Shown here: one piece after another, positions 1 through 36,325 of the stretch | Layout: every line of letters begins with the position of its first letter | Numbering within the stretch: position 1 is the stretch's first letter | IMG/VR virus record: IMGVR_UViG_3300043960_000006 | Span: 1-36,325 of that record | Strand: one strand, 5' to 3' | DNA: 36,325 nt | From: a virus | Program-made: the position numbers and the translations under genes | The notes under the pieces: generated by a model | What the model was told of the DNA's origin: nothing | The model's database searches: none | Seen by the model: only the letters and a program-made list of their open reading frames with translations

Positions 1-127
1 AAAAAAAGCGACTGGTATCGATGGAACGCGCAGCCGAATTCGATGCAGTCGGGCGTTGAATTCAAGCAGGCGATTGTACGAAAGCTGTTGAGTGAGGGTG
101 AGGTGCTGATCATCGACACGATCGATT
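1..127. repeat. Terminal direct repeat; identical to 36199-36325 (circular-assembly overlap)
   Basis: Read directly: the string aaaaaaagcgactggtatcgatgg...catcgacacgatcgatt at 1-127 restarts at 36199 and runs to the window end with no mismatch. Confidence 0.95.
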
Positions 128-987
128 CGCTTTTTGTTGCGGAGCGGTTCGAAGTGTATATGCCTTATCTGAAATTCCCTGCGCAGTATCGGAACGTCGA
201 GGTAATGACGCAGAGCCGCGATCTGTTCAAATTTGACCGGAGCTTTTCAGAATCCGATGTTTATCACATTCGCCTGGACAACTCGAATGTACGGGATATG
301 CTCGACGGCCTCGAGGTTACATACAATAAACTGCTTGCGATGTCGTACGCGAAGTATAAGCGCTCGAACGGGCGAAAGGGCGTGCTCGAGATCGACAAGC
401 CAGTGTCCGGTGATGAGAAGAAGAAGGAAGAGCAGTCGAACTCACTGCGCCGGAATTTCTCAAAATACTACAGCGACGAAAACGGCCTCGCAATCGTGCC
501 GCGCGGAATGAAGTACACCGAGCTTCAGGGGCCTTCCAATTCGCAGAGTTCGGAGATCTCGAACTTCTCCGCGATCACACGCGAGAGCTTCACGCGTGCG
601 GCACAGGCTTACAACATCCCGCCGGCGTTACTGCTCGGAGAGGTGGCAGACACATCGAAGGCGATGGACCAGCTTCTAACGCTTTGCATCGATCCGCTCG
701 TGCATCTGATCGAGAACGCGATCAACCGCAAGCTGTACAGCGATAGCATCATGAGCGGTTCCGGACTACGGATTGATACGACCACAATCAAACACATCGA
801 CATTTTTGATGTGGCGGCTTCTGCGGATAAGCTGATCGCGGACGGTATCCTGAATATCGATGAGGTGCGCGAGGCGGTAGGACGGCATCCGCTGAATACG
901 GAGTGGAGTAGAAGGCACTGGATGACCAAGAACTACGAAAACATCGAGACGGCGGGGAACGCCGCCGGAGGAGGTGAAAATGGCTAA
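1..987 (+). CDS. Portal protein, C-terminal part (5' partial in the linear window; continues from 36004-36325 across the circular junction)
   Basis: Frame of ORF 43..987 is open from base 1 and is in frame with the ATG at 36004 once the 127-bp overlap is collapsed. Sits between large terminase and prohead protease. TAA stop at 985-987. Confidence 0.85.
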   Translation, partial: KKSDWYRWNAQPNSMQSGVEFKQAIVRKLLSEGEVLIIDTIDSLFVAERFEVYMPYLKFPAQYRNVEVMTQSRDLFKFDRSFSESDVYHIRLDNSNVRDMLDGLEVTYNKLLAMSYAKYKRSNGRKGVLEIDKPVSGDEKKKEEQSNSLRRNFSKYYSDENGLAIVPRGMKYTELQGPSNSQSSEISNFSAITRESFTRAAQAYNIPPALLLGEVADTSKAMDQLLTLCIDPLVHLIENAINRKLYSDSIMSGSGLRIDTTTIKHIDIFDVAASADKLIADGILNIDEVREAVGRHPLNTEWSRRHWMTKNYENIETAGNAAGGGENG

Positions 988-1804
988 GTATTACGCAATG
1001 TTGAAAAAAGAAGGCGAGGCAGGCGAAGACGGATGTGCTTCAAGTACAGCAGAGATTTACATTTTTGGAGAGATTGTATCAGCGTTTTCGACAGCAATCG
1101 ATAAGGCGTATGACATAGATACAGGAGATGTATCCGGGCTGAGCTTTGCGAAAGACCTTCAGGATCTTGGAGAAGTTGATCAGATCAATGTGCACATCAG
1201 CTCTCCGGGAGGAGTCGCAACAGAAGGACTCGCGATTTATAACACGCTGAAAAATCACCCGTCGAAGGTGGTTACGATCTGCGATGGGATCGCGGCATCA
1301 GCAGCATCCGTGATTTTTATGGCAGGTGATGAGAGAATCATGAATCCGGCGTCTCTTCTGATGGTGCACAACCCGTACACCTATGTATCGGGCAATTCCG
1401 CACAGCTTCGTGAAGAGGCTGACACGCTCGATAAGTTTTCGAAGGCGATGATCAGCGCGTATGTTGATGCGTCCGGTATGAGCGAGGAGCAGGTGAAGGA
1501 ACTGCTCGACGGCGCAAGCCATGAAGGCACATACATCACCGCGGATGAGGCGGTTGAAAGCGGACTCGCTACATCCGTGAATGCAACGGAGACTGACGAG
1601 GGCGAAGGTGTGGCGGCGTCGCTGAAAAAAATCATCGCAAAAGCACATCCTTCCATCTGCAAGATCAAGATCAACAAAGATGAGCTTGATGAAGAAATCA
1701 AGTCCATCGTTGATAAATACATGGCCGACGCGGCGAGCGCCGAAGAGGCTGAGGAACCCGATGAATCCGCATCCGTAGCGGAACAGCTTTTCAATCTTAA
1801 ATAA
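980..1804 (+). CDS. Prohead (head maturation) serine protease, ClpP-like
   Basis: ATG at 980 preceded by GGAGGAGG. Motifs ISSPGGVATEGLAIYN and ASAASVIFMAGDERIM...LLMVHNP resemble ClpP/S14 protease. Acidic C-terminal tail. Position between portal and capsid. Confidence 0.85.
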   Translation: MAKYYAMLKKEGEAGEDGCASSTAEIYIFGEIVSAFSTAIDKAYDIDTGDVSGLSFAKDLQDLGEVDQINVHISSPGGVATEGLAIYNTLKNHPSKVVTICDGIAASAASVIFMAGDERIMNPASLLMVHNPYTYVSGNSAQLREEADTLDKFSKAMISAYVDASGMSEEQVKELLDGASHEGTYITADEAVESGLATSVNATETDEGEGVAASLKKIIAKAHPSICKIKINKDELDEEIKSIVDKYMADAASAEEAEEPDESASVAEQLFNLK

Positions 1805-1826
1805 TTTTTATAGGAGGAACTGAAAA

Positions 1827-2969
1827 ATGGCAAAATCCAGAGATCTGATCCGGCAGCAGTATGCGGATAAACTCAACTCTGCGCTGGACAGCAACAATCG
1901 CGAGGAGCTTGTAAATGCGTTTGTCACGATGTCGGAGGACATCCAGAACAACGTGCTCGAGGACGCACAGGCGTATCGCGAGACACATGATGCGGCGATC
2001 CTTTCCAACAGGGGCGTCCGGGTTCTGACTTCTGAGGAGCGCAATTACTATGACGGGCTCATCAAAGCTATGAGCGCGCCGGATGTACGCGCGGCGCTCG
2101 CGGAGTTCAAGGTTGGGATGCCCGAGACGATCATCGAGTCAATCACGGATAACATCCAGACGGCATTTCCGCTGCTTGATGCGATCGACTTCACAGCGAC
2201 GAATGCAATCACTCGGATGATTGTAAACAAGAAGGGCGCGCAGCTCGCGGTATGGGGATCGCTCGGAAGCGCGATCACGAAAGAGCTCGATGGAGCGTTC
2301 GAGGAGATCGACGTAACCCATAACAAGCTCTCCGCCTACATGCTCGTGTCCGACGATATGCTGAAAGAGGGCCCGACGTGGGTAGATGCATATGTTCGTG
2401 CAGTTCTTCAGGAGGCACTGGGCCTCGGGTTCACGCAGGCAGTTGTTGCCGGCACCGGAAAAGACCAGCCGATCGGTATGACGAAAGATCTTGCGGGCGC
2501 AGTCACCGAGGGAGTATATCCGGACAAAACCGCGACCAAGATCACGAAGCTTGATCCGAAAACCTTCGGTTCGATCGCGGCGGGGCTTGCGACCGATGCG
2601 AATGGGCGTGCAAGAACAGTTGATAACATCACGATGGTGGTTAACCCGGTTGATTACTTCAATCTTGTAATGCCGGCAACCACTTATCTGAATAACGTCG
2701 GCGTATACGTGCAGAATCTCTTCCCGTTCCCGACGACCGTAATTCAGGACGTTAATGTTCCGTCCGGAAAAGCGGTATTCGGCCTCGCAAAACTGTACAA
2801 GCTCTGCGCGGGATTCGGCGGAAAGAGCGGAACGGTCGAGTTCTCCGACGAGTATAAATTCCTGGACGATGTGCGGACCTACAAGGTGAAAACCTATGCA
2901 AACGGCCGACCGATGGATAACAATGCATTCGTCGTTCGCGACATCAGCGGACTGACTGCCCTTTCATAA
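1827..2969 (+). CDS. Major capsid protein (HK97-like)
   Basis: 380-aa ORF with GGAGG RBS directly after the protease, the usual HK97-type order. Size and composition fit a major capsid protein. Confidence 0.8.
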   Translation: MAKSRDLIRQQYADKLNSALDSNNREELVNAFVTMSEDIQNNVLEDAQAYRETHDAAILSNRGVRVLTSEERNYYDGLIKAMSAPDVRAALAEFKVGMPETIIESITDNIQTAFPLLDAIDFTATNAITRMIVNKKGAQLAVWGSLGSAITKELDGAFEEIDVTHNKLSAYMLVSDDMLKEGPTWVDAYVRAVLQEALGLGFTQAVVAGTGKDQPIGMTKDLAGAVTEGVYPDKTATKITKLDPKTFGSIAAGLATDANGRARTVDNITMVVNPVDYFNLVMPATTYLNNVGVYVQNLFPFPTTVIQDVNVPSGKAVFGLAKLYKLCAGFGGKSGTVEFSDEYKFLDDVRTYKVKTYANGRPMDNNAFVVRDISGLTALS

Positions 2970-2983
2970 GGAGGTGAGCAGGC

Positions 2984-3277
2984 GTGGAAGAGTTACTGAG
3001 CGCGGTTAAATCCTACTTAAACATCGACTGGGGCGAAGACGACACCAAGATCGAGGGCTACATCAATCGCGGAACCGCTTACCTGAACCGGATCGCGGGA
3101 AAAACTCTGGATTTCACCGTGGAAGATCTTCCGCGCCAGCTGCTTCTTGACTATTGCAGATACGCGAACAGTCAGGCGCTCGAGGTCTTCGCCGCGAATT
3201 TTCAAGGCGAGCTGATCGAGCTGAATCTGGATTCACAGGAGGTGGCAGATGAAGATCAAAACACCGACGGAGTTTGA
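2984..3277 (+). CDS. Head-tail connector/adaptor (gp6-like)
   Basis: GTG start 7 nt after AAGGAGGTG. 97 aa, first gene after the capsid gene. Call is mainly positional. Confidence 0.55.
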   Translation: MEELLSAVKSYLNIDWGEDDTKIEGYINRGTAYLNRIAGKTLDFTVEDLPRQLLLDYCRYANSQALEVFAANFQGELIELNLDSQEVADEDQNTDGV

Positions 3278-3575
3278 AAATTTCAATTCCGGAATCTGTG
3301 AAATCTGGAAGACTGAGCGGAATCGCCCGAAGGAAAAGCTGTGCTCTCTGCATTATGGTGAGCAGGCCACTACCTACCGGAGGTATTTTTCTGCGAGGGC
3401 CGCACAGGTACGGATTGATAAAACAATTCATGTGCCGAAGCGGTCAGGCCTTGAATACGGGCAGCGGGTGAAACTCGGAGGCGAGTGGTACACAACCGAG
3501 CAGGTTCAGCCGCTTGATGGTACAAACCCTCCGGTCTGTGTGCTATCCCTTCGAAAACTGGAGGTGCAGGTATGA
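3249..3575 (+). CDS. Head closure / head-tail joining protein
   Basis: 108-aa ORF overlapping the previous gene, GGAGGTGG RBS. Conserved position in the HK97-like head-tail joining cluster. Confidence 0.5.
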   Translation: MKIKTPTEFENFNSGICEIWKTERNRPKEKLCSLHYGEQATTYRRYFSARAAQVRIDKTIHVPKRSGLEYGQRVKLGGEWYTTEQVQPLDGTNPPVCVLSLRKLEVQV

Positions 3576-3991
3576 GTGAAATCACAATTGATGTGGAAGA
3601 GCTTGACGGAGCAGTGGCCAAGATCCTGAAAGAGTACGACACGCAGGTGGTCGATGGCATGAAGATGGCCGCGAAAGAGGCGATTGAAGAGTGCGACAAT
3701 GTGATACACAACTCTGTGAGCTTCGAGCAGATAACTGGCAAGTACGTTGGCAACTTTTCAACAAAGAAGGTGGACGAGGATCCGCGGTCGATCACTTATG
3801 CATGGTACGTCGAGGATCCGGAGTATCGGCTTGCGCACCTGCTTGAAAAGGGACATAGGACGCGGGTGAAAAGCGGATCCTACGGGAGCACAGCACACAC
3901 ACGGGCGTATCCGCATATCAAGCTCGGCGAGAAGGCGGGCAAGAAGTATTTCCAGAAGCGGCTGACGGAGGTGATATCCGGTGACAGTTAA
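3572..3991 (+). CDS. HK97 gp10-like neck/tail component
   Basis: ATGA overlap with the upstream gene. Motif RLAHLLEKGH resembles the conserved lEfGt-type motif of the HK97 gp10 family. Position. Confidence 0.5.
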   Translation: MSEITIDVEELDGAVAKILKEYDTQVVDGMKMAAKEAIEECDNVIHNSVSFEQITGKYVGNFSTKKVDEDPRSITYAWYVEDPEYRLAHLLEKGHRTRVKSGSYGSTAHTRAYPHIKLGEKAGKKYFQKRLTEVISGDS

Positions 3992-4328
3992 AGAGGGAAC
4001 GGCTCTTGATCAGTGGATCGAGGAAGCGATCGGCGAGCCGGTGTTCAGCTCTGCTCAGTTTTTTGGAGATGTAAAGCAGGCACCCTACAGTGTGCTCTAT
4101 GACCTCGAGGATTCTTCCGGATCCGATACTACAAACTTGCTGAGTGCGCACAGCCTGACGCTGTACCGATATACGGAGGACGGCGTGCGGAACCGGAAGA
4201 TCGACGCACTTTTTAAAGAAAACGCCCTCGAATACAGCTATTCAGCCAATGCAACGGAGAACGGAGAACTGATCGAAGAGCGGTATCAGTTGGAATCCGA
4301 CATTTATGAAAGATATGGAGGTATCTAA
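3981..4328 (+). CDS. Tail completion/terminator-like structural protein
   Basis: GTG start overlapping the upstream gene. 115 aa, immediately upstream of the major tail gene. Positional call only. Confidence 0.4.
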   Translation: MTVKEGTALDQWIEEAIGEPVFSSAQFFGDVKQAPYSVLYDLEDSSGSDTTNLLSAHSLTLYRYTEDGVRNRKIDALFKENALEYSYSANATENGELIEERYQLESDIYERYGGI

Positions 4329-4329
4329 A

Positions 4330-4893
4330 ATGGCAGCGACAAAAAAATATTACATTCCGGTTGGCTCCGGAGACATGTATTACAAAGAGTTCAACGGCAC
4401 GATTCCGGAAGACTCAGAAATTGAGAATGATGACAACCGCATCGGCTATATCAAGGATGGCGCGACCATCACTTACTCACCGACTTCGCAGAGCTTCAAG
4501 GATGATCTCGGAATCGTATCCAGATCCGTGATCACCGCAGAGGAAGCAAAACTGGCAGGCAACCTGATCGCATGGTCGTCGGCTGACATGCCTGTTTTCA
4601 TTGCAACCGCACGAGTAACAGAGACCGCCAAAAACGGCACCACGCACCGCGTGATTAAGATCGGAGGCATGAACAACGACAACAAGAAGGTGTATTGCTT
4701 CCGCTTCGTGCATAAGGATGCAGAATATGGCGATGTGCGTATCACGATTGTGGGACGCTCTCAGGCTGAGATCTCGCTTACCTACAAGCAGGACGATTCT
4801 TCACAGATCGCGCTTGAGGTTACGGCACAGTCGCAGGATAGCGAGGGAACGCTGATTCTGTACGACGAAGATACCAAGGTTACATCTGCGTGA
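4330..4893 (+). CDS. Major tail protein
   Basis: ATG at 4330 (MAATKKYYIPVG...) lies 10 nt after GGAGG, so it is preferred over the ORF-track start at 4306. About 187 aa, directly upstream of the chaperone pair and tape measure. Confidence 0.7.
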   Translation: MAATKKYYIPVGSGDMYYKEFNGTIPEDSEIENDDNRIGYIKDGATITYSPTSQSFKDDLGIVSRSVITAEEAKLAGNLIAWSSADMPVFIATARVTETAKNGTTHRVIKIGGMNNDNKKVYCFRFVHKDAEYGDVRITIVGRSQAEISLTYKQDDSSQIALEVTAQSQDSEGTLILYDEDTKVTSA

Positions 4894-4914
4894 TGAAGAA
4901 GAAAGGAAATCATA

Positions 4915-5223
4915 ATGAAATTTGATTATCGTGAAGTTCTTCCGGATGAGTATTTCGAGTGCACAGTAAAGGTTAGCGGCGCGCCTGTTACGCTTCACCT
5001 GACTCCGCCTACCGTACTTGCCACCGACCGGCTTCTTAGCCTCGATAGCGCGGAAAACAAAACGCGTGCCATGCGAGAGATCGCGGCGGAACTGATTGGA
5101 TCGAACGAGGAAGAGAAAGATGTAGGAGAGAAGGCGGTTAACGCCATGACCACGAAACAGCTTCATACCTTTATCTATGCTTATACCGGATGGCTCGGGA
5201 GCACGAAGAAGGAAAAAAACTGA
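4915..5223 (+). CDS. Tail assembly chaperone (gpG-like, unshifted product)
   Basis: 102-aa ORF between the major tail and tape measure genes. Ends ...KKEKN* right after an A AAA AAC slippery heptamer. Confidence 0.8.
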   Translation: MKFDYREVLPDEYFECTVKVSGAPVTLHLTPPTVLATDRLLSLDSAENKTRAMREIAAELIGSNEEEKDVGEKAVNAMTTKQLHTFIYAYTGWLGSTKKEKN

Positions 5224-5507
5224 CCGTGCCGTCCTGCTCGTTCGACCTGGACGATGAGGACGGCATACCCTATACAATCACTACGATCACGATGAAAATT
5301 GTCCATGACTATACGGGGATCGACTTCCGGTCCCTTTATAGCATGGACATTTTCACATACTGGCAATATCTACGCGATGCATCGATCTACCTGTACAACC
5401 GCACGGAATCCGGGCGAGATTACCTGCGCAAGTGCTGGGCATCGGAGCAGACAGAGCCAGACCGAAAAACCTTGAGAAAACTCTTCGGAGGCGGCATGAA
5501 TGGCTAA
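4915..5507 (+). CDS. Tail assembly chaperone, frameshifted fusion product (gpGT-like)
   Basis: Frame 1 (4915) joins frame 3 (5190..5507) by a -1 shift at 5214-5220. The G/GT arrangement upstream of the tape measure is conserved in long-tailed phages. Confidence 0.7.
5214..5220 (+). promoter_or_regulatory. -1 programmed ribosomal frameshift site, A_AAA_AAC
   Basis: Zero-frame codons are gaa aaa aac tga (5212-5223). A -1 slip on A AAA AAC enters the frame of ORF 5190..5507 (...KKLTVPSCSFDLDD...), which is open to 5507. Confidence 0.75.
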
Positions 5508-8500
5508 TGATATAAAGGGCATCAACGTCAAGATTGGCGGGGATACCACAAACCTAAAAAAAGCGCTTGGCGATACAGACGCCGCCACAAAGAGCCTCCA
5601 GAAGGAGCTCCGCGAGGTTAATCGCCAGCTTAAATTTGACCCGTCAAACACGATGCTTCTTACACAGAAGCACACGCTACTCGGGAAAGAGATCGAGAAC
5701 ACAAAAGAACGCCTGACCACGCTGAAAGCGGCTCAGGACCAGTTCGACGAATCCGCGAAGGGAACGGAAGAGGGTGCGGCACAGTACCGCGCACTTGAGC
5801 GCGAGATCGAGAAGACGGAAAGCCAGCTGCAGAATATGCAGAAGGAGTACGTAAAAACCTCCGAAACCTCGCAGAAGCTGTACGCGATCTCGGATAACCT
5901 TGACAAGATTTCCAAGAAAGCAGATGCGGCAGGAACCGCGCTGACGAAAGGCCTGACCGTACCGATTGCCGCACTCGGTGCCGCATCTATGGCGGCGTGG
6001 AACGAACTTGACGAGGCGATGGATACGGTCGTAAAGAAAACCGGAGCGACCGGCGCGACGCTGACCGACCTTCAGGATCGTGCGAAATCAATCGCAGAGA
6101 CGATTCCTGTATCCTTCCAGTCAGCCGCGGATGCAGTCGGAGAGGTCAACACGAGGTTCGGACTTACCGGTCAGGCGTGCGAAGATCTCGCGAAGCAGTT
6201 CGTAGAGTTTGCGGAGCTGAATAACTCAGACGTATCTTCCTCAGTAGATGGCGTGCAGAAAGCACTGACGGCCTTCGGAGAGTCTTCCGATCATGCCGGG
6301 CAGCTTCTTGACGTGCTCAATCGCACCGCTCAGAACACAGGTATCTCGGTGGAAACGCTCGAGAGCGGAGTAGTGAGCAACGCGGCCGCTTTTCAGGAAA
6401 TGGGACTCACACTCAATCAGTCTGTATCCTTCATGGGACAGCTTGAAAAATCAGGTGCGGACTCATCCACTGTGATGTCAGGGCTCCGGAAGGCGCTCAA
6501 AAATGCGGCAAAAGATGGTGTCCCGCTCAATGACGAGCTCGCGAATTTGCAGGAAACCATCGAGAACGGCACGGGGAGCACATCGGGACTTACTGAGGCG
6601 TATGACCTTTTTGGAAAATCAGGTGATGCGGTATATCAGGCCGTAAAGAATGGCTCGATCGACTTCCGGAATCTTGCGAGCGAGACCGACATCCTCGCCG
6701 ACAGCACAAACTCTGTGTCTGACACCTTTGACGCGACACTCGATCCGGTGGACGAATTAAAGGTTACGCTAAATAACCTGAAGGACACCGGAGCCGAGCT
6801 CGCTACAAACGCGATGCAGTTACTTGCTCCGGCCTTTAAGAAGCTTACCGAAACGGTAAAAGACGCGAAAAAGAAGTGGGACAGCCTGAGTGATTCCCAG
6901 AAAGATGCGATTCTGAAACTTGCCGGCCTTGCCGCAGTGCTTGGCCCTTCGCTGAAAGCTTTTGCCGGGCTTACCAAGGTGGTTAAAGGCGCGGTTGATG
7001 GAATCAATAAATTTCAGCAGCAGGTTGCGCTTGCGAAAGAAGGCATCGGTCCGCTTTCCGGAGCAATCGCGGCGATGACTGGGCCGGCAGGGCTTGCCCT
7101 TGCTGCCTGCGCCGGATTGGCTGCCGGGATCGGTGCGATCATGGTGGCGGCGAAAGATACGGCTGATAGCGTGACTCCGATTGGATCCGAATTTGAATCC
7201 TTGGCGGATACGGCGGAATCATCAACTGGAAAACTGAAGGACGCCACGCAGTCTCTCGATGATGCAATGGGATCTGCCGGCCAGACGATGGATAAGGTAG
7301 AGGCACAGAAGGATGTTGCATCAGAACTGGTTGGCGAACTTGAAGAACTCAACTCAAAGTCGAGCCTTACAAAAGATCAGCAGTTGCAAATGGCGTCAGC
7401 CGTTGAAAGACTTAACGGCCTTTACCCGGGACTGAATCTTGAGATTGATAGGAACACCGGACATCTCAATCAGAATAATCAGGAACTTGAGGCCAACGTC
7501 AACAATCTTCAGAAGCAGGCTGAAAAGGCTGCCGCAACAAAAGTAATCAATGACATCATGGAGAAACAGGCCGATGTCATTGCGGCTGCTAACGATGCGA
7601 TGCTTGATGCGAAGGTGGCGCAGGACAATTACGATGACTCGCTCAACGAGACAGAAGGCGCTGCAAGCCAGTATAACGAGACTCAAAAATACATGGCGCA
7701 GTTACAATCCGACATTGCAAACGGAGTCGGTGATGTAACTGCCAAGACAAACGAGCTGAACGATGCGCAGGGTAAGATCGACGAAGGACTTATGCTCTAT
7801 AACGGGTCATGGGTTGAGCGGGATCAGCTTCTGGGCAAAGTCGGAGACAACTACGACAAGAACACAAGACTTCAAAAGGACTATGCAGACGCGCAGGACG
7901 AGGCGAACCAGAAGATCGACGAAGCCAACCAAAGGATCGAAGCACTTAATGAGATATACGGCTTGGATATCCCGCTGATGGACGGAGTTTCTGATTCGCT
8001 TTCTGGTATGTCGGATGCTTACGGCGAAGCATCTGGATCTGCTGATGCATACAGCGGCGCGGCTGACAACATCGCCGCATCCACCGATTCGCAGGTTCAA
8101 TCGCTTGACGAATTGAAGCAGGCCGCGCTTGATGATCTCAACACCGCGACCGATATGTTTAAGAAGTATAAGTCCGACTCTAAAGTTACGCTTCAGTCGA
8201 TGGACGACGCACTTAAATCGCAGGCCAAGGCTTTTGGAAATTATGCTTCGAACGTAAACACGATCACGTCGGATAGCCGATACCAGACGGATGAAAATTT
8301 CCGGGCGATGGCCGACAGCATCATGAACATGGGGATCGACGGAGCAGACTATCTTCAGCGGTTCACGAACGCCGCGCAGTCGAACGACGGACAGCTCGCA
8401 GAGATACTGAACGACTACGGAAGCGCTCAGGAGGCCAAAGACCAGTACGCGACAGCTATCGCTCAGATGCAGCAGGCAACGCAAGATGGAACGGATGCAA

Positions 8501-9327
8501 TGGTCGGCGAGGTGGCAGGAGCGCAAGGCCCTATGGCGAACGCCGCCGGAAACACAGCACAGGCTGGAGCCGATGCCGCGAACGCGAAAAGCGGAGCCTT
8601 TGGGAGCGCCGGGCAGAACGCCGGGAATTCCTATGCGAACGGGATCAACGCGACGCGCGGATTTGCGCAGGCATCTGGTTCTGCATCAGCAAGCGCGCTC
8701 GTTAATGGACTTTCAGGCGCAATCAATCAGTCCGGCAACGTAGGGCGGAGCACCGGAGCCAATTACGCAAACGGAGTAGGCAGTCAGGCGGGAAACTCAA
8801 AGAACGCGGGCGATTCGCTCGGGTCAAACGCGGCAGCCGGCGCGAATAAATCAGGCGAGATGCGCCAATCTGGATCCGATATGGGTAACAGCTTCGCGAG
8901 CGGGTTGAGAGCCGCTGCCGGAGCGGTTGAAAGTGCGGCACAATGGGTCGCGGGACGAGTGGCGGCTTTCCTCCACCACTCGACACCGGACGAAGGACCA
9001 CTGCACGGGGACGATCTCTGGGGCTATGAATTTTCTGAGAACTTTGCGGAAGGCATCCGTAGCAACATAGGTAAGGTACGGAAGGCATCGGAAGAACTCG
9101 CGGCATCTGCTACCATACCGGATATCGAGCCGAAAATCAGGCTCGTGGCGGATGATGACGGCACGCGTGCGAACCTGCTTCAGGCAGCATCGGCAGCTGG
9201 AAAAACCACGGTAAATCAAATTTACATCGATGGAATCAAGTACAACACCGACAGCTACATCGATGCATCGATCGACAATTTTGTGAAAGAAATGCTGAGA
9301 AAGGGGCAGATGTATGGCGGCAATTAA
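5500..9327 (+). CDS. Tape measure protein
   Basis: 1275 aa, Ala/Gln/Asn-rich and coiled-coil-like, with an internal hydrophobic stretch (GPAGLALAACAGLAAGIGAIMVAA). Directly downstream of the chaperone pair. Confidence 0.9.
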   Translation: MANDIKGINVKIGGDTTNLKKALGDTDAATKSLQKELREVNRQLKFDPSNTMLLTQKHTLLGKEIENTKERLTTLKAAQDQFDESAKGTEEGAAQYRALEREIEKTESQLQNMQKEYVKTSETSQKLYAISDNLDKISKKADAAGTALTKGLTVPIAALGAASMAAWNELDEAMDTVVKKTGATGATLTDLQDRAKSIAETIPVSFQSAADAVGEVNTRFGLTGQACEDLAKQFVEFAELNNSDVSSSVDGVQKALTAFGESSDHAGQLLDVLNRTAQNTGISVETLESGVVSNAAAFQEMGLTLNQSVSFMGQLEKSGADSSTVMSGLRKALKNAAKDGVPLNDELANLQETIENGTGSTSGLTEAYDLFGKSGDAVYQAVKNGSIDFRNLASETDILADSTNSVSDTFDATLDPVDELKVTLNNLKDTGAELATNAMQLLAPAFKKLTETVKDAKKKWDSLSDSQKDAILKLAGLAAVLGPSLKAFAGLTKVVKGAVDGINKFQQQVALAKEGIGPLSGAIAAMTGPAGLALAACAGLAAGIGAIMVAAKDTADSVTPIGSEFESLADTAESSTGKLKDATQSLDDAMGSAGQTMDKVEAQKDVASELVGELEELNSKSSLTKDQQLQMASAVERLNGLYPGLNLEIDRNTGHLNQNNQELEANVNNLQKQAEKAAATKVINDIMEKQADVIAAANDAMLDAKVAQDNYDDSLNETEGAASQYNETQKYMAQLQSDIANGVGDVTAKTNELNDAQGKIDEGLMLYNGSWVERDQLLGKVGDNYDKNTRLQKDYADAQDEANQKIDEANQRIEALNEIYGLDIPLMDGVSDSLSGMSDAYGEASGSADAYSGAADNIAASTDSQVQSLDELKQAALDDLNTATDMFKKYKSDSKVTLQSMDDALKSQAKAFGNYASNVNTITSDSRYQTDENFRAMADSIMNMGIDGADYLQRFTNAAQSNDGQLAEILNDYGSAQEAKDQYATAIAQMQQATQDGTDAMVGEVAGAQGPMANAAGNTAQAGADAANAKSGAFGSAGQNAGNSYANGINATRGFAQASGSASASALVNGLSGAINQSGNVGRSTGANYANGVGSQAGNSKNAGDSLGSNAAAGANKSGEMRQSGSDMGNSFASGLRAAAGAVESAAQWVAGRVAAFLHHSTPDEGPLHGDDLWGYEFSENFAEGIRSNIGKVRKASEELAASATIPDIEPKIRLVADDDGTRANLLQAASAAGKTTVNQIYIDGIKYNTDSYIDASIDNFVKEMLRKGQMYGGN

Positions 9328-11605
9328 TAACGGAACATACGTGATCGTTCCAGCGCATAGCACAGGATGCGCGCTAGACTGCCGCGGAGCTTCCGAGGGC
9401 AACGGTGCGAACATATGGATATGGGGTCGCAATAGCAGAGACGCGCAGCTGATCACAGTGGTTAATAACTCCGATGGCACGTCGCGCCTGCTCTTTACGC
9501 TATCCGGGAAATCTGTGGATGTGGCAGTTGTCAACGCACTCGCCGACGGGCAGAACGTTCAGCAGTGGGCTAACTCGGATAGCGGTGCGCAGAAATGGCT
9601 GATCGAGGCAGACGGGAAGACGGTGACGATCGGAGGCGCGACATACAACACCTATGTGCTCAAGTGCAATTCAAGCAACTACGTGATGGATGTTACCGGC
9701 GGTCAGACCGCGCAGGGAACAAATATTGAAATCTGGACGGCGAACGGTTCTGACTGGCAACGATGGGCTTTTATCCCGCAGAACCCCGTAGCACCGGGCA
9801 CGTATATGATCCGGTCCGCGATCGACACGAATGCTGTTGTTGATGTTACGGGCGGCGCTGCCGGCGCGAACGTGCAGCTATACGGTGAAAGCGGATCCAA
9901 CGGCCAGATCTGGATTGTAAACGAGTACGAAAACGGCGTAACTGTGATCGAGAACGCCGGATCGGGCAAAGTGCTGAACGTGTACGGGAACCAGTCGGTA
10001 GCCGGTGCGAATGTGCAGCAGTGGTTTAATGATGGATCGAGCGCGTGTAAATGGTATCCGGAGCCTGCCGGGCAGATGATGATTAACGGCGCGACCGTTC
10101 CTACTTATCACATACGATTCATGACGGGAAGCGGGAAGGTGATGGATGCAACCGGCGGGCAGGCGAGGCCGCAAACCAATATTGAAATCTGGGACGCAAA
10201 CGGATCCGCGGCGCAGGAATGGGCATTTCAGCCATATTCTATTCTTGACACATCGCTTCCGGTGCCATCGGGAGTGCAGGCAATTTTCGGGAGCCAGACC
10301 GGAAATATTTTACAGATCGGATCCGGAGATGTTGGCAAAACCGGCATGATTTCAATCTGCGCCTCTTGGGTGTGCAACTGGGATGATTACTATCAGATCA
10401 GATACCGTACACGCGAGCGAATGATAAAGCAGGCAATCGGTAACTGGGACGTTTGGCATTCGGTTGCGGATCAGACACCGGCTAATCAGGGGTGGGGCGA
10501 TATTGGGCATGAAAATGCGAAGGTCGTAGTGCGCGGAAGCCGCAAGGAATTAAACGGCGCGATCCGCGAATTGACTATAGGATCATCGACCTCTGATTAT
10601 ACGGAGGTACAGATCGAAATCCGTGCGTTCAAATACAACGATAAGCGCAATTATATATATTATCACGGAAACTCAGTAACACAGCTTGTCAAGCTCGTGT
10701 GGAAGCCGACGCTCACGATCAGCGGCGTTTCGTGGTCGCCTGACGGGTTAAAGGTAAGCTACACTTCGGATTATACGCGGAGCGGATGCACAATTATCGT
10801 TGATTCTCTTGAAATTGCGGGGCATACGCTCGACGGCTGCGAATTCAGCGGAGTAAGCTCAAAAGGTTCTGTTACAATTCCGCAGAGCAGGGTCGGGCGG
10901 ATCCCTTCATCGGGCGATAAGGTTTCAATCTCCATGCGTATGCGTACCGATATGGCGGTGTCGGTGTCGGCATCGGCAAACACTACGCTCACCTTTAGCG
11001 GAACGCTCACGGTAAGCCCGACATACGCGGACGGCACAGGCTACTCGAAGATTGTGAGTTTCACAAAATCCGAAGAGGATCATGTATATGTTCAGACCGC
11101 TGAAACGTGCATGGAGTTTGATAACGACGCCGAAACTTCGATCGCGCTTCCACCTTTTGGAACCGCTTACGAGATTATCGTAACATCATCGAGCGGATCC
11201 GCTTGGGGAATTTCCAGAAAATCCTTCCCGGCCATGATCGGAACGGCGCATGTTTGGAACTGGGGAACGCGCTGCGCACTGATCACACTAAACGCGGACG
11301 ATCCTCCGAAGGTAACAAAAAAATATTCGCATGATTCCACGGAGCAGATCACGACCGGGCGAAAACATCCGGTTTACAATTTCGGATCAACGATCACGAG
11401 TAGCTTATCAGTTGAGGGCGTATATATGGATGATACCGATCACAACACCGAGAAGGATATGGAGGCGCTTTCGGGGGCCGGTCACGCCTTCTATCGTGAT
11501 GCGCGTGGGAGGATCTACCGCGTGGCGGTGCTTGATGTATCTACAGAGTCAAAGGGGATCGGATGGGGATCTGTAACAGTTGAGCAGAAAGAGGAGAGTC
11601 TTTGA
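9314..11605 (+). CDS. Distal-tail-protein-position structural protein with two N-terminal ricin-type beta-trefoil lectin domains
   Basis: First roughly 305 aa carry repeated (Q/x)xW lectin signatures: IWIWG, QQWANSDSGAQKW, WQRWAF, QIWIV, QQWFNDGSSACKW, IEIWDANGSAAQEWAF. The remaining 450 aa or so occupy the Dit position right after the tape measure. Confidence 0.65.
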   Translation: MAAINNGTYVIVPAHSTGCALDCRGASEGNGANIWIWGRNSRDAQLITVVNNSDGTSRLLFTLSGKSVDVAVVNALADGQNVQQWANSDSGAQKWLIEADGKTVTIGGATYNTYVLKCNSSNYVMDVTGGQTAQGTNIEIWTANGSDWQRWAFIPQNPVAPGTYMIRSAIDTNAVVDVTGGAAGANVQLYGESGSNGQIWIVNEYENGVTVIENAGSGKVLNVYGNQSVAGANVQQWFNDGSSACKWYPEPAGQMMINGATVPTYHIRFMTGSGKVMDATGGQARPQTNIEIWDANGSAAQEWAFQPYSILDTSLPVPSGVQAIFGSQTGNILQIGSGDVGKTGMISICASWVCNWDDYYQIRYRTRERMIKQAIGNWDVWHSVADQTPANQGWGDIGHENAKVVVRGSRKELNGAIRELTIGSSTSDYTEVQIEIRAFKYNDKRNYIYYHGNSVTQLVKLVWKPTLTISGVSWSPDGLKVSYTSDYTRSGCTIIVDSLEIAGHTLDGCEFSGVSSKGSVTIPQSRVGRIPSSGDKVSISMRMRTDMAVSVSASANTTLTFSGTLTVSPTYADGTGYSKIVSFTKSEEDHVYVQTAETCMEFDNDAETSIALPPFGTAYEIIVTSSSGSAWGISRKSFPAMIGTAHVWNWGTRCALITLNADDPPKVTKKYSHDSTEQITTGRKHPVYNFGSTITSSLSVEGVYMDDTDHNTEKDMEALSGAGHAFYRDARGRIYRVAVLDVSTESKGIGWGSVTVEQKEESL

Positions 11606-12645
11606 TGGATTGGGCGAAGCAGGGATACACGGATGAGATCAGCGTGCAGCTGATCGACCCGCACAACCTTGATGATGTGCGTGGTGAAATGAATGATTTG
11701 ATCTTATCCGGATCTTCGATCTCATATGGATATAACACGGACACGCGCGTATCAGCAAAGCTACAAACCTATGGCAACTCGTACATAGATAACTCGTGGG
11801 TTCGGATCATGCACCGACGCGCGGACATTACTAGAGAGCTTGGTACCTTCGTGCTACAGTCGGCTCCGGAAGTGTCGAGCCAGTACGGGAAAGGTGTATA
11901 TACCTACGATCTCCAGTCGGTGCTGTGGACACTTTCAAATGACTTGTGTAACGGCCACTTCTCAATCGGGGAGGGTGCTTACACAAAAGATGTTTTTGAG
12001 CGCGTTTGTAAAACGTGCGGCCGGGCGTGGATCCACAAGGCAGGAGCAAGGAATTACCGATATTCATCGACAAAAATATACGACGTGGGAGACAGCTATC
12101 TGTCTTTTCTTTTTGATATTTGTGAAAGCGCAAACAACCGGCTAGGCGTTGATGGGCACGGAAGAATCACGGATGAGCCGTACTACACGCCGTCGGAAAT
12201 CGAGGCAATCTGGACGATAGATGCGGACGATCCGCATACACTGCTTCTTTCGGATGAAATCACGGAGTCGGCATCTAATGATAGTGTTCCGGGGAGGGCA
12301 ATCGTAGTATATACGAGCGGAGATACCGAGATCGTTGCCACCGCGGACCGCGGCTCATCCTCCCCGTACTCATCCGCACAGCGCGGGTACATGGTTGCTT
12401 CAAAGTATCAGGTTTCGGATATGTCGCCGGCCACACAGGCGCGGGCGCAGCAGCTTGCGAAGCAGTACCTTGATGAAACCGCTGAGACGATACAGTTACA
12501 GTGCAAAACGCTTTACTTCCCGTGCGAGACAGGTGAGACGATGTACCTGATCCGGAACAACGAACAGAAAAAATATCTGATCCAGAGCATCGAGCTATCG
12601 TTGGACACGATGAATCAATCTTTAACCTTGAAGGAGGTGAGTTGA
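11605..12645 (+). CDS. Tail-associated (Tal-position) baseplate protein
   Basis: ATG at 11605 overlaps the upstream TGA (TGATG), with a GAGGAGAG RBS. 346 aa, second gene after the tape measure. Positional call. Confidence 0.5.
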   Translation: MDWAKQGYTDEISVQLIDPHNLDDVRGEMNDLILSGSSISYGYNTDTRVSAKLQTYGNSYIDNSWVRIMHRRADITRELGTFVLQSAPEVSSQYGKGVYTYDLQSVLWTLSNDLCNGHFSIGEGAYTKDVFERVCKTCGRAWIHKAGARNYRYSSTKIYDVGDSYLSFLFDICESANNRLGVDGHGRITDEPYYTPSEIEAIWTIDADDPHTLLLSDEITESASNDSVPGRAIVVYTSGDTEIVATADRGSSSPYSSAQRGYMVASKYQVSDMSPATQARAQQLAKQYLDETAETIQLQCKTLYFPCETGETMYLIRNNEQKKYLIQSIELSLDTMNQSLTLKEVS

Positions 12646-13541
12646 TGGATCGTCTTGAACTGGCGAAGGCGCTGACACGATCGGCGGCGGCTGAGAATAA
12701 GTCGGAAAAGCGTACCGCGACCGTGCAGGTGTCAGGCATCGCGACATCCGACAGTGCGGACGGAGTTGTGATGGTGGATATGGGCGGCGATTCCGTAACT
12801 TACGATGATACGCAGGCGGTTCCGATCCCGACGACCGTATCCGTGAAGCAGGGGGACACCGTGTCGATCCTGCTTACCGGCGCGGAAGGAACTGCGAAGA
12901 CTCCGCTCGTGATCGGCGTTGTAGGGCGTGGCGATGAAGCGCAGGCGAGCATCGAAAAAGCGCAAAGCGACATCGAGCAGGCGCATACCGATATCACCGG
13001 AGCGAAAGAGAGCATCAAGAAAGTTTCTGATAAAGCAATCGCCGGCGTAGATGTTGAGTATGCGCAGAGCACTTCACAGACGGACGCGCCGACAAGCGGA
13101 TGGCAGACGGATGCGCCTGCGTGGAAAGAGGGAACTTACATCTGGCAGAGGACGGCCACGACGAACGCCGACGGAGTGACTAGCTACAGCGCGGCACTGT
13201 GTATCACGGGCGTAAAAGGGGAAAGGGGGGACGACGGCGACGATGCGGTCTCGCTTTACATCGAATCATCGAACGGTACGGCCTTCAAAAACGCGTCGAT
13301 CGCGACGACGCTTACCATCGACATATACGTAGGCGGCGAGCTGATCACGGACAGCGCGGCGATGAAGAAAAAATTCGGGGACAGCGCCTATCTTCAGTGG
13401 CGCCAGAAGCCGGAAGGATCCACATCGTGGTCCCCGATCCCATCAACCGACCCGAGATTATCAGATAACGGATTTATCTTCACGCTGAGTGCGAATGATG
13501 TTCAAAATCGCACGGTTTTTTCATGCGACCTGATTTTTTAA
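12645..13541 (+). CDS. Tail fibre / minor structural protein (module-sharing, 1 of 3)
   Basis: TGATG overlap start. Contains EYAQSTSQTDAPTSGWQTDAPAWKEGTYIWQRT and SLYIESSNGTAFKNASIATTLTIDIYVGG, modules that recur in the next two genes. Confidence 0.6.
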   Translation: MDRLELAKALTRSAAAENKSEKRTATVQVSGIATSDSADGVVMVDMGGDSVTYDDTQAVPIPTTVSVKQGDTVSILLTGAEGTAKTPLVIGVVGRGDEAQASIEKAQSDIEQAHTDITGAKESIKKVSDKAIAGVDVEYAQSTSQTDAPTSGWQTDAPAWKEGTYIWQRTATTNADGVTSYSAALCITGVKGERGDDGDDAVSLYIESSNGTAFKNASIATTLTIDIYVGGELITDSAAMKKKFGDSAYLQWRQKPEGSTSWSPIPSTDPRLSDNGFIFTLSANDVQNRTVFSCDLIF

Positions 13542-13559
13542 AGAAAGGAATAGAGATAC

Positions 13560-14486
13560 ATGGCAGTAAAGGCTTCAAATCAGTTAACACTTATCGATCT
13601 TACGGACGCATATACCATTGTGCTGACAAATGAGGCGCACACCTTTATCGGCGGGACGTCGGCCGTCGCCTCTACGCAGACTGCAACTACGCAGATTTTC
13701 GCCTACCTGGGCAACGATCAGGTCCCGGTAACCGTTGGTGAGATCACCGGAGCAACGGGAATTTCCGCAACGTCGGATGGCAAAAGTCCCGCCCCGACGG
13801 TAACGATCACCGCGACATCTGCACTTACGACCGGCGGCGTGCTCAAACTTCCGCTTACAGTGAACGGAGACATTCAGATCACGAAAGAGTTTTCTTACGC
13901 GATCGCCTTTGCTGGCGAAAAAGGTACTGACGGAGTATCGCCCACGGTTTCAATTTCCAAGAGTAATGGTGTAACGACCATATCCATTACCGATAAGAAT
14001 GGAACGCATACGCAAAAAGTAAACGATGGCGTCAACGGGACGCCCGGGCAACCCGGTGCGGACGGAAAAACCCCGTATTTTCATGTGAAATACTCAAATG
14101 ACGGTGGAAGTACCTTTACTGGTAATTCCGGAGAGGATGTTGGAACTTATATCGGAACATGCACAGATTATAATTCTGAAGACCCTACATCGGTAAGCTC
14201 GTACAGTTGGGCGAGAATTAAAGGGGAGGCAGGAGCTGATGCGCTGACGCTTGTGGTAACTTCGTCTGCCGGAACGATCTTCAAGAATGCGGACATCGCG
14301 ACCACGCTTACGGCGCACGTGTATAAGGCCGGCGCAGAGGTCACGGGAACGGCGCTTTCGGCACTTGGCGCGATCAAGTGGTATAAGGACGGAGGCACGA
14401 CCGCGGTTGCGACCGGACAGACGCTGACGATCAGCGCGGGATCGGTTGCCAACAAGGCGTCGTATGTGGCACAGCTTGAGGGGTGA
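13560..14486 (+). CDS. Tail fibre protein (module-sharing, 2 of 3) with a short collagen-like G-X-Y run
   Basis: Starts MAVKA, like the next gene. GVNGTPGQPGADGKT triplets. 69-aa module shared with the next gene. FKNADIATTLTAHVY module shared with the previous gene. Confidence 0.6.
   Translation: MAVKASNQLTLIDLTDAYTIVLTNEAHTFIGGTSAVASTQTATTQIFAYLGNDQVPVTVGEITGATGISATSDGKSPAPTVTITATSALTTGGVLKLPLTVNGDIQITKEFSYAIAFAGEKGTDGVSPTVSISKSNGVTTISITDKNGTHTQKVNDGVNGTPGQPGADGKTPYFHVKYSNDGGSTFTGNSGEDVGTYIGTCTDYNSEDPTSVSSYSWARIKGEAGADALTLVVTSSAGTIFKNADIATTLTAHVYKAGAEVTGTALSALGAIKWYKDGGTTAVATGQTLTISAGSVANKASYVAQLEG
14022..14228 (+). repeat. 207-nt tail-fibre module, copy A (paralogous to 14536-14742)
   Basis: Encodes NDGVNGTPGQPGADGKTPYFHVKYSNDGG...SYSWARIKGE. 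57 of 69 residues are identical to copy B by my count. Includes the shared run ggaaaaaccccgtattttcatgt. Confidence 0.85.
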
Positions 14487-14490
14487 TTGA

Positions 14491-15855
14491 ATGGCGGTAA
14501 AAGCAAGGAGCGATGTGATCACGCTGATCCGCGTGAATGATGGCGTCAACGGAACGCCCGGTGCGCCCGGCGCGGATGGAAAAACCCCGTATTTTCATGT
14601 CAAGTATTCCAACGACGGCGGCAAGACGTTTACTGACAACGGAGGCGAAGCCGCAGGAACCTACATCGGCACATGCACCGATTACAATTCCGCGGATCCT
14701 ACTGCCGTCGGATCTTATACATGGGCGAAAATCAAAGGAGACACCGGTCCCGGCGTTTCCGCGATTGTGGAGCAGTATTACTTATCAACATCGAGTACGA
14801 CGCAGACCGGCGGCTCATGGTCCACAACCTCTCCGGCGTGGCAATCCGGGCATTACATCTGGACGCGCTCGCAGATCACGTGGACAACAGGAACGATCAC
14901 GTACACAACGCCTGTGCTTGCGCAGGCGATCAACTCCGCGAATGAAACAGCGGACACCGCGCTCGCCTCTGCGAACGGCAAAGGGAAAAGCTACTATCAG
15001 GCCGCACAGCCATCGGGAGGCAAAGACGGAGATTTGTGGTTTAAACTGGATTCGAGCGGCAACGCGACCGGGATTTACAAATACAATGGATCGGCATGGG
15101 TGGAAATGCCAATTGAAAGCAGCGTGATCGCGAGCCTTGACGCGGCGAAGATCAATGCCGGAACACTCAATGGATTTAAAATTATTGGCTCGACCCTTAT
15201 GACGAATTGGGAAATGTACGATTCATCGGACGGAATTGGGAGGTTCTCAAGAGTTCGAATTTCTGGCGACAATTTCTTTTTTGATAAGTACGAAGATGAA
15301 AATACACCGCCTACGGTTTCGACAACGCCGACACAATCTTTTAAATTCTATTTTGGAAACAAAAACAAAGGATCTAAGGATTATGGTGAAGGGCTGTGGC
15401 TTGAGGAGGCTTCCGAACATGGAGCAGGTGAAGTGTGGCGAGTGCCACTCGACCCATACGACGGCCTCGATAATGGCATGAGCATATATTCGGATCTAAC
15501 TACCAACGGCGACATCATTCCCGGCAAAATTTCCGGAATTGCAAACTTAATTTACCCGGTTGGCTCGATCTATATGAGCATGAACAGCACGAACCCGTCA
15601 ACACTTTTTGGCGGGACGTGGGAGCAGATAAAAGACAGGTTCTTGCTCAGTGCGGGCGACTCATATAGTGTCGGATCAACAGGTGGGCAATCCAACATGC
15701 ATATAAGAAACTGTGGGGCTGAGGCAAGCGGATATGGCCTTACTCCCGGCAGCCTCGCATTTGAAAACAGGGTTATGGTTACAGATGGCAATTATACATC
15801 AGATACCAACCTCCCGCCGTACCTTACGGTATACATGTGGAAGAGAACAGCATAA
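14491..15855 (+). CDS. Tail fibre / receptor-binding protein (module-sharing, 3 of 3)
   Basis: 454 aa. N-terminal collagen-like module. YYLSTSSTTQTGGSWSTTSPAWQSGHYIWTRS repeat motif. C-terminal PVGSIYMSMNSTNPSTLFGGTWEQIKDRFLL...PPYLTVYMWKRTA is typical of the C-terminal domain of Firmicutes phage tail-fibre/baseplate proteins. Confidence 0.7.
   Translation: MAVKARSDVITLIRVNDGVNGTPGAPGADGKTPYFHVKYSNDGGKTFTDNGGEAAGTYIGTCTDYNSADPTAVGSYTWAKIKGDTGPGVSAIVEQYYLSTSSTTQTGGSWSTTSPAWQSGHYIWTRSQITWTTGTITYTTPVLAQAINSANETADTALASANGKGKSYYQAAQPSGGKDGDLWFKLDSSGNATGIYKYNGSAWVEMPIESSVIASLDAAKINAGTLNGFKIIGSTLMTNWEMYDSSDGIGRFSRVRISGDNFFFDKYEDENTPPTVSTTPTQSFKFYFGNKNKGSKDYGEGLWLEEASEHGAGEVWRVPLDPYDGLDNGMSIYSDLTTNGDIIPGKISGIANLIYPVGSIYMSMNSTNPSTLFGGTWEQIKDRFLLSAGDSYSVGSTGGQSNMHIRNCGAEASGYGLTPGSLAFENRVMVTDGNYTSDTNLPPYLTVYMWKRTA
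14536..14742 (+). repeat. 207-nt tail-fibre module, copy B (paralogous to 14022-14228)
   Basis: Encodes NDGVNGTPGAPGADGKTPYFHVKYSNDGG...SYTWAKIKGD. Confidence 0.85.
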
Positions 15856-15865
15856 GGGGGCATCA

Positions 15866-16276
15866 ATGAATCCATTTCACGAAACAATTCTCGTTCTGCT
15901 CGGATGCTCCGGCCTCTGGACAGCTGCCACAGAATTAATTAAGTGGCTTTTTTCGCGCCGATCCGGGATCAAGAAGAGCATCGACAAAATTATGCGCATC
16001 GTGCGAGAGATCCAGACAGAAGTAAAAGAAGAGAAGGAAGAGCGTAAGCAGGAGGGCGCAGACGATGTGCGGCGGAGGATCCTCGCTTTTGATGATGAGC
16101 TTCGCCGCGATGTTCCGCATAGTGAGGAGTTCTATAACCAGATCCTCGACGACATCCACGATTATGAGAATTATTGCAGAAGCCACAGCGATTATAAAAA
16201 CACGAAGGCGGTTGCGGCAATTCAGAATATTAAGTCAACATACGCAGAAGTAAAGAAAAGCAATCAATTTATTTAA
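15866..16276 (+). CDS. Membrane-anchored protein of unknown function at the head of the lysis cassette
   Basis: ATG at 15866 follows AAGGGGG, so it is preferred over the ORF-track start at 15713, which overlaps the fibre gene. N-terminal hydrophobic segment ILVLLGCSGLWTAATELIKWLF, then a highly charged region (KEEKEERKQEG). Confidence 0.55.
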   Translation: MNPFHETILVLLGCSGLWTAATELIKWLFSRRSGIKKSIDKIMRIVREIQTEVKEEKEERKQEGADDVRRRILAFDDELRRDVPHSEEFYNQILDDIHDYENYCRSHSDYKNTKAVAAIQNIKSTYAEVKKSNQFI

Positions 16277-16287
16277 GGAGGATCAGC

Positions 16288-16497
16288 ATGAAAAACGTAT
16301 TTACAAAACAGTGGTGGAGCGCGGCGGCAATCCGTGCGATCAAAACGGTAGCGCAGACAGCAGTAGCAACGATCGGTACAACCGCAGTGATCGAGGGCGT
16401 GGACTGGCGCGTATGCATCTCCGCGTCGATCCTTGCCGGCGTGGTATCTCTGCTCACCTCGATCGCGGGCCTTCCGGAAGTAGGTGATGCGGAGTGA
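16288..16497 (+). CDS. Holin
   Basis: 69 aa, AAGGAGG RBS, two hydrophobic segments (AIKTVAQTAVATIGTTAV and ISASILAGVVSLLTSIAGL). Stop overlaps the endolysin start (GTGA). Confidence 0.75.
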   Translation: MKNVFTKQWWSAAAIRAIKTVAQTAVATIGTTAVIEGVDWRVCISASILAGVVSLLTSIAGLPEVGDAE

Positions 16498-17465
16498 ATA
16501 TCATCCAGAAGCACACGCTTGTAAATTTCAGCCGGGGTAATGCCGGCAGGAAATACATCGTGATCCACTACACCGGCAACCGCACCGACACGGCGGCGGG
16601 CAACGCTAATTATTTTTACTCCACGAAGCGCGGGGCGTCGGCGCACTATTTCGTAGACGAAAAAGAAATCTATGAGGTTGTGGACCCGGCTAACTCCGCG
16701 TGGGCAGTCGGGAAGAACTACGGAAGAAACAATCTTTTCGGGAAGTGCAAAAACACCAACTCAATCAGCATCGAGATGTGCTCCGCCGGCGGCAAGATCG
16801 CGGACGCGACGATCGCGCAGACGGTTGAACTGACGAAGTATCTCATGCAGAAATACGGTATTGCCGCCGATCATGTCGTGCGGCATTATGATGTGTGCTC
16901 GAAGCAGTGTCCGGGGTGGGCCGGGTGGCTGCCTCCGAATGAAACGCTCTGGAATAACTTTAAGGCGCGGCTGACCGGATCCGCGCAGACGGTGACGATC
17001 GAGCCGAAGCAGGCTCCCGCATCGCAGCCGGTGCAGACTGCTGCGAAGCCTTCCGGATCTCAGCTTGTGAGGGACGCGCAGGGCTTTATCCATAATTTCG
17101 TCGATGGAGACGTGAAGGTGGACGGGATCCGTGGCGCGCAGACCAACAAGGGAGTGATCAAGGTGCTGCAGAGATGCATTGATCTCGATTATGGTACGCA
17201 TCTTGCCTACGATGGTATCGCCGGCGCAAAGACGCTTGTGGCACTTGGAAAGCATTACGTGAAGCGCGGTGAGAAGCAGTACCTTGTATCTTTCGTCGAG
17301 GTGGCGCTGTCGGCGCTGAATTATGATCCGACGGGAATTGAGAATCCTGGCATTTTCGGATCCGGACTTGAAAACGCGGTGAAGGTATTTCAGCGCGACG
17401 CGGGCCTGACGGCTGACGGCGTAGCGGGATATCGCACGCTCCGGGCGCTGATAGCCAAGTTTTAG
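16494..17465 (+). CDS. Endolysin: N-acetylmuramoyl-L-alanine amidase (Amidase_2/PGRP-like) with C-terminal peptidoglycan-binding repeats
   Basis: N-terminal YIVIHYTGN...ASAHYFVD...SISIEMC...VVRHYDV...KQCPG pattern of the amidase_2 fold. C-terminal DGIRGAQT, DGIAGAKTLVAL and VFQRDAGLTADGVAGYRTLRAL resemble PG_binding_1 repeats. Confidence 0.85.
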   Translation: MNIIQKHTLVNFSRGNAGRKYIVIHYTGNRTDTAAGNANYFYSTKRGASAHYFVDEKEIYEVVDPANSAWAVGKNYGRNNLFGKCKNTNSISIEMCSAGGKIADATIAQTVELTKYLMQKYGIAADHVVRHYDVCSKQCPGWAGWLPPNETLWNNFKARLTGSAQTVTIEPKQAPASQPVQTAAKPSGSQLVRDAQGFIHNFVDGDVKVDGIRGAQTNKGVIKVLQRCIDLDYGTHLAYDGIAGAKTLVALGKHYVKRGEKQYLVSFVEVALSALNYDPTGIENPGIFGSGLENAVKVFQRDAGLTADGVAGYRTLRALIAKF

Positions 17466-17483
17466 CGCAAAGAAAATTTGCGC
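17465..17483 (+). terminator. Small hairpin just after the endolysin stop (gcgcaaa-gaaaa-tttgcgc)
   Basis: 7-bp perfect stem, 5-nt loop. No T-run follows, so terminator function is uncertain. Confidence 0.3.
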
Positions 17484-17508
17484 GAAAATCGAAAAATCAT
17501 CAAAAAAG

Positions 17509-17534
17509 CGGGCATTTTTATTAAAAAATGCCCG
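17509..17534. terminator. Strong hairpin (11-bp stem cgggcattttt / aaaaatgcccg, 4-nt loop) at the end of the late operon
   Basis: Perfect stem read directly. An A6 run precedes it on the plus strand, which becomes a U6 run after the stem for minus-strand transcripts. Only TT follows on the plus strand. Confidence 0.6.
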
Positions 17535-17568
17535 TTAGCTGTGTTACTAATAAAAAAAGTGGGGGAAC

Positions 17569-18375
17569 ATGAAGGGCGAAACTTACAAAGAATTTGTTGA
17601 AAAATTCAAGCCAAAGAAAACGACCGATGATTGTTACACGCCAGACTACATATATGAGATTGTTGTTGGATGGTGCGTGAGTGAATACGGGGTTGATCGT
17701 AAAAAAATCATAAGGCCGTTCTGGCCGGGCGTTGATTACCAAAAACAGAATTATGAAGGGCGAGTTGTGGTTGACAACCCGCCCTTTTCAATTCTCTCAA
17801 AAATCATAAAATTTTATGAAGAGCGCAACATTAAATATTTTCTTTTTTGCAATGCCATGACAAGCTTTTCCATTAAATCAGGCTGCCACATTGTAATAGA
17901 TACTCCAATTGTATATGAAAACGGCGCAAAAGTCTCAACTGGGTTTATCACGAATCTTGATGATATGGAAGCACGAACCGCGCCTGATCTTGATGCCGCG
18001 ATTAGAAACGAGGCTAAAAAGCACAAACAGACAAAAACACTTCCGAAATATGTATATCCCGATTGCGTTCTTACGGTGGCTGAACTTCGTCTCCTCAGTA
18101 AGTACGGGATTAATTTCTGTGTAAACAAATCGGAAAGTGTTCCAGTTCGTGTACTTGACTCACAGCGCATGATCAAAAAAACCATATTCGGAAGCGGGCG
18201 TTTTATATCTGAGAAGGCCGCCGCTGAGAAGGCCGCCGCTGAGAAGGCCGCCGCTGAGAAGGCCGCCGCTGAGAAGGCCGCCGCTGAGAAGGCCGCCGCT
18301 GAGAAGGCCGCCGCTCATGTGTTGGAACTTTCTGAGCGTGAAAAAGAAATAATAAAAAAATTAGGCGGGGCTTAA
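17569..18375 (+). CDS. Orphan N6-adenine DNA methyltransferase, EcoRI-methylase-like, with C-terminal (EKAAA)7 repeat
   Basis: TTDDCYTPDYIYE plus VVVDNPPFSILSKIIKFYEERNIKYFLFCN resemble M.EcoRI (SDEFYTQ... and VVTNPPFSLFREYLDQLIKYDKKFLIIAN) as I recall it. No adjacent restriction enzyme gene. Confidence 0.65.
   Translation: MKGETYKEFVEKFKPKKTTDDCYTPDYIYEIVVGWCVSEYGVDRKKIIRPFWPGVDYQKQNYEGRVVVDNPPFSILSKIIKFYEERNIKYFLFCNAMTSFSIKSGCHIVIDTPIVYENGAKVSTGFITNLDDMEARTAPDLDAAIRNEAKKHKQTKTLPKYVYPDCVLTVAELRLLSKYGINFCVNKSESVPVRVLDSQRMIKKTIFGSGRFISEKAAAEKAAAEKAAAEKAAAEKAAAEKAAAEKAAAHVLELSEREKEIIKKLGGA
18211..18315 (+). repeat. Perfect tandem repeat, 7 x 15 bp (gagaaggccgccgct), in frame, encoding (EKAAA)7
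   Basis: Counted directly: seven identical units at 18211, 18226, ... 18301. GC-rich repeat inside an otherwise AT-rich gene. Confidence 0.97.
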
Positions 18376-18833
18376 TGCTCCGCCTTCTTCCTTTCTTCGT
18401 ATGCGTCGTTGATCAGGTCAGCGACGATCTGCGACCGGCTCAGACCCGAAGAGCGCGACATATCTGCGAGCTTCTCGATCACACTCTTCGTGAGCGAGAA
18501 GCTGCACAGCTTCCGCCCTATAGGTTTTGTATCATCCTGAACGGTGAATATTTTTTTACAATCTTCATCGCTCAGATGTTTCTCAGCCCACTTGCGGGCC
18601 TCTCCATATGTCAGCGGCGTGATTGCCTCGCCGCCGCTCCAAGAGTTGATCTCCACCTCCTCGGCGTAGGGTGAAGCCGGTCCGCCGACGCCGTGGATGA
18701 AATATTCCCCGGTAGATTTCCGATAAAGCACTTCCGAGTAATGCTCGGAAGTGCCTTTTTCACCATATTCATATTCGCCGTACTGCACCGCCGTGTCGGT
18801 GCAATAGCGGCGACCATTGATTATTTTTTTCAT
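18372..18833 (-). CDS. Protein with C-terminal ribbon-helix-helix-like DNA-binding domain (last gene of the minus-strand accessory operon)
   Basis: ATG at 18833 (MKKIINGRRYCTD...) follows AAAGGAGGAGG. The longer ORF-track start has no RBS. The C-terminus LCSFSLTKSVIEKLADMSRSSGLSRSQIVADLINDAY looks like a CopG/RHH fold. Confidence 0.6.
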   Translation of the reverse strand: MKKIINGRRYCTDTAVQYGEYEYGEKGTSEHYSEVLYRKSTGEYFIHGVGGPASPYAEEVEINSWSGGEAITPLTYGEARKWAEKHLSDEDCKKIFTVQDDTKPIGRKLCSFSLTKSVIEKLADMSRSSGLSRSQIVADLINDAYEERKKAEH

Positions 18834-18849
18834 GCGTGTCCTCCTCCTT

Positions 18850-19071
18850 TTACTTGTATCTTTTGATTTCGTTTCCATCAAGATGGTCTGCGGCATCCTC
18901 ATCAGGATTGTCTGACTCAAGCACATAGAATGCAACTGTATGTCTTTTTTCTTCATTTGTGGTGTATCTTTCCCACTGTGCATCAGCTTCCCGAATCGCT
19001 TCTTCCTTGCTATCATATTCTTCTGTAAAAAATCTCCCGGGGCCTCTGTCATCTACAATGATATATTTCAT
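18850..19071 (-). CDS. Small acidic protein, unknown function
   Basis: 73 aa, about 20 Asp/Glu against 11 Lys/Arg by my count. Tightly packed in the operon. Confidence 0.55.
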   Translation of the reverse strand: MKYIIVDDRGPGRFFTEEYDSKEEAIREADAQWERYTTNEEKRHTVAFYVLESDNPDEDAADHLDGNEIKRYK

Positions 19072-19074
19072 AAT

Positions 19075-19596
19075 TTATACCTCTTTCCATGCAAGGCTTC
19101 CTGTCTTCTCCGCATATCCACTCTGAAGATCTTCATATGTCCTGATCGCGTCCTCATTGCGCTCAGCCCCCAGCACCTTGCACGCAGCGTCCCACTGACT
19201 GGTCGGAATCTGATAGAACTCATCGCAACCATTCATACTCAGGTAATGGGCGGCATTAAGGAAGCGGAAGACATCATCTATCGTGTTAATGTTCATTGCC
19301 CGAATAGCATCGAGATATGTCTCCGCATACCACCCGCCATACTCTTCAGCCATTCTTGCAAGTGCATTGACGATCCACACGGTATCACCGCCGTTGCGTA
19401 TATCGTCGTAACTTACGCCCTGCTGATCGCAGTCATCTTTGATGTCATCTCTGATGTCGTCATAAGCACCGATCTCGGTCGCTGCAAAACGCCATGCAGC
19501 CTTCCGCTCTTCCTCTTCAATTTCTTCTCCTTTGTATGCCTTGCGAACAAAATCCGCAAAGTCAATGTCGTCCATGATCCGGTTTTCTTCCTTCAT
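19075..19596 (-). CDS. Acidic protein, unknown function
   Basis: ATG at 19596 (MKEENRIMDD...) follows GGGGAGAAAGAG. The ORF-track TTG start at 19644 is less likely. Asp/Glu-rich N-terminal half (DDIRDDIKDDCDQQGVSYDDIRNGGD). Confidence 0.55.
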   Translation of the reverse strand: MKEENRIMDDIDFADFVRKAYKGEEIEEEERKAAWRFAATEIGAYDDIRDDIKDDCDQQGVSYDDIRNGGDTVWIVNALARMAEEYGGWYAETYLDAIRAMNINTIDDVFRFLNAAHYLSMNGCDEFYQIPTSQWDAACKVLGAERNEDAIRTYEDLQSGYAEKTGSLAWKEV

Positions 19597-19640
19597 TGCT
19601 TTCTCTTTCTCCCCGTCTTGCCGGTAGGTCAGCAGGTAAA

Positions 19641-19832
19641 TCAATGCGGGCGATTATCCTCCTTAACCCACAGCCACCCGGCGTGGGTGTTGCTGCCATC
19701 GTATATCTCTTCATAAAGCGAATACGTGGCTCCGTCCCCGTGATCTGGGGCCTTGAGGTATACACCTGAAAAACCAGAATCAACGCTTTCACCAGATTTC
19801 ACACCGGTATAAATCGGTTTTGAAAGTTTCAT
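19641..19832 (-). CDS. Small protein, unknown function
   Basis: 63-aa ORF in the operon with an upstream AGGAG-type sequence (revcomp of ctccttct at about 19840). Confidence 0.45.
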   Translation of the reverse strand: MKLSKPIYTGVKSGESVDSGFSGVYLKAPDHGDGATYSLYEEIYDGSNTHAGWLWVKEDNRPH

Positions 19833-19877
19833 AATTTATCTCCTTCTGCCCTCGTAACCTCCGGGGCGGGTCTGCGT

Positions 19878-20138
19878 TTATACCTCTTCTTCGACTTCCT
19901 CGACCTTGATCTCGAGAGTCACAAGCTCTTCGCCAAGGTCTTCGCCCTTGTAAATGTAATATTCAAATGTCGTTGCGTCGACGCGCTTAGCGTCGAACGT
20001 TCTGAGGTCCGGCTCTTCGGTTTCAATAGCGATCCGAAGAGCTTCCTCTTCACTTTCAGCCTCGATGGGCTCTACTGCCGTCCACTCGGCTTCTTCCCAA
20101 TCTCCTCCATTAGCTCTCGTGAACTCTGTGTATTTCAT
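19878..20138 (-). CDS. Very acidic small protein, unknown function (first gene of the accessory operon)
   Basis: ATG at 20138 follows ACAGGAGGG. 86 aa with 28 Asp/Glu against 8 Lys/Arg by my count, ending EEVEEEV. Confidence 0.6.
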   Translation of the reverse strand: MKYTEFTRANGGDWEEAEWTAVEPIEAESEEEALRIAIETEEPDLRTFDAKRVDATTFEYYIYKGEDLGEELVTLEIKVEEVEEEV

Positions 20139-20183
20139 TGTAAACCCTCCTGTTGTGATTTTCTTTTCCCTCTTGCTGATTAT

Positions 20184-20212
20184 ATAGTAGCACAGAGTTA
20201 TATAATTGTCAA
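20184..20212 (-). promoter_or_regulatory. Sigma-70/SigA-type promoter for the accessory operon
   Basis: Minus strand reads TTGACA (20212-20207), 17 nt, TGc-TACTAT (extended -10, 20189-20184). Octamer ATTATATA/TATATAAT occurs three times (20179-86, 20199-206, 20215-222), bracketing the -35 and overlapping the -10. Confidence 0.6.
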
Positions 20213-20229
20213 GCATTATATATAAATAA

Positions 20230-20264
20230 TTAAAAAAATTACCGGCCCCATCTATCAGGGCCGG
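20230..20264 (-). terminator. Rho-independent terminator, minus strand
   Basis: Stem ccggccc/gggccgg (20242-48 / 20258-64) with a 9-nt loop. On the minus strand it is followed by TAATTTTTTTAA. Confidence 0.6.
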
Positions 20265-20459
20265 CATCTAGCAGATATCTAGCACGCATATGCGCTCGTG
20301 TGCGCTTCTACGCATGGTAAAATGTAGAGTTTGCGCGGGTTTGCGCATATACGCACGATGTGAAAATGGACAAGGCGGCCATACAAAATCTCATGACGAT
20401 TCCTTTGCTTGTGCGGTTTTCTGGCGCTTTTATGCCACTCATCTAGCAAATATCTAGCA
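20265..20459. other. Candidate attP region
   Basis: Non-coding stretch just 3' of int. 20-bp direct repeat catctagca(g/a)atatctagca at 20265-84 and 20440-59. 10-bp palindrome cgcatatgcg at 20285-94, related gcgcatatacgc around 20343-54, and a TTTGCGC doublet. Confidence 0.4.
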
Positions 20460-21552
20460 TTTTTACGCTCTTTATTTCTTCCCGGTCCCGCTCCCTCATC
20501 TGATCGGTAACGTGCATATAAACTTCCTTTGTGATTCTGCTGTTCGAGTGCCCGACTCTTCGTGTGATCGCTTCGAGAGATACGCCAGATCCCGCCAATG
20601 TCGCGACGTGCGTATGCCGCAAGGCGTGCGGTGTAAGCGGCCGTCCTGCGGCCTTCTCGCAGTTCTCACGAAGATATTTTCTATATGCTTCGTAGTGGAT
20701 ATATCCGCCGTCGCAGTTTGGAATAAAGAGCCGTGACCGGTACGCAAAGCGCATCTGCTCCGCCGCTATAAAAGCCTTGATCCTTCGGCAGCAGATCAGA
20801 AGCTCGTCCTGCATATACACGGATCGCTCAGAGGTTTCGGTTTTTGTCGTCGAGATTTTCCGTATTATGAGGCTGTAAGTTTTGCTCACACTGATCTCGC
20901 GCGCCTGAATATCAACATCGTTATCTTTTAGCGCGATTGCCTCGCCGATCCTCAGGCCCGATAGGATTAAAAACTCCGTAAGCAGCTTCCACTTTTCGAC
21001 TTTCATTTCCGATAGAAGCGCGGCGATCTCATCACGCTCCAGATACTTTTCGGAATCCTTCACCCTTGCGGACGGCTCTTTCATCCTTTGGAGTTTATCA
21101 ACGTAGCTGATATTTTTGACATAATCCGCCTGATACGCCCAACGGATTAGAGACTTGAACGCTTTCAGCCTCCCGTTGTAGGTGCTCGGAGTGTCGGACC
21201 ACAGCTTTTCTGATGCAATCGGAGCAGTGAGCCGCGACACGATCGCGTCGGCTCCGATCAGGCGCGCCACAACACTGAGGTGCTGCTTATCACTCAGCGC
21301 GGTTTGCTCTTTTACGCTCTTGAGTTGGTGCTCATAGTATCGCTCGATCAGATCTCCGAGCGTGATTTCTTCCGATTTCGGCGCGGATGCCTTTTGAATC
21401 TTCTCCCGCAGGATCTCACGTGCGGCACGCTCGTCGGCCTTCTTCCGCGTCGGCTTGATCGTTACCGTAGCTGTCTTGGTTTTGCCGGTCAGCGGATCCT
21501 TATAGCGCTCATAGTAGCATACGTTTCCACTTTTCAGCTTCTGACTCCACAT
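20443..21552 (-). CDS. int: Tyrosine recombinase / phage integrase
   Basis: ATG at 21552 (MWSQKLKSG...) follows AAGGGAGGA. C-terminal ALRHTHVATLAGSGVSLEAITRRVGHSNSRITKEVYMHV fits the HxxR...Y catalytic signature. LRIGEAIAL fits the first Arg box. Confidence 0.9.
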   Translation of the reverse strand: MWSQKLKSGNVCYYERYKDPLTGKTKTATVTIKPTRKKADERAAREILREKIQKASAPKSEEITLGDLIERYYEHQLKSVKEQTALSDKQHLSVVARLIGADAIVSRLTAPIASEKLWSDTPSTYNGRLKAFKSLIRWAYQADYVKNISYVDKLQRMKEPSARVKDSEKYLERDEIAALLSEMKVEKWKLLTEFLILSGLRIGEAIALKDNDVDIQAREISVSKTYSLIIRKISTTKTETSERSVYMQDELLICCRRIKAFIAAEQMRFAYRSRLFIPNCDGGYIHYEAYRKYLRENCEKAAGRPLTPHALRHTHVATLAGSGVSLEAITRRVGHSNSRITKEVYMHVTDQMRERDREEIKSVKMLDIC

Positions 21553-21575
21553 AAAAAATCCTCCCTTGTGAAAAC

Positions 21576-21627
21576 GCCCACGGGAGGATATAATCAAGTG
21601 TGTGTCAAGGTGTGTCCTCTCGTGGGC
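21576..21627 (-). promoter_or_regulatory. Leader hairpin upstream of int, with an arm complementary to the int Shine-Dalgarno
   Basis: 13-nt arms gcccacgggagga / tcctctcgtgggc pair at 12 of 13 positions around a 26-nt loop. The minus-strand transcript continues GUUUUCAC, then the RBS GGGAGGA. The proximal arm contains UCCUCCC, an exact complement of that RBS. Confidence 0.45.
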
Positions 21628-21672
21628 ATTGCCGCCGCCCTCGGTCGCTCGGGGGCGGTTTTTATATGTTAT

Positions 21673-21729
21673 AAAGTTATCAAAGTTAATAAAAGTCAAT
21701 GCAAAGTTATAAAAGTTAGTCTAAAGTTA
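21673..21729. repeat. Six phased copies of AAAGTTA (one AAAGTCA)
   Basis: Copies start at 21673, 21682, 21692, 21703, 21712 and 21723, giving spacings of 9, 10, 11, 9 and 11 bp. The array lies between the ltp stop and the int start. Confidence 0.9.
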
Positions 21730-21769
21730 ATCCTCGGAATAATTTGAACACGCATCCACCTCGCTTTCA

Positions 21770-22810
21770 TTATAATCCTAGCTGATCGGCGGCATAAGTC
21801 GCTTGCTCCTTTGTGAATTTGCTTCCGCTATTCGAAGATAACTGCTCGATCAGTCTGCTTCTGGAAAACCCTCCCAATTCAAGATAACTCTGACCGGCTT
21901 CTACGGCTTCCTGATTCCAGTCCGCTCCACAATTGTCCGCGGCATAAGTGGCCTGCTCTACGGTGAATTTATCCCCAGCGTTGGAAGAGAGCTGATCGAT
22001 AATTCCCTGATAAGAGAAACCGCTCATGCTAAGATATGACTTTGCTTTTTCAAGCGCCTCAGCATTCCAGTCAGCTTCGCAGTGATCTGCCGCAAAGGTC
22101 GCATCATCTACGGAAAATCCCTCCCCATACTGCGAAGAGAGCTGATCAATCAACCCCTGATACGAAAATCCGCTCAAATTGAGATAGCTTTTCGCTTTTG
22201 AAAGCGCCTGCCGCTGTGAAGTAGTCGCTCCTGCAAGCGGATCCGGTGTTGGTGTCGCGGTCGGCGTCGGTGTTTCTGTAGGTGTTGGCGTGGCGGTTGG
22301 CGTAGGCGTTTCAGCAGGCGCGCTTGTTATCGCTGTGCTTTTACCATTGATGCATTCGGCCATACCATTTATCATGCTCATTGTTTCTTCGGAATCAGAC
22401 GTTTTATAGGCTGCTTCAAAATAGTATGTGTCATTGTGAACAATAATATGAGCGATAATATTATTTTGGCAAGTGTATGTTCCGTCTTCGTTCTCTTCTT
22501 CGAATTTTCCGTAAAGATCTTCCGGATAATGATCTTTTAATGCATTACTTACTTCGTATACCCGAGCATCATAATCTTCAGCACAGTTTTCTTTCGTACC
22601 ATAAAATACAGAATTAAAGGTTGTGGAATCTTTTTTTGCCTCAAACCCTTCAAAATTTGATTTTTTTATTTGAACAACATTAAATCCGTTCGATTTTAAA
22701 AAATCCCATTGTTTGTCAAGTATGCCGTGCTGATCTTCCGTCAAGATACTACTGTTTGAGCATCCGGCTAACATAAGAGTAGCCAGCAGTAAACAAAATA
22801 CCTTCTTCAT
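21770..22810 (-). CDS. ltp: Ltp-type surface lipoprotein (superinfection exclusion) with three Ltp repeats and an extra N-terminal domain
   Basis: ATG at 22810 follows GAGGGGGTGG. Signal peptide with LAGC lipobox. PT-rich linker (ETPTPTATPTPTETPTPTATPTPDP). Three repeats of about 50 aa (A/G)KSYL..(S/G)GFS...(L/I)I(D/E)QLSS....(F)(S/T)...AT(F/Y)AAD, as in phage TP-J34 Ltp. Located between int and the repressor, as in TP-J34. Confidence 0.8.
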   Translation of the reverse strand: MKKVFCLLLATLMLAGCSNSSILTEDQHGILDKQWDFLKSNGFNVVQIKKSNFEGFEAKKDSTTFNSVFYGTKENCAEDYDARVYEVSNALKDHYPEDLYGKFEEENEDGTYTCQNNIIAHIIVHNDTYYFEAAYKTSDSEETMSMINGMAECINGKSTAITSAPAETPTPTATPTPTETPTPTATPTPDPLAGATTSQRQALSKAKSYLNLSGFSYQGLIDQLSSQYGEGFSVDDATFAADHCEADWNAEALEKAKSYLSMSGFSYQGIIDQLSSNAGDKFTVEQATYAADNCGADWNQEAVEAGQSYLELGGFSRSRLIEQLSSNSGSKFTKEQATYAADQLGL

Positions 22811-22833
22811 ATTTTCCACCCCCTCAACTTTTT

Positions 22834-23043
22834 CTACACTCGCATCTTGCTTTCGATCAAATCGGCAGAGTCTTCGCGATCGTGATCGCCTCGCCGGATG
22901 TGTTCCAGCTCGTGCTTGTATGCCGCGACCTGTGTTTCACGGTTCATCCTGGCATTAAGTATGATCGTAAAGCTCCCGTCCGGATTCTCCCGCGTCAATC
23001 CTCGGATCGACGTAGGAATATCCCTGTAAATTACATCAACCAT
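22834..23043 (-). CDS. Mini ImmA/IrrE-like metallopeptidase-motif protein
   Basis: 69 aa containing HELEHI (HEXXH). Overlaps the 3' end of the XRE repressor gene by 8 nt. GGAGGCG RBS. Confidence 0.55.
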   Translation of the reverse strand: MVDVIYRDIPTSIRGLTRENPDGSFTIILNARMNRETQVAAYKHELEHIRRGDHDREDSADLIESKMRV

Positions 23044-23425
23044 CCGTATCGCCTCCAGTCATTCTATCTATCATCTCTTTTACAAATTCGATGTCTTCCG
23101 GTTTTACTTTGCGAGAAGCATCAAAGAGTACCTTGTAATCTGGATTCTTGTGCAAAAAATCGGCAAGTTCACGTGTTTCTTCATCTATGTAATATGTTTC
23201 GCTATCGTCCTTTTCTTCTAGCAGATCTGATTTTTCAATGCCGAAATAATCAGCGAGCATTTGAATTTTTCCCATACGCGGGAGCTTTTTCCCGTTGCAC
23301 CAACTAGAAACCGTTGCAGAACTTAATCCAAGATCTCGCATCAAGTCCATCTGGTTTTTCCCGTTTTTCTCCATATAATACCGTAACTTTTTAACAAACA
23401 CTCTTCTATAATCATCATCCGACAT
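23036..23425 (-). CDS. CI-like lysogeny repressor, XRE-family HTH
   Basis: ATG at 23425 (MSDDDYRRVF...) follows AGGAGG. HTH segment NQMDLMRDLGLSSATVSSWCNGKKLP. Divergent from the cro-like gene. Confidence 0.8.
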   Translation of the reverse strand: MSDDDYRRVFVKKLRYYMEKNGKNQMDLMRDLGLSSATVSSWCNGKKLPRMGKIQMLADYFGIEKSDLLEEKDDSETYYIDEETRELADFLHKNPDYKVLFDASRKVKPEDIEFVKEMIDRMTGGDTDG

Positions 23426-23453
23426 GGTTAGATCCTCCTGTTGAATTGCTTCA

Positions 23454-23482
23454 ATAATAATACTTTTAGAAAGACTTAGCAA
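23454..23482 (-). promoter_or_regulatory. Repressor-side promoter (PRM-like)
   Basis: Minus strand: TTGCTA (23482-23477), 17 nt, TATTAT (23459-23454). Confidence 0.5.
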
Positions 23483-23499
23483 GAAAAATTTTTAAAAAA

Positions 23500-23535
23500 T
23501 CTTACTTTACGCTTGACATCTTCCTTAAAGTAAGA
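23500..23535. promoter_or_regulatory. Operator-like inverted repeat tcttacttta ... taaagtaaga bracketing the -35 of the lytic promoter
   Basis: Perfect 10-bp arms at 23500-09 and 23526-35, with a 16-bp spacer containing TTGACA. Confidence 0.6.
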
Positions 23536-23541
23536 TATGAT
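23513..23541 (+). promoter_or_regulatory. Early lytic promoter (PR-like)
   Basis: TTGACA (23513-18), 17 nt, TATGAT (23536-41), 36 nt upstream of the cro-like GTG. Confidence 0.65.
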
Positions 23542-23577
23542 GAGATCATCAAATAGGCGCGAAAGAGAGGTGATACA

Positions 23578-23793
23578 GTGAACGTGCTAATCGAGATTCC
23601 AAACAGTTTAAAAATCAGTTTGGCGGCTGCTCGCGTGAACGCCGGATATACGCAAGAAGAAGCCGCAAAGCTCATCGGCGTATCGAAATTTTCAATAAAT
23701 GCGTGGGAGCATGGAAAGTCATCGCCTAGCGTATATCAGGCAAATAGAATTTATGAGGTATACAATAGGCCGAAAGATTCCATTATTTTTTGA
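23578..23793 (+). CDS. Cro-like XRE-family HTH regulator
   Basis: GTG start after AAGAGAGG. 71 aa. HTH segment YTQEEAAKLIGVSKFSINAWEHGKSSP. Divergent from the repressor. Confidence 0.75.
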   Translation: MNVLIEIPNSLKISLAAARVNAGYTQEEAAKLIGVSKFSINAWEHGKSSPSVYQANRIYEVYNRPKDSIIF

Positions 23794-23802
23794 TCTAAAA
23801 TC

Positions 23803-23815
23803 TTACTTAAAGTAA
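23803..23815. promoter_or_regulatory. Third operator-like site: palindrome TTACTT-A-AAGTAA
   Basis: Same half-site as the arms at 23500-35, here abutting, 10 nt after the cro stop. Confidence 0.5.
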
Positions 23816-23816
23816 A

Positions 23817-23923
23817 CTTTGCCGGCTTACACGGCGTACGGGATGGCCTCCTGATTCTTATGATCAACCCTCAGCCGATACGTCCATACACTTCCATCCC
23901 GCGCGCTATGTAAGCCGGCAAAG
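23817..23923 (+). ncRNA. Long, nearly continuous hairpin (about 107 nt) between cro and the early genes; function unknown
   Basis: Perfect 15-bp outer stem ctttgccggcttaca (23817-31) / tgtaagccggcaaag (23909-23). Further pairing gcggc-like (23833-37 with 23903-07, including wobbles) and an 8-bp inner stem cgggatgg (23839-46) / ccatcccg (23894-901). 47-nt apical loop. Confidence 0.45.
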
Positions 23924-23940
23924 GGAAAGAGAGGAGCACC

Positions 23941-24195
23941 ATGACACAGTATCTAAGAAAAACGCAACTGGCTGATCAGTATTCGATCAGCATTAGAACC
24001 GTAGATAAGGCGGTCCGACAGATCCGAGATCTGATCGGGATCCGATACCCGGCGAATGCGGTGACGCGCTACGGGGCAATCACCCGGATCCGCGCCGACG
24101 TATTTAACGATCTGATGACGTACGGCGATCGGATCGAGAACGAAACCGCGCCGGAGTTTAAGGGAGGGAACCGATATGAAAATCAAATGGTATGA
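23941..24195 (+). CDS. Small HTH DNA-binding protein (possible excisionase or early regulator)
   Basis: 84 aa, GAGAGGAG RBS. LRKTQLADQYSISIRTVDKAVRQI looks like an excisionase/MerR-type HTH. Function not established. Confidence 0.45.
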   Translation: MTQYLRKTQLADQYSISIRTVDKAVRQIRDLIGIRYPANAVTRYGAITRIRADVFNDLMTYGDRIENETAPEFKGGNRYENQMV

Positions 24196-24412
24196 CGCGA
24201 ACATATGCGTACCAAAAAAGACAGGCACATACATCGTCGCGTATGGAGAATCACTTCTGACCGTGAACACCCTTGGTTGGTCTGCGCGGCATTCGGGATG
24301 GAATCTTTCGGACGATATTATGAGCCGTAGAAACGAAATATGCGGAATAAAAGCATGGGCCGAGCTTCCGTCTATTGATGAAATCAGGAAGGAGCTGAGC
24401 CGTGAAGAATAA
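24176..24412 (+). CDS. DUF551-like small protein (paralog 1)
   Basis: GGGAGGG RBS. Pattern W.D....P..G..V....GW....GW....I.AWAELP, shared with 29531-29782 and the C-terminus of 30456-30845. Confidence 0.5.
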   Translation: MKIKWYDANICVPKKTGTYIVAYGESLLTVNTLGWSARHSGWNLSDDIMSRRNEICGIKAWAELPSIDEIRKELSREE

Positions 24413-24587
24413 AATTTTAATTTCGATCACAGCGGCGGCCGGCGTTGGCATCCTCATTTTTGGATGCCTGCTCGACTCAACCGGCCTGATCGGCCGCGTC
24501 GCTCTGATCGGCCTGACGGCCTGCATCGCATGGATCGGATTATTAGCGGCGGCAAATGACGGAGGGTGCGATGGCGTGGGGGATTGA
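24402..24587 (+). CDS. Small membrane protein
   Basis: GTG start 6 nt after AGGAAGGAG. 61 aa with two hydrophobic segments. Confidence 0.45.
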   Translation: MKNKILISITAAAGVGILIFGCLLDSTGLIGRVALIGLTACIAWIGLLAAANDGGCDGVGD

Positions 24588-24783
24588 GTTAGATCCGGAT
24601 ACGGATTTTTCGAACTATGAGGAGTACCAGAGCAAATGGCTCGACAGCCTTCCTAGGTGCTGTAATTGTGGGGATCCGATTCAGGACGAAGATATGTACA
24701 TCATCGACGGGGAAAAATATTGCCCGCGGTGCATTGAGCGGATGCGGGTAAGCGTAGATAGCTACATGGAGGGAAGAGCATGA
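24571..24783 (+). CDS. Small zinc-ribbon protein
   Basis: ATG at 24571 follows GGAGGG. CCNCGD...CPRC four-Cys motif. Confidence 0.5.
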   Translation: MAWGIELDPDTDFSNYEEYQSKWLDSLPRCCNCGDPIQDEDMYIIDGEKYCPRCIERMRVSVDSYMEGRA

Positions 24784-25358
24784 TCAAGGAATTGCAGAAG
24801 ATTCAGAGCGAGTTAAAAGCCCCGAAGGGGCAGTACAACTCGTTCGGAAAATATAAGTACCGCAGTTGCGAGGATATCCTCGAAGCTGTGAAGCCGATTC
24901 TTGCAAAATATGGATGCTGTCTCACCTTGTCCGACAGCATCGAGCAGATCGGGGAGCGGATCTATCTAAAAGCCACCGCGACGATCAAAAACGGGAGCGG
25001 AGAGACGGAGAGCGTTACCGCATTCGCGAGAGAGCCGGAAGACAAGAAAGGCATGGATCCGTCACAGATCACCGGAACCGCTTCGAGTTACGCTCGGAAG
25101 TACGCGCTGAACGGCTTGTTCTGCATCGACGATACGAAGGACGCAGACACGGACGAATACGCAGCGCAGAAGAAGACGGAAGAAGCGCGCAGCTCTCTGA
25201 TTGATGAGATTAAGATCAAAACGGTCCGCGAGGTGATGAAGCAGAAAGGCTACACCACCAAAGAGAAAGAAAAAGAGTTTTTCAACAAGCCGGTTGAAAA
25301 GTGGACGATCCAGAATTTCAAAACGTTCATGGATTGGGCCGAAGGGAAGAAAGGATAA
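24780..25358 (+). CDS. erf: ERF-family single-strand annealing recombinase
   Basis: KYKYRSCEDILEAVKPILAKYG and GTASSYARKYALNGLFCIDD match conserved ERF-superfamily motifs as I recall them. Confidence 0.75.
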   Translation: MIKELQKIQSELKAPKGQYNSFGKYKYRSCEDILEAVKPILAKYGCCLTLSDSIEQIGERIYLKATATIKNGSGETESVTAFAREPEDKKGMDPSQITGTASSYARKYALNGLFCIDDTKDADTDEYAAQKKTEEARSSLIDEIKIKTVREVMKQKGYTTKEKEKEFFNKPVEKWTIQNFKTFMDWAEGKKG

Positions 25359-25361
25359 AAG

Positions 25362-26138
25362 ATGGCAGACAGTTTCGTTTTTTACAGAAGTTTTTATGAA
25401 GCGATCAAGGATGAGTCCGATGATGTTATAGCATCGTGCGTTAAAGCGTTATGCACATATGCGCTCGACGAAGAAGAACCGGAACTGGATGCATCAACAA
25501 GAATCTTTTTCAGACTTGTAAAAGCGCAGATCGACGCGAACAACAGAAAACGCGAAAGCGGGAGAAAAGGAGGAGCGAAAAACAAGCACGACGAAGCAAG
25601 CGAAAGCAAACATGAAGCAAACGCAAGCAACGACGAAGCAAACGCAAGCAACGACGAAGCAAGCGAAAGCAAACATGAAGCTAATGTAAATGCTAATGCT
25701 AATGTAAATGCTAATGTAAATGCCAATGAGAATGGAAAAGAGAGCAAAGAGAAAAGCGCCGCTGTCGCGGCGGATCCGCTCCGCCCGTACAACACCGACT
25801 ATCAGGCGATCGTGGATGCATACAATCGCACCTGCGTTTCCTTCCCTTCGGTGAAATTCCTGAGTGACAGCAGGAAGAAGGCAATACACGCAAGGCTGAA
25901 CACATACAGCCTTGGAGATTTTCAGACGATGTTCGAGAAAGCGGAGAAGTCAGACTTCCTCAAGGGTGCGAATGATCGCAACTGGTCTGCGAACTTCGAC
26001 TGGATGATCAAAGACGCGAATTTTGCCAAGATCCTTGACGGGAATTACGACAACGGAACCGCCAGATCATCACCACGGGGACAGCCTGATGATAAGTTTT
26101 CCGGTATACGGGAGTGGCTTGAGGAGGCGAGCGAATGA
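25362..26138 (+). CDS. Replisome organiser / replication initiation-like protein with an internal low-complexity repeat
   Basis: N-terminal FVFYRSFYEAIKD...FFRLVKAQIDANNRKRESGRKGG (DUF6291-like). C-terminal RKKAIHARL...FLKGANDRNWSANFDWMIKDANFAKILDGNYDN. Sits between erf and the loader-like gene. Confidence 0.5.
   Translation: MADSFVFYRSFYEAIKDESDDVIASCVKALCTYALDEEEPELDASTRIFFRLVKAQIDANNRKRESGRKGGAKNKHDEASESKHEANASNDEANASNDEASESKHEANVNANANVNANVNANENGKESKEKSAAVAADPLRPYNTDYQAIVDAYNRTCVSFPSVKFLSDSRKKAIHARLNTYSLGDFQTMFEKAEKSDFLKGANDRNWSANFDWMIKDANFAKILDGNYDNGTARSSPRGQPDDKFSGIREWLEEASE
25590..25736 (+). repeat. Nested direct repeats inside the replication gene: 21-bp periodic units, then nine AATGNN hexamers
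   Basis: gacgaagca recurs at 25590, 25632 and 25653. The 29-nt unit gacgaagcaagcgaaagcaaacatgaagc occurs at 25590 and 25653. AATGTA/AATGCT hexamers run from about 25683 to 25736. Confidence 0.9.
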
Positions 26139-26737
26139 CGAAAGAAGAGTTTGGCAGGATTGCCGCATATATGCGCGGTGCGTACTCGGGGAAGAATTTT
26201 CTTCCGGACAAGGCGAGCGTGGCTGTGTGGTACGAGGAGATGAAAGATCTTGACGCGGAAACACTTTTCCTCGCAGTGAAGAAGTACACAGCCACGAGCA
26301 GATTCCCGCCGTCAATCGCTGAGCTTCGCGAAGCCGCGGCAGAGATCACGCATGGAGAAATTCCGGCGTGGGCGGACGGATGGGAAGAAGTGCGGCACGC
26401 TATGAGGTTTTACGGGTCGTATCGGCCAGAAGAAGCACTCCAGAGCATGACACCGATCACGCGGCGGGCGGTTGAGCGGCTCGGGTTTACTGAGCTGTGC
26501 GCGTCGGAAAATGAAGCGGTGGATCGCGCAAATTTCCGCATGATCTACGAGCAGATTGCGGAGAGATCAAAAAAAAGTGATCAGATCAGCGCGGCAATAC
26601 GAGAGCGGATCGAGGCGACACAGGGAGACAAGTACACGGCGATCGCTGAGACACCGACACCAAAGATCGAGGAGCGACACGAGGGAGTGCCGATGCCAGA
26701 ATCCGCTAGAAAGGCACTCGCGAGGCTTGGCTTATGA
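26135..26737 (+). CDS. G39P-like helicase loader / replication accessory protein
   Basis: N-terminal ...VAVWYEEMKDLDAETLFLAVKKYTATSRFPPSIAELREAA resembles the SPP1 G39P loader family signature (W...l.d......A......fpPsiaEl). Confidence 0.55.
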   Translation: MTKEEFGRIAAYMRGAYSGKNFLPDKASVAVWYEEMKDLDAETLFLAVKKYTATSRFPPSIAELREAAAEITHGEIPAWADGWEEVRHAMRFYGSYRPEEALQSMTPITRRAVERLGFTELCASENEAVDRANFRMIYEQIAERSKKSDQISAAIRERIEATQGDKYTAIAETPTPKIEERHEGVPMPESARKALARLGL

Positions 26738-27267
26738 TCACCGGTACAGCGAATGAAATTATCATGCGCTTGCTGCCGATCCGCGACAGCTCAAAGAGAT
26801 ACGATCTCAAAGAGCACCGCGAAAAGCGGAGCCTGACGCAAAACGCGTATTACTGGGTACTGCTCGGAAAGGTGGCCGACAAGCTGAGGCTGCCGAAACC
26901 GGAAGTACACAACCGGATGCTGCGTGATTTCGGGCAGATCCTGATCGTTGATGGGCAGGCGGCGCGGGTGGTTCTCCCCGACACGGATGCAGCTGAGCAA
27001 AGAGCGATCAGCATGGAGACCGTGCATCTAAAGCCGACATCGCAGGTGTGCCAGTTTGGCGATGGTAAGATGTATCGCACCTATGTGATCATGAGAGGGT
27101 CGCACGATTATAGCACGGAAGAAATGACACATTTGCTTGACGGCATGATCGAGGAGGCAAAGCAGCAAGGGATTGAAACCTTGCCACCAGATGAATTGGA
27201 GCGTATGCGGCAGATGGCACAGGAACGGGAGGACAGATGCACAAGAGGACAAAGGCGTGCTCAATAA
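26734..27267 (+). CDS. ninB: NinB/Orf-like recombination mediator
   Basis: KRSLTQNAYYWVLLGKVADKL parallels lambda NinB RSLDQNRKLWACLGDVSRQV. Also a similar C-terminal helix (EEMTHLLDGMIEEAKQQGIE). Confidence 0.6.
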   Translation: MITGTANEIIMRLLPIRDSSKRYDLKEHREKRSLTQNAYYWVLLGKVADKLRLPKPEVHNRMLRDFGQILIVDGQAARVVLPDTDAAEQRAISMETVHLKPTSQVCQFGDGKMYRTYVIMRGSHDYSTEEMTHLLDGMIEEAKQQGIETLPPDELERMRQMAQEREDRCTRGQRRAQ

Positions 27268-27530
27268 GCAAAACAACAAAACTCGAAGTGAAAGAGAGAG
27301 ACGGAGGACGGTGCATCTTCTGCGGACGCACGGGAATCCCAAACGCGCACGTGATCGCACGGAGTCACGGAGGGCTAGGCGTGAAAGAGAATATCGTCAC
27401 GCTTTGCCCGAACTGCCACCGTATGATGGACAACACCGATCAAAGAAGCAGGATTCAAGGAATGGCAATTGATTACCTGAAAAAGTTCTATCCGAATTGG
27501 AGCCGCGAGGCGGTGACATATAAAAAGTGA
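27237..27530 (+). CDS. HNH endonuclease (early region)
   Basis: CIFCG...AHVIARSHGG...NIVTLCPNCHRMMD: Cys pairs plus the H-N-H pattern. Confidence 0.75.
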   Translation: MHKRTKACSISKTTKLEVKERDGGRCIFCGRTGIPNAHVIARSHGGLGVKENIVTLCPNCHRMMDNTDQRSRIQGMAIDYLKKFYPNWSREAVTYKK

Positions 27531-27533
27531 GGG

Positions 27534-27845
27534 ATGCACATGACAGATGTGGAAATCATCACGGAAAAGATACCGGTAGGGCATCAAAACGCAGTGACCA
27601 GAGAGGCGCTGCACATCTCCACCGGGATGAGTGATCGGCGGATCCGGAAGGCAATCCATGAAGCGAGAAGAAAAACACCAATTCTGAATTTACAGGATGG
27701 AAGTGGATACTATGTTCCGGATATGGAAGACGAAACCGACAAGGTGGAGCTGAAAAAATTTGTGAAGCAGGAAGAATCAAGGCTAAAAGCGATTGGGTGG
27801 TCGCTCATGGCCGCGAGAAAAACGCTTGCCGAAATTGGAAATTGA
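27534..27845 (+). CDS. Small putative winged-helix DNA-binding protein
   Basis: 103-aa ORF. NAVTREALHISTGMSDRRIRKAIHEARR looks HTH-like. Weak call. Confidence 0.35.
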   Translation: MHMTDVEIITEKIPVGHQNAVTREALHISTGMSDRRIRKAIHEARRKTPILNLQDGSGYYVPDMEDETDKVELKKFVKQEESRLKAIGWSLMAARKTLAEIGN

Positions 27846-27984
27846 ATCGAGCCGCATTCATGCGGATTTGATAAAGCGGAAAAAAGCACAAAATATAACA
27901 ATGGATGACAACAGGAAATTTTTTCACAAATTTTTTTGGGCGGGTATCCGCTAACCGCCCGAAAGGAGTGATCAGAGGGAACGC

Positions 27985-28347
27985 ATGAAATTCACGATAG
28001 AGCTAAACCCAGTTACCAAGAAGAACCACCCGATCATCGCAAGAAGCGGAGGTTATCCGAAACTGCTTCCAAGCAAGCAGTTTACGCAGTATCAGAAGGA
28101 TTGCGGAATTTTTCTTCCGCGCCCTACAACGCCGATCAGCGCGCCGATTAACATCAAGGCGGTGTTTTACATGGGATCGCGGCGGCGGTGTGATCTTGTG
28201 AATCTCTTGCAGGCGCTTGATGATGTGCTCGTGCACTACGGAGTGATTGCGGATGATAATTACAAGATTATAGCGGGGCATGATGGCTCGCGAGTGTTGT
28301 ATGACAAGGAGCGACCTCGCACAGAAATTGAAATCACGAAAATGTGA
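27985..28347 (+). CDS. rusA: RusA-family Holliday junction resolvase
   Basis: 120 aa. ...KKNH...LPSKQF..YQK...IKAVFYMGSRRRCDLVNLLQALDDVLVHYGVIADDNYKII fits the RusA D..N....D.L...g...DD pattern. Confidence 0.7.
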   Translation: MKFTIELNPVTKKNHPIIARSGGYPKLLPSKQFTQYQKDCGIFLPRPTTPISAPINIKAVFYMGSRRRCDLVNLLQALDDVLVHYGVIADDNYKIIAGHDGSRVLYDKERPRTEIEITKM

Positions 28348-28358
28348 AGGAGAGAAGA

Positions 28359-28988
28359 ATGGAAAAAGAAGTAGTAGAAGCCGCAAAAGAGTTTGGGTTT
28401 TCAGAAATTATGCCGCCGAACGCAATACCGGAGGATCGGGACTGGCACGCAATTGTAACCGACCAGATGCAGGGAAACAGGAAGCCAGGTGGGAGCGTGC
28501 GCATTCACGTAGCTTTCTACGACCGTGGCGAGTGGTGGCTTGACGATGATAAAAGGATCGAGTGCCTTGCGTGGGATAAGGCCGTACGGATGGAATGCGC
28601 ACACGGAAAGCCGATCCGAAGCGTGTCGGGTGCAGCTGACCTGCTTGAGGCCATCGGACGTGATGCGGCGAAGGAATACCTTTCGGCATACAAGAGAGAG
28701 CAGAAGAGCGAGGAAACGCTTCAGCGCGTGATCACCGAACAGGACGCCGCCATCCGAAGGATGCAGGAGAACGGCGAAGAGATGGTGGAAATGATCACTT
28801 ACGGACATCACGGCGGCTGGACAGCGTGGTGCTCACAGCAGATAAGAGCCTGTGAAGAAGCGAGGAAAGATCTTTCGAGGAGAAAGATGCGGCTGCGCGA
28901 GGCTGAAATCATGCTTCCGGACTGGCTGCTGATGGGATTGGACAAGAAATCCGTATTAAGGAGTTTGCAGGCAAAAGCAAAGAAATGA
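28359..28988 (+). CDS. Hypothetical protein
   Basis: ATG at 28359, 6 nt after AAGGAG. 209 aa. No family recognised. Confidence 0.5.
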   Translation: MEKEVVEAAKEFGFSEIMPPNAIPEDRDWHAIVTDQMQGNRKPGGSVRIHVAFYDRGEWWLDDDKRIECLAWDKAVRMECAHGKPIRSVSGAADLLEAIGRDAAKEYLSAYKREQKSEETLQRVITEQDAAIRRMQENGEEMVEMITYGHHGGWTAWCSQQIRACEEARKDLSRRKMRLREAEIMLPDWLLMGLDKKSVLRSLQAKAKK

Positions 28989-29018
28989 AATCGCGGGAAG
29001 CGGAGAAAGGAGAAAGCA

Positions 29019-29363
29019 ATGATTGAATACATCGGAAAAACGGCGATGATCGAGCAGCTCGCCGAGGAGGCGGCTGAGCTGGCCAAGGCTGCTCTGAAGC
29101 TCGCGAGGATTTACCGGGCAGAAAATCCGACGCCGGTCACGAAGGACGAGGCCTACAAGAATCTCGTCGAGGAGTACACCGACGTCGAGACTTGCGCGAA
29201 AGAGCTCAGTCTCTCCGCGGATCCGGACATTGAGGCTATGAAAATAAAGCGATTTTACGACCGCGTGAATACAGTCCCGAAATCGGATCCATATGACAGC
29301 GAAGATGAGAGAGCCGAAAAGCGAAGAAAGGGAATCGTGGGAAGTGGAAGCGGAGATTTGTAA
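29019..29363 (+). CDS. Possible MazG-like nucleotide pyrophosphohydrolase
   Basis: LAEEAAELAKAALKLAR...NLVEEYTDVETCA resembles the EExxE...ExxD helices of MazG-like proteins. Not verified. Confidence 0.35.
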   Translation: MIEYIGKTAMIEQLAEEAAELAKAALKLARIYRAENPTPVTKDEAYKNLVEEYTDVETCAKELSLSADPDIEAMKIKRFYDRVNTVPKSDPYDSEDERAEKRRKGIVGSGSGDL

Positions 29364-29517
29364 AAGCGTGACAGGAATTATTGAGAAAATCAAAACAGAA
29401 ATCTGTGATCATTACTGTAAGTACCCGGCCATCTATGATACCCGGGAAGACAGCGACAAAGAGTACGACAAAATGATCGCAGAAGTGTGCGAGCACTGCC
29501 CGCTGAACAGGCTGTGA
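29293..29517 (+). CDS. Small Cys-rich protein (start uncertain)
   Basis: ORF overlaps the previous gene by 71 nt, so an internal start is likely. CDHYC...CEHC motif. Confidence 0.35.
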   Translation: MTAKMREPKSEERESWEVEAEICKSVTGIIEKIKTEICDHYCKYPAIYDTREDSDKEYDKMIAEVCEHCPLNRL

Positions 29518-29530
29518 AAGGAGAAAAGCA

Positions 29531-29782
29531 ATGGGCAAAGCAGCAAAAGAACGGCAGGTGATCGTTACGTGGTACGATCCGGCGGAGAAACTTCCGCCGG
29601 AGGGCGAAGATGTTGTTGTCACATTTTCCGGAAAGATAAACAAATACATCTCGTATGAGCATGCAATCGGAATCGGTGATTACCTTCCCGAAAAGGGGTG
29701 ACTGATAGATGGAATGGACTGGGAAGAATCTGACGCAATGACGATTGAGGAATGGTGCGATCTGGATGCTTATGAATTATGA
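29531..29782 (+). pseudogene. DUF551-like paralog 2, interrupted by an in-frame TGA at 29699-29701
   Basis: ATG at 29531 after GGAGAAAAG. 56 codons, TGA, then 26 more in-frame sense codons (LIDGMDWEESDAMTIEEWCDLDAYEL) to a TGA at 29780-82. The internal TGA aligns with the W of the GW motif in paralog 1. Confidence 0.55.
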
Positions 29783-29960
29783 CATACTAGATTGATTCCT
29801 TGGCGCAAGGCGCTTTTGGATACAGCGGCAAACCATGTTGATTTAAGCACAGTAGAAAGGGGGATACTCCCGAGTCCGGTTTTGATCAATTGAAAAATGG
29901 AAGAGTAACCCGCAGATCGAGTAGGCGGGCTGGCCGCTGGCCCGCAGGAAGGAGGACAGC

Positions 29961-30032
29961 GTGATAGTAAAGATTAAGAGATTGACGCCGATGGCAAAGA
30001 TCCCGACGCGCGGGAGCAAAGAGGCGGTGTGA
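29961..30032 (+). pseudogene. Truncated duplicate of the dUTPase 5' end (23 codons) with a strong RBS
   Basis: GGAAGGAGG, 6 nt, GTG. Encodes VIVKIKRLTPMAKIPTRGSKEAV*, compared with MIVKIKRLTPTAKIPTRGSKEAAGLD... in the intact dut at 31550. Confidence 0.8.
29962..30027 (+). repeat. 66-bp direct repeat, copy A (partner at 31551-31616, offset 1589 bp)
   Basis: 62 of 66 positions identical by my alignment, with a 35-nt perfect block at 29993-30027. Confidence 0.9.
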
Positions 30033-30115
30033 TCATAAGCAGATGACGCCGACAGAGGACATTGAAAAGGCTGACTGGTATCTGAAGAAGTATCTGGAAT
30101 TGAAAGGTGGGCAGA

Positions 30116-30463
30116 ATGGAAAACCTGATCGGAACAAGAATGAAACAGCTGCTTCATTCGCATTGCATGACACAACAGGATCTGGCAGATAAAGCAGGAA
30201 CTACGCCTGTGACAATTGGCCGGTATCTGAGCGGACAGCGAATTCCGGATGCACTGATGCTGAAAAAGATTGCAGATGCTCTTCATACATCAACAGATTA
30301 TTTTCTGGATGAAAACTATGCCGGCATGCTGGAAAGAACACACAGAAATTGGCTTGAAAGCGTGCTGAAGATGAATGACGAATTGGCTTGTACATCTAAA
30401 GGAAAAAGTCTGGATACGAATGACATTTTCATGCAGTCAATAGCGAGGAGACAGGATGAGTGA
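30116..30463 (+). CDS. XRE-family HTH protein (first gene of the cassette)
   Basis: ATG at 30116, 5 nt after GAAAGGTGG. HTH segment MTQQDLADKAGTTPVTIGRYLSGQRIP. Confidence 0.65.
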   Translation: MENLIGTRMKQLLHSHCMTQQDLADKAGTTPVTIGRYLSGQRIPDALMLKKIADALHTSTDYFLDENYAGMLERTHRNWLESVLKMNDELACTSKGKSLDTNDIFMQSIARRQDE

Positions 30464-30845
30464 TTTAATCAGCAGACAGGCGGCGATTGATGCGATATGT
30501 AAAGAAGGAACGAGACTTGAGCGGAATGGAACCGTTGCGATGTGTGAGATAAAGCAGTGGTGTATAGATTTGTTGGAACGGTTGCCATCCGCACAGCCAG
30601 AACAGCGGTGGATTCCATGTGAACATGAACTGCCGGAGGATTATACCGATGTTCTTGTATGGTTCGAGTATTTTCGATATGGCGATTATAACTGCTTATA
30701 TCAGACATACGGTATTGGCAGTTATAGCACAGAGTATGATTCATGGATGATAAATCACGAAACGGGATGGCATAAATTACGGGTTGTCGCGTGGACGCCA
30801 CTTCCAGAACCATATAAGGGAGGTGAACAGAATGAGGCTAATTGA
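30456..30845 (+). CDS. Two-module protein: ISRQAAIDA...LPSAQPE module plus DUF551-like C-terminus (paralog 3)
   Basis: 129 aa. The C-terminus WIPCEHELPEDYTDVLVWF...GWHKLRVVAWTPLPEPY fits the DUF551-like pattern. Confidence 0.55.
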   Translation: MSDLISRQAAIDAICKEGTRLERNGTVAMCEIKQWCIDLLERLPSAQPEQRWIPCEHELPEDYTDVLVWFEYFRYGDYNCLYQTYGIGSYSTEYDSWMINHETGWHKLRVVAWTPLPEPYKGGEQNEAN

Positions 30846-31323
30846 TGCAGATGTTTTAAAACAGCATATTGATAAATTGCCTGCACTCCCAGATGGAAAC
30901 TTTGCAGGAAACCACAGTGCTTTAAAAGCTCTTATAAACATGCAACCGACCATCGAATCATCCACAAACTGTTCGGAAATTCAGAACAGTTCGGATTGCA
31001 TCAGCAGACAGGCGGCGATTGATGCGACTTGGTTCGAGCCGAGCTACACAGACCCTTTGAACGTTCTAACGGAAGTAAGAGACAGGCTCAAGGCGTTACC
31101 ATCCGCACAGCCAGAACGCACATGCGTAAATTGTGGCAGGACAGTAAATAACGGTGGATGGTATGCAGACGGTAGAACAAGATGCCCAATAGAAGAACAT
31201 TATGCATTGCCGAAAGATGGGTACTGCCATTTGTGGGAGAAAAGGAACGTTACAGTTGACGATTATCCAGAAAGGAGAACCGATGACATACCTATTGAGT
31301 ATTTCGAAAGCGGTGGAAAGTGA
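30832..31323 (+). CDS. Protein sharing the ISRQAAIDA...LPSAQPE module, with a Cys-rich C-terminus
   Basis: ATG at 30832 follows AAGGGAGGTG. Internal CISRQAAIDAT...LKALPSAQPE. C-terminal CVNCG...RCP...CHLW. Confidence 0.55.
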   Translation: MRLIDADVLKQHIDKLPALPDGNFAGNHSALKALINMQPTIESSTNCSEIQNSSDCISRQAAIDATWFEPSYTDPLNVLTEVRDRLKALPSAQPERTCVNCGRTVNNGGWYADGRTRCPIEEHYALPKDGYCHLWEKRNVTVDDYPERRTDDIPIEYFESGGK

Positions 31324-31332
31324 GAAAGGACG

Positions 31333-31542
31333 GTGAAGCGGATGACTAGAGAAGAAGCAATTGTGGCAGTCAAAGAAGTCACAGGAATGTCTCTGCCGTG
31401 GAATGACAGGCATTATGAAGCATTGCAGATGGCTATTAAGGCACTTGAAGAACCGGATGAGAACGGCAATGTGAAATACTGGCATAAGTGCACCGGGTTT
31501 ATAAGAACCAAAAAAGCACGGAATGAGGAAAGGGATAATTAA
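31333..31542 (+). CDS. Hypothetical small protein
   Basis: 69-aa ORF (GTG at 31333 or ATG at 31342), last gene of the cassette. Confidence 0.4.
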   Translation: MKRMTREEAIVAVKEVTGMSLPWNDRHYEALQMAIKALEEPDENGNVKYWHKCTGFIRTKKARNEERDN

Positions 31543-31549
31543 ACAGAGA

Positions 31550-31981
31550 ATGATAGTGAAGATTAAGAGGCTGACGCCGACGGCAAAGATCCCGACGCGC
31601 GGGAGCAAAGAGGCGGCCGGACTGGATCTGTACGCGGACGGCGAGACGGTAGTTCTGTATCCGGGCGAGACGAAAATGATTCATACGGGGATTGCGATGG
31701 AAATCAAGCCGGGATTTTTCGGAGCGATCTATCCAAGATCAGGACTCGCAAGCAAGTACGGTCTGCGGCTTGCCAACTGCGTAGGGGTAATCGACAGCGA
31801 TTATCGCGGAGAGATTGGAATTCCGCTCCGGAACGACGGAGGAACGATCAAAGGGATCAAGGCAGGCGAGCGGGTGGCGCAGATGATCATCGAGCCGTAT
31901 CAGGATGCGGAGCTTATCGAGGTGGATGAGCTTGGCGATACAGAGCGCGGTGCAGGTGGTTTCGGGAGCACAGGGAGGTAA
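31550..31981 (+). CDS. dut: dUTP diphosphatase (trimeric dUTPase)
   Basis: AAGLDLYA, IYPRSGLASKYG, GVIDSDYRGEI, ERVAQMI and RGAGGFGSTG are the five classical dUTPase motifs. The ATG at 31550 matches the duplicated fragment; the upstream ATG at 31523 is possible. Confidence 0.9.
   Translation: MIVKIKRLTPTAKIPTRGSKEAAGLDLYADGETVVLYPGETKMIHTGIAMEIKPGFFGAIYPRSGLASKYGLRLANCVGVIDSDYRGEIGIPLRNDGGTIKGIKAGERVAQMIIEPYQDAELIEVDELGDTERGAGGFGSTGR
31551..31616 (+). repeat. 66-bp direct repeat, copy B (partner at 29962-30027)
   Basis: See copy A. Confidence 0.9.
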
Positions 31982-31988
31982 CAATGTG

Positions 31989-32363
31989 ATGATGATTGCG
32001 ATCATTGCGGTAATCGCTGCGTTCTCGTTCTGTGTGACGATCCTTTACGTCGACGGAAAGGTGATCGACGCGCAGAGCGATTATCTCACAGCCATACACG
32101 AGTGTCTTGAGGATCAGGCGAAAGAGATAAAAGCGCTGTGGCTAATGTCGGATTACTTCCATCACAGGCTTGAAGGGGGTGCAAATGAAGAGCATAGCAG
32201 AGCAGGTAAACCGCCATTATGCGGTGGTGTTAGAGCTTTACAAGAAGGCAGGATATATGCAGAAGGCGCAGATGTACGCGCTGATCAGTGCGCAGATCGA
32301 GGCACAGCGAAACATGGCCAACTGGATGAAGCGCGCCGGGAAGATCTCGACGAAGGAGTTTAA
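31989..32363 (+). CDS. Small membrane protein (3' extent doubtful)
   Basis: GGGAGG RBS, then GTG ATG ATG. Hydrophobic N-terminus MMIAIIAVIAAFSFCVTILYV. The last 60 codons or so overlap the next, better-looking gene and are Arg/Ala/Gly-rich, as expected for an out-of-frame read. Confidence 0.35.
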   Translation: MMIAIIAVIAAFSFCVTILYVDGKVIDAQSDYLTAIHECLEDQAKEIKALWLMSDYFHHRLEGGANEEHSRAGKPPLCGGVRALQEGRIYAEGADVRADQCADRGTAKHGQLDEARREDLDEGV

Positions 32364-32421
32364 AGAGATCGACACACTTTTGCAGGAGTGGAAAGCGGAG
32401 GTGAAGCGGTGCGGAGATTAG
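32185..32421 (+). CDS. Hypothetical small protein
   Basis: ATG at 32185 follows GAAGGGGGTG. 78 aa, helical-looking. Confidence 0.5.
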   Translation: MKSIAEQVNRHYAVVLELYKKAGYMQKAQMYALISAQIEAQRNMANWMKRAGKISTKEFKEIDTLLQEWKAEVKRCGD

Positions 32422-32552
32422 AGCCGGCAGATATAAAAGCAATGCCGAAGAAAGAATTGATCGAGCAAATTATCAGCACAGCGAAAGAGATCAGCACGGC
32501 AGTAGATCACACGATCATATTTGTGCCGGGCGAAAAGGAGAATACAGAGTGA
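32409..32552 (+). CDS. Hypothetical small protein (47 aa, below the ORF-track cutoff)
   Basis: GTG at 32409 overlaps the upstream gene. The TGA at 32550-52 overlaps the GTG of the next gene (GTGA coupling). Confidence 0.35.
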   Translation: MRRLEPADIKAMPKKELIEQIISTAKEISTAVDHTIIFVPGEKENTE

Positions 32553-33022
32553 ACGTTTTTGAAATCCTTCTTGCACCGAAACGTACACAGCGAAAGATCC
32601 AGAGGCTCGAAGCGAAGAAGCAGGCGCTTGAATACAGTCTGCTTCCGGGGGCGATCAGGTACGACACCGACAAGGTTCAGGCTTCACCAAGTGATCAGAT
32701 GTCGGAGCGTGTGACACAGATCGAGGGGATCAACGAGGAGATCCGAGATTTAAAGGAAATCTATCTGCGTGAGATTGAAGAGATCGAGCGTGTATGCGAA
32801 GGGCTGACCGGGCAGGAAGGAAGACCGGATGATGATGGCCGCACTGTGCTGATCATGTACTACGTAGGCAACGAGAAGATGGAGGACATCGCCGATCAGA
32901 TCGGGTATGCGGTGAGCTACGTGTACAAGATCCGAAAGAGGGCACAGCGGGAGCTGTCGGCCAAGATTAACGCCAAGGATAAAAAAGATAAAAAAGATAA
33001 TTTTATCTGTGATAAAGTATAA
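32549..33022 (+). CDS. Late-gene transcriptional activator, sigma region-4-like (RinA/ArpU/DUF1492 class)
   Basis: C-terminal RTVLIMYYVGNEKMEDIADQIGYAVSYVYKIRKRAQREL is a sigma-70 region-4-type HTH. It is the last early gene before the packaging module, the usual place for such activators in Firmicutes phages. Confidence 0.55.
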   Translation: MNVFEILLAPKRTQRKIQRLEAKKQALEYSLLPGAIRYDTDKVQASPSDQMSERVTQIEGINEEIRDLKEIYLREIEEIERVCEGLTGQEGRPDDDGRTVLIMYYVGNEKMEDIADQIGYAVSYVYKIRKRAQRELSAKINAKDKKDKKDNFICDKV

Positions 33023-33027
33023 GGTGA

Positions 33028-33079
33028 AGAGAGGTGAGGAGGAGAGCCTTCCCGCTTCTCTTCCTGCTTTTTCCTCTCT
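33028..33079 (+). promoter_or_regulatory. Polypurine / polypyrimidine hairpin just after the activator gene
   Basis: AGAGAGG (33028-34) pairs with CCTCTCT (33073-79). GGAGGAGAG (33038-46) pairs with CTTCTCTTCC (33055-64), including G-U wobbles. Confidence 0.35.
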
Positions 33080-33138
33080 GTTTCATGATTTCCTTTTGAG
33101 CTTCCGGACGCAGGCGAATCCGGGATACAAGTACCTGT

Positions 33139-33162
33139 GGCAGGCCGAAGGGCCTGCCTTTT
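33139..33162 (+). terminator. Rho-independent terminator between the early and late regions
   Basis: GGCAGGCC-GAAG-GGCCTGCC (8-bp perfect stem, tetraloop) followed by TTTT. Confidence 0.7.
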
Positions 33163-33181
33163 AAATTTATACGAGGTGCAT

Positions 33182-33460
33182 ATGAGAAAGACCAAGAGTA
33201 TCGATTTAATTAATAGTGATGAGATGTGGATGAATGTTGATCGAATCATGTGCGGAGGAAACCCCGTCGTTCTGATTGATCGTGCGACCTTTGCGCCGAA
33301 CGTTTTGCGAGAGCGGGTACGGGCATACGATGCAGACATAGATGCAGTGGTGTGGAAGGTTGCAAGGTTCTATCGGATCGAGACCGTGCGCGGCATGGAT
33401 ACGCTGATCGAGATCACGCAGAAAGATCTGGAAGATGTGAGTATGGTGACAGAGGATTGA
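33182..33460 (+). CDS. Hypothetical protein (first late gene)
   Basis: ATG at 33182 follows ACGAGGTG. The ORF-track start at 33137 would lie inside the terminator. Confidence 0.5.
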   Translation: MRKTKSIDLINSDEMWMNVDRIMCGGNPVVLIDRATFAPNVLRERVRAYDADIDAVVWKVARFYRIETVRGMDTLIEITQKDLEDVSMVTED

Positions 33461-33464
33461 CAGC

Positions 33465-33875
33465 ATGGCAAATCAGTACACGGGCTATCGTGATTACACA
33501 CCGGAGGAACTGCGCGAGTGGATCCCAACCCTGATTCATAATCACGAGCTGTGGAGATTCTATGTGTGTCATGCATGGTTGCACATAAAGCAGGAGGTGT
33601 TGGTTGAGCAGCATCATGAATGCCAGGTATGTAAGCAGCATGGCAAGGCCACACCAACGACGACGGTGCACCATGTGATTCCTGTCAGGGTTCGGCCAGA
33701 GCTTGCGCTTACCAAGAGCAACCTGATGGCTGTGTGTCCTCAATGTCACTATAGGATTCATCATGGAGATCACAGCGAGCGCAGAGGAAAGCCGAAAGGA
33801 ATGCCACAGTGGAAGTGGAGAGAGGTACAGCATCAAGAAGAGCTCACGCGCAAATTTGATGACGAAAAATGGTGA
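33465..33875 (+). CDS. HNH endonuclease associated with the terminase
   Basis: HHECQVCKQHGK...VHHVIPV...NLMAVCPQCHYRIHH: HNH with two Cys pairs, immediately upstream of terS/terL. Confidence 0.8.
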   Translation: MANQYTGYRDYTPEELREWIPTLIHNHELWRFYVCHAWLHIKQEVLVEQHHECQVCKQHGKATPTTTVHHVIPVRVRPELALTKSNLMAVCPQCHYRIHHGDHSERRGKPKGMPQWKWREVQHQEELTRKFDDEKW

Positions 33876-34017
33876 AATTGTTTCAAAATTTGTCGATACC
33901 CCCGGTCAAAAAATTTGAATTGTCTGACAATGGGGGATATCGGGTATAGAGGGGACTCGATTCTGGCGATTTCTCACGCGTGCGCGTAGAAATAACGCCA
34001 TAAACGGAGGGAAGAGC
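33876..34017 (+). other. Candidate cos / packaging-recognition region
   Basis: 142-bp non-coding gap between HNH and terS. Contains repeated caaaatttg motifs, imperfect inverted repeat gtcgataccccc / gggggatatcgg, and palindrome cacgcgtg. Confidence 0.25.
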
Positions 34018-34350
34018 ATGACAGCAGCATCCAAAAGAAAGAAGATCCGCAACAGCCTGATTGAACAGCTAAGGTTGAAGCACGCGGATACGCCATATTT
34101 CCTCGATAAGGTCGAGCAGTATATGAACATGTGGGATACGGTTGACCAGATGGAGGAGCACATAAAACAGAACGGCCTGACTTATTCATCGCATTCGGCG
34201 GCGGGGAAGGAGTACACGAAGACAAACGAATTCGTGAAGCTGATCCCGACGTACGTAAAACAGATGCAGAGTATCCTTGAATCGATGCAGTTACGTACGG
34301 ACAACGTAGCATCGACGGAAGACGTAGACGATGATGCGGACGATCTGTAA
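34018..34350 (+). CDS. terS: Terminase small subunit (P27-like)
   Basis: 110 aa, GGAGGGAAGAG RBS, immediately upstream of and overlapping terL. Size and composition fit P27-family small terminases. Confidence 0.7.
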   Translation: MTAASKRKKIRNSLIEQLRLKHADTPYFLDKVEQYMNMWDTVDQMEEHIKQNGLTYSSHSAAGKEYTKTNEFVKLIPTYVKQMQSILESMQLRTDNVASTEDVDDDADDL

Positions 34351-35992
34351 AGAGATCGACGATTATATCAGGCAGGTGCGTTCTGGCAAATATGCCGTAT
34401 GCAAATATCAAAAGATTCTGTGCGATTACGTCGAGAAGGCGTTCCGTGCGGAAAAGTTACACGTAGATGAGGAACAGCTCCGCCGTTATCTTGCGAAAGA
34501 GCAATATTTCCCGTTCCGGCTGTTCCCGTGGGAGCGGTTCTTGTTCGCACTCCACAATTGCACATACACAAAAGATGGCAGGCTCAGATGGCCTGTTATT
34601 TTTGTGCTGATCGGAAGAGGCGGAGGAAAGAACGGCTATGTTAGCTTTGAGACATTCTCGTGGCTAACGCCGGTAAACGGCGTGCGAAATTACAACGTAG
34701 ATATCTTCGCCAACTCGGAAGATCAGGCGCGGACATCTTTTGATGATGTGCGCGATGTTCTGAATCGGAACCGTGTTAAGTTCCAGAAATATTTTTACTG
34801 GAACATGGAGTACATCAAGAACTTATCAACCGGATCCGTGCTGAAATTCCGAACATCCGGAGCGAAGACGAAGGACGGAGGCAGGCCGGGCGCGATTGTT
34901 TTCGACGAGTATCACCAGTACGAAGACGATAAGCTAATTAACGTCGCAACAACTGGACTCGGGAAAAAGCCGATGCCGCGCCAGACGATCATAACGACTG
35001 ACGGAGATGTGCGTGGAGGGCCGCTTGATGATCTAAAAACAGAAGCGGATGACATCCTTCTCCGTGGGATCGCGGACAACGGGATGCTCCCATTTATCTG
35101 TAAGCTCGACGATGAGAAAGAGGTGGACGATGAAGCGATGTGGTACAAGGCGAACCCGTCGCTTCAATACTTTCCGGAACTTCTTACAGAGATGCGGCGT
35201 GAGTACGCGAAATACAAGATCAATCCGTCAGGTTCATCTTCTTTCATCGTCAAGCGCATGAACATCCCGAAAACCTTCGACGCACAATCCGTCTCGGACT
35301 GGGAGAACATCAAAGCGTGCTCTCGCCCGCTGCCAGATCCCGATATCCTGAGAGGGTGTGATTGCGTCGCGGGCATCGACTACGCGAAGACAACGGACTT
35401 CGTGGTAGCCGGCCTGCTTTTCAAGTATGAAGGCGTTTATTACTGGAAGCAGCATACATGGATCTGCAAGCAGTCGCTCGATTTGCCGCGAATAAAGGCA
35501 CCGCTTCAGGATTGGGCCGACGCAGGATATATCGATTTTATTGACGGTCCGGAGATCCCGCCGGCGCTTCCGGCCGCATGGCTCGGTAAGCAGGCAGAAT
35601 CCTATAACATCACGTATCTGGGAATTGATAACTTCCGGATCACGTTGATGTCGGAGGCACTGGCAGCGGAAGGGTTCGACACCGACAAACACGGGCGGAA
35701 CAACATCCGGCTTGTAAAGCGTGTAACGCAGAACCGGTACGTGCCATTCATATCGTCCCTGTTCAATACGGGGCGGATCGGATGGGGCGATGATCCGATG
35801 ATGGCGTGGTACACGTGGAACACGGCGGTTGAAACCACGCGAGACGGCAACCAGTTCTACAGCAAGAAAGACCCGATCAAGAGAAAAACAGACGGCTTCT
35901 CCGCTATGTCAGCCGCGATCTGTGCATCAGAAGATCTCGCGGATGCAGCGGAAGAAACCAGTTTATCAGAGCTTGAATTTTTTAGTTTTTGA
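34331..35992 (+). CDS. terL: Terminase large subunit
   Basis: 553 aa. Walker A-like LIGRGGGKNGY, Walker B-like AIVFDEYHQ, C-terminal nuclease-like region. Followed by the portal gene. Confidence 0.9.
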   Translation: MMRTICKEIDDYIRQVRSGKYAVCKYQKILCDYVEKAFRAEKLHVDEEQLRRYLAKEQYFPFRLFPWERFLFALHNCTYTKDGRLRWPVIFVLIGRGGGKNGYVSFETFSWLTPVNGVRNYNVDIFANSEDQARTSFDDVRDVLNRNRVKFQKYFYWNMEYIKNLSTGSVLKFRTSGAKTKDGGRPGAIVFDEYHQYEDDKLINVATTGLGKKPMPRQTIITTDGDVRGGPLDDLKTEADDILLRGIADNGMLPFICKLDDEKEVDDEAMWYKANPSLQYFPELLTEMRREYAKYKINPSGSSSFIVKRMNIPKTFDAQSVSDWENIKACSRPLPDPDILRGCDCVAGIDYAKTTDFVVAGLLFKYEGVYYWKQHTWICKQSLDLPRIKAPLQDWADAGYIDFIDGPEIPPALPAAWLGKQAESYNITYLGIDNFRITLMSEALAAEGFDTDKHGRNNIRLVKRVTQNRYVPFISSLFNTGRIGWGDDPMMAWYTWNTAVETTRDGNQFYSKKDPIKRKTDGFSAMSAAICASEDLADAAEETSLSELEFFSF

Positions 35993-36003
35993 GGAGTTGA
36001 AAG

Positions 36004-36325
36004 ATGGGAAGATTCATTGATTTTCTCGGAAATATTTTTTCTCCGGGAAAGATCTATAACATTAAGGATCCGCCGGAAGACACGGAGGAAGAAGCCAGAA
36101 TGCGGACCACTGCTTTTGCCGCAGATGTTGCCGTGAACATGATCGCCGGGCTTGTAGGAAAGTGCGAATTCAAGACCTACATCAAAGATGTTGACACGAA
36201 AAAAAGCGACTGGTATCGATGGAACGCGCAGCCGAATTCGATGCAGTCGGGCGTTGAATTCAAGCAGGCGATTGTACGAAAGCTGTTGAGTGAGGGTGAG
36301 GTGCTGATCATCGACACGATCGATT
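36004..36325 (+). CDS. Portal protein, N-terminal part (3' partial in the linear window; continues at base 128 of the circle)
   Basis: ATG at 36004 after GAGGAG. In frame with 1..987 through the 127-bp overlap (36004 corresponds to -194 relative to base 1; 43-(-194)=237, divisible by 3). Confidence 0.85.
   Translation, partial: MGRFIDFLGNIFSPGKIYNIKDPPEDTEEEARMRTTAFAADVAVNMIAGLVGKCEFKTYIKDVDTKKSDWYRWNAQPNSMQSGVEFKQAIVRKLLSEGEVLIIDTID
36199..36325. repeat. Terminal direct repeat; identical to 1-127
   Basis: See the feature at 1-127. Confidence 0.95.

Follow-up and report, generated by a model that had tools for sequence, protein, structure and literature searches.

A candidate counter-defence operon of small, mostly acidic proteins with a putative family-specific autorepressor, at the lysis–attP junction of a temperate phage

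Morons in the classical sense of Hendrix and co-workers carry their own promoter and terminator, lie between conserved phage modules and are transcribed independently of the late genes. Aca14, an RHH-type Aca discovered by guilt by association, binds an AT-rich inverted repeat over the promoter and represses its own operon (bioRxiv 10.64898/2026.07.27.740549). AcrIE10 is a bifunctional RHH-Acr that occupies, as a dimer of dimers, an inverted repeat covering both -35 and -10 (PMC13530269). AcrIB2 of the C. difficile phage phiCD38-2, the search for which began from an AcrIC5 homologue, has its gene directly behind the lysis genes, and lysogens express it (bioRxiv 10.1101/2023.05.22.541795).

We analysed a 36,325-nt stretch of viral DNA (the window) in which an earlier note had described a five-gene operon as a candidate acr/aca-like locus. 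ORF coordinates bear out the operon and its gene sizes: five tightly packed genes on the minus strand, all with AGGAG-type ribosome-binding sites, encode proteins of 86 aa (g1, 19878-20138), 63 aa (g2, 19641-19832), 173 aa (g3, 19075-19596), 73 aa (g4, 18850-19071) and 153 aa (g5, 18372-18833). The last position of the lysis cassette is 17465 and that of the integrase gene 20443, and a putative attP core (20372-20442) is found between the integrase stop codon and the break in homology to relatives; the operon thus has the lysis genes on one side and the putative attP on the other, as had been claimed. A gene for an Ltp superinfection-exclusion lipoprotein adjoins the integrase gene in the window. 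Upstream of the operon, a terminator scan detected an intrinsic terminator on the minus strand (20240-20266; an 11-bp stem followed by ATTTTTTTAA) that is kept in relatives and would shield the operon from integrase or host read-through. At the other end, a terminator hairpin read from the sequence lies across the g5 stop codon (18354-18385, minus strand) and is followed by AATTTTTTTATT; it is common to g5 and a convergent 268-aa gene, and the scan found its plus-strand version.

From promoter to g5, the cassette is kept as one unit in six related phages (L001-L006). Their homology to the window stops at ~20371 on the attP side and at 18363 past g5, and the flanks differ, with integrase, host tRNA-Val or HTH genes next to the cassette; in L003 the host tRNA-Val gene ends at the ~20371 breakpoint. 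Compared with the relatives, dN/dS is 0.10-0.32 for g1, g3, g4 and g5, showing purifying selection and hence that these are real genes. With its own promoter and terminators, its place between conserved phage modules and a gene content that differs from one relative to the next, the operon has the make-up of the autonomous moron that had been proposed for this junction.

The same note had counted the convergent gene as an orphan methyltransferase and the whole 17.5-20.2 kb stretch as a counter-defence island. The 268-aa gene (17569-18375, plus strand) lies outside the cassette, and the segment 17470-18362 is missing from the six closest relatives. Since the gene is absent from them, it represents a separate insertion, and the proposed 17.5-20.2 kb island is not a conserved unit. 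The enzymatic label is supported by a motif IV of the type (D/N)PP(Y/F), read as VVVDNPPFS in the translation, and by the name 'methyltransferase' that depositors gave to some homologues. However, no methyltransferase family or AdoMet-binding domain was matched in Pfam or NCBIfam (E <= 0.1) or in the PDB (E <= 10), and the gene belongs to phrog_21498, a family of unknown function.

A promoter scan confirmed the near-consensus promoter TTGACA, 17 nt, TGcTACTAT as the top-scoring site across 17.3-20.6 kb, with 10/12 matches: the -35 element TTGACA (20212-20207) is separated by a 17-nt spacer from the -10 element TACTAT (20189-20184), which has a TG extension. The promoter-operator as a whole (20179-20225, minus strand), comprising the -35, the extended -10 and three TATATAA boxes, is kept in the six relatives. 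The three octamer copies noted previously are literally present, with TATATAAT and ATTATATA on either side of the -35 and TATATAAT again over the -10, but the AT-rich repeats are better described as three minus-strand TATATAA heptamers that start at 20222, 20204 and 20186, with a period of exactly 18 bp. The middle heptamer follows immediately after the -35 element. The window has six TATATAA copies, all but one of them in 20180-20225, and the boxes look functional.

A promoter-operator of this kind, TTGACWTTATATAAACTCT, is common to members of the g5 family. The pattern TTGAC[AT]N1-2TATATA gave 41 matches in 1.59 Mb, 37 of which share the strand of g5 and precede it by 77-1406 nt, and the result was replicated with loci from GTDB genomes (11/13 matches upstream of g5). 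Reciprocally, the 19-mer occurs 35 times in IMG/VR, and a g5-family ORF lies downstream in 27 of the 31 instances that have at least 1 kb of downstream sequence. Two or more TATATA boxes were seen in 17/69 g5 promoters compared with 4/147 control intergenic regions, and several family members have perfect 16-18 bp palindromes, e.g. GACATTTATATAAATGTC, across the -35; generic inverted repeats are no commoner upstream of the g5 family than in other intergenic regions. These comparative data give good grounds for the view that g5 probably represses its own operon, which had previously been a guess. The strict motif is present in just 27 of 76 non-redundant loci, and residues of the RHH beta-strand differ among family members that have the TATATA operator in common, so the boxes could also be part of a conserved strong promoter or the site of another factor.

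The g5 protein has two domains. Residues 1-98 form a beta-rich, conserved N-domain of ~100 residues, which is followed by a flexible linker and a basic, putative RHH domain at the C-terminus (residues ~108-150, pI 8.1). The RHH fold ascribed to this protein earlier was only partly borne out by direct search, since the score against Pfam RHH_1 (E = 0.0057, 17 bits) lies under the 20.5-bit cut-off; the family profile matches CopG weakly (E = 0.023). Several homologues, however, carry precomputed PF01402 matches, and a confident AlphaFold2 model of g5 has C-terminal helices at 116-129 and 133-152. Each of these pieces is weak, but they are consistent with one another and support the view that g5 is probably an RHH-type regulator. 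Beyond the weak generic RHH signal, no match to HTH or other named regulator families was obtained in Pfam, NCBIfam and PHROGs, which are general libraries not dedicated to Aca1-Aca13. The structural comparison suggested as a check in the earlier note returned no significant fold match for the g5 model (Foldseek against the PDB) or for a poor model of g3.

The DNA-binding domain appears to be the exchangeable part of the protein. Some family members have HTH_3 in place of RHH (P0108, P0114); the N-domain also exists alone, in 101-aa proteins such as P0085; and tandem pairs of an N-only and an N-RHH protein occur in L125, L175 and L181. Column identity across the family is 0.69 in the N-domain but 0.45 in the RHH domain. 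With the N-domain as its most conserved part, g5 is not a simple small Aca, and conservation above that of the RHH domain is unusual for a mere regulator. This raises the possibility that g5 is itself the main effector, its N-domain inhibiting a widely conserved host target and being fused to an exchangeable autoregulatory domain, with the upstream genes as passengers. Such fusions have precedents in AcrIIA1, AcrIE10 and AcrIF25, an RHH-to-HTH swap is described for AcrIF25 homologues (bioRxiv 10.64898/2026.07.27.740549), and g5 stands without upstream cargo in 17/76 loci. Nevertheless, we regard this reading as unlikely. The g5 model has no fold match to solved anti-defence proteins, a host range extending from Clostridia to an archaeal MAG would be unusual for a protein directed against a single immune system, and a role in sensing or oligomerisation accounts for the same data.

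By its distribution, g5 belongs to a large, widespread and previously undescribed family, with 189 protein clusters on at least 329 viral contigs and in 144 species genomes. Most are from Clostridia; other hosts are Lactobacillaceae, Coriobacteriia and the archaeal MAG. In a neighbourhood census of the 76 non-redundant loci, the g5 homologue is the last gene and has a convergent neighbour in 54, and tightly linked upstream genes (median length 89 aa) are present in 59. Clustering the 121 upstream proteins gives 92 groups, of which 77 have a single member. As in Aca operons, the gene of a putative DNA-binding regulator is thus found at the downstream end of an operon whose other genes are small and variable. 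Loci from the GTDB genomes show g5 as the terminal gene less frequently, its downstream neighbour being convergent in 31 cases and co-directional in 42; LFP01 and JNU_P7, both Lactobacillus phages, have their homologue as the last gene between endolysin and integrase. The linkage of regulator, operator and hypervariable cargo is seen family-wide, and the promoter-operator and the regulator family appear to travel together across hundreds of phages.

Across the family, cargo tends towards acidity: 46% of the proteins have a pI < 5, compared with 35% of the other small proteins of the same loci (p = 0.008), and they are less often membrane-like than the latter. Most have no annotation. Proteins with an AcrIC5 anti-CRISPR domain are encoded directly upstream of a g5 homologue in L039, which has the same promoter motif, and in L174, and a gene with the anti-restriction domain ArdC-N is part of the cargo in L092. 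These two AcrIC5 proteins and one ArdC-N protein are the only members of known anti-defence families among 141 scanned cargo proteins, a proportion that makes guilt by association thin. In addition, Bilifractor porci has a Tad3-family gene two positions upstream of its g5 homologue, and an AcrIC5-family gene was found 3 kb from an N-domain-only homologue.

In the operon itself, the first, third and fourth proteins are strongly acidic, as had been pointed out (pI 4.05, 4.26 and 4.55); the counts of 28 D/E and 8 K/R in g1, which ends in EEVEEEV, are exact. By contrast, g2 (pI 5.4) and g5 (pI 5.9) are not strongly acidic. The strong net negative charge of DNA mimics is therefore found in g1, g3 and g4, and this charge makes mimicry a candidate function; g1-g4 had no match in Pfam, Ocr- and ArdA-type families included. 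The statement that the proteins are not recognisable also holds, since neither NCBIfam nor PADLOC matched g1-g4, the lone PHROG match was a weak one of g4 to a family of unknown function, and family and PDB searches revealed no similarity to known anti-defence proteins.

The very acidic orphan g1 has just five cluster representatives in 1.84 billion proteins and no family or PDB match; its dN/dS against the relatives is 0.10. The orphan g2 occupies a variable slot, which in L001-L006 is filled by an unrelated gene of 49-64 aa, while a g2 homologue (68% identical) sits in another element (L099/L100), which speaks for g2 as a genuine gene. For g3, an alternative TTG start at 19644 would yield 189 aa and overlap the g2 stop codon as TTGA; the gene calls in relatives give 187 and 182 aa, and conservation extends over the additional N-terminal residues, so translation may begin there. 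Protein searches found only two relatives of g3, which is absent from GTDB representatives and from GenBank phages and plasmids. It co-occurs with g2 and g4 in L099 and occurs alone in L007, and its dS of 0.21, compared with 0.6-1.4 for the flanking genes, suggests a recent exchange between elements. It is predicted to be all-alpha. Its structure was modelled only poorly, with a pLDDT of 66 and values near 40 for four of the five models, and the fold matches obtained with the model are meaningless.

The g4 gene has 23 homologues and a dN/dS of 0.11. It aligns with upstream genes of L012, L066, L074 and L091 (hhalign probability 94%, E = 8.7e-8), and all 12 g4 profile matches occupy the position adjoining g5, suggesting that other phages, too, encode this type of fold immediately before the g5 homologue. 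Such recurrence is also what would be expected of a toxin-antitoxin or abortive-infection-like module with g5 as a HicB-style antitoxin and an upstream gene such as g4 as the toxin. The domain order and the RHH/HTH interchange are like those of the HicB and MqsA antitoxins, and the RHH region weakly resembles the antitoxins MazE7 and Rv0298. We nevertheless consider such a module very improbable, because the upstream neighbours are hypervariable rather than a conserved cognate toxin, g4 is found without g5 in L099 and L101 and is too acidic to resemble RNA-targeting toxins, and no toxin or antitoxin family was matched in Pfam, NCBIfam or PADLOC.

We tentatively favour an autonomous moron operon that represses itself, lies at the attR-proximal end of its temperate phage and carries cargo inhibiting host immunity. 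A host sigma-70-type polymerase would fire the near-consensus promoter, insulated by the upstream terminator, and g1-g4 would be made together with g5. The latter would dimerise via its C-terminal ribbon-helix-helix, and the dimer would bind the AT-rich, pseudo-palindromic TATATAA boxes around the -35 and over the -10 and shut the promoter, as Aca does on an anti-CRISPR operon. The cargo proteins would most likely bind their targets stoichiometrically and so inhibit proteins of host immunity or of other DNA handling, and the N-domain of g5 could bridge RHH dimers, sense a signal or be an inhibitor fused to its own regulator. In the acr/aca-like label of the earlier note, the regulator and operator architecture stands and is joined by AcrIC5 and ArdC-N in the family's cargo, but g1-g4 resemble no known anti-defence protein. 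A counter-defence locus is credible but unproven.

The same regulation would serve equally for a different cargo. If g1-g4 were expressed from the prophage for lysogenic conversion or host modulation, they might alter host physiology, e.g. in competence, at the cell surface or in stress responses, or exclude superinfecting phages. The lysis–attP junction is a classical site of lysogenic-conversion morons and suits such genes or superinfection-exclusion genes equally; the promoter is of host type and independent of phage late transcription, the Ltp gene already provides one superinfection-exclusion function beside the integrase, and the largely unannotated family cargo includes a GNAT acetyltransferase. 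On the other hand, small size, solubility and acidity mark the cargo proteins, in which no enzymatic or membrane domain is recognisable, PADLOC found no defence-system component, and the recurring named families in or near the cargo are only AcrIC5 and ArdC-N, with the Tad3-family gene nearby in one genome. We see host modulation as possible but doubtful.

A broader form of the counter-defence reading, which we offer as a speculation and think rather unlikely as a whole, is that g5-family proteins form a new and widespread class that anchors anti-defence cargo in the phages of Firmicutes from gut and rumen. The N-domain would take either an RHH or an HTH autorepressor as its fusion partner and would act as an inhibitor in its own right or sense some conserved component of host immunity, and the promoter-operator and regulator gene would serve as homology arms. 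If so, these two elements would flank a hotspot of cargo swapping, and operator and regulator used as bait could yield many new anti-defence families, g1-g4 among them.

Among known systems, the AcrIB2 locus is similar in setting, with small, acidic, helical proteins encoded at a post-lysis site near the lysogenic-conversion region of a temperate Clostridia phage. Its regulator is an AP2-domain protein or absent, in place of g5, and no sequence similarity between the two loci was detected: tblastn with g3 or g4 retrieved no phage record from GenBank, and the six records found with g5 include no Clostridioides phage. HicB-type antitoxins also combine a partner-binding N-domain with a following RHH or HTH domain and autoregulation, the last of which is presumed for g5. 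They differ in that g5 has no HicB/HicA homology and that its neighbours are hypervariable and acidic instead of a conserved basic toxin.

As a presumed regulator, g5 resembles Aca14 by description: Aca14 is an RHH protein, as g5 probably is, and both are encoded at the aca position of an operon of small genes, which for Aca14 are anti-defence genes. Unlike Aca14, g5 has an additional and more conserved beta-rich N-domain of 100 residues, and its candidate operator boxes surround the -35 in addition to the -10. AcrIE10 and AcrIF25 share with g5 the combination of RHH and a non-DNA-binding domain, as well as an operator over the -35 and -10, which for g5 is predicted, and in AcrIF25 homologues, as in the g5 family, RHH can be exchanged for HTH. 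The RHH is N-terminal in AcrIE10 and C-terminal in g5, and the Foldseek result means that no similarity to the Acr domains of AcrIE10 or AcrIF25 was detected. Finally, like classical morons, the operon is transcribed opposite to the late genes and its contents vary between close relatives; unlike them, it brings along a dedicated, family-specific regulator and operator.

The window looks like the complete genome of a temperate phage. The plus strand carries structural genes and a lysis cassette, among whose products are a baseplate/tail-fibre protein, a 136-aa protein, an r1t-type holin (16288–16497) and an amidase endolysin (16494–17465). A tyrosine integrase (20443–21699), an Ltp superinfection-exclusion lipoprotein with three Ltp repeats (21770–22819) and a cI-like HTH protein (23036–23425) are encoded on the minus strand, and a divergent cro-like HTH gene of the lysogeny module lies on the plus strand. 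The gene arrangement of this module (21770–23793) matches that of Ltp-carrying streptococcal phages. A 69-aa minus-strand protein of the lysogeny block, which bears a HExxH (HELEH) motif and gave no Pfam match, is possibly an ImmA-like remnant.

Between the integrase and the lysis genes we found, as the earlier note had described, an operon of five minus-strand genes: g1 (19878–20138, 86 aa), g2 (19641–19832, 63 aa), g3 (19075–19596, 173 aa), g4 (18850–19071, 73 aa) and g5 (18372–18833, 153 aa). The intergenic gaps measure 3–45 nt and the ribosome-binding sites are strong. The start of g3 is ambiguous, since an ATG at 19596 gives 173 aa and a TTG at 19644 gives 189 aa; in gene calls its relatives measure 187 and 182 aa, and the homologous protein P0121 keeps the additional N-terminal residues. 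In the long form the start codon overlaps the stop of g2 (TTGA), an arrangement suggestive of translational coupling. An intrinsic terminator follows the integrase (20266–20240, minus strand), and the promoter proposed for the operon, with TTGACA at 20212–20207, a 17-nt spacer and TGcTACTAT ending at 20184, proved to be the best sigma-70-type site of the region. At the other end, a hairpin (18385–18363) includes the stop codon of g5, and AATTTTTTTATT comes after it. The octamers that had been noticed in the promoter resolve into three TATATAA heptamers (20222, 20204 and 20186) spaced by exactly 18 bp; the first lies upstream of the −35 element, the second follows that element immediately and the third overlies the −10. 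The 36-kb window has six TATATAA copies in all, and five of them are within these 46 promoter bases.

This promoter is shared by g5-family operons of very different content, for which the consensus is TTTTATATAAAT ... TA TTGAC(A/T) TTATATAAACTCTATG.TA.AAT. A strict form, TTGAC[AT]N1-2TATATA, matched 41 times in 1.59 Mb of family loci; 37 of these matches were on the g5 strand, 77–1406 nt upstream of g5 (36 loci; 27 of the 76 non-redundant ones), and in an independent GTDB set 11 of 13 matches were placed likewise. In a reciprocal search across all of IMG/VR, the 19-mer TTGACWTTATATAAACTCT was found 35 times, and where at least 1 kb of downstream sequence was available a same-strand g5-family ORF followed in 27 of 31 instances; an apparent hit in L191 was an artefact and is not counted. 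Two or more TATATA boxes were present in 17 of 69 family promoters compared with 4 of 147 control intergenic regions, and in several members the box lies within a perfect 16–18 bp palindrome overlapping the −35 element (e.g. GACATTTATATAAATGTC). The window promoter is one instance of the strict motif, the sole one in the window, and is nearly invariant in six close relatives. These operons have just one DNA-binding protein in common, the g5 homologue, and most simply it would bind the TATATA boxes and repress its own promoter. The strict motif is missing from about two-thirds of the family loci, generic inverted repeats are not enriched in family promoters over other intergenic DNA, and comparison of the RHH β-strand sequence with operator presence gave no clear pattern, the residues varying among motif-bearing members. 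Additional motif copies were seen without a downstream g5-family gene or as a second copy in a locus (L189 at position 2789, L203, L213, and L038 at 3063–3432); these may mark further operons controlled in trans. Aca14 is reported to control further operons in trans (bioRxiv 10.64898/2026.07.27.740549).

The g5 homologues form 189 protein clusters. At least 329 IMG/VR stretches encode a relative, as do 144 GTDB species genomes, mostly of Lachnospiraceae, Oscillospiraceae and Peptoniphilaceae but also of Coriobacteriia, Lactobacillaceae, Bifidobacterium and one Methanomethylophilaceae MAG. A confident AlphaFold2 model (103 sequences, pLDDT 88) has an N-domain (residues 1–98; eight strands, two helices) joined by a disordered linker to a pair of C-terminal helices. 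A fold search of the PDB with this model returned nothing at E ≤ 0.001; the best match, Pur-alpha, was not accepted (E = 0.18, TM 0.25/0.46), and matches in BFVD were confined to uncharacterised viral proteins. Across the family the N-domain is the conserved part (column identity 0.69) and is mildly acidic (median pI 5.1); the C-domain, more variable at a column identity of 0.45, is basic (pI 8.2). Scans of g5 against Pfam, PHROGs, NCBIfam and PADLOC gave a weak RHH match and nothing else. On evidence that is weak but consistent, the C-domain is RHH-like. In the family members P0108 and P0114, HTH_3 takes the place of the RHH, and some members (e.g. P0085) are the N-domain alone. N-only and N-RHH genes sometimes occur in tandem; in three GTDB loci (L125, L175 and L181) a stand-alone N-domain gene lies immediately upstream of a gene combining the N-domain with a DNA-binding domain, forming tandem paralogues. 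An effector role for the g5 N-domain itself we consider improbable.

The same cassette was found in six metagenomic phage or prophage contigs (L001–L006), beside an endolysin of 94–95% identity. Homology covers a block comprising the terminator, promoter and g1 (20371–19858), breaks at the g2 slot, which is occupied by an unrelated gene of 49–64 aa, resumes over g3, g4 and g5 (19634–18363) and then skips to the end of the endolysin at 17469. Its left boundary, at ∼20371, is the point of recombination: the break coincides exactly in L003 with the end of a host tRNA-Val gene, and beyond the break the integrase goes on in L004, L002 and L006 while L001 and L005 carry different sequence. The break and these flanks place a putative attP core at 20372–20442, and in a lysogen the operon would thus be the outermost element at attR, with its promoter directed inward. 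A 20-bp direct repeat, TGCTAGATAT(T/C)TGCTAGATG, occurs on the minus strand at 20440–20459, overlapping the integrase stop codon, and again 175 bp downstream at 20265–20284, just before the terminator. No such repeat is expected by chance, and the second copy is kept in the relatives; as the two flank the putative core, they may be arm-type integrase sites. The relative L003 (5185–5259) integrates at the 3′ end of tRNA-Val(GAC), near the host genes comEC, an SNF-transporter gene and degV. The core sequence of the window is unlike that of L003, suggesting that attB differs.

Cargo genes, by which we mean the small genes upstream of the g5 homologue in the same operon, also move without the regulator. 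Homologues of g2, g3 and g4 (68%, 88% and 92% amino-acid identity) were found without g1 or g5 in a different element (L099/L100) of ∼39% G+C, where extra genes are interleaved and g3 stands out at 48% G+C. In L007, g3 occurs alone (79% identity), adjoining a gene for an NAD-dependent ligase; a tandem duplication of g3 in this locus was rejected, the second gene (182 aa) being unrelated and not a paralogue. Synonymous divergence of g3 is 0.21–0.31, compared with 0.6–1.4 in flanking genes, indicating that g3 was exchanged recently. Relative to the closest relatives, dN/dS was 0.10 for g1, 0.25 for g3, 0.11 for g4 and 0.12 for g5.

The earlier note had joined the operon and a convergent 'orphan methyltransferase' into one counter-defence island. 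We found no support for such a unit: the gene in question (268 aa, 17569–18375, plus strand) lies on a segment, 17470–18362, that is missing from the six closest cassettes (L001–L006), making it an independent insertion outside any conserved island. Its product bears an NPPF motif (VVVDNPPFS) and is plausibly a methyltransferase, a putative assignment to set beside the lack of methyltransferase matches in Pfam/NCBIfam (E up to 0.1) or the PDB (E up to 10). The strong match of the protein is to phrog_21498, of unknown function, and for its homologues in phages of Bacteroides, Porphyromonas and Eggerthella the depositors' labels read 'methyltransferase' or 'hypothetical protein'. Near the C-terminus of the protein, (AAEKA)7 is encoded by a 15-nt unit repeated perfectly in tandem 7.1 times (18209–18315, plus strand), and this repeat accounts for spurious matches to histone H1-like, Rpf and similar families. 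A patch of 53–65 nt within this gene was the sole DNA-level relative of the locus in GenBank phages. In L046 and L134, which are unrelated loci, homologues of the 268-aa protein and of g5 are no more than 3 kb apart, and one accessory region seems to be preferred by both kinds of gene.

The charges reported for the cargo of the window were confirmed, with 28 D/E against 8 K/R in g1 (pI 4.05) and pI values of 4.26 for g3 and 4.55 for g4. Scans of g1–g4 against Pfam, NCBIfam and PADLOC gave no matches, and PHROGs gave a single weak one, of g4 to a family of unknown function. PDB searches with the g3 and g5 sequences and with g1, g4 and g5 family profiles returned noise or weak CopG matches; a match of g3 to PVL-lectin (E = 0.0013) covers an Asp-rich stretch and was treated as compositional. 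The AlphaFold2 model of g3 (three sequences) is all-alpha and poor (pLDDT 66, four of five models near 40), and its Foldseek matches to 14-3-3 proteins, at an rmsd of ∼13 Å, are meaningless, so that net charge is the one property pointing to DNA mimicry. These proteins are rare: g1 has five cluster representatives among 1.84 billion proteins, and g3 has two relatives among 5.8 billion and was not found in GenBank phages, plasmids or GTDB species representatives. For g4, 23 relatives were detected and none in GenBank phages. We rejected the idea that g1 and g4 are paralogues (hhalign probability 5.8%). A protein resembling g4 is encoded beside the g5 homologue in a further four lineages (hhalign probability 94%, E = 8.7e-8); the g4 profile gave 12 matches, every one of them in that position.

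Neighbourhood genes in 76 non-redundant loci were called with a codon-usage scorer that had been checked against the supplied gene calls. At least one tightly linked co-directional gene (median 89 aa) lies upstream of the g5 homologue in 59 of them, and a convergent gene follows it in 54. The terminal position is less dominant in GTDB loci, where 31 downstream neighbours are convergent and 42 co-directional. In the Lactobacillus phages LFP01 and JNU_P7, the g5 homologue is the last gene between endolysin and integrase, and in L012/L013 an operon of 61-, 177- and 143-aa genes has the lysis genes on one side and the integrase (or host DNA) on the other. The 121 proteins encoded upstream group into 92 clusters, of which 77 have a single member. 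A toxin–antitoxin module appears unlikely. A pI below 5 was found for 46% of cargo proteins and 35% of other small proteins of the same loci (p = 0.008), and cargo was less often membrane-like. The largest recurrent cargo family (11 of 121) has the motif GFKRWTKGNYDRLYINA...YYKTGN...ISN.E.RRM..AKTYID., often preceded by an N-terminal AWxxAK helix, and occurs in L017, L031, L033, L054, L064, L065, L082, L089, L090, L096, L097 and several GTDB loci. It has no Pfam match and is an uncharacterised family tied to the g5-type regulator.

When 141 cargo proteins were scanned against Pfam, an AcrIC5 domain was detected in two, L039_u1 (E = 9.7e-11), which is encoded directly between the conserved promoter motif and the g5 homologue, and L174_u1 (E = 1.4e-18), and the N-terminal domain of ArdC in one (L092). 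The remaining matches were to Phage_Gp111, a GNAT acetyltransferase, an Xre-type HTH protein and several DUFs. In Bilifractor porci, in addition, the second gene upstream of the g5 homologue belongs to the Tad3 family, and an AcrIC5-family gene lies 3 kb away from an N-only homologue. The association of the g5 family with known anti-defence genes is real but thin. An alternative is that the cargo serves lysogenic conversion or host modulation, a reading that has the placement at the lysis–attP junction on one side and the AcrIC5, ArdC and Tad3 matches on the other; we regard it as rather unlikely. An anti-defence function of the cargo is the most likely single reading, which we hold tentatively, at a little under an even chance.

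In the best-supported model, the locus is a portable cargo operon that represses itself through a regulator from a new and widespread family of two-domain proteins. The observation in the earlier note was confirmed, its interpretation in part: a self-repressed, Aca-like cargo operon remains the favoured model, and the methyltransferase-containing island is not supported as a unit. Should the cargo have some role other than anti-defence, the locus would still illustrate cleanly how accessory genes of a phage can be housed in a portable, self-limiting expression cassette.

Anti-defence genes are discovered mainly by way of Aca-type regulators. To our knowledge, nearly all known Aca regulators are of the HTH type and come from Proteobacteria or, in a few cases, Firmicutes. 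The g5 family differs from them in its distinctive N-domain and recognisable 19-bp promoter–operator, and occurs in hundreds of phages and prophages of Clostridia, Lactobacillaceae and Coriobacteriia. Such a family would serve as a simple protein or DNA bait with which to mine gut and rumen phages for counter-defence or host-takeover genes, a repertoire that is largely unexplored, with the window itself offering four orphan candidates (g1–g4), one of which, g3, is visibly traded between unrelated elements.

Characterised systems offer close precedents for the function. Aca14, an Aca of the RHH type, binds at an AT-rich inverted repeat that covers the −10 element (bioRxiv 10.64898/2026.07.27.740549), and the bifunctional RHH–Acr protein AcrIE10 occupies its promoter as a dimer of dimers (PMC13530269). 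An RHH-to-HTH swap has been noted for AcrIF25 (PMC13530269; bioRxiv 10.64898/2026.07.27.740549). The acidic, helical AcrIB2 comes from a C. difficile phage in which its gene closely follows the lysis genes and is expressed in lysogens (bioRxiv 10.1101/2023.05.22.541795), and the highly acidic AcrIC5 is predicted to block access to the Cas8c PAM-binding site (bioRxiv 10.1101/2025.06.06.658234). The g5 operon is Aca-like in its proposed mode of action, a likeness of mechanism rather than an assignment to a named Aca family.

Follow-up and report, generated by a model that had tools for sequence, protein, structure and literature searches.

A lower-GC insert between two dUTPase gene alleles of a temperate phage is very probably the scar of one-sided illegitimate recombination

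The 1.5-kb insert in front of the dUTPase gene (dut) of the phage analyzed here is very probably a scar, left where one-sided illegitimate recombination joined two related temperate phages of rumen Clostridia. The window, meaning the whole stretch of 36,325 nucleotides that was analyzed (IMG/VR record IMGVR_UViG_3300043960_000006), is a complete 36.3-kb temperate phage, the ends of which share a 127-bp terminal overlap. A repeat search of the window recovered a 66-nt direct repeat at 29962-30027 and 31551-31616, with 62 of 66 positions identical, a spacing of 1589, and a perfect block of 35 nt (29993-30027 and 31582-31616), all as given in a preliminary description of this DNA. When the mononucleotides of the window were shuffled 20 times, exact direct repeats reached at most 13 to 16 nt, and the 66-nt pair is the sole long dispersed direct repeat genome-wide when tandem arrays, paralogous repeats within genes, and the terminal overlap are set aside. 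The preliminary description took the insert for a cassette inserted or exchanged by recombination within the conserved 5' sequence of dut. Its empty site, the genuineness of the assembled joint, and the loss of the Shine-Dalgarno (SD) sequence from dut hold up, while recombination inside dut and a discrete cassette do not. If two parents were joined, as we propose, the repeat consists of the 5' portions of a pair of dut alleles that differ by about 6% and now stand in tandem.

Three states of the locus, E, Y, and W, are present in public metagenomes. In the E state (loci L115 to L122), a strong SD leads without interruption into a dut gene that starts with GTG, which is the empty site that the preliminary description had suggested looking for. 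Blastn aligned window 29523-30027 to positions 9617-10112 of L115 and window 31551-32178 to positions 10047-10674; since these alignments overlap by exactly 66 nt, the 66 nt are single copy there. In P0001, which reads MVLAGWPLARRKEDS-VIVKIKRL..., the sequence upstream of copy A continues into an intact dut. By N-terminal signature, the E type was the commonest state in the 90% cluster, with 24 contigs for the members listed; the right-junction signature MRKGIIKQRM had 11 contigs for the members listed in that cluster. In the Y state (L243 and L245), the same SD is followed by a 61-aa gene, a 99-aa gene, and a dut gene starting with ATG, with a single 66-nt copy. The W state is the arrangement of the window and was found in five independent assemblies of bovine rumen data (JGI 3300044555, 3300061693, and 3300043961; SRR16381462 and SRR16381250). 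The W-type copies are nearly identical over 29000-33000 (4 differences), so they represent one event and give no replication of the process. With the E and Y loci arranged otherwise, the two repeats and the genes between them are not universally present.

The W-specific left flank (29783-29960) was on no E-type contig found. Exact-pattern scans gave 0 matches for the 35-nt block in viral contigs, for the right junction in metagenome contigs, and for the W-specific left flank in both, with the reservation that near-identical records may have been kept out of some searches. When the 152-aa dut, the 143-aa dut, the 66-aa ORF, and the upstream protein of 56 aa were looked up as exact sequences, only W-type contigs or nothing came back, and no excised derivative was among them. 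Distant blastn against the INPHARED phage records gave no match. Searching with the dut protein, the best match in IMG/VR had just 61% identity; the best in GTDB was also 61%, among rumen metagenome-assembled genomes of Lachnospiraceae and other Clostridia, so that neither a prophage copy nor a firm host can be named.

The features of the window arrangement are the following.

29947-29955 (+): SD sequence GGAAGGAGG, formerly that of dut, now in front of a 23-codon remnant
29961-30032 (+): ORF of the dut 5' remnant, with GTG, 22 more codons, and TGA at 30030-30032; aligns to codons 1-22 of intact dut (L115 to L122)
29962-30027 (+): repeat copy A, a dut allele of the L116/L120 type with one private C>T change at 29992
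30023-30027 (+): joint J1, a 5-nt GGCGG microhomology at the switch from dut to DUF3310 sequence
30028-30192 (+): 3' remnant of a DUF3310 gene (CDHKQMTPTEDIEKADWYLKKYLELKGG...), without about the first 50 codons; C-terminal match to PHROG 236/11324
30116-30463 (+): XRE-family helix-turn-helix (HTH) protein, 115 aa (PF01381, 4.6e-13)
30456-30845 (+): 129-aa protein with an N-terminal ISRQAAIDA...LPSAQPE module and a DUF551 domain (PF04448, 8.8e-07; PHROG 15198)
30832-31323 (+): 163-aa protein; ISRQAAIDA...LPSAQPE module in its interior, Cys-rich module at the C terminus
31333-31542 (+): 69-aa fusion ORF, the N-terminal part matching the start of a 288-aa gene of L123 and the last ~29 codons being the 3' end of the Y-type 99-aa gene
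31457-31549 (+): right boundary common to Y-type phages, made up of the final part of the 99-aa gene (3' end) and a spacer of 7 nt
31550-31981 (+): intact trimeric-type dUTPase gene with an ATG start and without a usable SD; gene callers place the start at 31523
31551-31616 (+): repeat copy B, the native dut 5' end of the presumed right-hand parent, identical to the L122 allele

At J1, dut reads ...GAGGCGG and then CCGG, and DUF3310 (L150, L151, L154, and L155) reads ...TTTGGCGG and then TGTGATCATAAG. Here dut runs at codon 22/23 into the interior of the DUF3310 gene, and past the joint the DUF3310 frame of the window gives ...CDHKQMTPTEDIEKADWYLKKYLELKGG. In L154 and L155, complete DUF3310 genes (103 and 111 aa; PF11753) sit directly 5' of an XRE homologue. 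Blastn homology to these two loci begins at 30023, with 92.7% nucleotide identity over window 30023-30444, and homology to L149 to L155 stops at 30444/5. As in an illegitimate joint, both partners are intact elsewhere (SD-dut in L115 to L122 and DUF3310-XRE in L154 and L155), the breakpoint shares few bases (the 5-nt GGCGG), and truncated genes flank it, namely, dut codons 1-22 and about the last 54 codons of the 103- to 111-aa DUF3310 gene. The left joint is an illegitimate fusion into the middle of DUF3310 and not the recombination within conserved dut sequence that had been suggested.

The right "junction" is, judged by its sequence, an older gene boundary, shared with the copy-A-free phages L243 and L245. 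Window 31457-31950 aligns to L243 7935-8428 at 92.5%, and up to the dut ATG only one base differs, a G/A near the close of the 99-aa gene, within its 3' end. A further joint, J2, falls within the 69-aa fusion ORF between 31446 and 31457.

The SD GGAAGGAGG is the same in the E-type (L115 to L122) and Y-type (L243) loci. In the window, its predicted anti-SD duplex in front of the remnant has an energy of -12.3 kcal/mol, and the 23 codons of the remnant read VIVKIKRLTPMAKIPTRGSKEAV, which lies entirely ahead of dUTPase motif I. For the intact dut, the predicted pairing is -5.0 kcal/mol (ATG at 31550, badly spaced) or -2.6 kcal/mol (ATG at 31523). The intact gene matches dUTPase model TIGR00576 with 157.5 bits (cutoff, 102.55) over model positions 2-143 of 143, PF00692 at 4.3e-32, and PDB dUTPases at 1e-32 over the full length; its ORF aligns to PDB 8y1q across residues 2-142 and has the C-terminal RG..GFGSTG motif. 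These results agree with the preliminary description, in which copy A kept a strong SD and a GTG but stopped after 23 codons and copy B opened the intact dut with a weak or absent ribosome binding site. It also held that the insert had displaced the dut start. The strong SD is indeed gone from the intact gene, but because the right boundary is shared with copy-A-free phages, the weak site was inherited with the Y-like lineage and predates this event. Translation of the intact dut is now probably coupled to that of the 69-aa ORF, which stops 7 nt ahead of it. Translation of the putative 23-aa remnant is plausible, and the old SD would then drive a functionless peptide.

Each repeat copy matches a separate E allele, which points to two natural dut alleles from two parents rather than to a duplication in place. 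Copy B matches the L122 allele exactly, and copy A of L144, L147, and L148 is the L116/L120 allele without any change. The 4 of 66 positions (~6%) at which the window copies differ consist of three allelic ones and the private change at 29992. Between the window dut and the E-type duts there are 22 to 27 differences in 365 nt, the same level of divergence as between the repeat copies. The allele difference could also stem from homologous exchange of dut at a later time. Template switching or tandem duplication in place, by which the copies would first have been identical and then diverged, with E-type phages as excision products, is unlikely. Recombination between the repeats would restore an E-like site, and the phage has an ERF recombinase, but the three ancestral differences sit at sites that are polymorphic among single-copy alleles, with each copy being an existing haplotype. 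Moreover, the truncated dut and DUF3310 genes show W to be the derived state, and E-type alleles are diverse, with at least three haplotypes that sit on different backbones, and they are also much more widespread.

Between the copies we confirmed the four genes of the preliminary description (XRE HTH, DUF551 protein, 163-aa protein, and 69-aa ORF), and the lower GC content that it had noted is real though modest. The GC content of 30028-31549 is 0.446 versus 0.508 for the genome, which is the 4th percentile among 1.5-kb windows; the four insert genes have values of 0.437 to 0.449, dut has 0.567, and the left-hand genes have 0.53. Against Pfam, PHROGs, NCBIfam, and PADLOC, just the XRE HTH and DUF551 proteins were matched, no transposase, integrase, or endonuclease was found among the four proteins, and the 163-aa protein had no family match. 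The XRE protein scores below the cutoff of the RstR-family model. A role of the insert in defense or antidefense was considered and dropped, as PADLOC yielded generic HTH matches alone (XRE protein). The module at 31096-31288 is 88 to 96% identical (mostly 91 to 96%) at the nucleotide level across many rumen phage loci. No terminal inverted repeats pair 30028 with 31550, and the 1.5-kb insert has no cassette recombination site. Rfam gave no RNA family in the window, and a consensus scan for promoters (sigma-70-type sites only) and terminators gave none on the + strand, with counts not above those of shuffles. A GC-rich stem just 5' of the SD was rejected as not significant (z = -0.14).

The flanking direct repeats and the lower GC content of the insert could also suggest a discrete mobile cassette (a transposon, an integron-like cassette, or a homing element) that entered dut and duplicated a 66-bp target, but we consider this very improbable given the absence of mobility enzymes and terminal inverted repeats noted above. 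Target duplications of transposons are short, typically 2 to 14 bp, and initially identical; 66 bp far exceeds known target duplications, and the copies are different alleles. The block begins on the left with a truncated DUF3310 gene and ends on the right at a Y-type gene boundary. The same block was never recovered elsewhere as a unit, its pieces occurring separately, and in place of the cassette first described there is a patchwork with a truncated gene and a fused gene. Least credible of all is an assembly chimera of two co-occurring phage variants sharing the dut 5' end: short-read metagenome assemblies can misjoin at repeats, and the Logan unitigs of SRR16381250 break within the perfect block (L162 runs to ~30012, and L145 picks up at 29998), but the sources share just 5 nt at 30027/30028, where a k-mer graph cannot make such a join, and the joint is in all five assemblies, including a single Logan contig (L144) spanning 29583-31254 and two full-length JGI contigs from other samples.

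Under one-sided illegitimate recombination, parent 1 would have been an E-type phage with a strong SD directly before GTG-dut, and parent 2 would have carried DUF3310, XRE, the DUF551 protein, the 163-aa protein, the 69-aa fusion ORF, and then its own ATG-dut, without an SD of its own, as in Y-type phages. A crossover at GGCGG would have joined nucleotide 67 of the parent 1 dut (numbered with the G of GTG as 1) to a point inside the parent 2 DUF3310 gene, at its middle. All sequence to the right, including the complete dut, would come from parent 2 or involve a homologous crossover further right, a pattern that would be that of homology-facilitated illegitimate recombination. No contig was found with the exact right-hand parent, DUF3310(full)-XRE-DUF551-163aa-69aa-dut without copy A; its presumed structure is pieced together from L154/L155 on the left and L243/L245 on the right. 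Among its genes for recombination, the phage has RusA and an annealing protein of the ERF family (gene at 24780-25358; PF04404, 3.2e-42).

Homology-facilitated illegitimate recombination has reportedly been described in natural transformation of bacteria. The locus resembles it in having one homologous side (dut and the downstream genes, ~93% between lineages), a short GC-rich microhomology at the other end (GGCGG, 5 nt), and the insertion of foreign DNA as the net outcome, but the partners here are two phage or prophage genomes. The novel joints of mosaic temperate phages, including lambdoid phages HK97 and HK022 and mycobacteriophages, are also said to arise by illegitimate recombination. 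With these the locus shares an abrupt switch of ancestry, the separate occurrence of both parental arrangements, boundaries that mostly lie at gene borders (30444/5 and the dut start codon), and an accessory region between the replication and late genes. It differs in that the joint lies inside two genes, unpurged; what persists is the 66-nt repeat, a DUF3310 tail of 54 codons, and a remnant of 23 codons that is translatable and still has an intact SD. Intragenic scars of this kind are expected in theory but are usually purged by selection. Morons are reportedly small genes inserted between two phage genes, and here, too, extra lower-GC genes that differ in base composition from the genome and from dut sit between the dut SD and the start codon, the 61-aa and 99-aa insert of the Y type being a clean example. 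The W insert, in contrast, has truncated and fused genes and is not self-contained. The flanking promoter and terminator that a moron would have of its own were not seen above chance, in a scan that covered sigma-70-type sites.

Rad52-like phage recombinases (Red-beta, RecT, and Erf) carry out relaxed homologous recombination (PMC3945230, PMC2327257), and homologies that are short or diverged were shown to suffice for Erf-type recombinases to drive phage mosaicism (PMC3945230). Tested substrates had perfect-identity stretches of 11 to 298 bp (PMC3945230, PMC2327257), a range that includes the 35- to 45-nt perfect block of the 66-nt repeats, and the window phage encodes a protein of the ERF family. 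Tens of near-identical bases are needed for this mechanism, whereas J1 has 5 nt and is not explained by it. Rad52-like recombination could account for the right-hand crossover and for any later excision.

Excision between the repeats, though putative, is plausible, and the ERF recombinase of the phage may occasionally delete the insert between them. That the repeats and the annealing protein together form a recurrent deletion switch is, in our view, unlikely. If they did, some of the phages in each burst would be without the 1.5-kb accessory block, the loss would return dut to the strong SD, and the population would be split between two expression states, both of dut and of the XRE and DUF551 genes. 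The intact SD and GTG of the remnant would then be kept because they are needed after excision.

The locus is well-resolved yet ordinary phage mosaicism, with no new mechanism and no new kind of element. To our knowledge, it is rare to catch a natural joint that selection has not yet tidied. It is debated whether phage mosaics result from random illegitimate joining followed by selection or from recombination at short homologies (PMC3945230, PMC2327257). Here, one locus shows a raw intragenic illegitimate joint, with a 5-nt microhomology, two gene stumps, and an orphaned SD, together with clean gene-boundary variants (E and Y) and separate sources of both halves. It is a useful worked example of mosaic formation and a possible natural substrate for measuring Erf-type repeat-mediated deletion.

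The direct repeat reported in the preliminary description was confirmed: positions 29962-30027 (copy A) and 31551-31616 (copy B) are identical at 62 of 66 positions, with a perfect block of 35 nt, while exact repeats in shuffled sequence reached 16 nt at most. Copy A keeps the Shine-Dalgarno (SD) sequence GGAAGGAGG and a GTG and runs into a stop after 23 codons; copy B opens the intact dUTPase gene, dut. The imbalance in ribosome binding noticed earlier was also found, with a predicted anti-SD pairing energy of -12.3 kcal/mol at the remnant versus -5.0 (badly spaced) and -2.6 kcal/mol at the intact gene's two candidate starts. The 23-codon remnant may be translated, dut translation may be coupled to the 69-aa open reading frame (ORF) in front of it, and excision between the repeats may occur at some frequency. 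The roughly 1.5-kb insert has, as suspected, a lower GC content (0.446) than the genome (0.508) or dut (0.567), at the 4th percentile among 1.5-kb windows.

The uninterrupted locus, which the preliminary description proposed to look for, exists. A protein search with dut returned a 98% identical match, P0001, whose called N-terminus, MVLAGWPLARRKEDS-VIVKIKRL, corresponds to the sequence in front of copy A continued straight into an intact dut. Window positions 29523-30027 and 31551-32178 both align to its contigs (L115 to L121) and to L122, a frameshifted relative; in locus coordinates, the alignments of the two flanks overlap by exactly the 66 nt. These loci carry SD, GTG, and uninterrupted dut (state E). 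Among members of the 90% cluster, those with the E-type N-terminal signature are listed with 24 contigs and those with the signature of the window's right junction, MRKGIIKQRM, with 11. In L122, dut (10001-10474) carries a frameshift beyond about codon 106 (numbered from the GTG) and has an altered C-terminus (P0002); in one lineage at least, the gene is broken or dispensable. Two neighboring differences were also seen. A second indel lies just 3' of dut (window 32179-32524, containing a 78-aa ORF at 32185-32421), missing in L115 to L121 and partly present in L122, L243, and L244. The gene just upstream of the remnant (29531-29782) has a TGA at 29699-29701, with the frame open beyond, aligned with an invariant Trp (GW) of intact 82- to 85-aa orthologues in L115, L116, and L122, making it a candidate pseudogene or read-through gene.

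The right boundary of the insert has its own relatives. Cluster members starting with MRKGIIKQRM, from bovine metagenomes (L243, L244, and L245), share their upstream gene and SD with the window; next come a Cys-rich gene of 61 aa, a 99-aa gene, and dut, whose ATG lies 7 nt after the stop of the 99-aa gene (state Y). The 66-nt segment is single copy there. Window positions 31457-31950 are 92.5% identical to this arrangement, and one base differs from 31457 to the dut start. Since the boundary is common to the Y phages, copy B is the native dut 5' end of a lineage in which dut was always without an SD of its own; the weak ribosome-binding site is older than the event in the window and evidently tolerated. 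In the Y phages (L243 7537-8000; L245 380-844), the dut SD has been taken over by the 61-aa gene, which is zinc-ribbon-like. Their insert lies exactly between SD and start codon, which suggests that this interval of a few bases is a recurrent insertion point.

At the left boundary, the 49-codon ORF directly after copy A matches the C-terminus of PHROG 236/11324. Two loci reached through homologues of the insert's XRE protein, L154 and L155, have a full-length DUF3310 gene (PF11753; 103 and 111 aa) directly upstream of the XRE gene, and window positions 30023-30444 are 92.7% identical to them. In the DUF3310 frame, the window reads R-CDHKQMTPTEDIEKADWYLKKYLELKGG. Aligned at the joint, the dut side is AAAGAGGCGG followed by CCGGACTGG, and the DUF3310 side is CTTTGGCGG followed by TGTGATCATAAG; the window has the left half of dut and the right half of DUF3310, with GGCGG (30023-30027) common to both. 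It is a classic microhomology joint within two genes.

The two copies are two alleles, most simply explained as coming from two parental genomes. Copy A of L144, L147, and L148 matches the single-copy allele of L116 and L120 at every base, from which copy A of the window differs by one private C>T at 29992, and copy B matches the L122 allele at every base. The 4 differences in 66 positions (about 6%) between the window's copies are three allelic differences plus the private change, and the window dut has 22 to 27 differences in 365 nt from every E-type dut, equal to the divergence between copies. Duplication in place is a less simple reading than two parents, as it would require three later substitutions, each recreating an existing haplotype.

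An assembly artefact is ruled out by recurrence and by the left joint, whose two sources have only 5 nt in common, too few for a k-mer assembler to join. The full arrangement is also in JGI 3300044555 (identical), 3300061693, and 3300043961 and in Logan contigs of SRR16381462 and SRR16381250, and one contig (L144) spans copy A and the left joint. The 3300061693 phage is 96.6% identical to the window over 7.6 kb elsewhere and has different replication genes, yet only 4 differences at 29000-33000. Given this near identity, the block has a single recent origin, and the arrangement is young.

The insert itself is a patchwork rather than a single unit. Homology to the DUF3310-XRE loci stops at 30444/5. 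The ISRQAAIDA segment, the LPSAQPE segment, and a module at 31096-31288 each recur, at 88 to 98% nucleotide identity, across many rumen phage loci that are otherwise unrelated. The 69-aa ORF (31333-31542) is a chimera with a second illegitimate joint inside the insert: its first 35 or so codons align with the beginning of a 288-aa gene (L123 6001-6105), and its final 29 or so are the 3' end of the 99-aa gene seen in state Y (L243 7935 onward; L124 5994-6056). The insert lacks mobility genes, inverted terminal repeats, and defense-system signatures. The ISRQAAIDA (about 45 nt) and LPSAQPE segments, in the window at 30446-30494, 30577-30619, 30994-31027, and 31095-31117, are found in L083, L085, L093, L094, L100, and L112; the former often occurs three or four times within a 12-kb locus in rumen phages, with unrelated intervening sequences. 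Both segments resemble portable module termini or recombination linkers.

The IMG/VR record is a complete virus of 36,325 bp with a terminal overlap of 127 bp. The phage is temperate and siphovirus-like, with the following landmarks:

20443-21699, minus strand: tyrosine integrase gene
24780-25358: ERF-family annealing protein gene
27985-28347: RusA gene
after RusA: HNH-TerS-TerL-portal block

The locus belongs to the accessory region, which has the replication genes on one side and the late activator on the other. Close relatives all come from ruminant gut metagenomes, and the nearest cellular dut homologues (at most 61% identity) are in MAGs of Lachnospiraceae and other Clostridia. In L243, an ISL3-family transposase gene (PF01610; 12087-13439, minus strand) separates the genes for the large terminase and the portal protein, an IS insertion within the packaging module of a related phage or prophage.

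In the best-supported reading, an E-type phage underwent a one-sided illegitimate exchange with a relative whose accessory array lay in front of a Y-type dut boundary. At the left end, the two would have been joined at GGCGG; the right side would either run on unbroken from the second parent or have been resolved through homologous recombination within the dut-to-late region, which is about 93% identical. All the parts exist, and the joints have the structures described. We infer the enzymes and the setting, which would be co-infection or a prophage meeting a superinfecting phage. Erf-type recombinases drive exchanges at short or diverged homology (PMC3945230; PMC2327257); they could be the source of the homologous side and of any later deletion between the repeats, and they cannot account for the 5-nt joint. 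The earlier proposal that a cassette was exchanged by recombination in the conserved 5' sequence of dut was not borne out; the locus is a recombination scar, with the 5' ends of two dut alleles in tandem. As a case of a known process, it is clear, fully dissected, and ordinary in kind.
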